A DNA stretch of 64,000 nucleotides, from assembly GCA_010015585.1 (NCBI GenBank), contig ML975160.1; one strand, 5' to 3'. The notes beneath the pieces are model-generated. The model saw only the letters and a program-made list of their open reading frames with translations. It was not told the origin of the DNA and ran no database searches. The translations under genes and the position numbers were made by a program. How positions within the stretch are numbered: the first letter of the stretch is position 1; each line of letters begins with the position of its first letter. This document shows positions 1 through 64,000 of this stretch, piece by piece. This DNA is from Eremomyces bilateralis CBS 781.70 (lineage: Eukaryota).

Positions 1-9
1 ATCGAAACA

Positions 10-1416
10 ATGTCTTTCTCGTCCCGCTTCGACACATGGCTTTCATGTACCTTGTTTCTCGTTTTCCTAGCTCTGATATCATTCACAGCAGCAGACGTTA
101 CAATAATCCCCGGAAATCCAGATCCGAGGCCTTACAATGAGGAATTCGACAGGCGAATTAGTTCCATTGATGAGCTATTTCAAACTAGCGCCTTCAATGA
201 GGCACACTATACTCTCAACGACACCCATATTATCACCTCTTCTGCAGACACTCCAAACGGAACAATCTCCAAAGACACATATGCGTCATCCGACTCCTTC
301 GTCCGGAGTACCATCCAAGCATGGGGTCAGCACCATCATCTAGTCATTCGTCCAGACGAAGTATGGTTTACCATATTGGCACAAATGAACTTCTACATGA
401 ATGACCACGCGGAGGATGTACGTGACGTGTTTGTCACATTTGAAGGAAAGCAAGAAATCAGAGTCTTTGACCGGACATGGCATCAAGTGATTGACCAATT
501 CGCTGAGGAGATACAAAAACGTGTCAAAACTCCCTGGTTACTCGACTGGATGATGCCGGAATTCAGTACCAGTACGGACAATGACGCGACGACGGCAACC
601 GTGCTCATGATGGGCCTCTTCCAAGCTTACTTCGACTACTTAGGGGGTATCATTTGCGGATTGCCCTCAGTCACCCTCCTAGGTACCAAGGCCGACTGGG
701 AGCGACTACTCGCTAAACTCGACCATCTGCCAGATTTTGGTGCCGAGCCGACAATGTACCAGGGCCGTTTGAAACCAATCCTCAGTCGGTTTGTGGAATC
801 TTTTGATAAACCGAGCGACCCCAAAATCCGCGAGTTTTGGAATTCCATTATCAATGCCGAGCCCCAGCACTTGTGCGGAGGTCCGCCCTACCGTATCTCC
901 GGCTGGCTGACCGGGTTCATATCCTGGGATAAGGACGGGAAATACATGGCGACCGGGACTACGAATGAACTGCTTGACGGGATCTCATATCCGTCTTATG
1001 AAATCGACAAACTTCCAATCGGGTATGCGGGGACACCGATCACGCTGTTGGACTATCCTCGCCCAAGGGCCCCAAAGTTCCCTGCGTACATAATCGCTGG
1101 CAATCTAGGGAAGGAAATCAAACAAACTGTACCAGCTGGCTATCTCGATGCCCTAGCCAGCGTCAATTCAAGCCTGGCAGATATCGAGCGTGCAGGTCTT
1201 GAATCAACCCCCAAGAAGCATTGGACGGTCCAGCCTCTCAATGCCTGGCTGATGTATGGTCCAGTACCGACGAATGAGACCAATCGCCGGGACAGTGGTG
1301 ATACCGAACTGAACAACTTGGTTAGCATGATCAGGACAGGGACCTGCGATGCGTCTCAGGACCCAGGAAAACCGTTTAATATCCTAAATCCGCCACGAAA
1401 AAGGAGGGCCAATTAG
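10..1416 (+). CDS. DUF4419-family protein with predicted signal peptide
   Basis: 468-aa single ORF. Hydrophobic N-terminus (LFLVFLALISFTAA). Family-type motifs SFVRSTIQAWGQHHHLVIRPDEVWFTIL, PEFSTST and CGLPSVTLLGTKADW. Confidence 0.8.
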   Translation: MSFSSRFDTWLSCTLFLVFLALISFTAADVTIIPGNPDPRPYNEEFDRRISSIDELFQTSAFNEAHYTLNDTHIITSSADTPNGTISKDTYASSDSFVRSTIQAWGQHHHLVIRPDEVWFTILAQMNFYMNDHAEDVRDVFVTFEGKQEIRVFDRTWHQVIDQFAEEIQKRVKTPWLLDWMMPEFSTSTDNDATTATVLMMGLFQAYFDYLGGIICGLPSVTLLGTKADWERLLAKLDHLPDFGAEPTMYQGRLKPILSRFVESFDKPSDPKIREFWNSIINAEPQHLCGGPPYRISGWLTGFISWDKDGKYMATGTTNELLDGISYPSYEIDKLPIGYAGTPITLLDYPRPRAPKFPAYIIAGNLGKEIKQTVPAGYLDALASVNSSLADIERAGLESTPKKHWTVQPLNAWLMYGPVPTNETNRRDSGDTELNNLVSMIRTGTCDASQDPGKPFNILNPPRKRRAN

Positions 1417-1680
1417 CGCCCGAGGATGGAAGCCGGCTTTTTCCACGGCAAACTAAGGGACTTCCAGTTGGAGGGGGCAGTCTTGGCTCCTCAGATACGG
1501 TTGCTCTAGGTTCATTGGACAGTACTCTACAGTTTGGCTCTGCAAATGGAGCTGCTGGAGCGGCTATTCGGGACGGATCGAATGTTGACGATGCTGCGGC
1601 ATGCCAGTGGCGATTCAAGGCTACGCAAACATTCAACTGTAACATAGGACCGAGAGCAGAGCCAACTACATGAATTTGTT

Positions 1681-1790
1681 TAAGTTGCAGTAGTTAGTTA
1701 ACTTAACTAAGTTAGTTAACTAGTTAGTTATAAGTTAGTTAAGTTAGTTACAATTAATAGAATGCTAAAAAATCGTGATAATTAAATATA
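1681..1790. repeat. AT-rich TTAG/TAGT low-complexity tract (possible RIP-type scar)
   Basis: TAGTTAGTTAACTTAACTAAGTTAGTTAACTAGTTAGTTATAAGTTAGTTAAGTTAGTTAC, strongly TpA-rich relative to the flanks. Confidence 0.7.
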
Positions 1791-1905
1791 TATTTTTCCC
1801 TTGGGAGATATTCAGTGAAGTGTTACTGACTGCTACTGAACCTGTATCCACAAACTTGAGGTTCAATGCTCAGCTTTCTGCGGCATCTGCTCCAAGATCG
1901 ATACG

Positions 1906-2151
1906 TTAGATGTAGCAGGTGTCCACCCAGAAGTGTTCCAATCCATCACGAGCAGCCTGCTCTCCGCAAAATTCGATCTTATTGTAGCCAGCCTTGTTCT
2001 TTCCCGTCCCGTTGATGAATTCGTCAAGCGTCACCTCCTCGCCATGCTTCCATGTATGTGAGAGTACGACATACTTCTTCGGAACATCGTCGGTAGCCAA
2101 ATCTTCCGTCAGACTGAGGTGACGGTTGCTGCCGCGCTTCAAGAAACGCAT
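1906..2151 (-). pseudogene. Truncated HET-domain (HET-E-like heterokaryon incompatibility) gene fragment
   Basis: MRFL...YVVLSHTW...EEVT...KAGYNKIEFCGEQAARDGLEHFWVDTCYI* matches the HET N-terminal motifs (YAILSHTW, WVDTCCIDK). It stops at WVDTCYI and similarity is lost before the AT-rich tract. Confidence 0.85.
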
Positions 2152-3180
2152 TGCTCTTGCTCGTACCTGTTAACGCTCCAGGAAGCCAGAGTGCCGACGG
2201 TACTGGACATCGCTCTTTGTTGGAGAATAGATGAATAATAAAGATATGCCGGAACAGACATGAAAATGCGAATAAGGCTGGAGTGGTTCAGCCTCATGAC
2301 TGTTGAATGTGCAGACTGCTTCACGCGCTTGACTGTGGCTGTGTTTATAATGAAGCTGATGGGCCACCCGCTATATTCCAACATTGCAATCAGCCACTCC
2401 TCAACGTCAATGGCTCGGTGTGAGACACAACCACAATTTTCTAAATCTTAATTAATAACTGTCATGAAGCATACAGTGGCATGTGTGCAGTGTGCAAGTC
2501 TGACATTTATGTTTCACCTTCATCGTCGCGACTTCCCTTACAGCGTCTCTGGGTCGGCATTTCACGTTCAGGTGAAGTAACTCAAAAACTTGGCCATTAT
2601 TAACTAGGTTTCTATTAGAGATGCAGGATGGAACAGTATTCCCCAATCCTGATGCTTCAATTCCATATTGACTTATTGAGCCTCCTCAAGTTTGTTTCTT
2701 GACATTTTGCGTTATCCGCACAGGTCCAGAGCTCGTGCACCTAAAAGGTCGTCGAGCCAAACTGCCTACGCCGGTGTTCTCGACATCACGCTTACGTTGC
2801 ACTTCGACGATGTCGTCGTAGCTCGTCACCTTTGCCCTAAAATATCTTCAAATCGAAGAGAGAGAATGAACTTTGAGGGGCAACAGGGCCGGCTTGTTGA
2901 GAGGGGCGGTTAGTCAGCCAGACAGGAGGACACCTCCACAGGAGGACAAATGATATGTGCCTCCATGCCTCAGGAATCAATCCCCGTTGCTGGGGCAAGC
3001 CAGGCCATGCGGATCCACCCAATCAGATATGAGCCCGCGTAAACATCTCAACCACCAACATCGAAGTCCAGTCAACTCTTGAATCCTTGCATCACGTCGC
3101 ACAATCCCAAGCATCTACTTAAATACGTTAAATACTGGTTGAAATACAACATCTGGATCCCGGACTTGTCATTCGGTTTG

Positions 3181-5507
3181 ATGGAATCACGTTCAGTGGC
3201 AGCCCTTGGCTCGCCCGGTGCACCTCTGCATCCTCTCTCCCCAGAACGCGTAAATGCCGCCCGGACGCCGCAGAGCACGATGACGAAAATGCCTCAATCA
3301 CCATCTGCTCCCGAGTTTGGGAAGCCTGCGTTCACAGACGCCGTGCAGAACGGATCACCGACCCGTGGTTCGCCCCTTCGATCCCATCGCCGGAACGACT
3401 CTGAGGCGAGCGTGCACGGAATGGTTGCACGATTCAATGCATTGGAGATACGCGATCACCAAGAACTGCATCGGAGAGATGAACTGGCGTTGAAACGCTC
3501 GGAGATGGCGCGCGACATGGCGGAGAAGGAGGTCGACAGGTTTAGGTCTGAATGTGGGGAGCTGGATGACGAAGTACGGAGACTCAGAGAAGAGATGCGA
3601 CAGATGAAGAAGGACGTGGAAGAAGGCAAGGATAGGGAACGAAGAGTGATGAAACGGTTAGATGTTGTCATGGTCAGCTTGAATGTACCTGTCCGTTTAT
3701 ACATCGATACTGACTTCAGTTGTAGGAAGATGCACATCGTGGGAAGGAAACGACCGGCCGCACCACCGCGCTATATGAGAAAGAGATTCGCAAGGCACGA
3801 AAAGAAGCATTCAAATCATCCTCCGCCCTCGTCAAGCTCCAAGAAGAGCTCAAAGCCTCGCGAAGTTCGCTGCGGGCATGCCAAACGAACCTCGAAACGG
3901 AACGGGGTAAGGCGTCCCGTCGCGAACAAGAGGCATTCACCGCGCAGTACCAACTCGTTGGCGTCCAAGAGGAGCTACAAAAGATGAGAGAGCGTATAAA
4001 GGTTGTGGAGGAAGAGCGAGATGCGCTCAAGACGAGCCTGCAAGGAGAGGAGATCTCGCGAATCGCAGCGGAAGGTCGTATCGCGTTGCCAACCGGCGCA
4101 GACGATGATGAAGAGTTCGCCTCGCCCGTCAAATCTCCACGCAAAATGCAAAGACTGGATGAAGAGAACAAGGAGAACCTCATGCCGGCCCGTAAAGTCG
4201 AGTTAAAGTTGCTGACTGAGCAATTGGAGCGCGAAACGAGGCTTCGCGCACGAGCGGAGGAACAGGCTGAATTCATGAAGATTGAGTGTCAGTTCGAATG
4301 TTGTTCCTGTCGAATTGCAGAACGGACTGGCTCTCGATATGTCCACGACGATAGCTTTGAGGCGGACATGCAGCGTATTCGCGAACAAGCTTCCGCCTCC
4401 TTACCTATTGAGCCGGAAGACCATGAGATGGAAGATACAACGTTTCCGGCCCCACAGGAGCCCCAGGAGCCCCAGGAGCCCCAGGAACACGAACGCCAGG
4501 AGCAGGAACGCCAGGAGCAGGAACGCCAGGAGCAGGAACGTCAGGAGCAGGAACGGCAGGAGCAGGAACGTCAGGAGCAGGAACGCCAGGAGCAGGAACG
4601 TCAGGAGCACGAACGTCAGGAGCACGAACGCCAGGAGCACGAACGTCAGGAGCACGAACGCCAGGAGCACGAACGTCAGGAGCAGGCACGTCAGGAGCAA
4701 GGACGCCAGGAGCAGGTACGTCAGGAACAGATTGGGGTCCGACCGGAGACTCCCATCAAAGTGGAAGAGCAGGAAGAGCATGAATCACGCGTAGAGGAGA
4801 CGGAGGAGATCTCCTTCTCACCTTCAACCGGAACATTCCGTCGCGTCTCTCTCCTTGCTCAACCCGTAGATGAACCCCGCGGCGACGTGGAAGAGAAACC
4901 AGAGGATGAGCCTACACCTCGGAAACCCTCACCTTCTGTCCCGCGAGCGAGCAGCGTCCTCCCCTACGAGGACACATTCTTCTCCATCCCCGATGACTCC
5001 ACTATACGCGCCGGCACGCCCCTCGACTTAGGCAACGACCTCCCCCCCTCCTCAGACAGCGTATTCACCGACGATACCGACGCGTCCACCCCCAAAGCCA
5101 GCCACCACCGCGTCACATCTCCTCCCCCCCCGTCAACCCCCGCAGACCGCGCGATCCGCACCGTCACCACCACGACCACCATCCCCATCCACTTCTCCCC
5201 CGGCGACGCCCTCCGTACCAACTTCATCCCCCCTAGCATCCCCCGCCCCGCGACCGTCGCCCACGTCTCTACCACGATGATGACGCCCGCGAAGAGCGAC
5301 GCCCTGCCACCGCTGACACCGTCGGCGGTCACCCCCGGCGCCCTGCGACCGGATGGCACGATCGATCGGGAGGCCGCGCTGGAGATGATTCGGCAGAGGC
5401 GGGGGCGCGCGCGGAGCCTGGCGATGGGGAGTGCGACGCCGCGGCAGCCGATGGCAGGGATGGGGGAGCGAAGGGATATAAGTGCGCCGATGAAGCTTCA
5501 TGGATGA
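3181..5507 (+). CDS. Coiled-coil protein of unknown function (intron 3673-3725)
   Basis: ATG at 3181. The intron GTCAGC...CTGAC...TGTAG joins DVVM to EDAHRGKE...LYEKEIRKARKEAFK, which runs in frame into ORF 3984-5507. Contains a CQFECCSCR motif and a P/T-rich tail. Confidence 0.8.
4455..4730 (+). repeat. Coding minisatellite: 9-bp (QEP) and 15-bp (QEQER/QEHER) tandem repeats
   Basis: CAGGAGCCC x3, followed by about 14-15 copies of GAACG(C/T)CAGGAGCA(G/C). Confidence 0.95.
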
Positions 5508-6025
5508 TGCGTGTGCTGACGTCCGGAGGTCGAGGATAATACAATTCTTCGGATATCGGTTTGCTTGCACGAGTTCATCTTTCTGGGGGGAAGAGCATTA
5601 TCGGGTCTGTCGCATTATAGCATGGCGTGTGGGATATGGCTGAAGGAGTGTATCATTCTTCACTTAGCTTTGGCGGCGCACGGAAGAGCGCGGTGGTCCC
5701 TGCCTTTGACAAATCTCCATACATGTAGTACATAGGTCAATTAATATTGCTCCTCAACTCTGCTCTTCTCCACTCCGACCAATTCCGAATATGCTACTGG
5801 ACATGCCCCCTAAGCGAAGTCCACCATCCTGTAGAAACCAATGAATTCACAACAGCAGGAGTACAATGTACTTGATATCATATATTCTTCTACGTAGGAA
5901 GCTTGACTTTTATACCGAGGAAAGCCATCCTCTGCTCGCCGATTTCATGCAATGCAAAGAAAACAGTCCCATGTAATCCAGCCACTCTCCCCTCCGAATT
6001 TTCCCAACACCACCTAACGACCGCT

Positions 6026-6818
6026 TTAACGATTGCTCTTGGCCACACGCTCCAACTCATCCTTCTTCTTGATCGCGTACGAGTTGCTGCTTCCCTTGGC
6101 CGCGTTGATCAGCTCCTCGGCCAGGCACTCGGCGATGGACTTGACGTTGCGGAAGGCGGCCTCGCGGGCTCCGATGGTGAGGAGGGCGATGGCCTGGTTG
6201 ACGCGGCGCAGCGGGGACACGTCGACGGCTTGACGACGGACGGTACCGGCGGAGCCGATGCGGGTGGAGTCTTCGCGGGGACCGCAGTTGACGATGGCGT
6301 CGACGGCGACCTGGATGGGGTTCTGGTCGGTCATGACGTGAACCTGGTGGTAGAGTTAGCACAGAAACTTTCGGTCATGGAAAATTCGCTTTGGGACGTG
6401 TGGGATGTGGGTGGACATACGATCTCGAATGCGTGGGCGACGATGCGGACGGCCATCAGCTTTTTACCGTTGTTGCGGCCGTTCATCATCAGGGAGTTGG
6501 TGAGGCGCTCGATGATGGGGCATTGGGCCTTGCGGAATCGCTTGACGGCATAGCGGCCGGCAGAGTGGGTGATGTAGACGGGGGATCGGATTTGGATATA
6601 ATCACTGATGCGCCTCAGGTTAGCGATATGGGCTTCTTCGAACCGTCCGGCGGTCCTGAACGGCTGCCAACGTACGTCAAAGAGATATCACGGATCTCGA
6701 CATCCTCGTAGCTCCATTTGTTGAACAGCTTGATGCTGCCAATCTCCTCGGTGACCTCCTTGGGAAGGATCTGGAACCCCGAAGGGTTCTCGACTTCGAT
6801 CTCGCCGTTGTCAGACAT
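6026..6818 (-). CDS. RPS5: 40S ribosomal protein S5 (uS7); exons 6818-6676, 6604-6421, 6343-6026
   Basis: [36 protein letters not shown] and [19 protein letters not shown]. Two GT-AG introns with CTAAC branch sites. Confidence 0.98.
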
Positions 6819-7421
6819 GGTTGTCGATAAGTTGCAGAAGCAAGTGGATGTGTAAGAGGCGCGTTATTGTCGTGACGATTCGTCCTAATAGGAGTCCTCA
6901 GTGATTTTTGTCAACAATGTTTTGCGCCTTGGCTGGATTGTGGATGTCGAGGTGGTTGGAGGGTGGGTTTGGCGAAACTTCTTTTGGGCTGTGGGAGCGA
7001 GAATCGCTAATGATGCTGGAATGGGTTTAGCGCGGTGGATTAGAAGCCTTGTCACCTGAGGCATTAATTCGAGAAGCGCATCATGTGATCCGAGTTGTCA
7101 CCCCAAACAAGAATCTGAATGACACCTAAGGCATAAAGTATTTCTTCCTCTTACTGCGTAAGTCATGCAGAATACTATGACGGCTAAACCTGACTCGAGA
7201 TAATATTCCACTCTTTCCACATCACTGATCAAGTCATCAAGACCATCACTATTCAGTATTCACTGCCCACTGGAGCTGACTGCTGAGCAATACGAACCAT
7301 CCCACCAACCCCGGAAAGTCTGAATGATACCACAACTGACACTCATCAGCATTTTCAATTCCCCGAAACTGAACAGCTAGAAATCCATCGAATTGGTCTT
7401 CCTCTGAACACCTCCCTCGCA

Positions 7422-8585
7422 ATGGGCCTTGTCTTCAAGGCCCTTGCGCCGGTGCGATACGTGCTCAATTTATTACTCCCGTTCACGAAGCCGGCAACAC
7501 CTATATGGCGAGACATTCTGCATAGCGTCGTGCTGTGCACACTCCTCTATTATGGCCCGGAGATATCAAGACTATGGTGGGTAGAGGAGGAGCGAAGAGA
7601 AATCCCCGATGACGGCAGACATCAGGAGCCTATAAACGTCGCCGACGACACCAATCCGGTTCCGGAAGCAGGACCCGGCCAGGTCGAAGTATGTCAAACG
7701 TTCTACCATCATCTCACCGAAACTGACCTCATCCGCCAGATTCCTCGCGCGCCCACTCCCCCAACCCAACCCAACCGCTTCCAATACGTCGAAGACGACT
7801 CCGACGCCGACGACCGCCCACCCCACCCCGCCCCCGACGCCGAAGACCTCCTTCCCGCCCCCGTCCACCCCCTCCAACAAATATTCCCGCACATCTTCCC
7901 CAACATTGCCGCTCCAGACAACCCGATGGAATTCCCGCCGCCGCCCCCACCCCCGCCGCAACCCCCGCAGCGACCGCAGCGACCGCAACCCCCACCCCCC
8001 GCGCAACGCGGCGACCGTACGGTCGGCAAGAAGAAATCCGCGTCGCTGCAGCGCAAGGAAGAACGGCGGGCGTACAACGAGTTCATGAGGTCGCAGGGGA
8101 ACGCGGCGCGGGAGGCGATCGCGGCGGAGCAGGCGGAGCGGGCGGGGCGGGATGCGGAGGAGAAGAGGCGGAGGGAGGAGTATGTACGGCAGACGGAGGA
8201 GAGGCAGAGGAAGGAGAGGGAGGAGAGGATGAGGAGGGAGAGGGAGGCGGAGGAGGAGAGGCGGGAGGTGGTGGAGAGGGCGGAGAGGGAGGTGAGGCGG
8301 AGGGGGGCGGTGAGGTTGGTGGAGTTGGCGGCGAGAGGGAAGAAGGGGAGGGATGAGGCGTGGGTGGAAGGGGTGCTGAAAAGAGGGGGGGTTCTGGGTA
8401 AGGGGAACGGGGCGGTGATTATGATTACTGAGACGGGGTGGTTGGTGAGAGTCGATGAGGGCCGCATGGCAAAATTCTGGGAAGCGGCTAGCAAGGAGGC
8501 CGAGGTGAAGGATAAGCTTGAGATGGAAGATATGGCGGCGGTATTGGGTCGAGTGTTGGTGCAGCAGAGCCGGGAAAAGGGATGA
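7422..8585 (+). CDS. Membrane-anchored coiled-coil protein, DDRGK1/UFBP1-like (probable in-frame 51-bp intron 7689-7739)
   Basis: N-terminal hydrophobic segments, Pro-rich linker, RTVGKKK motif, E/R-rich helix and a C-terminal winged-helix-like region. Intron GTATGT...CTGAC...CAG. Confidence 0.65.
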   Translation: MGLVFKALAPVRYVLNLLLPFTKPATPIWRDILHSVVLCTLLYYGPEISRLWWVEEERREIPDDGRHQEPINVADDTNPVPEAGPGQVEVCQTFYHHLTETDLIRQIPRAPTPPTQPNRFQYVEDDSDADDRPPHPAPDAEDLLPAPVHPLQQIFPHIFPNIAAPDNPMEFPPPPPPPPQPPQRPQRPQPPPPAQRGDRTVGKKKSASLQRKEERRAYNEFMRSQGNAAREAIAAEQAERAGRDAEEKRRREEYVRQTEERQRKEREERMRREREAEEERREVVERAEREVRRRGAVRLVELAARGKKGRDEAWVEGVLKRGGVLGKGNGAVIMITETGWLVRVDEGRMAKFWEAASKEAEVKDKLEMEDMAAVLGRVLVQQSREKG

Positions 8586-9303
8586 GCGGGAATGCCGTTG
8601 GCCTAGTTGGACTCCATCTAATAGCTCGAACACCTTTATGTTCTTCATACCCGGCAAAACAATCCCCGGACGGAAAGGCATGAAGCGGCTCCCATGCTCT
8701 TCAAGAATGTCGCAGAGACTGCCCGTGTTTCAATATCTGCGTAATATGTCTTAGACGAGGGCATGAAGGCCGCAGGGCAATGTATCTGATGAGATAGATG
8801 AGCGTGGAGTCTGTTAAACTCCTGCATCTCACCATAGATATATAAGGCACTATGGGAAGTAATCATCACTGTCTTAGCCGTGACACCCATGACGAAGAGA
8901 TCATTTGCTGCATTGCATGTGGATTCGTGTTACGCAAGTATTATACCGCAAAATTCAAGATGTGGAGTTGGCATTCCCGTTCGATTCTAAGATGCAATCC
9001 ATTTCCCTTGCAAGAGAACTTTTGTAAGAGTTTGATGTATTAACTCCACCTCTTGAGCTCCAGATCTGTTCATCTTTCTCACTTTACTATCCTAGGGCAA
9101 TGAAAGACTCAAGTTGCAACCTTTCCCACAGCTGATATCCTTTCCGACTTCCATCTTTTAACCTTCTCAGGGATTGTTCCATGATTCGTCGCCCGGATTC
9201 GGAACGGCCGGAATGTGGTCGCATGGAAAGGAATGATCTCGCGCCTGCAGTGTCTATGCACGCTCGGAAAATGTATGATTGGAAAACAATGTGACCGAGG
9301 AAC

Positions 9304-11394
9304 CTATCGTTTATGCGCACGTTTGAGTTTCGAGAGGTAAGAAGACATGGAGGTGAACGAGAAGTCGGTCAGCTCCGAGTCCGCAATACTCGCTGTCTCG
9401 CCGGAATCGACGAATCTACAAAGCCAATGTTAGAGAGGGCACTTATAAAGTGGGTATGGTGGATGCGACGATGTCAAATGGGATGGGAATCGCAGGAATT
9501 GATGGTGGGATAGAATGGTTGCTTCATACCTGACCCAGGTGTTGCGGAATACATCGTCCTTGACCGACTCATACGCTTTGTCAAACGCCGCAACGGTAAA
9601 TTGGGCGGGAATTGGGGGAGGGTTGACAGAGGTGCTTTTGCGACGAATTGTATCGCCGCTCTTGTAAAGAGTCGTATCGCTTCTGGTTTTGACGTATGCG
9701 GGTTCGATTTCGGTGACAGGGATAGGATATAAACGATCCACGTCTGTCGTCGATGGTATATCTTCAGAAGTCATTGAACAACGTCGTTCGTTCGACCAGG
9801 GTGTGATGACATTTTCCGATTGTGAACGGCGCGAGGTCGCATTGTCTTCGAAAGGAACATATCGAAGACCAACAAACAGCCAAGAAAGCTCCTTGTATGT
9901 GTGGTAATCGATATTGATATTGAATCGAGCGGTCTGTGGATTCACAAGTGTGAAGAAAATGAGAGCGGCTTCCTCGTAGCGGTCTCGAAGTTGTTCCGGA
10001 TCCAATAGGCCTAGTTGCAGCTGGACGGCCCATTTTCGCTTGAAGTCACGAACGGCTTTGAGGAAAACGATATTCTCCGCCGTGAACTCCTTTTCGGCCG
10101 TCCACTTCAGAAGGGGGTTGATATTGTAGGCAATCTGTAGCTCAAGGGACGCCAGGCTGTACACATCTTTCTTCTCACTTTTGGTCATGGTTGATTTTAC
10201 GCTCTGCGGACTGGACGGTCGTTGTGATTTGTTGTGCGCATCATGAAGAGGAAAATAGATCGAGACAAATTGCATGGTGATAAGGCCCGGGAGGAACCTA
10301 AGAATTGTGTTAGGTACACGCAAAATGTCGGCGGGGCACATCATGTACTCACCATCCGGCAGGGACGAACGACTTGCTGACCTTCATGAGACGAGGGTTG
10401 TCAGAGTACACAAATGCCAGCCAGAGTGGCGTCCCAGGAAGCCTATCGGCAGTATATCAGTGGAATTCTCTATCGGAGAATGATTCACCCTGGTTTAGTC
10501 ATGTCTTACGCGGCAATGATTGCAAGTCTGGTCTGCCATGCCCAGTAGTGGACATCTCGAATGTATCGTATGCGGAGCAGGACATATGGACCGAACACAC
10601 TCGCCCATAGAAACTGCCAGAAGACAGAGGGGATCCTGCTGAGTTAGTTGATGAACCAATTTGGTGGTGGATGACATACCATTCATATCCGCGGCAGCAG
10701 TCGGCAGGACCAACGTGTCTAGAAAAGAAGCCGTAGGAGCCATGGAATCGACGAGAACCGAAGAACAAGAACAGCGTCACGAAAAGCTGTGAATGTGAGT
10801 AAATCATAAATACCTGCGAAACACCACTGATGTAGATCGGGCTAGGATCACCAACCTGAACAGTAAGTCCTAAAGCAATGAAGACATATGTCTTGGTCGC
10901 ACTATTCTGCTCCCGCCACCACCGGAGAAGGCCACGCATTTCGGTCGGATACCTCGCTTTCCTTCCTCCTGTTGTAGGACTATTGATGAGACTGCGTTGC
11001 CCTTCATAGTACGCGGAAAGTCGAATATTCGAGGCTATGTCAATGTTATAAATGCATCTCAAGAGTAGGCGTTTGGTATACCTTGGAATAGCGCCACACT
11101 GAAAGGTAGCACTATAGACATCATCCAGAACTCCGTACCGCATTTAAGGATACCATTCAGAGGATACACGAGGACAACCGCCATGCTATACATGTGAATG
11201 CATAGAACAGCCGAAAAAATGGTCCAGAAGCCACGGATGCGCACAGCAGTAGTGTCGCGGTGGAGCCATAATGCCCATAGACCACCTAAGACGAAGATTG
11301 TATAGAGGAGGGAGAGGCAGATATAGAAGACACCAAGCCCGTTGAGGTTTGGTTCTCCGAAATCGTGTCCTTCTCTCCTAATGAGTGAAGCCAT
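9304..11394 (-). CDS. Multi-TM GPCR-like protein with C-terminal RGS domain (GprK/AtRGS1-type), multi-exon
   Basis: TM helices in ORF 11059-11394 (VRIRG...CGTEFWMMSIVLPFSVALFQ). RGS motifs KEFTAENIVFL, FNINID and FDKAYESVKDDVFRNTW. The last intron GTATGA...CTAAC...TAG gives a terminal exon ending at TAG 9304-9306. Confidence 0.85.
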
Positions 11395-12911
11395 GTTCCA
11401 CTTGGTATGGAAAATTGCTTTGCTCTAGGCGAATAGAGAAGTGGGTATTCCTGATCACCTAGAGCGGAGTCTTGGATTCTGTGACACTGTTTCTCCGAGA
11501 TATCTCTTAGAACCTCACAGAAGCGAGGGAAGATTGAACTGGGCTAGGAGAGGTAGGAGACATTCGGCAATGAGGCCACAATAGTAGCGTCCTTGAATTG
11601 CATAGAAATTTAAATAAGAAATATACTGCAAATATGAGATTCAATGACTTGAATAGAAAGCGAAGGCTGAACAATGGTGAATGGTGTAAGTCCGCTCGAA
11701 CCTTTCCCCATTCGATGATGAACCTTTAGAACGGAACCCCATTCCAAATGCCGATAGATTCACCCAAGCTCTCTAGTTTCACAAACATCTGTTTTTCCTA
11801 CATTATTGCAATCGACTTCACCAACGGTTGCGTGTCCAGGCCGTCATGCGGCGTCGCAATGTGGCCCATGTGAAGAGTGAGGCAATTCAATACGACGACA
11901 CTGTCTCAAGAAGCGGATCAACGGATATCATCTCCCGGGACGGCCGCGAAGGCGTCCAATGTAAGGCACCCCCACGATGGTGGCACCGAGCCTTCTAGCG
12001 ACAGCTTTGCTTCCATTGTGCTTCGTACGACGCGTCGACCAACCATTGCGCATGGAAGAAGTGATGAGAAGGTGTCATCTTTCTTGTCACGAAGAGCCGG
12101 AAGGAGCTGTACCGATATGGTGGGACGATCCCGTCTGGATCGTTGATCAGCACTCAGCTGGGCTGAATAGCGAGTAGGAGATGCAGGTGGCGTTGTGATG
12201 AAGCGCGGAATGCCTTGAAATCGTCAACGACGATCCTCGGAAACGCACAAGCCACCGTCCACTTGAACCTCCATGGATCCGCGAGATTTTCCAACGCTTC
12301 CACGACTTTACTTTCATCAACTCCTATTTCCTTTCCCGATCTCAAACCACTATTGCTACGCGTAGTAAGTCTTATCGATTATCGAATATATAAGGACGTG
12401 CCAGCCGTTGTGGTCAATGTGTCCGTAAACCCTCCCAGCGTCTGGCATCAACCTGGCGTCAGGCACATGGCAGATGTCCCCCGTATCCCAAACGCAACGT
12501 TGGATCCAACAGAGGTTTGATATTAGATGATCTTCCTTGCTTCAGATATCGTCCTTATGTAACAAGCTATGAAACACAACCTTAACGTCTCGCCTTCCTT
12601 TCTGGCCCACGCGTCCATCCACCGGAGCCATCGAACATCTGAGCGCAAGCGGACTATCATCGAATCCCGATTCATTCTAACTTCCCCCTTGCTATGTCGT
12701 ATTTGATAGTTGGGTTCGAACACATTTGATGGAGTCCTGTTCCCTGGAGTATGAGCCACAGTTGACAAACGGAGCCCTACCCCCCCGACAAACGGAGCCC
12801 TACCCCCCCTTACCATCAACTGGAGGGAGATCAGGGATGGGCTGCCGTTTTGTCAACGGGGATTTGGTACTTCTATTCTTCTGTCAGAGCTCTTCCTCTT
12901 GCAGCCCATCG

Positions 12912-15437
12912 TTATTGGCTCGACTTTTCGACGTTGTCAATTTCCCTTGATTCGTAAAGGCCCGTTGTGGCTGGCGATTGACTTGCCACTGAGGTACCAG
13001 CTGGGCTTGCTTCTCTCGATGCACCGGAGAACGCATAGTTCGAAGATTGATCGCTGCTAAGGATTTCCAGAGAACTCGCAGGACCCATGGCCTGTGTTTG
13101 TGGAGTGGTGGGCCGAGCTGCTAGATGCGAGCTGCGTTCATCTGCTTTCTGCGATTGAGTTGACTCGACGTTCACTACGCGGTGGTCAATCACCTCTCAT
13201 TCTCGGATGATCGAACCCACTTATTTTGCCTCTGATCAGCTGCTCGTTTGGCTGGTATGGGGTCACGGAGCTGGGCGCTTTTAATCGTATTGGCAAAGTC
13301 CACTTCGATAGAGGGTTTCTCAAGATCTGTTGCAGTGAGTGACATTAATACCTTACATTTTAAAGAATTTCCAAGTATTGGAGCAACGTACCAGTTGGGA
13401 ATGAACCCCCACTTGTCTTAAACCTTCGCAAGGTCTTGTTGCAGCTTCTACATGTCTCCAATTTGTCCTGCTGTCTCTTTATCTTCTCTAGAGTCTCGGT
13501 TTCTCCAACAAGACGATTGCAATCTTCGGTGGACATGGTAGCCACCATTTCGGCAGAAAGGATATCCTCGAGACCTTCAAGCAAACAGTTCTCGATTCCG
13601 AGCACGATTATATTGTCAATAAAAATCTTGACTTTGATCTCGCATTAGACTTCCAAGCTGTCAATGATATCAGCAGCTCCATTCACCGTGGGGGAAGACT
13701 GCGACGTGGGTCTGTTAGATTTTAGTGCTGCTAGCTTGTTGAGATATTCCGGGGCGCAGGTCATGGGAATTCCGCTGATGTGCGGCTTCAAAAGCATTCT
13801 ACATATCCGATCCAACTCTTGCTTCCTTGCCTCCAATGCAGGTCCAATGATTTCTTCCATCACTAGACCCGCAACACGCTTGTCTGTCAAGTACACAAGA
13901 GCTTGGTCGAAGAATTGTTGCACATATAGCCACGCTTCATTCTGTTGAATGTTGACAATGTTCGGCCATTTCTGCACCTCAGCTTGGTAGAGATCCGTAA
14001 TCAGAGCGGCGTTTGGGAAGCCTGGCAGGTTAATCCCAGCATTGGCAGCCTCCAGAGTCTGAACGCGTGCTACTTCTTGAGCCCAAAGAGTCCAATTGGC
14101 AGGATGGCCTTCAGGTAGCACTTCGACGATTCGCATTCTCTTCCCTTGAGTCAACATGTGGTTCTCAAACGCTTGGTTCTGGTGAAAAATCTGGGCACGA
14201 ATCCGTCGCTTATCTCGATTTTGGCCTTCACCACCTTTGAAGAATCCATGCGTATAGACCCCATTCTTGGCAGACTGTATTAAGGCTTGGGGTCACTTGC
14301 TTTTCAAAACAGATACCGGCTCTGTTGTTCATTGGAAACACGCAGCTCACCAAGTTCTCGAAGCTCTTCGCACGTTACGCTGCCCCGGTCGATTTGGGTC
14401 ATGAGCTCTGGCAATGCTGCGCTAACGGCATCGCGGATAGCCTTACTCAATCGCGTCCTCAATGACTTGACACCCTTGGGGTTCTCATCCAGATCCACCC
14501 ATCGATCTTGGCTGAAGAAGTCGGTCTCGCTTTCATCTCGTTGTTCAATTGACTAGTCTTTCTTGGTTGAAGGGCGGTTCTTGAGGACGTGCCAGCCGTA
14601 TCTACTTGATTGTTAGATACCAAGCCTCGAAAGCTTTGATTATACTCCGCCGTCAAACATACCCGAAAATGCAGAGAGGATCTTCATTCGCGAGGATCTT
14701 GAAAACTCTGTCCTCCATCTCAGGCCCAGGGTTCAAGTCTGGCTTTGTAACGACGCCGAGGGTTCTGGAACCTTTCGGATCATATTCCTTAATCACGTCG
14801 AGGATCAAATTCAACTCCGGGTCTAAGTTGCCGTGGATTACTGCCATGATAATGGCGCGCTCATTCTTGAGGTATATGTCAAGAAGCTGCAATAGGATAT
14901 CCTTGAATGTCGGGTCTCTCCTCTTGTCACCATGTGCATAGATGATACCCGGCAAGTCGATCAGCGTTAAATGTGGCTGATTGGGTCCGCGTACTTCGAT
15001 GCGTAGGACGTCATCGTAGTAAGCCCTGGATGTCCCGTTAGAGGCAGTTTTGAGCGCATTCTGCGCTTCCTCAATGATACCCGAAATCGCATCTAGGCCC
15101 GTAGCCGCTTTGAACTTTTCGAAAAGTGGCTCAACGAGCTTCGGCACATTGCTCTCTGAACCAGGAACGATGGAAACTTTGGTAGTTGAAGATGAGTCTC
15201 TACGGAGGACCAGCTCCGTTGCCCAGCGTGTGCCTGTGCCTTCTGCAGCTGGAAACCGAAAGCCAGATATTGCTTCAGGAACGGAACTCTTTCCAGCAGA
15301 TTAGTCGCCGCACACAACCAGCCGGGGAAATGCAAAATACTTGTCAAGACGGTGAGGGGAATGAAACACACTGGGAGCGAGCCAACTCGGCTGGGAACTG
15401 GAATGCCGATTAGCTCAGAGACCATACTGAGCAGCAT
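12912..15437 (-). pseudogene. Mx-like/dynamin-family GTPase pseudogene
   Basis: PRLVVCGD*SAGKSSV (TAA at 15301-15303 within the P-loop), TRWATEL, LTLIDLPG, GVVTKPD, GWHVLKNR and the GED-like FIDNIIVLGIENCLL. Further stops near 14553, 14304 (with a frameshift) and 13645. Both ends approximate. Confidence 0.85.
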
Positions 15438-15545
15438 ACGGGACTCTAAGCTTTCAATGCTTGTTAATGCACATTTATATTCATTTCTGGGAGACTTTGG
15501 ACGATGTGTGGGACTTTGAAAGGGAAGCAGTTGAGATAGAGAAAC

Positions 15546-15585
15546 GATGGTGGTGATGGTGGTGATGGTGGTGATGTTGGTGATG
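15546..15585. repeat. GATGGTGGT microsatellite
   Basis: About 4 copies of a 9-bp unit between the dynamin pseudogene start and the transposon. Confidence 0.8.
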
Positions 15586-15620
15586 TGCTTGACGGCGCTA
15601 AACTCCGTATTCAGGGGCTC

Positions 15621-17063
15621 CAGCGGAGGACAAAAATAGCGGGACTCATTTCAGGCCTTGGCAGACCACCACCAAAATCTCTATTCACCTTCCATTTAGA
15701 TAATCAATTAATATGGCTCCCCAAACCCGTGCAGCAGCTCTATTAGCTGAAGATCGTAGAAAAAGGCCTCGAGAACATATTACAACACCTACAAAAGCGA
15801 AAATTAAGGGTGCTATTGAGTATATTAACGATACAAGACGTATCGATGGTTTTAATCGGACTTACACTCACGCCGATATCTTCCGCCGTTATGGTGTATC
15901 CAAAACCAGAGGATATGAGTACGCCAAAGCGGAAACAGAGCGGAGGGAACGGAATATCCCTAATCGACGCGAAACAAGAGGTCGACCGCCTAAAATCACC
16001 GACGAAGATATCCAACGGATGACCGATATCCTCGAGAGCGCTGACTGCGCCGAAGAACGAGCTATTGATTGGGATACACTCGCGCTTGAGACCGGACTCG
16101 ATGTTTCTAGCCGAACAATTCGTCGAGCTATGGAAAAGCATGGATACTTCAAATGCGTCGCGTGTCGGAAGCCGTACTGCAACAAACAGCTGGCCGAGAT
16201 GCGATTGAACCGCGCGAAGCTTTGGCTCGATAAGTATCCGACTCCGGATCACTGGAAATATATCAGATTTAGCGACGAAGTCCATTTCGGGATGGGGCCT
16301 CAAGGGAAGCTCGTTATTATCCGGAAACGCGGCGAACGGTACTGTCCCAAGTGTATCCAACGCGTGGAGGAATGGGACGACGCAGAGAAGCTCAAAGTCC
16401 ACGCATGGGCCGCGGTGGGCTACGACTTCAAGTCCCCCTTACCTTTTACGTGATACCGACGAATAAAAACGGGAAGATGACGCAGGACGTCTATCTCAAG
16501 GAGATACTCCAGACGGAAGTTCAGGAATGGGTCGACCGTGGAGATTTCTTCGTTTTAGAGGAGGATCAAGACTCAGGCCACGCACCGCCGCGGTCAAGGA
16601 AAAAAGGCAATGCCGTACAACAATGGAAAGAGCAAAATGGCGTACATTCGTACTTTAATTGCGCAGGATCGCCGGATCTTGCGATCATCGAGGACTGTTG
16701 GCAACCGACGAAGCAATACGTACGGAAATATCGCCATTTCAATCCCGAAGAGACTCGTGAATTAGCGATCGAGGCCTGGGGAGAGCTTAAACAGGAATGG
16801 ATTAATAAACGGGTACTTTCTATGCCTGATCGACTTCGAAAGGTGATCGAGGCTGGTGGTCAACTGATTGGTTATGGGGGCGGATTGGCGGGCTAACCGC
16901 CGCATTTTTTACCTATAGACTGTTTGTATAAGACTTAATAACGTCACCTTCCATTTTGACGTGGATTGACTGCGTTATTGTGAATATATCTGTTTTTATA
17001 TAGAAATCTGTACGGGGTGGTGGCGCCAAGCCCAATGTGAGTCCCGCTATTTTTGTCCTCCGC
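15621..17063 (+). mobile_element. Tc1/mariner (impala-like) DNA transposon, about 1.44 kb
   Basis: Perfect 26-bp inverted repeats GCGGAGGACAAAAATAGCGGGACTCA at 15623-15648 and 17038-17063, enclosing a DDE transposase. The left end starts CAGCGGAGGACAAAAA. Confidence 0.92.
15713..16896 (+). pseudogene. Tc1-family DDE transposase with a single frameshift near 16433-16440
   Basis: RGRPPKIT, VSSRTIRR, FSDEVHF, LEEDQDSGH and SPDLAIIEDCW. Adding one C to the C5 run restores KSPLTFYVIP and joins ORFs 15713-16453 and 16351-16896. Confidence 0.9.
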
Positions 17064-17675
17064 GGGGGAGGGGGTGTTTCAAGGGCAATCCATGCCTTTG
17101 TCCTGCGACCTTCCAACGTTAGGAATGTTTGTAGATATTACCTATTTCTAAACAAAGTACCTCAAAGTCGACATCTAGTCGAAGCGCCAAATCGAGCAAA
17201 GGAGAGTCCGCCAAATACCTGGAGCCGGCTAACGTTGAAACGGCCTGTTTAGAACGCGGTGGCTTCTACGGTTCTACCATGCTCCTGAGGCACATTGTCC
17301 CGACGACTACTTCTAGCGTCAATTATTTAGGGTAACCGATGGAATACTCCAGAGTTCGGGGCCATCAGCTTCGCGAGAGAGACGGGGCGTGAATGGCTTG
17401 TAAGTGGGACTTTTGATTAAAGACAGCAATAATCTCAATATAATACATGCGCAGCACACTCCCTTATCCCGGAGTCAATTGTAGAAATATTCCCATCAGT
17501 GGTGTTGTACTATCCGAACCTCCGCAGTTGTCCCCTTTGCAACTAGGAGTAGCTGCTCCATGGGAGAATATTCCCTGGCACTGGTTCGCACAGCAGACCA
17601 GCCAAATGTGTTCGAAGGGAGGGAAATTGTTGGTCTCCCGAATGCTAATGCAATTGCGTAGTCTCCGAACTTCCC

Positions 17676-20658
17676 CTATGAGACGGGCCCTTTTCCGAAT
17701 CCGCCAAACGGGTGACTACCGCTCGTCTCAAAGCCTGACTGTGAAGGTTTAGTGCCTGTAGTAGGGACAGGGGGCGTCCCTAGACCTCCGAAATTTTTGC
17801 TCTGGCCAAATAGTGACGTAGTTCGTGGTTCTGGGGGTGTAGTGCTTGCGCCATTGCGGGCCGTCGATCCATGTGGCAAATGGGCGAATAAGCTTGGGAT
17901 ACTCCGTCCGGGCGTTAACGGGCCAGCAGAGGCGCTCGTGCTGCCAACGGCGCCTGCCGCACCGCCAGTTGGCTGGGCCGAGTTTCTTCTTGAATAGTCA
18001 GCCAATTTCAACTCTTCGAAGGAATAGTCTTCGTGTGGAAAGATGGATGTTATGCTGTCAAAAATCTCGGTCCGACCCCTAGAATCCTTTTCGCTCAGGA
18101 AGCCGGGATGAGATACCACTTTGTTATTTAGAGTCTGGCTTGAAGGAGAAACAGACTGGCTAGGAGAGGTGTTAAACGGGGTCTAGTACTCCCGTATGAG
18201 TATGACTACCTACTTGGGTGGTGCGATTTTGGGAAAAGCGAAGGCTTGGTTGCCGGAAGTGGAAGGTTCGCCTATGATCCTTAGGGTACTTAATGGCGAC
18301 ACAGCGGACACTAAAGGAGTAGTGGCAGCCGGGCTGATATTATTTGCAGGTACATTCGGGCCTCCGCCGGGAGACTGTCCTGTATTTCTAGGACCTTGTT
18401 CAGGATAGCGGTTAGTGGTATTTCTCGTTCGCTCAGAACGTTTGACTAACCAGCTAGTCCCCCATGCTGCCCACCAACCCTATTACCAGCAGTGTTTGTC
18501 TGTTGGATGCTAGAAGAATCGGGTGGATATAGGCCTGTCATAGATCAATAACATGGTCGAATCAACGGCTGCGGAAATAAAACCTACCTTGGTCCTTCAG
18601 TTTTTCTGCAGATATCATCCTTTTCAACAAGGCTTGAGCAGCTTTCAAGGCTACTAAGGAATTGCTTGCTGAACGTCGAGCCTCTCCAATATCTTCGTCT
18701 TCCCCGGCAAGTCTCCCTAGCGTGTCATTATCCATGGCAGCCACAGTCGCAAGAGGAAGGGTATCTTCCAACTGGTGTAAGAGGCAGCTCTCGATGGCGA
18801 GAACGGCTACATTGTCAACCAGTATTCTCAATTTGATTTTATGGTATGTTGCCAGGCCGCTCAAAATAAAGTTCGCATAATGTTTCTCAGGGGCTTCCTC
18901 AGGTGAACCTCTGGCATCTCCGCCACCCAGCTCATCAGCGAGTACCCGACACTGTTTTTCATAGTCTGGGTCATATGTGATCGGGTGGCCTGCTTCATGA
19001 GGCTTCAACAACAACGAGCACATCTCTTGAAGTTCATGGTGGCGGGTCTCCAGCACATCGGATAGAATCTCTTGCATGATGAGATGTGCTGTTCGCTCAT
19101 CTGTAGCCGCTTGCAATGCCGCATAGAGGAATCCCTTGACATAGTTGAAAGTTGCCTCTGCATGCTTCAGTGTGACGTCTCGCCAATTCCCTTTGACCTC
19201 TTCACGAAAAAGGATCCCTAGGAGTTCGGAGTTTTGGAATCCTGGCAAGCTTTGTCCACGATATTTGGATGCTGTTTGTGAGACTGCATCCAGCGCTTCT
19301 GCTGTCCGACCGTTCTTGAACAGTGCTAGGACAGTACCCCTTTCGGGTTTTTGTACCGCCATTTCGTTGCTGTATTGTCCATTTCGGTCGTGGATATTCG
19401 CGCGCAATGTTGTCTTAATTCCCTGCCGTTGAGTGCTGAAAAATGGATCGCTGAAGTCGCCCTTTTTCCCACAGATGATGAGCTCTCGGAATTTCGTCAC
19501 AGTGTCCACCAGATACTTCCTCTGCTGCTCAGGCGTGGCTCTTTCTGGTCCAAATTTTCGAATCTGGAGCGAAATGTCGTTGATCCGTGTTTCAACGCCC
19601 TTGGTGAGTTGAGGCAACACATTTCCAATGCGCTTGAAGAGAATGGCACTGAGACGACAGCGAAGGGAACGTACACCCCAAAGGTTCGGATCCGCTCCAC
19701 TCCAAATGCCTTTGCGGAAGAACTCACGTTCACAAGCGTCGCGTTCGACGTCGGTAGTATTTAGCGTGGACTGGTCGCGATTCTTCAGTACGACCCAACC
19801 ATACTCAAATCCTCCATACTTGGAGTGCCGGTTCTTTGCAAGCTCGACAGCCACAGATTCTAGATCCGACCCGGGTTCGACACGGTCGGGCTTTGTGAGA
19901 ATGGCAAAGGTCCTCTTTCGTTCCTTGTCATATTGGTTGACAAAGTCCAATACCCTTTGGTTGGATGTATATTGATGAGTTTCAAGAACAGGCAATATAA
20001 TTGCGCTTTCGTTGCCGAGATATTTGGTGGCTATCCTTTTTGCTGCGTTCACGTCTTCGCTATCGCCTTCATGAGTGATACCAGGAAGATCGACCAGTGT
20101 GAGATGAGGTAGGTTGGGACCACAGACTTCGATTCGAAGGGTGTCCTCTATAATGAAGCCGTGATCGCTGTCTCGATGGGCCAGGTGGAGCACGGCTTGT
20201 TCTTCTGCTAGCAATTTTGCGAGATGGTCCATATCCGTACAAGTGGTCGCACGTTTTGTGAAAGCTTTCAAGGCGCCGGATGTTGCACATTCCGGATCTG
20301 CTTGGATCACAGAGACATGGACGACATGGCTTTCGGCCCTCTTTAGGATGAGCTCTGTGGCCCATCTTGTACAGCCTGTCTCCCTAATTGGGAAACGAAA
20401 GCGGGAGATGGCTTCCAAAACAGAACTCTTGCCAGCAGACTGAGCTCCGCAAATGATGAGCTGTGGCATAGGGACATGATTGCATATTCCTTGCTGGCGG
20501 ACTTCGTGGATCAGGTTAAGCAGTTGTTGCTGATCCCTTTGAAGCTCTAACATAGCATTATGGTCCATTTGAGTGTCTAGACCTGATAGGTCCACGGTCT
20601 CGATGCACTCTCTATGTGCCACCTCAGCCACCATGATGAGTTGACGTGTCATTGGCAT
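17676..20658 (-). CDS. Mx-like dynamin GTPase with spliced C-terminal GLEBS/FG tail; exons 20658-18588, 18534-18451, 18394-18214, 18159-17676 (about 939 aa)
   Basis: G motifs GAQSAGKSS, CTRWATE, DLPG and TKPD, plus stalk and GED. Three 53-56 bp introns (GTAGGT..CAG; GTTAGT..CTAAC..AAG; GTAGGT..TTAAC..TAG) keep the frame into ORF 17676-18119. Start codon uncertain. The dynamin call is firm; the tail fusion is predicted. Confidence 0.8.
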
Positions 20659-20870
20659 AACAGGGGATAAAAGACAAGTCAGGAGGACAAAGCGAAAGAC
20701 CAAAGCGATAGTAGAGGCAAAGATGGTCCCTCCCACAATTCGTGTAAGGAAAGGCACGAAAGATTCTCTAAATCCGTTGAAGCAAAGAAGGTTTGTGTTT
20801 ATAGACGGACATCTTTCGAGATGCTGAGGTTTGAACAGTTGAAGTGAATCAACAACACCTCAGCAGCGTA

Positions 20871-20886
20871 TACTCCGTACGGAGTA
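20871..20886. other. Perfect 16-bp palindrome TACTCCGTACGGAGTA in the divergent dynamin/DUS1 promoter
   Basis: Read directly from the sequence; function unknown. Confidence 0.6.
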
Positions 20887-21170
20887 GTACCCACATTATT
20901 AATTACTGGAGTTATCAACATGAGTCATGCATCGGTCAGGGACTCCATTACAAAAGCCCGAACTGACTCAAGCACGAATTTTCTTAAACATTTGTCCGAC
21001 GTATCTCAACTTCAGTCTTCATTCGCCATCTACACAACTCTCAGTCCATACCACGGCTCATAGGACGACTAGACACCTATCCCAAGATACTGTTCATTAC
21101 ATATCCGGCGCGGTTTGCGCATCCCAGGACACTCGCAGCCACCAAATATCTCCGACCTCTCCACGCCACC

Positions 21171-22908
21171 ATGCACAGCAACCTCTCCCCCGAGCCGTCA
21201 GTGGTTACCATACAGGCGAACGGCGAGCCGCCGCTCAAGAAGCCTAAACTCCATGGACGAGCATTCTACGAAAACTTAGGCAGCCCGAAACTGATTCTGG
21301 CACCTATGGTGGACCAATCCGAGTTTGTACGTCTGATATCCCAAACAGATCGTCTTCCTGTTACTTATATATCACTAGGCATGGCGCATGCTCTCCCGCT
21401 CGTTCTTCCCTCCCGAACTACGCAGCAGCCTCCTCGCGTACTCGCCGATGCTCCATTCCCGGCTCTTCGTGAAGGAAAGCAACTACCGAGCGTCGAGCTT
21501 CCAGCCGCTGAAGACCGCGATCCCCGAGCCGTCGGAAGGCAATTCGCCGCCGAACCCGGACGAATGGCACCTGGATGGCAACCCGAAGTTTGATCGGCCG
21601 CTGTTCGTCCAGTTCTGCTCGAACGAGCCGGACGATTTCCTCGGCGCCGCGCGGTATATTCAGCGGTACTGCGATGCAGTGGACCTGAACTTGGGGTGTC
21701 CGCAAGGGATCGCGAAGCGGGGGAACTACGGCGCGTTCTTGCAGGAGGACTGGGAGAAGATCCACGCGCTGATCAGCGCGCTGCATAAGGATCTGGATAT
21801 ACCCGTGACGGCGAAGTTCCGGGCGCAAGAAACCAAAGAGAAGACGCTGGAGTATGCGAAGATGATCTTGAGCGCGGGAGCAAGCATTATCACCGTCCAT
21901 GGGAGGCAGAGAGAGCAGAAAGGACACAATACTGGACTAGCGGATTGGTCGATCATCAAGTACCTGCGCGACAACCTCCCACCGGAGACCGTGATCTTCG
22001 CGAACGGCAATATCCTCCAATACCAGGACATCGCTCGATGCTTGGAGGCGACCGGTGCCGACGGCGTCATGAGTGCCGAAGGAAATCTATCGGACCCTTC
22101 CATCTTCGCACCCCCTCCAGTGGGCGACGATAATCCCGAGTACTGGCGCGGCGTCGACGGCGAAGGCGGCTGGCGCGTCGACGCCGTATTCCGTCGCTAT
22201 ATGGACATCATCCACCACTCTGTCCTCGGGGTCGCCCCTCCCCCCCGCGCCCCGCTCTTCGATCCCCGCGCTCCCTCCTCCCCCCAATCCACCCCGTCGA
22301 CCGCCTCCCCCGGCGCGGAAACGGAACCCTCCGAACCTCCCCTAAAAAAACAGCGCCGCACCGACCCACCCGCGAAACCCAAAAAGCAAAAACGCTGCCA
22401 CGAGCCGAACTTGGTCGCCATGCGCTCCCACCTCTTCAGCCTCCTCCGCGCACTCGTCTCCGAACACCACGACATCCGCAACGCCCTCGCCCGCACCCAA
22501 ACCGCCGACGTCGACAGCTACGAGCGCGCCCTGCAAATGGTCGAGAAGGCCGTCCGCCAGGGCCTCGTCGACTATGAGGCCTCCCACGCGGCCGCGCGCA
22601 CCAACGGTGCCCAACCACCCCCGGCGAACGCCGACGCGCCTATCGACGACTCCACTGAGAGCTCCCGCGGCGCGATCGAGCGGTGCGACCGGCCGTGGTG
22701 GATCTGCCAGCCGTATATTCGGCCGCTGCCGCATGAGGCGGTGGAGAAAGGGTCGTTGACGTTAAGTAAGAAGGAGAAGAAGCGGCTGGCGGAGCAGGGG
22801 CAAGTGGTTGCGAATGGCGCGGAGAACGGTGCATGCGACGTGCAGGCGCCGACGGAAAAAATCGCGGTGGACGAGGTTGTCCAGCCGGCGGTGGCGGCGA
22901 CTGGGTGA
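21171..22908 (+). CDS. DUS1: tRNA-dihydrouridine synthase 1 (intron 21327-21378)
   Basis: LAPMVDQSEF|AWRML, DRPLFVQF, VDLNLGCPQGIAKRGNYGAFL, ITVHGR, ANGNI and DGVMSAEG. Confidence 0.95.
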
Positions 22909-24480
22909 ACGGGACAGCGCAAAGTAACATTCTAGTGATGGAAATACCGCTGGATTCCCACTGGACTACTTATTCCCATGAACGCGCCAGGCGGAGCCGT
23001 TCGTCCTAAACGAATCCTCGCTCCACCTCGCCTCCACATGCCACACCCTCGAATTCGCTCCCCCGCCATCTCGCACTTCGCTCCCCCCATCGCGACCGAC
23101 CCCCTTGGCGATAGCCACGGCCCCAGGACCCGGTCCCGCCACCAACGGCGCCCGACTACTCTTAGCGAGTGTCCGCGGATGGAAGCCAGTTGAAGGGAGA
23201 GGGGGCAGGGTGGTGGACTATGATAGGAGTACAACCGCGTCGTCCGGCCCCGGGTTCGACGGTGCTGGACGACGAATGAAGCAATGAGGTGCGGATAAGA
23301 TGGTTCGGTTGGGCTAGAGGGGGGATGCTGGGCTGGGGATAGGAGATGTCAGGGTTGGAAGGTAGAGCGCTTGATGCCCGTCCCGCTAAGGACTGTGTAT
23401 GATAACTATATGCGGTATCTACCTACTGTGGATTAGAAGTGCATCACCCCGTCCTAGCGATGAGTAAATCGAACGATCGCTCTCTTAGAAATCCCGAAAT
23501 CTACTATCTCAGCCTTTACATAATTCTGTCTGCTGGAGGAGAGAGGAGGGAGGAGGGAGGTAGCGTACGTAGCCATCAAGGTGCACGCAGGCACCAGAGC
23601 AATGGCGAGATTTCCCACCGAGCATCACATCATCCATTCCCATCCATTCCCATCTATCCCTCCATCCCCATCAAGGTATGGTGCGACGAATTGTTTAAGA
23701 TCTACTCGATAAGACTCACTTTCATCCATCATCCGTTCAAAATTTCAAAATAGGGATTCATTAACTCTCGGTTACTCGAAGTGCTTCCGATATCTTATAC
23801 CCAAACCGCACCACGCGATATCCCCTCCCTCCCAGCATCTCAACCGTCATCATCTCAGTCCGAATAAAAAACCGAATAGACGATTCCGACTACTTCTCCC
23901 TCTGCTCCCCACCTCCACGAGGCGCAAAACGATCGGGAAGGAAATCGGAAAACCAATATTACGCCACCGTCATCCGTCGATTCTATTAACCCACCCCCGC
24001 CCACACACCCACCGCTGCTACCACAGCAAAAACAAAACCAACGCCGCCCGAATCCAAGCAAGCAAGCAACCCAGCAGAAAAGCATGAACGCATACGCGTA
24101 GTGGACGACCGCGATGGCGGCGTCGAAATCCGATCCGGAGAAACCGATCGACCGGGCGTGGAAAGCCGAACGATCGAGAGGCGCAAAAACGGGACCGAGA
24201 ATCCTCGCAGGCAAGAAAAGCAGAAACGCCGGAAAATGTCGGGGAATCTCCGAGTCCGATGACGGATTTCTATTAATCGTGATTGGAAAGAAAAGGGATA
24301 GAGGGGACCGCGGTCGATGTATGGTAGGTCCTCCGATGAAATATCGGTCGTCCTCAAGATTCGAGATTCGATGGTCGAGGGGGTGAAAAAAGGTAAAGTC
24401 TATTCGTGCGAAGTCCAGTAACTTCACGGGTATCGTCGCATCGTGATCGACGTCATTCCGTTCGGGAGCTCGGGGCGTCC

Positions 24481-25557
24481 TCAAAACGTACTCCAACTCC
24501 ACTCCCGCCCAAAACTCTGACTCAAGCTCCCAAACCGCCCCTCTGGCTTCGCCCCGCCGATCTTCACGCCGGGCGGTTTCCCTTCGCCCTGTGTCGCTCC
24601 AAGATCCGCAATCCCATCCTCTCCCTCCGCGCTAACGCTGTCGTTCTCCTCGCTTCCCACCTCACTCCCCACTCGACTCCGCTCCGCCTCCCACACGCAG
24701 TACTCTCGCCAGCAGTCCTCGCAGGCGCGGTACGCAGGTGCGCGCGGATGGAAGCGGGCGCGGTGGTCGAGCGGAACGGCGAAGGGGGAGTGGGCGGCGC
24801 AGAAGAGGTGGCCGCAGCGGCGGCAGTGGTGGCGGCGGGTGAAGAGGGAGAAGGCGGTGGTGCAGGTGGGGTGGGAGCAGGTGGGGGAGGAGAGGTCGGG
24901 CTGTGAGGTGGTTAGCTTAGATGCTGAGGGAGAGGGGGGGATGTGGCGTACCTTCCAGTGATCTCGGGTGGGGGGGCCGGTTACGGTGCCGAGCGTCTCT
25001 TCGAATTCGTCGTCAACTGGGCGGCTGAGATGGCTCTCGAGACTCCCGCCGGTATCTCTCCGTTCCCTCCACTGCCGTGCCTCCGCTCCCGCACCACGCA
25101 GGAACGGAAACATCGACCTTGCGGACTCTGGCGACGACGCGCCCGCGCTCTTCGGCGGGCTGCCGTCGCTGCTGTTCCCGTCTTTCGGCGGCGAGTGGCG
25201 GACGGGGCGCTCGGTCGGGCGGAGGACGGCGGGGACGTAGAGGGGGGATTTGAGCTGGCGGCCTTTGCGGAGGGGGAGCTGGAGGTGCGGTGGTGGTGGG
25301 GGGTGTTGGGTGGAAGGGGGGAGGGTGGTCATGGGTGCGGAGTGGCTGTGGTGGTGGTGCGCGGGTGCGGAGGTCGGAGGGTGAGGCACCTTGCCAGGAG
25401 GGGGTTGCGGGTGTGGATGGGCGGATGGTTGAAAGGGGGGTTGTTGTTGGTTGACGGGCGCGCGGGGGTTGTAATAGACGCCGGTGTCGTAGGCATTATG
25501 GAAGTTATCCGGACTATGGGTCGCGGCCGTGACGATGGAGGGCGCGATGGTCGCCAT
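24481..25557 (-). CDS. FYVE zinc-finger protein (in-frame 51-bp intron 24901-24951)
   Basis: Splicing yields HWK|PD. Motifs CSHPTC, RRHHCRRCGHLFC and RACEDC; YVPAVLRPT upstream; C-terminal WSWSTF. Confidence 0.9.
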   Translation of the reverse strand: MATIAPSIVTAATHSPDNFHNAYDTGVYYNPRAPVNQQQPPFQPSAHPHPQPPPGKVPHPPTSAPAHHHHSHSAPMTTLPPSTQHPPPPPHLQLPLRKGRQLKSPLYVPAVLRPTERPVRHSPPKDGNSSDGSPPKSAGASSPESARSMFPFLRGAGAEARQWRERRDTGGSLESHLSRPVDDEFEETLGTVTGPPTRDHWKVRHIPPSPSASKLTTSQPDLSSPTCSHPTCTTAFSLFTRRHHCRRCGHLFCAAHSPFAVPLDHRARFHPRAPAYRACEDCWREYCVWEAERSRVGSEVGSEENDSVSAEGEDGIADLGATQGEGKPPGVKIGGAKPEGRFGSLSQSFGREWSWSTF

Positions 25558-28500
25558 TGATAGGTGGAGCCGATCGGATGATTGGGAGGGATGGAAATGA
25601 TGTCGGATGATGGGAGGGATGGAGAATTGGGGGGTTGGGGTGATGGGATTATTAGATATGCATCGAGTGAGGATTGGGGAGAAAGAGGTGAGTGTTTGGG
25701 TGCTTGGGTGTTTGCGATCTCACGATAAGTGATTTGGCGGTGGGAGGTGGAGGAAAGGTGGTGGTGAGTCGAGTATTGGGTAGGAGATGAGGTAGAGTGG
25801 TAGATGTAATATCGTCGGATAAGATCACAACACACAGATTGATCCCTTCTCCCTTCACCGAACCAAAGGGGGAATGAAAGGTGTATGGAGTATGGAGGAT
25901 GGGGGTGTTTAGTTAAGTGACAAGTGACAGTTGAAGTGAAGGCGACGATAGACGCAGGAGCGGCCAGGCCCAGCCTTTTAGTTCGCGGTTTATTCGCGGA
26001 TTCTTCGCCGCTTAGGGGATTCCTGCACACGATACAATGCCGTTTAGTTGCTACTAGACTCCCTACCCTGAACCCATACCCTGAAGCATCGGGGGCTTCT
26101 CGCAGATCGACGGTGATGGTCGGCGAGAATGAACTAGGGAGCCCCTGCGGTGATGTTCCATGCCTCCATCTATCATGATAGATCTACGGGAGACGCGGCA
26201 TCGTATCGTCGTACTTTCAGTCGTTTGGATTGGCTATAGAGACACACTGGATAGCATAAACCGGTACGTGATAGTCAGTAATATATTTTACATGTTCATC
26301 TCCATCTCCGACTCCATTTCCATCCTCGTCAACATCGGAATTGATCATGACGATGCATCTCCAGTTCTGCCAGTCGCACCTGCCAATCCCGAAATCCAAT
26401 ACCTCCAGCGAGCGAATGGGAGAATCGGCGAATAAGCGGTGGCAAGCGGCTCGCCAGGATACTAGGGATCCTTGCATTAGCGTCCCCTGGATTGCTACTA
26501 CTCTTATCGCTGAATTTCCATTGGCTCTCTTCCTCCCTGTCCATCCCACCCCCTTCCACTCACAACCACCACCCGTTTTTCCTGGTGGATTCCTTCGTGC
26601 AACGTTGAACGCCTTAAACCTTCAACGCTCCCGTCGTTGCATCCCTCTTCCGATCGAGTTGATAGATGTGTCGATGATGCGGAGATGCGGCATTGAGCGG
26701 GAGTCTTTTCCGGTGGTTGATGGCTAGATGTTTTTGACTTTTGGTATTCCGTATTCGGGCCGTTCGACGCTCGGACAGGCTCCCTCGTGGAGAGGCGACC
26801 CCATCCCCAATCGAAACCGGAGCCGCTCCATGCGAACTGGAAATCAAGCCCTTTGCAGATTCAAGATTCTCCCCAACTCCCTTGCCCCAACTCCCAAGTG
26901 ACGACGGCAGAAATAATGCAAACTGCAGAGTGCAGAGTGCAGTACTATGTATTATTAGCGCAATTTCCGAAAGGCCAAACCCACGCCTCAACGCCCACTA
27001 GCGAGAGATCCCGACCCTCCCGTCGTCCCACTAAGTTCAAGATTTACCTAATGCACTTCCCATTCGTTCCTCCGTTCGGCCAGATTCTCGTGAGACGGAT
27101 ATTCGGGATCGTGGCACAGACGGTTTGCGATTCCCACGTGGATCCACGTGACCGGTCTCGGTCTATGCCGGCTGGTCACTGCGTCTTTCCTGTTTTGCTG
27201 GGGCTTGGAGGTTGGCCTGGTCAGGCTTGGCTCCAATAGTGGGCGGCCTGGATCGGATTACTGGCTTGTGTCAGTGGCGGTGCTGACTGAGAGGAGAGAC
27301 GGGAGTCCAGACCGGAGGCCAGTCCGGCGGCATGCTGGGGGGCCATTGCGGCGAGGCAAAACTAGAGTTGAACGCGAAGGCAATTGGAGAGGACATGCTA
27401 GATAAACCGATTTTAACCATCCCAATGATATGGACTCTTTTGCGACTCTTGCTCGGCAAAGACAATCTATCTTCGATCTTTCAATCATTGAACGCGATTA
27501 TCCCGAGTCGACGCGACTCCGATTGCCCTCCATCAGAGCCTGTTTCGCCGAGGTCCCATTCCAGGCCATCCTCTTATTAATCGATCGTTGTCAGCTTGTC
27601 TGGATTCACTATCAATCTCATCTATATCGATAAACAGGCCTTCGGGCTCGCAGGGGCAATCAAGGGAGGCCTGATTCCTGGTCCCTTTTTCGCAACGTGG
27701 AAGTGGACATGGTCTCTCGTCTCCACACCAGCATCGATGCCGCAGTTGTGGTGTGAATACGAATCTAGACGTCTGATGTCAGACTCGTTAATTAAGTTGT
27801 TGCGCGTCGGGTGGCACTTCTTAGTCAACCGCTCCGATGATGGATTCCATAATCAATAGCATATCTATATCCTAACCCATTCCCCCCTCCATTTCTCTAC
27901 AAGTACATCCATCTCGTGTGCATAACCCGGACGACGTCAGCGTATCATATCTAACCATGGCCGACATCCGACTCCGAATGAGACATTCAGCATGTGAATT
28001 CGCCAAGACGCTTAACCCGACCATCGAATCTACCAGCCTTTCAATCTCGAGCACGGGCCGGCTAGCCATCGGCTTCAGTCCCTAATATTATTTCCATTTA
28101 TTAAGTTTATGTTCACGCTTAGGTTCATTTTGCAGAGTACCACGTGTAGAATGGAATCATACTACTATCTCCAGAGTCGAGCCCGATGGAATGGAACGCT
28201 GGCGATGGGGGGTCCAGGAGGGGAATTTCGAGGTTTGTAGGGTTGGGGAACTGCAGCCTTGAAGCCCCAGGTATTTTTTCCTATTCACACTTCACACGTG
28301 TCTTAGTCGCGTTCAACCAATCCGAGTCGAGTTCATCTTGACTTCATGAGCGCAAGTTGTCTTGACTCTTTGACTTGATGAATTTCCTTAAAAAGCTCAT
28401 TCATTCGAATGCAGTAATGAGTAACTGCTCTTTAAGTTTAAACCCGAAGAAGAAACTTTACCATTCTCAGCCCATCTCCGCTCCAACCAACCGTCCAACA

Positions 28501-28955
28501 CAAGCAACCCCCCTCCTCCGCCGATCGGAATTCCCCAGATCCGCACCTCCGCTCATGTCAGCAGCATCCGAGCGTCCTGTGGAGGAGGATTCTGGATTCA
28601 GGATCACAAGCATTTGCATCCACCAGACATACCGACGTCGCCTGATCCTCCTCTGAACCTAGGCAATCTCCTCCCCAGCATATTAAATTCCGTCGTCTCC
28701 CCCCCATCTGCGTCTCCTTCGATTCCATTTGGCGCGTTTGGATTTATCTCTGATTCAATTGATTTTGCGTGTCTCCCCTCGCTAGCTATCGACTCGGGAA
28801 ACGCCGTCGTCTGAGCTCCTGTCTCTATCCGGCCCTGGTCTCCGCATTCGAAGCTCTATTTGCGCTTTCTGTTGATATCCACCACGCTGATATATCTAAC
28901 ATCTGCACCCAAAGTTAATCCCCCTCCTATCCCCGTAGTCGTATCCCCCACAGCC

Positions 28956-31511
28956 ATGTCTCCCACCCCCTCCCCCCCCTCCCCGCCGACCCCTTCACCA
29001 AAGACCAATGGACCACCCTCCTCGCCCTCGGCGACACCATCGTCGCCTCCCTCGAGCCCGCCTCGCCCGCCAACGCAGCCTCCACCACCGTGCTCCCCAT
29101 CCCGCAGGACGAATACAGCGCGTCTGTGGCGACGGCGAAGCGGTTCGCGGCGGCGGACGCGGACCCAAAAAATATTGAGGCGTGGATGCGGGAGAAGCCG
29201 TCAGAGAATGAGGAGTTGAAACTACAGCTGTGGAGGTTTTTGGGGAGTTATACGCCGGAGGATTTGAGGAAGCAATTTAAGTTGGTGTTGACATTGTTGA
29301 AGTATGGTAGCCCCTATCGATCTCCTCAGCCCTTGCCCTGGAACAGGCCCTTGGATGGAGTGTGCAGATTCCAGCCTTGAAACTGCGCGACTTGACGGTT
29401 TCCATATTTTTTCCATGGCTGAGTACTAATATCCTAAAGCTACCGTGCCGGCACCCTCGTCCTGGGTGGCTACGCCACCTCCTTCGCCGACCTCCCCCTC
29501 TCTTCCCGCCACGCCATCCTCCTCTCCTGGCAGAAATCCCGGATCCCCATGCTACGCCAGCTCCTGAAGAGCATGAGTATGATCTTCAAGCAGCTTGCGG
29601 CCAAGACGTCGCCCTCCCTCTACAACCTCATCGGATTCCCACGCATCCCGGTCCACGGCGAGCCGGTCCCCGGGTTCGATTTCAAGTTCATGCAGTTTCC
29701 GCCAGTCACAGGGGTGTATGTGGGAAAAGGGCCGGCGCCGGAGCCCGAGGAGGTTTTGGAGACGGATGTGGTGGTCGTGGGGAGTGGATGCGGTGGAGGT
29801 GTGTCGGCGAAGAATATTGCGGAAATGGGGTTGAGGGTTATCGTCACGGAGAAGTGGTACCATTGGCCGTCTGAGCATATGCCGATGAATGAGACCGATG
29901 GGATGGTCCATATGTTTATGGACGGAGGTGGCATCGTTGGTAAGTCCCTCTCAATTCCATCCGCTACTCCTGCTGACCTATCCAGCCGACGACTCCGATC
30001 TCATTGTCCTTGCTGGTGCCACGTGGGGTGGAGGCGGCACCATCAACTGGTCCGCCTCTCTCCAAACCCAAGGCTACGTCCGCAAAGAATGGGCCGAGAA
30101 AGATAAACTCCCCTTCTTCACCAGCGCCGCCTTCCAAACCTCCCTCGACCGCATCTGCGAGCGCATGGGCGTCTCCGACAAATTCATCGAGCACAACCAC
30201 GCCAACCGCGCCGTCCTCGACGGCGCCCGCAAACTCGGCTGGGCACACAAACCCGTCCCACAGAACACTGCCGGCAAGCAACACTACTGCGGCTACTGCA
30301 CTCTCGGCTGTGGCGCTTGCGTGAAGCAAGGCCCTGCTAACTCCTTCCTCCCGGACGCCGCCAACGCCGGCGCGCAGTTCATCGAGGGCTTCGACGCGCG
30401 GGAGATCGTATTCGAGAAGGCGCTCAAAAACGGCAAGCGCGTCGTGTCGGGCGTGCGCGGCGTGTGGACCTCACGCGACGAGAACGGCGGCGTCGCTGGC
30501 GCCCAGCGCACTGTCCGCAAGGTGTTCATCAAGGCGAAGCGCGTCATCGTCTCCGCCGGCACCATGCAGTCGCCGCTGCTCCTCCTCCGCTCCGGGCTGA
30601 AGAACAAGAACATCGGGCGCCACCTCAAAGCGCACCCGGTCAATGTCGTCGGGTTGATTTACGACCAGGAAACCCGCCCGTGGGAAGGTGGGATCCTCAC
30701 CTCGGTGGTCAACGAGTTCGAGAACCTCGACGGGCACGGCCACGGCGCGAAGATCGAAACCGCCGTCATGCTCCCGTCCACGTTCCTTACCTTCCCCGTG
30801 TGGCGCGACGCTGTCGACTGGAAGCGCCTCGCCACCAAAACCCGCCACGCCGCCTCCATGTTCGCCATGGCGCGCGACATCGGCGAGGGCTATGTGTATC
30901 CCGACCCCGTCGACGGCCGCACCCGCTTCCACTACCACGTCCACCCCCGCGACCGTGCCCACATCCTCGAAGGCCTCTGCGGCATCATCAAACTCGCCTA
31001 CATCACTGGCGCCCGCGAAATCATCCCCGGCATCCCCAGCATCCCCCCCTTCGTCCGCGCCGGGCCCATCCCCGCCTCCTCATCCTCCTCAACGTACAAC
31101 AACCCGTATCCCGCGCCCCGCGACCCCGCGCACCCGCCGCCGCCGGCGCATCCGGAATCCGACTACCCACACGCCCCCTCGACGCTCGACGACGCCGGCG
31201 TCAACGACCCCGCGCTGCTCGCGTACCTCGCGCTCATCCGCAAGACGGGGCTGTCGTACCCCGACGTGCAGTTCGTGAGCGCGCATCAGATGGGGACGTG
31301 CCGCATGGGGGCGTCGCCGAACGTGAGCGTAGTGGATCCGACAGGGGCAGTGTGGGGCACCGACGGGGTGTATGTGGCGGACGCGAGCGTGTTTCCAAGC
31401 GCGAGCGGGGTGAATCCAATGGTGACGAATATGGCGATTAGTGATTGGGTGAGTCGGGGAGTGGGGAGGGGTTTGGGGGGGGTGGAAAGGAGGGGGCAGG
31501 CGAAGTTGTAG
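28956..31511 (+). CDS. Long-chain fatty alcohol oxidase/dehydrogenase (GMC oxidoreductase, FAO1-like), multi-exon; 5' end uncertain
   Basis: DQWTTLLALGDTI, DVVVVGSGCGGGV (FAD binding), GATWGGGGTINWSA, CGYCTLGC, SAHQMGTCRMG and SASGVNPM. PTS1-like C-terminus AKL. Introns near 29302-29439 and 29940-29985. Confidence 0.9.
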
Positions 31512-32138
31512 GGGGTGGGAGGATAATGGGGTTGGATAGCTTGCTTGGCGATTGAGCCTTGGATATATATGAACAGCTAATATGAAGCCTTTTCTGGATT
31601 ATGGACGTCCAAACTTCGGCATTTCATGCTGCTCTCCTTCAGGTCGCAAAATAGGGGCTTTTGGTCACGTGAATTATGCCCCAGCTTCACCCCTTTCTCG
31701 AATCACCTTCGACGTTCGACTTTCATCATCCCAACCTATGCCTATCAAGACAGTAATGCCATCTGGTACCCATTATCCTCATCGCCGATCCAGTATGGAG
31801 GCCCAATACCGAGTAATCTCACCCCGTTCAACACGCGTCTCATTGGTTACCAGCCTATTTCAGTTCATATAGATTTTCCATTAAGCGGACATTTGTTCGC
31901 CCTGTACTACCCCGCAACATATCAAGATATTAATTTCCGCTTGGCGCAATGAGTTCTTATATGCGGGCCTCAGTTATACAATGTCAATCAATGCGTCTTT
32001 TCGAATGGTTGTAAATTTTTGAATTACTGACATCATTTTTTGGGTCCTTCAGAAAGTCATAAAGATGCAGGAGAGCACCACAATCCTCACCACGCAAGTC
32101 TATACTCCCAGTCACCAACCTCATCTCTCACCACAACA

Positions 32139-33134
32139 ATGATCCTTCACCTCCAACTCCTCGCCCTTCTCCTCTTCTCCCGCTCCCACGCCCAACCCGG
32201 CGACGACCCCCTCTCCTGCTACCGCACCCTCGTCCCCCTTCCCTCTCCCCTCCAAGAACACACCGTCGTTGCCCTCCCCCCCTCCATCTACCTCCTCGGC
32301 GGCATCGACGGCCCCTCCATCAAATCCGCCGTTCACCGCTACTCCACCCCCACCAATACCTGGTCTCTCGCCCCTCCACTCCCCATCCCCCTCCACCACC
32401 CCAACGCCATCGTCACCAACTCCTCTATCTACCTCTTCGGCGGCATCCTCGACCTCTTCCGCTGGGCCGCCTCCGCCTCATCTTGGAAATACACCCCGTC
32501 CGACCCCTCCCCCTCCTGGCAAAAGCTCGCCGACTTCCCCAACCCCCGCGGCAGCTGCGTCGTTGGCGTACACAACGGGAAGATCTGGGCTGTCGGCGGC
32601 CTGGGCCCCGCACAGCTGGGCGGCGGCCGCGCGGCGTCGACGATGGTCTCGAGCTATGATATCGCAGAGGATACGTGGACGACGCACGCGGAGCTGGCGC
32701 TGCCGGAGGGGAGGGACCATGCCGGGGGCGGAGTGGTGGGGGACACGCTGTATGTGGTGGGCGGACGGGTGGGGACGATCGCGTCGGTGCGGGACACGGT
32801 GTATGCGCTTGATTTAGGGGGGTTGCCGGGGGCGCGGTGGGTGGAGAAGCGGAAGATGGGGGTGGCCAGGGGGGGGATCGCGGCGGCGGTGGTGGAGGGG
32901 AAGATATTTGCGTTTGGGGGGGAGGGGAACGTGGAGAGTGAGAAGGGGGTGTTTGGGGAGGTGGAGGTGTATGATACGGTGGGGGATACGTGGGTGGAGG
33001 GGGAGGCGATGAGGGTTCCTAGGCATGGATTTGGGGCGGCGGTGATTGGGGAGTCGGTTTATTTGCCAGGGGGTGGGGGGACAGAGAATGGGCCGGAACC
33101 GTTGACTGTGAATGAGCGGTATGGGCCTTGTTGA
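32139..33134 (+). CDS. Secreted Kelch-repeat beta-propeller protein
   Basis: Signal-like MILHLQLLALLLFSRSHA. Repeated IY(L/V)xGG...Y...W Kelch units. Confidence 0.85.
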   Translation: MILHLQLLALLLFSRSHAQPGDDPLSCYRTLVPLPSPLQEHTVVALPPSIYLLGGIDGPSIKSAVHRYSTPTNTWSLAPPLPIPLHHPNAIVTNSSIYLFGGILDLFRWAASASSWKYTPSDPSPSWQKLADFPNPRGSCVVGVHNGKIWAVGGLGPAQLGGGRAASTMVSSYDIAEDTWTTHAELALPEGRDHAGGGVVGDTLYVVGGRVGTIASVRDTVYALDLGGLPGARWVEKRKMGVARGGIAAAVVEGKIFAFGGEGNVESEKGVFGEVEVYDTVGDTWVEGEAMRVPRHGFGAAVIGESVYLPGGGGTENGPEPLTVNERYGPC

Positions 33135-33935
33135 TGGTGATGCGGTGCGCTTGGGGTGAGCTGGGGAATTTATATATGGACGAAAGTGCTACGCTATGAT
33201 ACAATACCATAGTACGATAACTTGATTGGAGACCTCACACTATCATGAGGTTGGTTGGTCTTTATGCCAGATTCTCTGAGCTGACGGGTTTTACCCATTT
33301 TACTGATCTTCTTCCGTGTCTCACAAACTATAGGAAACATACAAAATATTAATATAGCATCACTCTTCTAGAGAATATGGATGCTTAAGCACCATGTCAT
33401 TGGCGGATCATATTCAATGATGAAAACAGAGATTGGGAAATCCCGTCCGGAGTAAGTTGGTATTATGTCACAGGAAAACCTGTGCTCTTTTCAGGTGTTT
33501 CAACAAGATCTACCTACTATCCCCTGCCAAAATCCGGAGATTTTTCATTTGACATGCGCGTTTTATAATTATATGAGGTCGAAGTAGGCAAGCCGAGCGG
33601 ATGAGGCCGGAAATCTTTGGATAGCTTGTGTAACCTCTGTGCTGTCAACAGTTATGGATACACAGTAAGACAGTATCCGTAGTTACAAGGATACAGTTCA
33701 AACCTCTCCCAATTCGGCCACCGCTTCTCATTGAGTCAGACGCTAAAAGGTGTAGTTAACCAGTCGCACGTGTGGAAAGATGCAGGGACAAATGGTTCAA
33801 TTCATGTGGATTTGACATCATTGAGGCGACCAGACATAAGCCCCGTTAAATATTAACGAGGCAGTAGGGTGATTTCCACTGGTGTGAGCATCTTTCTTTC
33901 CATATACTGCGAGGTTTCCCGGCAGCATATCGACA

Positions 33936-36900
33936 ATGATGCCGATTCAGCTCGTTATTGCAAGCATTTCCTTTTCACTTGTGGCTCTTTTTATAGCGAT
34001 ACCTTTCGTCCGTAGATTCGTCCGACCATTTGTCAAATCAGAACGTTCCAAAGCTAGCATTACTTCGGACTATGAAGATGCCGATGGCAAAGCTACCGCC
34101 GAATCCATTAAACGGTATTCAACGGTTTTACAACACATCATACTGGGAATTACTGTTACTATACTGGTTGCAGTCTCTCTTGCGAAGGCCATAACCGCCA
34201 CTTTGAATGCGAGTATAAACTCTTTCCTGGTGGCAGAATGGCTCACATTTGGCATCTCGATCCTCCTTCTTATTGGATTCTGCAATATCGTCTTCGAGAG
34301 ACATCCCGTGGTACGCTTCAACCATGCAGCAGTTGAGGCAATTGCGTTCGTCGTGCTCTTCGCAATCGATATATTCAACATCTATGGGACCTTTGTTCTA
34401 GATACCTCGAAACGTCATGAAGGCCCCGACAAGCTCTCTACTGTGGTGGTGTGGACATACACTGCGGTGCATCTCCTCGGCATATTCGCCTGCATCACCT
34501 ATCCAAGGCGCCCACATGTCTATCGAGATGGACACACCGTCGATGAGCAATGGACAGTTTCGATTCTCTATCGAATTACCCACTCGTGGTCCGAGTCCGT
34601 CCTTCGGCTACCGGCGGAGGGTAAACGACTCTCCTTCGACATATTACCAGTGTTGGATCATCACACGCGGGCACGAGATCTCTATGACGCATTTTACCAA
34701 ATCAAGGATAGCAAGTCTCTTGCCATGCATCTAATTAGGTCGCATTCCGTCGCGTTCTCTCTACAATACGCCTATACCTTGCTCGACGCTCTTCTCATGT
34801 TTTCACCACAGTACGCTTTGTATAGATTGATAAAAACACTAGAGAAGAGAGAAGCTGGGATAAACTCTACCAAGGAAGCGACTTTCTGGGCCGCCATGCT
34901 TGGCTTGTTTGCGATTGTAGCCAATGTTGTGAATATCCAACTGTGGTTCATCTCCTTTAATCGACTAAATACGCCAATCCGGGCCCAAATCATTGCACTA
35001 GTGTTCGGCAAGTCGCTGAGGAAAAGGGACATCAAATCAACTGGTGCAAAAAACACAGATGCAGAGAGCGACGACGATACAAAAGAAATGGGCGCGAAAG
35101 AAGAGAAGGTTATGGCCAGCAGACAATCCGTCATCAATTTGGTTGGCGTCGATGTTTCCCGTATCGCCGACTTCGCATCGCTCAACTTGTTTTTTCCAGG
35201 CACCATCTTTCGTTTGGCCATATCATTCTATTTCCTCCTATCGTTAATCGGGTGGCAGGCGCTTCTTGCGGGCTTGGTGGCCTTGGTCTTACTCTCGCCA
35301 TTGAATGCATACACCGCAAAGAAATACGCCGATGCTCAGGGCCAGCTGATGACCCATCGAGACCGAAAGGTTGCGATCGTCAATGAAGCCTTGAACGGGA
35401 TCAGGCAAATCAAGTTCTCGGCCACTGAAGGGCAGTGGTACCGCAGAATCCGAGAATCAAGAGAAAGCGAACTGCGTGCACAATGGAGCGTGTTTGTGTT
35501 TCATTGTCTCCTGAATTTCTGTTGGATCATGGGCCCAGTACTACTCTCGGCAGCGTCGATTTCAGTATACGCACTGCAACATGACAGTCTCCCGCCCTCG
35601 GTTGCTTTTACATCCATTTCGATTATGTCTAGCATCGAAATATCGCTTGCGGTCATCCCAGAGATGATCACGCACCTTCTGGACTGCGTTGTCAGTCTGA
35701 AGCGGCTTAGTGAATACCTGGAATCCGCGGAAAAGAGAGACGTTGCAATCCCAGGCGACTCGATCGAGATGAGGGGTGCGACAATTACCTGGCCTGCGGA
35801 TGAAGTCGACCCAAATACGTTCAGCCTAAAAGATGTGTCACTAAAGTTCCCGAACGAACAGCTCTCTGTTATATCTGGACCAACCGGTTCCGGAAAGAGC
35901 CTGATGCTCACAGCCATACAAGGAGAGGCCGAGGTGCTTAAGGGCAATCTAGTTCTCCCACCCCGCCTCCCTTATTACGAAAGATTCGACCAGAAAGCAA
36001 ATAAGAGCAATTGGATACTACCGAACTCTATGGCATTTGTTAGTCAAGAAGCATGGCTAGAGAACATGTCTTTCCGAGACAATGTGCTATTTGGACTCCC
36101 CTTCGACGAGCAAAGGTATAACAAAGTAGTGAAATCTTGTGCTCTCGAGAAGGATATTTCCTTCTTAATTGACGGCGACCAGACTGAGATTGGAAGCTCT
36201 GGAATCAATCTTTCGGGAGGTCAAAAGTGGCGTCTCAGCTTAGCTAGAGCGCTGTATTCCCGTGCCGGCATCCTTCTCCTCGACGATATCTTCGCAGCGG
36301 TTGACGCTACCACCGGAAGATACTTGCTTAATGAAGCACTCACTGGGGAGCTGGTGCAAGGAAGAACTAGGATCCTTGCGACTCATCATGTGTCAATACT
36401 TCATGGCAAGATGGCGTATGAAGTTGTTCTTGGGGACGGAATAATCAAGCGACATGGTGCAACTCCTGTGGTGTCCGACACTGAGACTCCACTCGATACT
36501 CATAGCAACGAATTCATTGACGAACCTTACCCCGATAACGCTGGGAAGCTTGGAGGCCAACGGAAGGAGAGCGTCGTGGACCATGATCTGATACTAGTCA
36601 AGAGCCACCAGTCAGAACTTCCGGATGATCCTCATAATCTAGTGGACTTGGATGCCGCGCCGCGGAAGTTCGTTGAAGAAGAGATGCGTGAAGTTGGGCA
36701 CGTCAAATGGCGGGTGTATCTCACATACTTGCGCGCAAATGGGGGGTTCTGGTTCTGGACACTACTCCTCAGTACATTTATTTTCTTTGAAGTCATGCTG
36801 CTTACACGGGTAAGTCTTTTGACCAAGTACTATTCAGATCCATCACTAACTACCATATTAATAGTCCTGGATCCTCCGTCTCTGGACCAAAAGCGCAGCA

Positions 36901-38658
36901 CAATCTGAGGATCACATACCTGATCTGCTGCTCCAAGGACAGAATCGGCAAAGGCAAACCAAGGGTATCGATCCCAATACCCTTTTCTACCTCTACCTGT
37001 ACGTCGGCGTTTCCTTCGCTACTGGCTTCGAAGGCGTGATACGGTACCTGACCGTGTACATTGGCTCTATCCGAGCCAGTCGCACCATGTTCGAAAGCAT
37101 GATATCTAATATCTTGTACGCAAAACTGCGCTGGCTGGATACTGTCCCTGTCGGCCGCATCCTTAACCGTTTCTCTGCCGACTTCAAAGTTGTTGACTCT
37201 ATGCTCGCCGTCGCGGCCTCATTCGGGTTATACAACTTTATGCTTGTTGTTGGCGTCATCACGGCGGGTGCCTTCATATCGCCGATCTTCCTTCTATTTG
37301 CCGTCGCGCTGCTTATCCTCTGCTTACGTTACGCACTGTACTACATCGTCGGCGCTCGCGAAGTGAGACGCCTCGAAAGCATCGCTAAGTCTCCCATCTT
37401 CGAACTCTTCGGCTCGACCCTCGCCGGCATCGCCACGATTCGTACGTACGACATGACCCCCAGGTTCATGACCACCATGAATGCCCGCATCGACGACTAC
37501 GTAAAGACACACTGGTACCAGCAGCTGCTTAACCGTTGGCTTACGTTCCGACTCTCCCTCACCGGCGCCGCCTTCTCCCTACTCGTCTCTGGATTAATAG
37601 TGTCCATCCACAACATCGACGCCGCGCTCGCCGGGTTTGCACTGGGATTCACGGTCCAGTACAGCGAAGCTGTCACTACGATGCTCCGGCAGGTCGTTAG
37701 CATCGAGCTCGGCATGAACGCCGCAGAACGCATCGTCGAATACTCCGAACTCGACACGGAGCCCGAAACGGGCATGGACGTGCCGGCATCGTGGCCGTCC
37801 AACGGCGCGCTCGAGGTCGACAACCTTAGCGTCTCATACGCGGACGATCTACCCGACTCGCTGCGGGATGTCTCGTTCCACGTTGAGGCGAGGGAGCGCG
37901 TCGGAGTCGTAGGCCGCACCGGGGCAGGGAAAAGTTCGCTGGCCCTTGCGCTGTTCCGCTTCCTTGAGGCGAAGACTGGGACGATCGCGATCGACGGCAT
38001 CGACATTAGCAAGGTGAAGCTGCACGACCTTCGCAGCCGGCTCGCGATCATCCCGCAAGACCCGGTCCTGTTCAGTGGGACGGTCCGGTCGAACCTCGAT
38101 CCGTTCGACGAGCACGAAGACTGGGAGCTGCGAGACGCGCTTGAGCGGGTGCATCTCATCGGCAGCAGCGGCATCGACACGCCCGTCGCCCCGGACCCAT
38201 CCTCATCCTCATCCTCCGCCCTCTCCGGCACCAGCACGCCACGCACCCCCATTAACACCAACGTCTTCTACTCCGTCACCTCCCCGATCTCCGAATCTGG
38301 GCACAACCTCTCCCAAGGGCAACGCCAACTCCTCTGCCTCGCGCGGGCGCTCCTGTCGCGGCCGTCGATCCTGGTGCTAGACGAGGCGACAAGCGCGGTG
38401 GACACGGCGACGGACGCGAAGATCCAAAAGAGCATCCGAGAGAACTTCCAGGGGTGCACGCTGCTTGTGATCGCGCATCGGTTGAGCACGGTGGCAGATT
38501 TCGATCGCATCTTGGTGATGAGTGAGGGGCGGAGCGTGGAATTTGGAAGGCCGGCGGAGTTGTTGGGGAGGGGGGAGGAAGGGGTGTTTAGGGGGCTGGT
38601 GGAGGAGAGTGGGGATCGAGAGGTGTTGAAGGGGATGATTTTGGGGAAGGGAAAATGA
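33936..38658 (+). CDS. ABCC (MRP/YBT1-like) multidrug or bile-acid ABC transporter (intron 36810-36864)
   Basis: TMD-NBD1 (GPTGSGKS, LSGGQ, LLDD) and TMD-NBD2 (GRTGAGKSS, LSQGQRQ, LDEATS, IAHRL). The intron GTAAGT...CTAAC...TAG joins the two ORFs. Confidence 0.95.
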
Positions 38659-38711
38659 GATTTCAGAGGGGTACTCACTACTCGTGCCAGGCTTCCCCCC
38701 CGCCGGGGTGG

Positions 38712-39930
38712 GTACGCCACAGATCAACGCAAAGTCGCAAATCACAGATCAACGCAAAATCGAGTACATCAAACAACAAAATAAACGATTTCTTCTACAC
38801 GGTGGAGTATCTATAAAATAAGGGAGATTCTCTTGATCTCCAGTAGCTGTAGCAGCTGTTTATCTTTTTATTGAGCGATGGCGAGGCTTCGTCAAGGACA
38901 TCCTCTATATCCGTAAGGTTTTTCTTCACCTTCTCAATACTGTCGGAGTTTTTGCACATTCTTTGGCCAGGAAAGTTGGGAGGAAGACATGGAAGGGGTC
39001 TTTTCACGTTCGGGTTCGCCGTTCAAAAACTCAAGCACGGGGCCATCATTTGCATATCACTTTTCCAACTCTTTAATAACAAGCTCAGGCTTAATTGGCC
39101 ATACCCTCGTCTTGTCTAGCCGGCGCGGAGAACTCGTGGGGTGAAGGCTTTCTCTCTTATTGCAGGTAGAGCTGAAAGGAACTGCCGATGGTTGAAGCTC
39201 TCATCACTCAGGCGTGCAGCCTCATTGACAGCCTTTACATGCCAGTGCTTGTACTGCTGAAAAGGGATTCCATCCAGAGGTTGTAAATGGTGTGTCATGT
39301 GTGGTGGAAGGAAGTAAGGAATAATTCGGCGGTCCTCACAGAATTTGAGGAAGTCGTATATCACGTGTGAACCATGGTTGTCAAGTAAGAGGAGCCGGTA
39401 TTCAGAAGATGTAGCTGGGCGTGTTTCTATATCAAAATGATGAACCCAATCCATATCCTCCTTCATCAGTGATATACCCATTAGGTGTAAGGGTAATCAT
39501 CCAGTGGCCTGGAAGCCCACAATCCTTATACCAATCCTCCAGATGGTATGAACCTGCCAGAACAAGAAAGGGGTTGGTTGGTTTGCCTTCAGCAGAGATG
39601 CATTAAATGACAGTGACCAATTCCATGTCATGGTACTTCCAATGTTTGCATTTGCTTCAGGAAAGCAGTTATAACCTTCTCAACCTTTCCCTGGCCAATC
39701 TGGAAGCCTGTCTCATACATGTTGTAGATGTTGCATGGGCGGATGTGATGGCTTTTGATAACAATCTCCCAGCGATCGTAAAATGTCTGCACAATCCCAA
39801 TATCTTCAGCCTGTATACACTTAGAATCCATGGGACACTGTTTAATGCGCTTATATTCATGTGGAAGGCGTTTAACGAAGCGACACGTCCACATTTTTGA
39901 GATTGTTGGAGGTGGGGATTCTGGATTGCG
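38712..39930 (-). mobile_element. Degenerate Fot1/pogo-family transposon remnant
   Basis: PPTISKMWTCRFVKRLP (CENP-B-type HTH end), IYNMYETGFQIG (catalytic D mutated), RLLLLDNHGSH and LPPHMTHHLQPLD spread over several frames. A direct repeat CACAGATCAACGCAAA occurs twice at 38717-38758. Boundaries approximate. Confidence 0.85.
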
Positions 39931-40349
39931 TGGTTTCGATATCCATAGAGGATGGAATGTGCCAAGCTGCAAGGACGGAAGGGTGGGGGATTTATCTTGA
40001 AGAGCGGCCGGACTGGAGTCCGTTTGCTTCTTTTCTTTTCTGATGTTTATACTGCTTGTGGTGGGCGGCTTCGCTACAGTGTTGGTCGTCTGGCGAACTG
40101 GAGACAGGCAGACAGGAGGGGTTGCTGTTGGAGCGTAGTTGACGGTAGCACAAGCAATGTTTGTAATGGCGGTATTCTTTTGGTGGACTTGAACCAGTGG
40201 GCTTGAATCAGTGATTTGGGCATAACTTAATTTAACGGTAGGCGGAATGCAGACGAACTGTGAATATTGTGCTGAATACAAGGATATCGAACCCAAGGAG
40301 ACTCTATGTGCATCAATGCCAAACGTACAACCATCAAACAGAAGCCAGT

Positions 40350-42261
40350 TCAAACATCCAAGGTCCTTCCAGCCGGTCGAACATGTGTCCCATGGAAGCC
40401 AAAACCAACACATCTACCCTCCCCCAACTCCGCCCTCCCCACCTCCGTCATCGTCTTCGCATCCAACACCAACAAATAACTATACCCTTTAATCCCATCC
40501 AGCACGACACTCAACAACACCCCATCATCCTCCGCCGTGCCTTCCGGATCCGCGATGAAGATCGCTTCGCCGGGCGAGTGCGCGTACTGCGACCAGTACA
40601 GCGGCTTCGCGTCGGCCGCGTCGGCGGCAGATGGGTGGGTGTACGCGTAGGTATCCAGCTTGACCAGGCCGTCCACGAACGAGGGACTGATGCCGCGGTC
40701 GCAGATGCCGTAGATGTACCGGTGTGGCCGGGCCAGGTACTTAGGGTTGATAGTGGGGAGCTCCATGCTTGCGGTGAACGGGACTTCAAAGACGACTCGG
40801 CCTTTCAGTGTCTTGGGTGAAGAGGAGGAGGGAAGGATGCTCTTGGATCGGGTATGGCCGTTGGCATGACCGTTCTGTAGCGCCGGCTGCGGGATGTCTG
40901 GAAGGCGGTAGCGGCGATACTTGGGCCGGGCGATGTTGCCGGCTTTTCCGGCGTATTTCAATGCACCGGGTTCGGATGAGATCAAGTTCTCGTAGTAGAA
41001 CCGTTTGAGGACATCGATGGAATCGAATGCGGGGATCTCGGCGATAATATCAGTCTGTCCAGGATTGGTCTTTGACGGTTCTTCCCAGGCGTTGGTTGCA
41101 TGGAAGGCGTAGAAAGCGGGCGTGTCATAGACCGAGACCAAACCGCGACCATGCTTCCGATCGACGATGTACCACTTTGCTGGGTATCTTGGATTCAGTG
41201 GTGAGATGGAGTCAAGAACGTTCTTATTCCAGAGAATCGACGCGCCTCTTGCGGAGAGGTGCGAGTTCCAGACGCAGAGCACGACGTAGTTCTGGGTCAG
41301 GAAAAGGGAGTGGATGTACGCTGGAGTGGCTTTGAACTTAGCGAGAATATCGGTCTTGCCAGTCGTAGCCGATACTCGGAATATCCTATACGTCGGATCG
41401 GAGCTGAGTTCGAGGTTGTAGTTGAAGATGTCCCCCGTATCAGGGTCCGACTTTGCGTGCGCGCTGGAAAGCTGCCCAATGAGCTCTGGGTGGAGGCTGG
41501 TTTGTATTGCAACACCCGCCGGTTCGAGCGTCTCGGGGTTGAGATGCTGGTAGGCGTTTCTATCTGTTTTCGTGACCAGAGTCGAAATTCCTGACGCGTG
41601 GTTCTTTGAGGTTTCAGCTTGATCGGGACCAAAGGGCCCGAAGCCTGGCATATTGGCTGAGATGGTAACCCCGATATTGCTCCCCTCACGTCCTCCCTGA
41701 GTTGATGAGGGAGGAGCTGCAGTGAATACACTCATGAGCTTCTTGAAATAGCTTTGGCAAGGATCTTGCTTCTGTCCGAAGGTGAACCCCTCGGTGCTCC
41801 CAGTCTTGCGGATGGTTTCTATCAGCTGATCGACGATGAACCTTGAGCTATTTAGGTGTCAGCAAGCTTTCTTCCATCCAAGGATGATCTAATACCTGTA
41901 GGACACCTTCACCTGATCGGAATCGTTCTCGATCTTGAACTTGTGGACCATGGATAATCCATCGAACCAATGCGAGAGCTTGAACAGCCCCTTTTCCGTC
42001 TCGATCTCGTGAGCTCCAGGGCCAGTCCGGAGCAGGGTCCCGATAGCATAGCTCGGAATATGGCCGGTAACTTTGAGCTTGATGGGATCTTTTTGTTCGA
42101 ATTGCGGCTGGGCCTGTTTGACTGAGTAAGCACCTATCAAATCATTGCATTTGTAGGTCGACTTCTCCAAGCATAACTGGACTGAACAACGGCCTTCATA
42201 AACTCACCCCTTTCGCGTTTGGCCACTCCTCGTACTTTTCCGGCTGTGTTTCTGTCGCCAT
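40350..42261 (-). CDS. Carotenoid cleavage oxygenase (RPE65 family), torulene oxygenase CAO-2/CarT-like, multi-exon
   Basis: Exon 1 MATE...EWPNAKG|GTGAGT. Motifs LRTGPG, HWFDG, FGQKQDPC, the iron-ligand His motifs SAH, YIHS, FH and GFHG, and EDDGVLL. Confidence 0.9.
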
Positions 42262-43338
42262 CGTTTTCGAATGTGGTACGGTATACCGGTATAGATCGGA
42301 GAATTTGTGATCGATTATATCAGAAAAGGAAGCGATGTAGGCTCTTCCAGGTCTGTGTTCATCCAACCGGTTATTCCTGATAACAACTGGAAAGCAAGAC
42401 TTTATATTCGACTCAGACGTTTACATCTTCACATCCCTCGTTCATCTCGATGACGAGACCCGCTCTTGACAATACCCACACAAACTAGCCAATGCCAGCC
42501 TTTGGATTCAAAACGGACGTAGACGGTGTGATGAAAGTACCGACGACAAACAGTACGGACGTATTAATATGGAGGCCGGAGGGTTTCAAAACGGATGGAT
42601 TACTAACGGCCAAAGTGTATGCTGGCTTGCCACCGTTGGAGACGACTTACGGCCGAACTACCGCTGCTTACCTGGGACGGGTTTGGTATTAAACCGTCTT
42701 CATCATCTTCTGTCGGATCCAAGATCAGATGTAACTGTCGCCCAGGATCTGCGGACAGCCTGAAGCGAAACCGACGATAATAGGCTTCATCGCGAACTAT
42801 TTCAAGGATCTGCTGCCTTTAACTGGAGTTGAACAGTTTGACCGCGGAGGCAGAGAATGACGGTGGCGTCAGTTAGCGAAGCCGTTGGCCGCATCAGGGT
42901 CTGCGTAGCGAATTGGATGAATATTACTGGGGACAATTGGAGATGCGAAGGTTGATGCTACTCATGCTAGGCCCTGGTGCGGCTGGTGGTCTGGGCGGTA
43001 CCAGGTCCCTGGCTTGGCTCTCCGCCTAAAATGTCCGCGTGTCCCATACTTTCTCTCCGCCCTTCCGTCAGCCATCTTGACCTTCTCGCCTACCCAGTAC
43101 CCATCCCAACACCCAGCCCTATTAGTTGTCGTCATCTCGCCGTCTTCGCTCAGCCTGGTATGTAAGTTCTCGTATCCTCGTCTATCATGCGTGGAAAATT
43201 CCAAATGACATCCGCTTGTGTCACCTCCGCCGTGGATGCCGCTGCGCTGTAACGCTGCCGCTTCATTTCGCTCCAGTCTACCACTTTCGGAAGTATGATG
43301 GAAGGACGATTGGTGCGGATGGACGCTTCCCCATGTGG

Positions 43339-45781
43339 TCATACCGCATACGCCTTCGTGCCTCGAGGAGACTCGTCCGTGGATTGTTTCAAGTGCAGCG
43401 CAGCTCGCATCGAGTCCAAGGTCTGGGTGTCTCGCAGCTTCTTCAGGTCTCGTACCGCACGCTCGAAACGTGCTTGGCTCTCGGACAAGAACCGGAATTG
43501 CGAAAGATTGTTAAGGATCTCGTCGATGCTACCTGCATCGACCTCGTCCGCGCACGGAACCATCATGTCTGGATATTCTGGAGATTCTAGATCGGGATAT
43601 ACCACATCTAAGGCTTTCAGGAGTCTTATGACCCCCTCAGGACCGGCCTTCGCTTTCACTACCTGGTCGAAGATGGCTCGAGCAAGTCGTTGTGTCTGGC
43701 CATGATCTCTATGGAGAACAACGTCGGAAAGGCTGACGCTCGCCTTCTGCATCTCCATGCGTGGATGATGCGGTCGAGGGTTCCAGTCTGGCATGCGAAA
43801 TAACGGGCTTGCTGACGCCGTTACATCCGCCGACTCCTCGATATCGCTCTCCAAAGTCATCGGAGTATCAAAGAGGTCACTGTCAGACTCCATCAGGGAT
43901 CCATCCAAGCTCCGTCGCATCACCTTTCTCAAGATTCGCTCCCTGGAGGCCCGAGACAGTTCGGATGCTTCTCTTTCAGTCCGGACATCCCCTCTGTATT
44001 CGAAATTTCCGCTGAAATAGCTCCGAGTTTCGTCTAGCAGATGCACCGTCCTCTTTGGGACGTTTTCTTTCGATTGCTCAAACGATGGGTTCCAGCTCAT
44101 ACCCAGTGCCGCTAACCCCAGGTCGTGTGGCTTCGCTGCGGATTGCTGCCTTGTTCGAGACGGTCGAATATGCTGGAACGGGAGAACTTCCAGTTCCGAG
44201 GTTGAGATACTTCCAGCACTTTTCTGCCTTAGCGACATATTCCCCAATTCAATGGACGTCGTTCGCAGGGGTGACATGCGTGGAGGCCGAGGAAACTCAT
44301 CAGCCCTGTAACCGTTCTGCTGAACGGCTCGAGAGTGCAAAGCGTCTCGACTCAACTTCCGTAGTCGCTTGTACTCGATGTAATCGTCCATCTCGGCGGC
44401 CAGTGGGTGCTCCAGAACATCTTTCATGGCCAGCTGATCCCGGATTCTCTCCAGGCGGACTTCCCATGTCAGACCATGTGATGCATCGTAACTTGCTGTG
44501 GGAAGCAAGGACCAGCCACATATTTTATATCTATGGCACCTTAGTACGGTGTAGCCATGATAAATCAGATATATGCTAACTTACAGCCCATCATACCGGA
44601 CCCCCGCCCTGGGTGCCCAAAACGAGCGCAATGATTGTGAACGGAGTACTCTGATCGAGGTTGACCGAGAAGGTCCTGGTTTGAGGAGCCTTAACTTTTC
44701 TCTCTCACCTGTTTTACACCGGTATGCGAAAGACTCGGCAGTGTCTGTGCTAATTTCTTCGTCGTTTGTCAATACGATTGCATATGCACCCTTCTCATCG
44801 GCGCAGACGCCACCTTCAGTGCACATTTGATCGATGATTCCTGCTCGGAAAGCGAAGATGCAGTTGATCCACCATCTATTTAGTTATTAGCGGTTCATTC
44901 AGTCTTGGGGTCTTCCTTTCTGTTTACTCACGCTCCCGGTTCGAATCCAAGTGATCCAGTTTGTCGTGCGTTGGAATTGCTCTGCGGAACCACCCCCTCG
45001 TTCATCCAGCGATTCATCATGAACTAGTTCTCGGTCAGTATCATGCGAATCCAGCTCTTTAACGCTTCACCTCTCTCGTCAACTCATGAAATCCAACCAC
45101 GCCTTCCAGCCTTGCCCCTGCACCTAACAACGGTAACGCCATCTTCCTCAACGGATATCCCAGCACCGCACTCCACTCCGCCACGATCTGATCGCAATCG
45201 GCGATCAACCTCCCCGGCCACCGCGTGCCCTTCCCCGCCATCTCCAGCACCGCCAGATGGATCCTTGACATGGCGATCACATAGGGCGACAGTACATCCC
45301 CCGTGGCGCCGTCTCCCGTTTTTCTCGATGCCCTGCTGTTGGACTCCGCGACCGAGTCCCTCCTTAACCCTTCGCACACATGCGACTTGATCCGCTCCAT
45401 CTCATCCTCACCCACCCGCTTCACCACGACAAGACTCTTTGAATCTTTCCCCTGCCCCATAACATCCTTCGCCCTCCGCCCCCTGTTCGCGCCCGGCTCG
45501 ATCCCCGCGCCACGCAGCCGCCCAAACAACTCCCGCAGGTAAACCTCCTCCTCCAGCTGCAGTTCCTGCTCCCCGTCGCGCGCGATCTTTGGGTCGAGCG
45601 TGTCGCGGATCCACGAGGCTGCGGCGTGGAGATATGGGAGGGTGAGTTGATCCGGGAGAGGAGGGAGGGACGTGTCCGGGGTGGTGGGGCTGGGGGGGTC
45701 GGGCTTGAGGGCGAGGAGGGTGGCGAGCATGTCTTCGCGATAGAGGGGGAATGAAGGATGGGGGGTGGGGGAGGGGTTCAT
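43339..45781 (-). CDS. SRA-YDG domain protein, multi-exon; 3' end uncertain
   Basis: Spliced GSLGFEPGA|WWINCIFAFRAGIID...GAYAIVL...IRVLRS...WAPRAGVRYDGL|YKICGW. Introns have GT...AG ends and keep the frame. Confidence 0.8.
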
Positions 45782-46159
45782 TGTTGTTAGGTGGTCTGGA
45801 GGTTCGATAGTTGAGGCAGTGAGTCTATATGGCTGAAATTGGTGAGCCGTCCGCACGATTTTCAAATGAAGGTGTATATCAGGATGCTAGGAACGAGAGT
45901 GTGACATAAACATTCGATCGATCGTTTGTTTCAGCGAATTCGAGACCTTTCTACGCGTAGCAACGGAAGGTGCACGTGTCGTGCTTTCCCTCCACACAGG
46001 CAGCGAGCGGTCGTCCAGCGTACATTCCTGCTGAAGTTCCATTAGGGGACTGATGTTATGATAGAATGATTCACAATACGAATTACATCTGGTCTCAACA
46101 GTTGGAACAAAAGTTCGATTGAGTGATATACATATGTACAAATATCTTGGTTAGTCTCC

Positions 46160-49100
46160 TCATCCGGTTGATTGTACACCGCCGCCATTCTCCTCTACCA
46201 TCAGCGGCTTCGACTCAGCGTCCACAGCCGTCACCCCCCCATCCCCCTTGTTTTTCTTATTCCCCCTCTGCTTCTCCCCCCACGCGGCTTTTTTCTTCGC
46301 CTTCCCTGACTGCTTCTCCTGATGCGACGGTTTCTTGTCCTTCTGTTTCTTCGTCTTGGCGGGTTTGGCGGGATTGTCGGCGTCGTCGCCTTCCTCGTCC
46401 GCCGGCTCGGGCTCGGGCTCGTTGTGCAGTTCATTGAGCGCGGGGAGGAAATATTCTAGCTTCGCGAGGTCGCCGACTTTGACGCGCATGTAGTCGAACG
46501 CCACCGCAACCCGGGTGTCGGGATCCTCGTCGTTTTTCATCGGCGGATCCACGTCCATGCGATCCGCGGTATACTCCGGGACTCCCTTCCGCCGCTGCGC
46601 CTGCTCCACTTCCTCCTCCACTTTCTCTTCCGGCACCACATCGATCGGCACCTCGACGACCCCTTCCGCCGCCGCCACCTCCTCCTCCTCCCCCTCCCCC
46701 ACCAATTCCGCCTCCTTCTCGATCTCCACCTTCGGATTCTGCCAATTGACCACCTTCGCGTACCGCTGGCTAAAATGCGTCAGCAGGCACGCGCGCGCGC
46801 GCATCTCCCGCGCCACCGCGACCGCCTCGCCGCTCGTCGAGTGCAGCTTCGCCTTCGCCTCGCCGCCGAGCTCGTCGCCGAAGGTCGCTTCGTGGATGCA
46901 CACCGTGGCGCCGCGGCCGATGCGCGCGAACTCCAACGAGGGGCGGCAGTCGCCCGAGTAGGCGATCTTGAGGCCGTCGGGCCAGGTGAGGGCGACGGCG
47001 CAGGCGTGGTGGCAGTGGCGGACGAGGACGGCGCTGAGGTGGTGGAGGCCGGTGAGGCGCTGGAGGGTGGAGGGCTGAGTGGGGAGGGGGTCGATGGAGA
47101 TTAATTGAGTGTCAGACGGATGGCTGGTGGGGGTGGGGATGTTGTAGGTAATGAGTTGGATGGGGCGGGTGCCAGAGCGGGTGGCGGGAGGGAGGAGGGG
47201 GAGAAGGCGGGAGTAGCCGATGTCTTCGCATTGGGAGTACTCAGCGATCCATTGGTGCATGCCGATCTCGGAGACCACGGCGAGACGACGAGGAACGGTG
47301 TTTGGAGAGGCTTGCGCTTCGCGGGCGAGGGAATGGATGGAGAGGGGGTTGGGATCAGGGACGGAATCGTGGACGAGAGCGTACCACTCTTTGATGACAT
47401 TGGCAGTGCCGAGATGATGGTCGGCATGGAGGTGACTGATCCAGATCATGCGGAGGTCTTTGATCACCTCTTTATACTTGCGTCCATATACGCGTTTGAT
47501 TTGACCGAGCGTCCCTTCACCACAGTCAAGGAGGTACGAGCCATGGCCAGGCACACGAACCAGAGTCGCTGATACGTTACGATGGTTCGAAGGGAGAGCA
47601 GAACCAGTGCCCAGTGTAATAATCTCCGTTTCCGGGTTGGGGATAGTGGACTTCCATTGCTCCAAAGTGGTTTTGTCTTTCTCGAGATTTGCCTGCGCTT
47701 CCCGGACAAGTTCGAGGACTGTCGGACTCAAACTCTGCCGAGCAGCCGCGATATCCACGGGTTCCGCTACGGTCTCCTGGGAGAAGTGTAGATTTGGCTC
47801 TAAACGCAACGTGCTACCCCGATCCGCAACATTGACAAAATCGGGTAGTGCGGCACTGCCGTCTGTGAAATTGGTCGCCAAGGAGTTGGAGAGGGGTTGA
47901 TCCTCATGATGAGGCAACTCATAGCGGTCCGGATCAACCTCTTTTAGTCGAACGGTGTTCATGGCCGCTTTGTTCATCGAAAGACGATTGTGACATATGT
48001 CGGGGGAAGATACGATATGCTGCAATGTACTCCGCTCTTCCATGAACCGGTTAACATCAGGATTGGATGCCACACCAGGGCCAAGGAGCCAGATAAAGGC
48101 GGATACGCTATCCATCATCTGGGAATTGGTCCATTCTGAACGACTCAGCAACGGCTGGACGTACTCAGGACCTGGGATATCAAGAACAGCGACGCCACGT
48201 CCAGGTCGCCCTGGCTCGACAACCATGTCTGACGTGATGGTCTTGCCGTTGGGCAATTGAATGCTGCCACCCGCCGCTAACTGACTGAAGAGGGGACCAG
48301 AGGGTACACCAAGGTTCTTGGCTATCGACGGCATGAACCGACCCCGTTGCTCGTACTGATGAATGACATACGATACCGAATCTTTCAGCGGCGCAGTCGG
48401 GGGAAGCGTGTCGATCTTCGCGCCGGGCCATGGCTTGCGAACCAGGACCTTGACATCGGAGACATCCACGTCCCCACCTGGTGTCGGCCCTTCGTAGCGT
48501 TTCAGGTCTTTGGTCTCCGGATCGCGGATGTAGAGCTTGGCGGGCAGTTGGACGTCGACCAGGCGATGTTCCTCGAGCGCGTCCATGCTCCAGTCGGATC
48601 CGAACATGGCGGAGACCGCGGCCTTTCGCAGCTCGTCATATTGTTGTGCTTTTTCGGCGTCCGTCGCCGTCAATCGCGACTCCATGGTTCGTCCCTCTGC
48701 CTCGTCTAAACTGCGCTTTCGACCGTGAGGGGAGGGTGTTGATCGTGAGCTTTGGGTTTGCGGCATTGCGACGACCGGCCAGACCTTGATGAACTCATCC
48801 GCAAAGCTTGGTTCAGGCAGAGTGTCCGTGTCTTTATCGCCCTCCTCGCTCTTATACTCCGTTACATGCAAAGGGACGCCCTTTCTAAAAATGAACCTCC
48901 TTGCGGTTCCCAAAAAATGCATTAGATTTCTAGCTCCATGCAGTCGAAACTCGGGCCGGTCAACTTCTTCGACCTTACGGCTCTCCTTCAGCTCTCCTTT
49001 GGCTCCTTGTCCATCCGTCTTCCCCTCTTTCTCGACCCTCTCCGCCCTCTCCGCTTTCTCTTTTTGTTTGGCCTTTGCCGCCAGCTGTCTCCCAATGATC

Positions 49101-49699
49101 ACGTCCGTGGTGCTGAGGATAAACCCCAGCGTCCCTCCGATGTTACTCCATTCCGTCCGTCCCGTGAAGAATATGTCGCCGAACTTGATCAACCTCACTC
49201 CATTCTGTACCGCAGCCCGTTGGAGACCCTCTCCAACATGTCCGAACAGGTAGCTTCGAGGGGGATTGTCAAAGGTGAGGGCGAATGCCGCGCCGGGGGT
49301 GTCTGCCGTCGGCGTCGTGAGGAATTGAACGAAGGAAGAGTTTCGCTGCATGGTGTCCTTGAGATCTCGCCTGTTACGAAGAACGATAGGTTTCCGTTTT
49401 CGAACAAGAAGGACTTGCTTTAGGTTTCGGGCGACGCGAGATGAGTATAGGAATGGATCGAGGATCTCCTCATCTTCAGCGGATGGTTTGCGGCCCTTGC
49501 GATGGGATTTTCCCTTCCGAGGACGTGTTGAGTTGCTAGAATTACCAGTGTGAATGTATTGAGCACGGCTGTGGTATACGAATTGAGTCAACGGGGACAG
49601 CAGTGGGTGAAAAGCGTTCACCAATGATGCGGCAAAAGACGAAATAGGGGAGGTAAAATCTGTGGACAATCCACGTGTGAAGGACCTCGTGTACAACAT
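46160..49699 (-). CDS. TRZ1: tRNase Z (long form, ELAC2-like)
   Basis: TTPTADT, LGTGSALPS, LLDCGEGT, SHLHADHHLG, YSGDCRP, HEATF and LTHFSQRY. Confidence 0.95.
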   Translation of the reverse strand: MLYTRSFTRGLSTDFTSPISSFAASLVNAFHPLLSPLTQFVYHSRAQYIHTGNSSNSTRPRKGKSHRKGRKPSAEDEEILDPFLYSSRVARNLKQVLLVRKRKPIVLRNRRDLKDTMQRNSSFVQFLTTPTADTPGAAFALTFDNPPRSYLFGHVGEGLQRAAVQNGVRLIKFGDIFFTGRTEWSNIGGTLGFILSTTDVIIGRQLAAKAKQKEKAERAERVEKEGKTDGQGAKGELKESRKVEEVDRPEFRLHGARNLMHFLGTARRFIFRKGVPLHVTEYKSEEGDKDTDTLPEPSFADEFIKVWPVVAMPQTQSSRSTPSPHGRKRSLDEAEGRTMESRLTATDAEKAQQYDELRKAAVSAMFGSDWSMDALEEHRLVDVQLPAKLYIRDPETKDLKRYEGPTPGGDVDVSDVKVLVRKPWPGAKIDTLPPTAPLKDSVSYVIHQYEQRGRFMPSIAKNLGVPSGPLFSQLAAGGSIQLPNGKTITSDMVVEPGRPGRGVAVLDIPGPEYVQPLLSRSEWTNSQMMDSVSAFIWLLGPGVASNPDVNRFMEERSTLQHIVSSPDICHNRLSMNKAAMNTVRLKEVDPDRYELPHHEDQPLSNSLATNFTDGSAALPDFVNVADRGSTLRLEPNLHFSQETVAEPVDIAAARQSLSPTVLELVREAQANLEKDKTTLEQWKSTIPNPETEIITLGTGSALPSNHRNVSATLVRVPGHGSYLLDCGEGTLGQIKRVYGRKYKEVIKDLRMIWISHLHADHHLGTANVIKEWYALVHDSVPDPNPLSIHSLAREAQASPNTVPRRLAVVSEIGMHQWIAEYSQCEDIGYSRLLPLLPPATRSGTRPIQLITYNIPTPTSHPSDTQLISIDPLPTQPSTLQRLTGLHHLSAVLVRHCHHACAVALTWPDGLKIAYSGDCRPSLEFARIGRGATVCIHEATFGDELGGEAKAKLHSTSGEAVAVAREMRARACLLTHFSQRYAKVVNWQNPKVEIEKEAELVGEGEEEEVAAAEGVVEVPIDVVPEEKVEEEVEQAQRRKGVPEYTADRMDVDPPMKNDEDPDTRVAVAFDYMRVKVGDLAKLEYFLPALNELHNEPEPEPADEEGDDADNPAKPAKTKKQKDKKPSHQEKQSGKAKKKAAWGEKQRGNKKNKGDGGVTAVDAESKPLMVEENGGGVQSTG

Positions 49700-49818
49700 T
49701 CAACGGCTCATAATGCAAAAGTTGGATTACTGGAGGAGAAGATCCATTATTCCAGGGCCACAAGCAGATTGGAGTTGGCGCTTCAAAATAATTTGGTTGA
49801 ATTCTGAGCCAAGGACGG

Positions 49819-49855
49819 TTCAGCCTGAGGCGCCAAGGCATTAATATCGGGCAAT
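49819..49855 (+). repeat. 37-bp imperfect direct repeat, copy 1
   Basis: TTCAGCCTGAGGCGCCAAGGCATTAATATCGGGCAAT; 33/37 identical to 56110-56146. Confidence 0.85.
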
Positions 49856-50122
49856 TGGCACGTTGAAATTCCTATAGTTATTCGAAATCCTTATTATTTT
49901 GAATAGGGGCATCTTGCGACACGAATCACGATACCTAGGATCGGAACCATCACATTAGTGATTGATTACCACTCGGTCTCATCATCACTTTAAGTCGATT
50001 GTGAAGAGCAGCAGACTTCTATAGGCTTCTATACAGGCTTCTATACAGGCTTGTTTGAAGTGCATGTCAGCGGTTGCTAACTAGAACGCATGTCGTGTCG
50101 TTACATGTGTAGTATAGACGGC

Positions 50123-51532
50123 TCATGTGTGAGGGAACGTCGGATGGCAAGGAGGTTGTTTTGCAATCCACTGCTCGATCTTTGACTTGTTCCATCCACT
50201 TCGCCACTTCTTGTTGTCCTTCTGATCCCTTCTCTGACCGAGATGGATACTCTTTCCTAAACCGCACCTCTTTCCGTCGAAAGCAAATTGAAAGCATTCC
50301 TTGGCTTGTTCACACCTTTGTTTGCATGCGTTATACGACTCAGCCTGTTCCATGGTATCTGTAGAAAGACTATCCCAGTCTTCCAGTTCATCGGGAAGGT
50401 TGTTTCTAACGACTGCGTTGAAGAAATCCGAAAAGGTCCAAGGCGACTACTCTGTTAGTCTTGCAACCTAAGCAGAAAGTCCAGACTGTGTAAAACGTAC
50501 CGTCTGATTAGCCCTCGACCTTTCGAAGTTGGCAATGATGCTCATATGGTTTGGCTGGACATGGTGCATGGTAACACTTGGTTCGCACCAGTGTGTAGAT
50601 CCGAAGGGTAGTGTCACTGGATTTTCTCCATTGATAGTCGGCCACGATTCTTTTAGGATGATGCCACGCTCCTTCAAGATCATTCCAATGACATAATCTC
50701 CGCAGCATTCCTCGTGCATGGGTTTGTCCCAGCTTGCCGCCGAACCGTTGTGGGTGACGGCAAAATCGTAGACTGTCGCTCGAGACATGAGGATGCCACT
50801 ACCTCCGTGAGCGAATGCGACTTCTGCCCAACGTGCTGGAGAACCGAGATAGGACTTTTCCGATGGGTCCGGAAGGCGTTCCAGCCACAAGAGGAGATTG
50901 GACCAGGACAAGTAGGTATCTGCGTCAATCATCATGTACCAGTCTCGTTCCGGAAAGGCATCCCAAATCTTCTCCAGAATATGCACCTGTTTGTACTTGT
51001 CGAGTGTCCAAGCAGCAAGGTCTTCTGGCCTTCGAGGATCAAGGACTCCGCCCATCATAGCCTCGACCTCGCCATACTTCTTTAACTCTTTCTGCTTCAA
51101 ATAGAAAGCGAAGTCAGAATTCCCCTCCATTGCAGAGCTTGGGATCATATCCAGCGCATCATGGATGTGGAAGCCGGCTACGTCCTCTTCCAAGTCAGAA
51201 AAGACCATGACATTTCGAACACACCGTAATGAGGTGAGCATTTGTATTGGAAGCCGTCTCTGAACCTCAGTGGCCCCAGTCTTGACGGCAATGACCACGT
51301 TTCCAAGGTCAGGAAAAGCTGCGCATCGCGGGTCATGTAATACTGGGCTCTCGATATATTCATCATCCATAGGCTTTAGCAGCTCGGGTCCTGGCGTCGA
51401 TAGATGGTAAAAGGCGGGCCGCCATGTGTGTCGTTGTAAAACTGAGATGGGTAGAACATAGCATAACAATAGCACAATTACAAAGACTACGGAAAGGCGC
51501 GTGAATAGGGGACGGCGAAAGATTAGGGGCAT
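50123..51532 (-). CDS. Glycosyltransferase family 31 (fringe-like), type II membrane protein with Cys-rich C-terminus; one intron near 50449-50500
   Basis: N-terminal TM, then VKTGATE, WTLDKYK, WYMMIDADTY (DxD), FAHGGSG and CCGD. The last exon encodes C..RC....C.Q....C...WRSGW. Confidence 0.85.
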
Positions 51533-52514
51533 AAGATGAGGGCCGATATACGCCGAGGCGTCGGTAAGAGTTTCAAAAAGCATCATTCAGGAGTTGAAAG
51601 TCGGCCTCGTTGCAAAAAAAAAAGAGCGTGGAGACGACATCATTAAAGACCGGCCTGGCTATTTCTGTTATTAACAAGGCTAAGAAGTGAGAATACTGTG
51701 CCGCTCGTGTATTGCATGCCATATTGCCATAGGATACACACAGTGCAGGACGTTGGACACCGCGAACCCTAGTTGGTAGATATACTACATGACAGCGGAA
51801 TGTATTATCGTGACCCACATGTATCAAGGAGTGTCATAGCGGAGGACAAATTTGGGCGCCCCCCTTTCAACATTTACGGCTCGGTAAGGCAGTGGCGCGC
51901 CTTGTTGCGGCGAACAACTAATGTAGCCGGGTTGATACCTGCTCTAAATCGGCGAGCAACATGGCTGGTCCTCAACGTGATGAAGCGTTCCTGAGGACAC
52001 TTAAAAGCGGTCGATCATACGTCCCAGCTGCTGTGCAGTGTTAAGTGTGTTGGTCAGAATTTGATAGGCGAAAATCCAGAGGGCTGAGATGTTGTTGACA
52101 TGTTGTGCTTGGGATGGAGTATTAAATACCTAGCCGAGCCTAGGGTGTTCCACTCCTTCGGGCCGGCCCTGCCGTTTCTGTCCAACCAAATGCCCTGCTC
52201 AGCACCCAAGGCGCCCGAAATAAAATTAGGCCCGCCGATCTCCCGCATGCTCATACAGCTCATCCTGCTATGAACATATTATGTATATGGCAGACTGGCA
52301 GCGTTTAGCCCACTACCTACAGAGCCCGGAATCCGATGAATCCATGGCAGTGATGGCATATATACCGTCAACTATGGGAGGCTTGCGTTTGCCAACGAGA
52401 GCTTAGTCGACTTCTCGCGCCGACATCTCACCCACCCTGCCACTGCCTCCTTCTCTCGCCTTCTCTCTATCTATATTCTGCGATAGATCCGCACCTGTGA
52501 GAGCCAACTGCACA

Positions 52515-53282
52515 ATGGGCTCCTTCATCAACCCTCCTCCCACTGGACCTACTAGCGAGTTCTCACAAAATCCCATATATCCCGTCGGCACCTCGCAGAC
52601 GGTGAAGTGGTCAACATCTTGGGAATACATCTCTCTTGTTTTATATCAAGACAGCAATTCAAGCTTTCAGTACCTTCCCGGATCGGGTAAGGCCCCCATT
52701 GGACAATGCCATAATGCATATTGATGAAAATTTCCAGAGAATATCACAGCTTCACAGATTCGATGGACTACATCTGTCGATGGTCTATTCGACCCCCTTC
52801 AAGGAAATGTCTTTTTCTTTGCCGTCTTCAAGTCCGGCAGCGGAAGGGACTATTTCGGAAGCCACTACTTCAACATCACCAACGACCGAGTCAACCCACA
52901 AGGTGAACCCATCACTTCGCCCACTTCTACCTCTTCGGCAGCCAGCATCCCACCCACTTCTTCTACCTTTTCCACCGCCACCACCGGTGGAAGGGAGACG
53001 GTGACTCTGGCTCCAACTCCGGCTCCGTCAGCAGATTCGAGCTCAGATACCAAAGTTGGGGTGGGTGTTGGACTTGGTGTGGGCATTCTCGTTGTCGTTG
53101 CCGTGGGCCTGGTCGTCTGGTATTTCCTCCGTAGGCACAATCAAGGGAACACTTGTAATAATGTGTCAAACCCTCAGGCCGCCTCTTGGAAGTGTGGTGA
53201 TTTTGCTGAGGACTCCAATCATCCCAATCCGTTGCAACGACAGCTCTTCCTCTCAGTGCCTCCACAGGAATTATCTACCTAA
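52515..53282 (+). CDS. Single-pass membrane protein (extracellular domain, S/T-rich stalk, TM; Mid2-like layout), possibly degenerate
   Basis: FINPP...WSTSWEYISLVLYQ, then intron GTAAGG...CAG (about 52687-52737), then SHYFNIT, a S/T run, KVGVGVGLGVGILVVVAVGLVVWYFL and RRH. No in-frame ATG precedes the upstream hydrophobic stretch. Confidence 0.6.
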
Positions 53283-53344
53283 GATGTGTTAACGGAGTAA
53301 TTATTGTTTATTGGTTGCCAAGATCTAGGACCAGGTATATGGAA

Positions 53345-55581
53345 CTCGACTTACTATGGTACAACGCACTGTTCTACAATAGTAATGAATAACTCTTAAC
53401 CTACGTGAATAATACCCGCGTCAATATTCTGGAAGAAATATTCAACTGGGCTGATAGGCAAGATGAGCGGTGCATCTTCTGGTTGAGCGGCCTAGCTAGG
53501 ACGGGAAAGTCTACGATTGCTCGTACTGTTGCGCGCAGATGTTTCGACTCAGTCCGTCTTGGAGCCAGCTTCTTCTTCTCAAGGGGTGGTGGAGACGTTG
53601 GTCATGCTGGCAAATTCGTAACAAGCATTACAGTACAGCTTGCAAGAAACGTTCCTGCTCTCCATCAACACATTTGTGACGCTATCGCAGAGCGCAGCGA
53701 TATTTCTAGCCGGTCCCTTCGCGATCAATGGCACCATCTCGTTGTCGGTCCGTTTTTAAAGCTGGTCGGCAAGGACTCCCAATCCTCTTATGTTCTGGTC
53801 ATTGATGCTCTCGATGAGTGCGCTGAGGATAACAACATCCGGATCATTTTACAGCTAGTGGCCGAGATACGATCGCTACCGAAGGTCCGGCTACGAATCT
53901 TTTTAACGAGCAGACCTGAAATTCCAATCCGATATGGGTTCTGTCAAATACCGGATACGGAACACCAGGACTTTATCCTGCACAACATCCCACCATCAAT
54001 TGTGGACCACGATATTACTATTTTCCTAGAATACAATCTGGCACTCATCGGGCAGGAACGCTCTCTAGGCGCTAATTGGCCCGGCGGAGATAACATTAAA
54101 CGTCTGGTTCAGAATGCAAGTGGCCTATTCATCTGGGCGGCAACAGCATATCGGTTCATCCGTGACGGGAGACGATTTACAGAAAAGAGACTGAGTACAA
54201 TTCTTGGCGGCAGTAGCAACGCTGCTACGGCACTAGAGAAGCACCTCAATGAAATTTACATTCCTGTTCTTGGGTATTCCATTTCCCCAGACTATTCGGA
54301 TGAGGAGAAAGAGGAGTTGTACGGAATGGTGAGACATATTCTTGGGAGTATAGTTCTGCTCTTTTCCCCACTCTCTTCCGCTTCTCTAGGCAGACTTATC
54401 CACCTTCAAACCAGGGACATTGACCAGACGTTAGACGTTCTTCATGCAATACTAGACATTCCAGAGGACCGACATCGCCCGCTTCGTCTACACCACCCTT
54501 CATTTCGCGAATTCCTCCTTGATAAGAAGAGATGCAGTAATTCAAACTTCTGGGTTAACGAGAAGCAGGTACATAGGGCATTAGCTACGAGCTGTATACA
54601 GCTAATGTCGGCCTCTCTTAAGCAAGACATCTGCGGAATGGAAGCTCCAGGTGTGCTCGTAGCTAATGTATCGAGCAATCGAGTGGAGCAATACTTTACT
54701 CCGGAGGTTCAATATGCATGTCTCTACTGGGTTCAGCATCTTCAGAAGAGCGATGCTCGGCTTCATGACAACGACGTAGTGCATCAGTTCCTGCAGATAC
54801 ACTTACTACACTGGTTTGAGGCGCTAAGCTGGATGCGGAGGATCTCTGAAGGGATCTATACAATTACTTCTTTAGAGTCCGTTGCCCTTGTAAGTAAGCC
54901 AACAGCATTACACGAGTCTTCCAGCTTAATTTGGTTCAGGAACATGACTGTCCCCGTCTCTCCGAGTTTATTCATGATGCCAAATGATTTGCACTATTTA
55001 ACCAACCAGTCTTAGAGTATGCTCCTCTACAGATCTACTGTAGTGCATTGATTTTTACACCTACGATGAGTGTAGTTAGGAGGCAGTTCAAAGACCGGAT
55101 ACCTCGATGGATGCAAAGATTGCCTAAGATTGAGAACGATTGGAGTGCTCTACTGCAGACACTCGAGGGCCATGCGGACCGGGTCAACGCCGTGGCCTTC
55201 TCGCCGGACGGCAAGGTGGTAGCGTCGGCGTCGAACGACAAGACGGTCCGGCTATGGGACGCCGGATCGGGAGCGTCCCTGCAGATGTTCCCTGTAGATG
55301 CTGTTGTTCAGACTCTTTCGTTCTCTAATGATGGGATATCCCTCCAGACTGAAAGAGGACAGCTACACCTCGCAATTCTCTCCCACGGTTTAGCTGCTTC
55401 CGAATCCAGCCGTTCATGGGCTATATTCGTGAATCAGCAATGGATTAGCTGGGGCATGGACAATATGCTTTGGCTTCCTTCCGAATATCGGCGCTGTTGC
55501 GTTGATATTCACAGCAACGTTGTTGCTTTAGGATGTGGATCTGGTCGTGTGTCAGTCATGGCATTCGACTTTGAATCTTAG
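53345..55581 (+). pseudogene. NACHT-WD40 NLR (HET-E/HNWD-like) pseudogene lacking its N-terminal effector domain
   Basis: TRV...IFWLSGLARTGKSTIART (Walker A G>R), VIDALDEC, FLTSRPE, GLFIWA, HPSFREFL and YACLYW. Intron 54890-54939, then an in-frame TGA at 54985-54987 (HDAK*FAL). One WD40 repeat ([17 protein letters not shown]...VRLWD). No ATG start. Confidence 0.88.
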
Positions 55582-56109
55582 TATCTTACTGGAGCTCCAC
55601 CCCGCCCACCCCTCCGTCGTGGTCGACATTGCTTTATACTCTCACGAAAGTGGTGAGAGCGGCAATGCTTATGTTGCTGCGCTCATCACCAATCCCTAAA
55701 TGGGTTTAGTTTCTCCAAACCTTAGGCCTGTCTCACGTTATTTCGCCTCTGTGGCCGTGCTCGGAAACTTTAGTTCCGCAAGGGGCGTTACAGTACCGCG
55801 GACGGTGTGCAGTGAATGGTGAAAATAGAAATGGAAATACAATCATCTATCCTTCGTCAAACTAGCAACCCTTGATTGTGTAGTTTCTAGACTGACCACG
55901 GCGCTTGGATATTTAATTGATTGGATGAGACAGGTCTAATGAATAATTAGGTCCCTTTAGGCCTCTTGCTAAGCCACTTGGTTAAATAACCTGTGAAATA
56001 CTCCTGAATTACCTGTGTTTTCTAAGGTAGAATAACCAAAATCTATCGTTATGCTTGTAATAAAAGTTTGACCTTCCTGCATGCACGGCGCTACAATGTG
56101 AAAGTACAT

Positions 56110-56146
56110 TTCAGCCTGAGGCACTCAGGCATTAATACCGGGCAAT
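56110..56146 (+). repeat. 37-bp imperfect direct repeat, copy 2
   Basis: TTCAGCCTGAGGCACTCAGGCATTAATACCGGGCAAT. Both copies are followed within a few bp by TTGAAAT. Confidence 0.85.
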
Positions 56147-58075
56147 GGGTTGAAATATTCGGTTGAGTATGTGGCGTCAACTGTGGCAGTGTGGATATTG
56201 ATGGAAGGCGATAATCACGTAATTAGTGAATTTGACTCTAATGTACAGTACACCGGAGAATCAATAATTTTGTCTTTTCAATCTCCGTGTATCGTGTATC
56301 GTGAGTTCGTGACGGGGCGACTGCGGCCATGATGTCAGGGAACCAACCTTTCGCCTTCGACCTGACCGTGGCAACCTGGAATAGTTCCAATGGACCATGG
56401 GGATAGAGTGCAATCGCCAAGTCTCGTGTTTGAAACGGAACCCGTCTGATCTTGAGTGATGACTCAAGGAGCAATCTGTAGGTAGGTACTTAGGAGTTAG
56501 GACTACGAGTACAGTTCACGTGATGATCGGAGTTTCTGGTCGAAGCAAGTCCGACACCGACATGTCCGCACTCCGCAGCGATTTTAGAGACGAGATGACG
56601 CGTCCTTTCTGCGCCTGCTTCCCCTGTCGGCCGCGACACTCTGATCTCGTTGGGCGATTGGACAACACTCCTTGGCGATCACTCATCACTTAGCAGTCAC
56701 TCGATGCCTCTCAAGTCTCAGCAGTCAGCACATGCTGCTGTCGCGCACTCGCGCTGCATACCCAAACGGGATTACGTCCGTAGTAATAATAACTGCAGAG
56801 TAGAGCCGGATTTCCAAATCTGTTGCTCTGCCACCGCCAAATTGCTGGTGCTTATGATCCGTGTCGACTGTCGAGGGACTCTTTCAGCTGGGATACCAGG
56901 AGGAGGTAAATTTGATTCTCCGTGTCTGTTCAAGGCGAGACGAAAGGTGTTGAAGGAGTGTTCTGGATGGGAATGAAACGTTCCTCGAAAGTCTCGAGGG
57001 GTTTCAGTGGCCATGGTGGGCTATTAAATCCACTGGAGCCCGGAAGAGTGCCCGAGGGTGTGCCCAATCTGAACCCATGCTCGGTGCAATGCGTCCAAAG
57101 TCCAAAGTCCAAGAGGGCCTTTGCGCCCGAGTCGAAGCGGGAATAATGGAGGAATTGGTGGTGACAATTGTCAAGGAGTCGGGCAAATTGTTGCTCCTTC
57201 TCAAAATCCAAATATTACCTGGACTTTGTATTGTTACTCCGTATTATTAGGCCGTTGTGAGGCGCAAGGGCAGGTCTCAATTGGCTGGAGGTGGAGCTGC
57301 CCGAGTATTTGCCGACTCAGCCTTGCGCTAGTTCGGTGTCCAAATGAGAATAATACAGTAATATTCATGAAACTCTATGGGGATTGGGGGCTAAATTGGA
57401 GTCCTTGAATCCACGTCACTCTGAAGTCTGAAGTCTGATTGACTGAACTTTGCAGGGAGCGTATTGTATTCTGTAGGGTAACCCACTCTCTAGTCTTTTT
57501 ACGCTTCCTAACGCTGCTCTCCCATTTAGTTGTCGTTAGTGCGACACCATCTCTTCTTATTAGAGGTTCCTTCTTCCGCCGGCCCTTCGGCGTTTCCACA
57601 AGCCCATGTCTCTCTAATCTCCATATTGTGTAATTCTTGAGTCCTGAAACCCTGGCACAGCCCCCTCCCCTTTGGCCTTTAGCCCTGCCTGCACATTCTA
57701 ATCCCCAGTGTCCCCCAAGTGTCCCCAGTTTCTCGGTCCTGTCTTTTCGTTCCGATTCTCTTCAATAATCTTCAAATCGTCTTCGAATTATCGCTATCAA
57801 TATCGAAACCTCTTACGACATTACCACGGCCTATTCATCACGACTTTCGAGCATACGTCGCATTCACCACCGGTTTCTTCGTATATTAATCACCTATTGG
57901 ACGGGGAACCCTGCGATTTCGACTGCCGCCGGAGGCCACGCGTCCCATCCATCCCACCCATCTTCACCAACTCCTCATCGCCATCATAATCAGGGCGCTC
58001 CTCGACGCCTGAGAGAACTAGGCATCATCAGGATCCTATTCTCCATTGCCTCCTGAGGCTCCACCGCAGTTTCCA

Positions 58076-59879
58076 ATGGCCGCAACTCAATTCCTGTCGT
58101 TTAATCCTTTCAGCACAATGGGAAACCAATGTGTCGACCCGGATATGGATGCCTTCATCGACATGAACATGACCTCTCCGGGTCCATCATCGTCAAGTCA
58201 CCAGCAACCGATTCCCATGTCCCGTGCGCAGTCGAGTATACCAAGCCCACTGCTTGACATCGCTGAAGAGCCGCAACAAACGCCTGCCAAGCCGGCCCAT
58301 GACTATGACCAGTTCAAGCAACAAGTCGGTTTGCCAGCCGGCTCCATGGCCCACTTCCGGACAATCGATCAGTCAAGCCAAACTGGTCTCGATACGTTCG
58401 ACTTTGAGGGCCTGGAAGAGGCCAACTTCGCCTTCGACGGCATGGGCTCGGGCATGAATATGGGCGGCGACACCAACATGAAGTTCGAACTCGAAACTCC
58501 GACCAACGATCTCCCTGCCTTCTTCTTCCCCAACAACAGCTTTATCAACCCAAGTAACCTGCAACAGGAGCAGCGGCCGGCCCGTTATTTTCCCGGCATG
58601 CATCAGCAGGAAGCGCTCGCCAAGGCACAGGCACAGGCGGCTCAACAGAAAGACTCGCCGGAGCAGAATTCGAAGGGTTCCGCCGGAAAGGGCAAGCAAC
58701 CAGTGGATGCTCGAAGTGAAGAGGCCATCGCTCGTGTCATCAATCAGATCCGCCGGAACAGCTCCAACACTTCTGGTGAGGACGGGTCGCCTCAATCGAA
58801 TGGCTCGAATATCTTCCGCAACAAGAAAGAGGAGGATGAGATGGACGAGGACGAACGTCTCCTCGCCAGTGAAGAAGGCAAGAAGCTCAGCAGTAAAGAA
58901 CGTCGACAGCTTCGCAACAAGGTGTCTGCTCGTGCGTTCCGCTCGAGGAGAAAGGGTCAGTACACACTCCGGTGATTATCATCCACTATTCCCGATCATA
59001 CTAACGATATCCATAGAATACATCGGTCAATTGGAGTCCGAAATCACTGCCAAGACGAACGAGGCCGCCGACCTTAAGCGCCGCAACGCCGATCTCGTCG
59101 CCGAAAACACTCGGTCGCGTAACTTCATCGACTTGGTCCTCCGCCATCCCGCCTTCCAGGACTTCCTCGAAGACCTCTCCCGCGACCCCACCCTGTCGGA
59201 CACCCTTCCGAACATGCAAAACCTCGCCCCCACCGCCCAAACCCAGCAAGCATCCGCTCCCGCCCCCGCTCCCCAGCAAAAGGATGTGGATCCCTTCCAG
59301 GCATCCCAGATGCTCGAGCAGTCCGAGGAAGCCCCCATCGTCGGCATGGCCACGATCCCAGAACACACTCTCGACATCTCCGCTCTGAACCTCAACGGCA
59401 ACCATGCCGGCAACTGGACCCTTCCGAACCTCGGATTCGGCTTCCAAATCCCGAACGTGTACTCCGTCCTCGACCTCCCTGTCGGCCCCGCCCAGCCGCT
59501 GAACGCCGACGCGCTCTCCGGCAAGGGCACTGGTTCCATGCTCAACCACTTCGCCGCCGAGGACGACGAGACGAAGCCGGCGCATCCCGTGATCGAGCAT
59601 CCGGTCACTGAACCCGCTGCGAAGACTCCGATCGAAGACGATGCGGACATCGCTGAGGATCCCGCTTTCGCTCTCTATGTCAACCCACCCGTCACCACGC
59701 CTGCCCCGTCGTCCACACTGTCGCCCATCGCTCCCATCACGTCCGAGAAAGACTCACAGTTCGAACTCGTCGTCCGGATGTCGAGCGACGAGGACCTGAC
59801 CGCACGGCTAGAGCGGATGTGTGCGGCCATCGATCCCCTCTCCCACCGGATCGAGGCGTGGACGTCGAGTTTGATTTAA
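58076..59879 (+). CDS. bZIP transcription factor (intron 58956-59016)
   Basis: EEGKKLSSKERRQLRNKVSARAFRSRRK|EYIGQLE, followed by a leucine zipper. Confidence 0.93.
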
Positions 59880-61163
59880 CGAAATTCGATCACGAGACAT
59901 GGGCGTTTGGACCGCGCGCGGACCTCTATGATCCTCGTTCAGCTACCTCTTGAGTTGCGACCGACCTTGAGGGTGCGTTTTGGGGGTTTGGTTTGACGGG
60001 CGCTTTTCTCATGACGGACTCGGAGCACGGCAATGCGCTTGCTAGACCACGTCGTTTATCAGATGTAATTAATGACCGATATATGAATGACTACTATATA
60101 TTCTGGGGGGTTTGGAGATATGCGGACATCGCTGGATCATCACTACTCGACCAGTTAAGGTATGGCATATACAGTGTAGCTAGCTTTATGAATAACTATG
60201 AAACAATTGTCGATTGGCCATGTTCCTTCCGCGCGCAATTCGGCTACCTGTGCTTCACCCAAGGGGTCGCAATGTCGCTACCCTGAATAACCAAGGGTCT
60301 CAGGTGAGAACCGGCTCTGGAATGTCGGGGAGCCAACACCAAAAAACCGTCCTTTCGCCGCCAAGGAACCAGAAATTAACGTCATTCCCATCCCGAAAAA
60401 TGTCGAACGACCGTTTCAAACCCAATGCAGCGGACGCACCTCGTACAAAACGGCAAACCCGCCCTCACTCCCATTCGGACCCCCAATATCTCGTGCTTCT
60501 CTGGAGAATGCGACTCAACGATGTCGCCATGCGGGCGATTTTCGCCGTCAAATCGTCCGGATTCGAGGTACCTTGATGTCAAAGTGGAACAAGCAATGAT
60601 GGATGCCCGTCACCTCCGCCCTGAGTAACTAACTAACCCATGCGGAAGACCCTGATGATCGAAGATCGTCGGCGATGAGGTGCTTCGTCGGTCGCGATTG
60701 GCTCTGAAGCTACTTCTAGGCTTCATATTTCTTAACTGCTGTGAATCCGTGCTCTTTCCATCTTACCCAAGTCGCTCTTTCATATGTCAAATACAGAAGT
60801 CGTTTCGTTTGACTTCAATAACGCTGTCGTTTCCGAACGATTTCGTGGAAATTCCGGCCACTTCTATTCCGCCCAGCGTTGCCTGGTGGAGGCGCGCATC
60901 GTGTTAATGCGAAAGAATAAACAGATCGATGTCTGCTGCAGTAGACATATATAAGTTCACGCCCTACGATCGAAGAAAAACATTCTCCGTGACTCAGCGA
61001 ACGAACGTCTTCGCGATCCACCTTCGATTACTCATCATATGAACTTCTTTCACCAACCGCACCTCATCCATCACTCATATCCGCCTCATCTTCAAGAGAA
61101 ACTCGTATCCGAGTCACTCAAGCCAATCATACCAACCGCAATCCTCAACCCTCACTCTCCAAC

Positions 61164-62036
61164 ATGAGCATGGCCATGCCTCTCGGCGAGCCGACTACCG
61201 GCGGCACCGGCTTCGTCAACCGCATCGACCCCCCCATCGCCATCAAGGGATACAACCCGGCCAAGACCTACGATCACCAACCCGATACCGTCGACCCGGT
61301 CTTCCTCGAAGCCATGTCCGTCCGCGAAGACGTCTTCGTCCAAGGCCAAGGCGTCCCCCAAGCCGAAGAAGTCGATGCCGACGACCCCATCTCCTACCAC
61401 TGGGTCTGCTACGCCTCCGTCAGCCGCAAGAAAAGCGCCACCGACTCCGCCGCCGTCACCGACGCGCCCGAGTCCTCCGCCGCCGACGAAGTTCCCCGCA
61501 ACGCCCTCGGCGGAAAGATCATCATGCGCCGTCGCTCCTCCGCCTACCAGCCCGAGCATCTAGGCAAGCGCCCACCCTCGCCGCACACCACCGTTCCCGT
61601 CGGCACCGTCCGCTTCGTCCCACCGATCCGCAACCGCCCGCGCGAGGTGCCCGGCACGCCGACGAGCTTCCCGACCAAGGAGCCTTTCGTCAAGGTGACG
61701 CGGCTCGCGGTGCACCGGCAGTTCCGCGGCCTAGGGCTCACGAGGCTACTACTAAGCGACGCGTTCGAGTTCATCGTGAACAATCCGGAGAAGATTGTGC
61801 CGCCGCTAGGCCCCGCGGAGCGGGAGGCGTATAATGCGCAGGGGAAGAGCGAGGAGTTGTGGAAGGGGTTGCTACTCGTGCATGCGCAGAAACCGGTGAA
61901 GGGGCTATGGGAGCGGTATGGGTTCAAGCAGGATGAGGGGATGGGGGAGTGGATGGAGGATGGGTGTTTGCATATCGGTATGTGGAGGTGGTTGGAGCCG
62001 AAGTTCACTTGGATCATCGGCCCTCGATACAATTGA
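61164..62036 (+). CDS. GNAT-family acetyltransferase (ElaA/YjcF-like)
   Basis: VREDVFVQGQGVP...EVDADD, VGTVR, RLAVHRQFRGLGL (acetyl-CoA motif A), HAQ, W.RYGF and EDGCLHIGM. Confidence 0.9.
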   Translation: MSMAMPLGEPTTGGTGFVNRIDPPIAIKGYNPAKTYDHQPDTVDPVFLEAMSVREDVFVQGQGVPQAEEVDADDPISYHWVCYASVSRKKSATDSAAVTDAPESSAADEVPRNALGGKIIMRRRSSAYQPEHLGKRPPSPHTTVPVGTVRFVPPIRNRPREVPGTPTSFPTKEPFVKVTRLAVHRQFRGLGLTRLLLSDAFEFIVNNPEKIVPPLGPAEREAYNAQGKSEELWKGLLLVHAQKPVKGLWERYGFKQDEGMGEWMEDGCLHIGMWRWLEPKFTWIIGPRYN

Positions 62037-62344
62037 TGGGGAGGAATGAGACAACCGGAGAGCTGTGGATGGGAAACAGATTTGCTCTGGCGTTTGAATG
62101 GCGGACTGAACCGTCATGGATGATATCATGGTCTGCATTGCGGTCACAGGGCTCACGGCGTTGAGCATGATGCGAAATTCTCTACTCTAATACCCAGAGT
62201 CTTTCATTATTAACGATGGAGCCTCAAGTGGTTCTCAGCATCATCTGGTTGATATGAAAGGAGACCCGGTTATGCATACCTCAATGGAGGATTGGTGTGA
62301 ACATAAAATTAGCAGCGTGGAATTAAACAACAGCAATACCCAAA

Positions 62345-62955
62345 GGGAAAAGATCGACCTACACCCCCCCAAAGGCTCAACCTACACCCTTCGCACGTGA
62401 ATTTGAATTCCTGCAATCTGATTGGTCCATTTAGGAACGGTCATATAGCACGTGACTTATTTTGACGACGTCCCTATGGCGCGGGCACCCTATCACCCAT
62501 TTGGGGCAACCCCCAAAACCCATTTTGGGCAAACCCCACCCACCCGTCTTGGGCACCCGACCACCCATCTGTGGCACTTACGACCACCCGTTTTAGGCAG
62601 ACCCTATCCCCAGTTTTGGGTTAGCCGCTCGTTGTGGCGGCGTAGAAGTGGTCGAGGGCCGTATAGGCGGCAAAGAGTGCCCAAAAGTGGTGGTACAGGG
62701 AGTACAAAATGGGTGGTAGGGGTCGCCCAAAATGGGTGGTCGGGTGCCCAAGACGGGTGGGTGGGGTTTGCCCAAAATGGGTTTTGGGGGTTGCCCCAAA
62801 TGGGTGATAGGGTGCCCGCGCCATAGGGACGTCGTCAAAATAAGTCACGTGCTATATGACCGTTCCTAAATGGACCAATCAGATTGCAGGAATTCAAATT
62901 CACGTGCGAAGGGTGTAGGTTGAGCCTTTGGGGGGGTGTAGGTCGATCTTTTCCC
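62345..62955. mobile_element. Non-autonomous Mutator-like (MULE/foldback MITE) element, 611 bp
   Basis: 224-bp terminal inverted repeats (62345-62568 and 62732-62955) starting GGGAAAAG, with no mismatch found by eye. Flanked by the 9-bp direct repeat ATACCCAAA (62336-62344 and 62956-62964). Confidence 0.95.
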
Positions 62956-63293
62956 ATACCCAAAACACCATGTCCTTTCTTTCAACCCGCCTGCTTTGAG
63001 TATGGTCCATTACTATCTAGGAACAGCTTATGCTATGTCACTCCACTTTTGATCTGTACTCCTTGTAGATTCTTGAAACTGTTGAGGCCAATTTCTCAAC
63101 GAATGAAGGGCAGCCAGACTGGCATTGGTATCTCCAAGATGGGCAACATCAGTCATATCAGTGACATTTTCATCATCATGACAAGATATACAAATATAAA
63201 ACTGAAGTGCATTAGATACTGGCCATGTAAAGTCTTTGCCAATTAACTAGATCTAAGAAAAGGTGATGCGAAACTCCGATGCGACCGACCCAA

Positions 63294-64000
63294 TCACGAA
63301 AAAAGTTCCGCCTGCGCCTCCAGATCCATCGCCAGGACTTCCAGCTCAAACCCTTTCAACGTATCCTCCACCATCACCGCCGGCTTCCCTCCCTCAAAGC
63401 CATCTTTATCCGTCCCAGAATACTCCCAATACCAACTAACCTTCCCCCCCTCGTTCTTCGATTTCATGCTCCACTTGCCCAATGGTGGCGAGGCATACGC
63501 GCTCGACTGGTTCTCATCCAGCCCGCCCAGCTTGATCCTCCCCCTAACGGACGCGTGCATCCTCTCGTTGGTGTTGCTCAACTTCTCCCGCTGCGGCTTC
63601 CCCGTCAACGGGCCCGTCCGACGGTAAAACCTCGGCGTCCGATCCAAGCTGCCTCCGAGCGACGTTGGGAAATGGACCGACTCGTAAATAATGCCGACGC
63701 CCCATCCCCAGTTACGATGGAGCTTCCCAATGGTTTGTTGCTGTGTGTACCAGGCTTTGTTCCGGGCGACTTGGTCGGAGATGTAGGTGGGGTGGAAGTC
63801 GAGGAATGGCCGCAAGTTCTCCATCATCCATGCGAGGGAGATGGTGGAGCAGGCGGTGTCTTCATAGCTTCCGCCGACGCTGGAGTGTGCGCCTGGAAAC
63901 CAGCATTGTTTGAGGTTCTTTTCACTTGGTAAGTAGGCTGACCCAGATGCAAAGGCACGTTAAGAACTCACAGTTTTTGAACCATCGGGCTTCTCCCAAA
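63294..64000 (-). CDS. DUF2235 (Tle1-like alpha/beta hydrolase) protein, 3' part; runs off the window
   Basis: LKQCWFPGAHSSVGG, ISLAWMM, W..G.IYES, RTP and TNERMHASVR. Confidence 0.8.

Follow-up and report, generated by a model that had tools for sequence, protein, structure and literature searches.

Mx proteins are classic vertebrate antiviral factors, and their fungal relatives have been recognised only recently; to our knowledge, no antiviral or other function has been established for any fungal Mx-like protein. Human MX2 (MxB), an interferon-induced dynamin-like GTPase, acts at the nuclear pore or as a mimic of it. It is described as gathering FG nucleoporins into cytoplasmic condensates that mimic the pore and serve as pore decoys (10.1101/2023.06.22.545931). 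In fungi, the MxF proteins were defined as an uncharacterised family with five members in Aspergillus fumigatus (PMC11789081). FG or GLEBS tails are not mentioned in the accessible portion of that article, the only fungal Mx paper found, where the words 'nucleoporin', 'repeats' and 'disordered' have 0 occurrences. As for the GLEBS motif, E201/E202 of Nup98 and E154/E155 of Nup116 are reported to form salt bridges to Rae1/Gle2 (PMC3783196).

We analysed a window of 64,000 nucleotides from Eremomyces bilateralis CBS 781.70 (contig ML975160.1), in which the original prediction had placed an Mx-like dynamin fused to a GLEBS motif and an FG tail, an architecture that it took to be uncharacterised. 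Our literature search agreed with the latter point, since no description of an Mx-like GTPase combined with GLEBS and an FG tail was found.

The GTPase gene and its two transcript forms

The gene is located on the minus strand, with a transcribed span of approximately 17449..20831 according to the cover by RNA-derived contigs. The coding part of exon 1 (18588..20658; 690 codons) accounts for the entire dynamin-type GTPase. It is followed by intron 1 (18535..18587; 53 nt, GT..AG, phase 1), exon 2 (18451..18534; 84 nt, a low-complexity linker), intron 2 (18395..18450; 56 nt, GTTAGT...ACTAAC...AG, phase 1), exon 3 (18214..18394; 181 nt, a linker rich in Pro, Ser and Gly), intron 3 (18160..18213; 54 nt, GT..AG, phase 2) and the coding part of exon 4 (17676..18159; 160 codons followed by the stop, 17678-17676), which encodes the GLEBS-like motif as well as the FG stretch. 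Joined together, the four exons gave 2820 nt, corresponding to 939 codons plus the stop, without any internal stop, and the three small exons added an extension of 249 aa C-terminal to the dynamin exon. The deposited gene model (the protein labelled P0003) has 698 aa, lacks the tail and ends in ...KDQGRFYFRSR; the stop that closes it sits inside intron 1. The public model is truncated at this locus, and those of its relatives probably are likewise.

Pfam recognised in the 690-aa part Dynamin_N (PF00350; E 8.8e-26, 91.4 bits vs. a cutoff of 27), Dynamin_M (PF01031; E 1.8e-16, 60.6 bits vs. 28.5) and GED (PF02212; E 2.7e-5, 24.7 bits vs. 21.4). The GTPase domain corresponded to residues 68-256 (19891..20457, Dynamin_N envelope) and its GTP-binding motifs were intact (G1 GAQSAGKS at residue 71, G3 DLPG at 190, and G4 TKPD at 255). 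Neither a PH or other membrane-binding domain nor a proline-rich domain was found in this part by Pfam at E <= 1; the same combination of Dynamin_N, Dynamin_M and GED with no PH or PRD is described for MxF1 and MxF2, which belong to a patchy, multi-copy family of Pezizomycotina (PMC11789081). The top solved relative was MX1 (3zys_B, 1.3e-20), with DNM1L close to it (6.8e-20), so that the dynamin part is about equally near to both, which is a difference from MX2; an MX2 chain (4whj_A, 3.1e-17) was also among the solved relatives. Several homologues carry the source name 'Interferon-induced GTP-binding protein Mx'. Judged by its sequence, the gene product is a dynamin-family GTPase of fungi whose GTP-binding motifs are intact and which is probably Mx-like (MxF-type), this label being based on the solved relatives and the homologue names.

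Transcript data came from the contigs of one public run (X1), labelled 'RNA?'. All seven contigs were at least 99% alike to the locus, with 0 other letters, and they covered 17449-17784, 17755-18159 and 18214-20831. Loose contig ends at 17784 and 20831 resembled sequencing adapter in a reading of their letters. A single contig of 2535 nt was spliced over introns 1 and 2, with the joint of the former at 18533/18587 (53 nt skipped) and 56 nt skipped at the latter, and the depth bins of the region (31.9 at 18359-18509 and 32.9 at 18510-18660) matched contig 4 with zero cover in both introns. Another contig joined 18159 to 18214 over intron 3 (depth 20.1, side 30). The four exact GT..AG skips displayed by the contigs, together with the lack of cover in introns 1 and 2, indicated that the run was RNA-derived, without visible DNA contamination. 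The original prediction had joined the exons through three short introns of phases 1, 1 and 2 into one stop-free frame of about 939 aa; the GT..AG ends and the joined translation bore this out, and all three junctions were present in the contigs at the predicted bases, contrary to the lack of junction reads that it had named as a refutation.

Intron 3 was also retained, as indicated by a contig of 114 nt (18130-18243) that crosses it unspliced; DNA contamination as the origin of this contig was set aside because introns 1 and 2 were uncovered. With intron 3 retained the frame reads AAG TAG, its stop lying at 18212-18210, which results in a product of 779 aa without GLEBS or FG; the end of this frame is the open reading frame 18210..18479, terminating in ...FPKIAPPK. 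Two transcript forms were present: the spliced form encodes 939 aa with the tail and the intron-3-retained form 779 aa without it. Of the two, the form with the tail may be the less abundant, since the unspliced contig was deeper than the spliced joint (k-mer depth 55.3 vs. 20.1, contig depths being rough).

GLEBS motif and FG stretch of the C-terminal extension

The extension, of about 250 aa and apparently disordered, carries the GLEBS motif, after which comes a short stretch with FG. Like MX2/MxB, the protein consists of an Mx-type large GTPase (G domain plus stalk) with a disordered terminal extension tied, in our case by sequence, to nuclear-pore and FG-nucleoporin biology. However, the extension of MX2 is N-terminal and FG proteins are recruited in trans, whereas here it is C-terminal, bears FG and GLEBS in cis, and is left out when intron 3 is retained.

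The motif (EKD...IFDSITSIFPHEDYSFEELKLADY; residues 801-833, 17994..18092) emerged from BLASTP, profile and phmmer searches. By BLASTP the tail matched the GLEBS regions of two metagenomic loci, L002 (6e-11, 35% over 72 residues) and L004 (5e-11, 43% over 54 residues). The domain scan, made on L002 alone among the six metagenomic GLEBS loci (L001-L006), identified it as a Nup98-Nup96 gene, whose open reading frame contains Nucleoporin_FG, the S59 autopeptidase (3e-55) and, at the aligned position, Nup98_GLEBS; Nup96 (5.7e-84) comes next. L001-L005 present an FG-flanked GLEBS context as in L002 and are probably nucleoporin genes, and L006 is an unrelated open reading frame. None of the six loci had a dynamin gene upstream.

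An exhaustive phmmer search of 1.84 billion proteins with the tail returned four proteins at E <= 0.001, and library-wide an E of 1.6e-8 was obtained for a protein assigned Nup98_GLEBS by Pfam. Three of the four (P0123, P0124 and P0126) have three GLEBS motifs each; the Pfam model gave 1.6e-11 for P0123 and 2.1e-24 for P0126, and PF21240 figures among the precomputed domains of P0124. When a profile was built around the tail motif (A1), the top matches in solved structures were the Nup98 GLEBS chains 3mmy_B, 4owr_B, 7byf_B and 7vpg_B (about 5e-9), and these chains still came first (2.4e-3) with a control profile from which the most Nup98-like rows were left out (A2). Against the protein database, 54 of the 58 A1 matches carried PF21240 and 27 the Nup98 autopeptidase; a dynamin domain was present in none of the 58, and dynamin-GLEBS fusions may be hidden from such a search by truncated gene models, as occurs at the gene studied. 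Of 1993 candidates in a word-indexed search for longer proteins with the tail, not one reached E <= 0.01. GLEBS outside nucleoporins was found as the same short motif on RING proteins (P0126, P0130, P0131 and P0136), DnaJ proteins (P0140 and P0141), a Lophium protein labelled F-box (P0133) and the triple-GLEBS proteins P0123 and P0124, and appears as a portable module; the partner domains of these carriers differ from ours, none being a dynamin, and we know of no carrier that has been characterised.

Some searches were negative. Pfam Nup98_GLEBS (PF21240, gathering score 27 bits) had no match to the tail or to the 44-aa motif at E <= 10, and no other Pfam domain was found on either at thresholds of E <= 1 and E <= 10. 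When the solved structures were searched directly by phmmer, neither the 160-aa tail nor the 44-aa motif retrieved Nup98, and the sole match (1s7o) was due to chance. The GLEBS of L002, a genuine fungal nucleoporin, was also under the PF21240 cutoff (23.2 bits vs. 27); the Pfam model under-calls fungal motifs.

At the residue level, the EE pair of SFEELK aligned with that of SLEELR in 3mmy_B (Nup98 E201/E202), and SIT, the spacing of 8 residues and DY were likewise kept. The Tyr that is conserved four positions ahead of the Ser in S-F/L-EEL is His in our motif (FPHEDYSFEEL), whereas L002 and L004 have PY there and Tyr occurs in nearly all aligned GLEBS rows; in addition, the Arg following EEL is replaced by Lys. 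The likeness to Nup98/Nup116/Nup145N comprises EKD...SIT, the 8 residues, SFEEL(R/K)LADY and FG flanks rich in Gly, Ser and Thr. As differences, the protein lacks the S59 autopeptidase, the Nup96 part and a long GLFG array, and its motif, with His for Tyr and no PF21240 call, is attached to a dynamin GTPase. On this sequence evidence the tail holds a GLEBS motif of the Nup98/Nup116 type, predicted to bind Gle2.

The motif is followed by a stretch of 105 aa rich in Gly, Ser, Pro and Thr (17679..17993), with SLFA, SLFG, NFGG, SGFE and PFGGFG, in which the large hydrophobic residues are limited to F, L, V and I. Four FG were counted among its six Phe (shuffle p = 0.00875), whereas the enrichment across the whole 249-aa extension was not significant (p = 0.063). 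Look-alikes in the ESM Atlas included FG nucleoporin clusters, all with scores < 0.9, and are taken as a lead only. None of the exons gave a Pfam match to Nucleoporin2, the S59 autopeptidase or any further nucleoporin domain; as no pore-anchoring nucleoporin domain is present, the gene product is not classed as a nucleoporin.

The original prediction thus located the motif correctly at 18092-17994, with SLFA, SLFG, NFGG and PFGGFG after it in that order, and was right on the retained EE dipeptide. Its view of an Mx-like dynamin with GLEBS and FG tail was upheld by the contigs and by the significant similarity to Nup98 GLEBS, and has to be tempered by the changed Tyr, the four FG only and the optional tail. 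The role that it proposed, docking at the pore or on Gle2 or an integrated decoy in defence, is drawn from analogy. The GLEBS profile check that it proposed had a divided outcome, with Nup98 GLEBS chains ranked first by A1 and A2 and no match from Pfam.

FG-rich tails among homologues

Homologues in Aspergillus, Penicillium, Claviceps and others scored 1e-80 to 1e-106, the nearest dynamin homologue being 35% identical. FG-rich tails (at least four FG, shuffle p <= 0.009) were found in 10 of the 94 homologues alignable to the GED end. In the tree, all 11 FG-tailed rows, the studied gene included, were inside one split of 44 rows (support 99), and seven of them shared a 16-row split with the studied gene (support 97). 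The FG-tail label required seven changes on the tree, and none of the 500 shuffles (mean 10.7) reached so low a value. The studied gene was on a long branch (1.64), which together with the best identity of 35% makes its placement unsure and the conservation of its tail not demonstrable.

Two homologues presented half a GLEBS: P0076 ends in ...YEAISALRNYEDYSFE, where the gene model breaks, and in P0113 GLFG/SLFG repeats precede ...HISAFPPFDKYSPE, where the model departs. These half-motifs and the recurrent, clustered FG-rich tails argue that the tail has been maintained in the clade. In the neighbourhood, tens of kilobases apart, lie a second Mx-like paralogue and an NLR-like open reading frame (NACHT/NPHP3_N).

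Explanations for the tail

The best explanation, to which we assign a probability of roughly 0.5 from the sequence features described, is that the tail would dock the GTPase on Gle2 or in the FG phase of the pore, under regulation by intron retention. Through its EE pair, the GLEBS hairpin of the long isoform would attach to the WD40 propeller of Gle2/Rae1 on the top face, as in Nup98, and the FG motifs would add a weak interaction with transport receptors or with the pore FG phase. From this predicted binding and FG interaction, the self-assembling GTPase would be recruited to the pore's cytoplasmic face, to mRNPs that carry Gle2, or to pore-like condensates, and retention of intron 3 would set the fraction of protein so addressed. 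By analogy with MX2, surveillance of particles in transit through the pore, such as mycoviruses or retroelement capsids, would be a likely role.

Among the alternatives, the one that survives best, although unlikely, is that the tail arose recently by exonisation of Nup98-like sequence and is largely neutral, that the working product is tail-less (779 aa or similar) and that the GLEBS likeness has no effect on binding. The greater depth of the retained-intron form (55.3 vs. 20.1), the change of the conserved Tyr to His, the silence of Pfam and the presence of 4 FG only would all fit this reading, as would the lack of a close orthologue (best 35% identity) that could reveal purifying selection. 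However, three successive introns preserve one open frame over 249 codons; EE, SIT, the 8-residue spacing and DY are kept, and the similarity to real GLEBS regions is significant. The FG-rich tails that recur and cluster among relatives, with half-motifs in two of them, also speak against neutrality.

It is less probable again that the tail is an effector, the GLEBS of the long isoform titrating Gle2/Rae1 off Nup98 and shutting down mRNA export in an abortive, self-limiting response of the infected or stressed compartment. Overexpressed Nup98 GLEBS is reported to mislocalise Rae1, with accumulation of nuclear poly(A)+ RNA in the HeLa line (PMC3783196), and splicing of intron 3 could be used as a switch. 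Each polypeptide, however, carries a single GLEBS, so that titrating Gle2 would demand high expression, and the support from the Mx-like paralogue and the NLR-like open reading frame of the neighbourhood is weak, these genes being tens of kilobases apart.

We consider improbable that the tail is an integrated decoy of the Rae1-Nup98 interface, engaged by a virus or parasite protein that would thereby trigger the GTPase. Viral proteins target Rae1-Nup98, fungal immune-like genes are nearby, and the profile matches included the solved complexes 4owr and 7vpg/7vph, which we take to be Rae1-Nup98 with viral partners; against this, we know of no mycovirus factor aimed at Gle2-Nup98, and no observation separates a decoy from simple docking. 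A decoy must load Gle2 first, so this reading presupposes the binding step of the docking explanation. Finally, Bub1 and Mad3/BubR1 bind Bub3, a Rae1 paralogue, through GLEBS-like motifs that contain an EE pair, and a motif of that type would tie the GTPase to kinetochores or mitosis rather than to Gle2, but this very improbable option was set aside because no Bub1, Mad3 or BubR1 chain appeared among the 21 (A1) or 17 (A2) solved matches at E <= 10, Nup98 chains led both lists, and the upstream EKD...SIT and downstream DYS agree with fungal Nup98.

For the docking explanation, GLEBS and FG in cis on a fungal Mx-like GTPase provide a concrete hypothesis for the role and location of such proteins, which can be addressed with ordinary tools. 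They also hint that the link between Mx proteins and the nuclear pore extends to fungi. It is possible, if doubtful for now, that a whole clade of fungal Mx-like GTPases bears a nucleoporin-like tail (FG repeats, with GLEBS in some members) and is located at pores or builds condensates that mimic the pore and intercept particles of mycoviruses or retroelements; the connection between Mx and the pore, known from human MX2, would then be very old or reinvented in cis, with the tailed form switched on when the single retained intron is spliced. The larger FG tails of relatives make this a question about the clade, beyond one gene.

Gene structure, isoforms and family placement

The gene under study lies on the minus strand (20658..17676). 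Its first exon, an open frame of 690 codons (20658-18588), displayed the Pfam domains Dynamin_N (8.8e-26), Dynamin_M (1.8e-16) and GED (2.7e-5), and the G1, G3 and G4 motifs of the GTPase part were intact. With these defining features, the encoded protein belongs to the dynamin superfamily, as a dynamin-type GTPase predicted to be catalytically intact. The closest solved structures were those of MX1 (3zys_B, 1.3e-20) and then DNM1L (6.8e-20), with MX2 also present. A search of 5.8 billion proteins gave 2162 matches at E <= 1e-10, the top one merely 35% identical; among the best 120, the named ones were all fungal and several were called Mx-like by their source. Fungal proteins of this kind are presented as MxF1 and MxF2, described there as uncharacterised, with five MxF copies in Aspergillus fumigatus (sections consulted of PMC11789081), and the window protein probably belongs to this MxF group.

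The original prediction joined exon 1 to three small exons through introns of phases 1, 1 and 2, giving a stop-free frame of about 939 aa. Exon joining reproduced this: the introns, all GT..AG on the minus strand, measured 53 nt (18587-18535), 56 nt (18450-18395) and 54 nt (18213-18160), and the four exons made 2820 nt (939 codons plus the stop) with no internal stops. Intron 2 had a near-consensus donor (GTTAGT) and a branch site (ACTAAC). A single public run, X1, labelled only 'RNA?', contained this stretch; seven of its seven contigs were at least 99% alike to the window, with no differing letters. One of 2535 nt spanned 18214-20831 and omitted precisely introns 1 and 2, and a second joined 18159 to 18214, with intron 3 spliced. 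The contigs cross all three junctions; the pattern that would speak against the predicted gene, termination at the unspliced stop and no junction reads, was not found. Depth in the bins that cover introns 1 and 2 (31.9 and 32.9) matched, by arithmetic, the value from contig 4 alone with zero intron cover, so the X1 material is RNA-derived and DNA carry-over is not visible. The 52-nt GT..AG intron (21327-21378) of the neighbouring dihydrouridine synthase gene (plus strand, 21057-22908) was likewise absent from an X1 contig, whose depth was 1226 vs. about 50 for the dynamin gene.

X1 also contained a 114-nt contig crossing intron 3 unspliced (18130-18243), and the two contigs flanking this intron ended exactly on exon borders, a pattern that marks two alternative paths. 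Retention of intron 3 brings an in-frame stop at 18212-18210 (AAG TAG), and the product has 779 aa, a C-terminus ...FPKIAPPK and neither GLEBS (the Gle2/Rae1-binding motif of Nup98/Nup116) nor FG. The tail is optional: one isoform carries the complete GLEBS and FG part, the other none of it. The tailed form may be the minor one in the X1 sample (k-mer depth of 20.1 for the spliced vs. 55.3 for the unspliced path, contig depths being rough). The deposited protein, P0003 (18562-20658, 698 aa), terminates at a stop within intron 1; exons 2-4 and the entire tail are therefore missing from the public annotation.

The GLEBS-like motif

A Nup98-type GLEBS had been predicted in the tail (18092-17994). 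Neither the tail nor the motif matched anything in Pfam, phmmer with either against solved structures did not find Nup98, and a word-indexed search with the tail for longer proteins gave no match. Indirect lines of evidence nevertheless agreed with one another. Four proteins passed E <= 0.001 in an exhaustive phmmer run of the tail against 1.84 billion representatives, and three of these, P0123 (1.6e-8), P0124 (2.3e-6) and P0126 (1e-3), carry three tandem copies each of ...SIT..P....S(F/M)EELR..DY..G.RG; Nup98_GLEBS (PF21240) was called in P0123 (1.6e-11) and P0126 (2.1e-24), and for P0124 it is listed among precomputed domains, outside our own Pfam scan. A profile of the window motif and four such copies reached the solved human Nup98 GLEBS chains 3mmy_B, 7byf_B, 4owr_B and 7vpg_B at about 5e-9, and these still ranked first (2.4e-3) with a control profile lacking the most Nup98-like rows. 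Among the large-database matches of the GLEBS profile, PF21240 was present in 54 of 58 and the Nup98 autopeptidase in 27 of 58.

A scan of metagenome contigs yielded six loci (L001-L006). One, L002, is a genuine fungal Nup98-Nup96 gene, its ORF containing Nucleoporin_FG, Nup98_GLEBS and S59 autopeptidase (3e-55) followed by Nup96 (5.7e-84). Alignments of the window tail with GLEBS regions covered 72 residues at 35% for L002 (6e-11) and 54 residues at 43% for L004 (5e-11). The GLEBS of the L002 gene (locus L002:2536-6345) scored 23.2 bits on PF21240, under the 27-bit cutoff; this indicated that PF21240 under-calls fungal GLEBS motifs, and its silence on the window is thus weak evidence. The window motif and Nup98 GLEBS have in common EKD, SIT, the 8-residue spacer, SFEEL(R/K)LADYS and the EE pair, which in Nup98 is described as making salt bridges to Rae1/Gle2 (PMC3783196, in the part consulted). 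Two residues of the window motif deviate: a His replaces the Tyr of nearly all GLEBS rows, and a Lys the Arg after EEL. The prediction is supported by the similarity to real GLEBS motifs. Because the motif fails the Pfam threshold and one conserved residue is changed, we speak of a Nup98-type GLEBS-like motif in the tail and do not class the protein with the family.

GLEBS motifs were also observed outside nucleoporins, in proteins that are all uncharacterised (P0123, P0124, P0126/P0127, P0130, P0131, P0133, P0136, P0140 and P0141), as three tandem copies or as fusions to RING fingers or DnaJ; a Lophium mytilinum protein with an F-box label has two copies. These could be Gle2/Rae1-directed adaptors or ligases. 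A half-GLEBS (..PYTFEELRLADYS..) also opens an ORF of 723 aa without Pfam matches (L006:9893-12061), which adjoins a ribosomal protein S8-like gene; the metagenome contig in question measures 118 kb and is eukaryote-like.

The FG stretch and the tails of homologues

The 105 residues past the motif are rich in Gly, Ser, Pro and Thr. The predicted FG tail is there in its motifs (SLFG, NFGG and PFGGFG; shuffle p = 0.009), but just four of its six Phe are followed by Gly and p was 0.063 across the entire 249-aa extension; taken alone, it is thin. For the tails of homologues, 94 of the best 120 aligned to the GED end and the other 26 were dropped. Extensions of at least 100 aa occurred in 32 of these 94, and at least four FG with shuffle p <= 0.009 in 10 (Aspergillus, Penicillium, Talaromyces, Blastomyces, Candelaria, Cudoniella and one further source), many of the repeats being of GLFG or SLFG type. 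In a FastTree phylogeny of the window protein and 119 homologues, from which P0003 was excluded as the deposited model of the gene itself, a single 44-row split (support 99) took in the 11 FG-tailed rows without exception, and a 16-row split containing the window protein (support 97) took in seven of them. The FG-tail label changed 7 times vs. a shuffled mean of 10.7, with 0 of 500 shuffles as low. At 1.64 the branch of the window protein is long, which leaves its precise placement unsure. The FG tails of relatives add weight to the FG stretch of the window protein.

Two homologues contain a first GLEBS half exactly where the gene model ends or departs (..YSFE/VRV and ..YSPE/VC..). P0076 (Cirrosporium, residues 988-1012) closes with ...YEAISALRNYEDYSFE, VRV and a stop codon, and in P0113 (Aspergillus felis, residues about 1043-1060) a GLFG/SLFG array is followed by ...HISAFPPFDKYSPE and then VC... 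VRV and VC would fit the translation of an unrecognised GT-intron; a short intron inside the motif may have been read through in these models. Other members of the clade end in ..EGFNE, ..EGYNS or ..IQGYKPS and may present the same read-through problem.

Neighbourhood and possible role of the tail

A second Mx-like dynamin lies in tandem about 2.3 kb downstream (minus strand, 15330-13363; three tblastn pieces of 31-37% identity, Dynamin_N 6.1e-21, weak GED match), and no FG/GLEBS tail was seen in the downstream frames read. Between the two paralogues there is a Tc1/mariner transposase remnant (plus strand, 15704-16896; HTH_Tnp_Tc3_2, weak DDE_3). Two features farther off, an NLR-like ORF with NACHT/NPHP3_N (53393-55012) and a fragment bearing a lipase domain of T6SS Tle1-like (DUF2235-type) character (63297-63959), are of kinds found in fungal immune-like gene repertoires. 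The neighbourhood is mildly immune-flavoured; the distances are large and we give this little weight.

With a probability of about one half, we propose that the long isoform docks on Gle2 or the pore via its GLEBS-like motif and FG stretch. It would bind Gle2/Rae1 in the manner of Nup98, and the FG motifs would add weak affinity for the pore permeability phase or transport receptors. The pore, Gle2-bound particles or pore-like condensates could thereby become the destination of an oligomerising GTPase, and splicing of intron 3 would set the dose of the tailed form. An analogy is human MX2, which collects FG nucleoporins in cytoplasmic condensates, and these serve as decoys of the pore for incoming capsids (10.1101/2023.06.22.545931, in the part consulted); in the window protein the nucleoporin-like elements would be built in. 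The protein is not a nucleoporin, since it is without an anchoring domain.

It is unlikely that the tail is a neutral, young exonised fragment. Somewhat less probable still is an effector titrating Gle2 and so blocking mRNA export, in line with the mislocalisation of Rae1 by overexpressed GLEBS (PMC3783196, same part), and an integrated decoy is improbable. Binding of the motif to Bub3 can practically be set aside, and no Bub1/Mad3 chains appeared in either profile's list of solved-structure matches.

A full-text search, with most subscription journals and supplements outside its coverage, turned up no paper in which GLEBS or FG repeats are described for a dynamin or Mx protein. The family itself is known, although recently recognised; what is new here is the domain architecture, an Mx-like dynamin with a GLEBS-like motif and FG.
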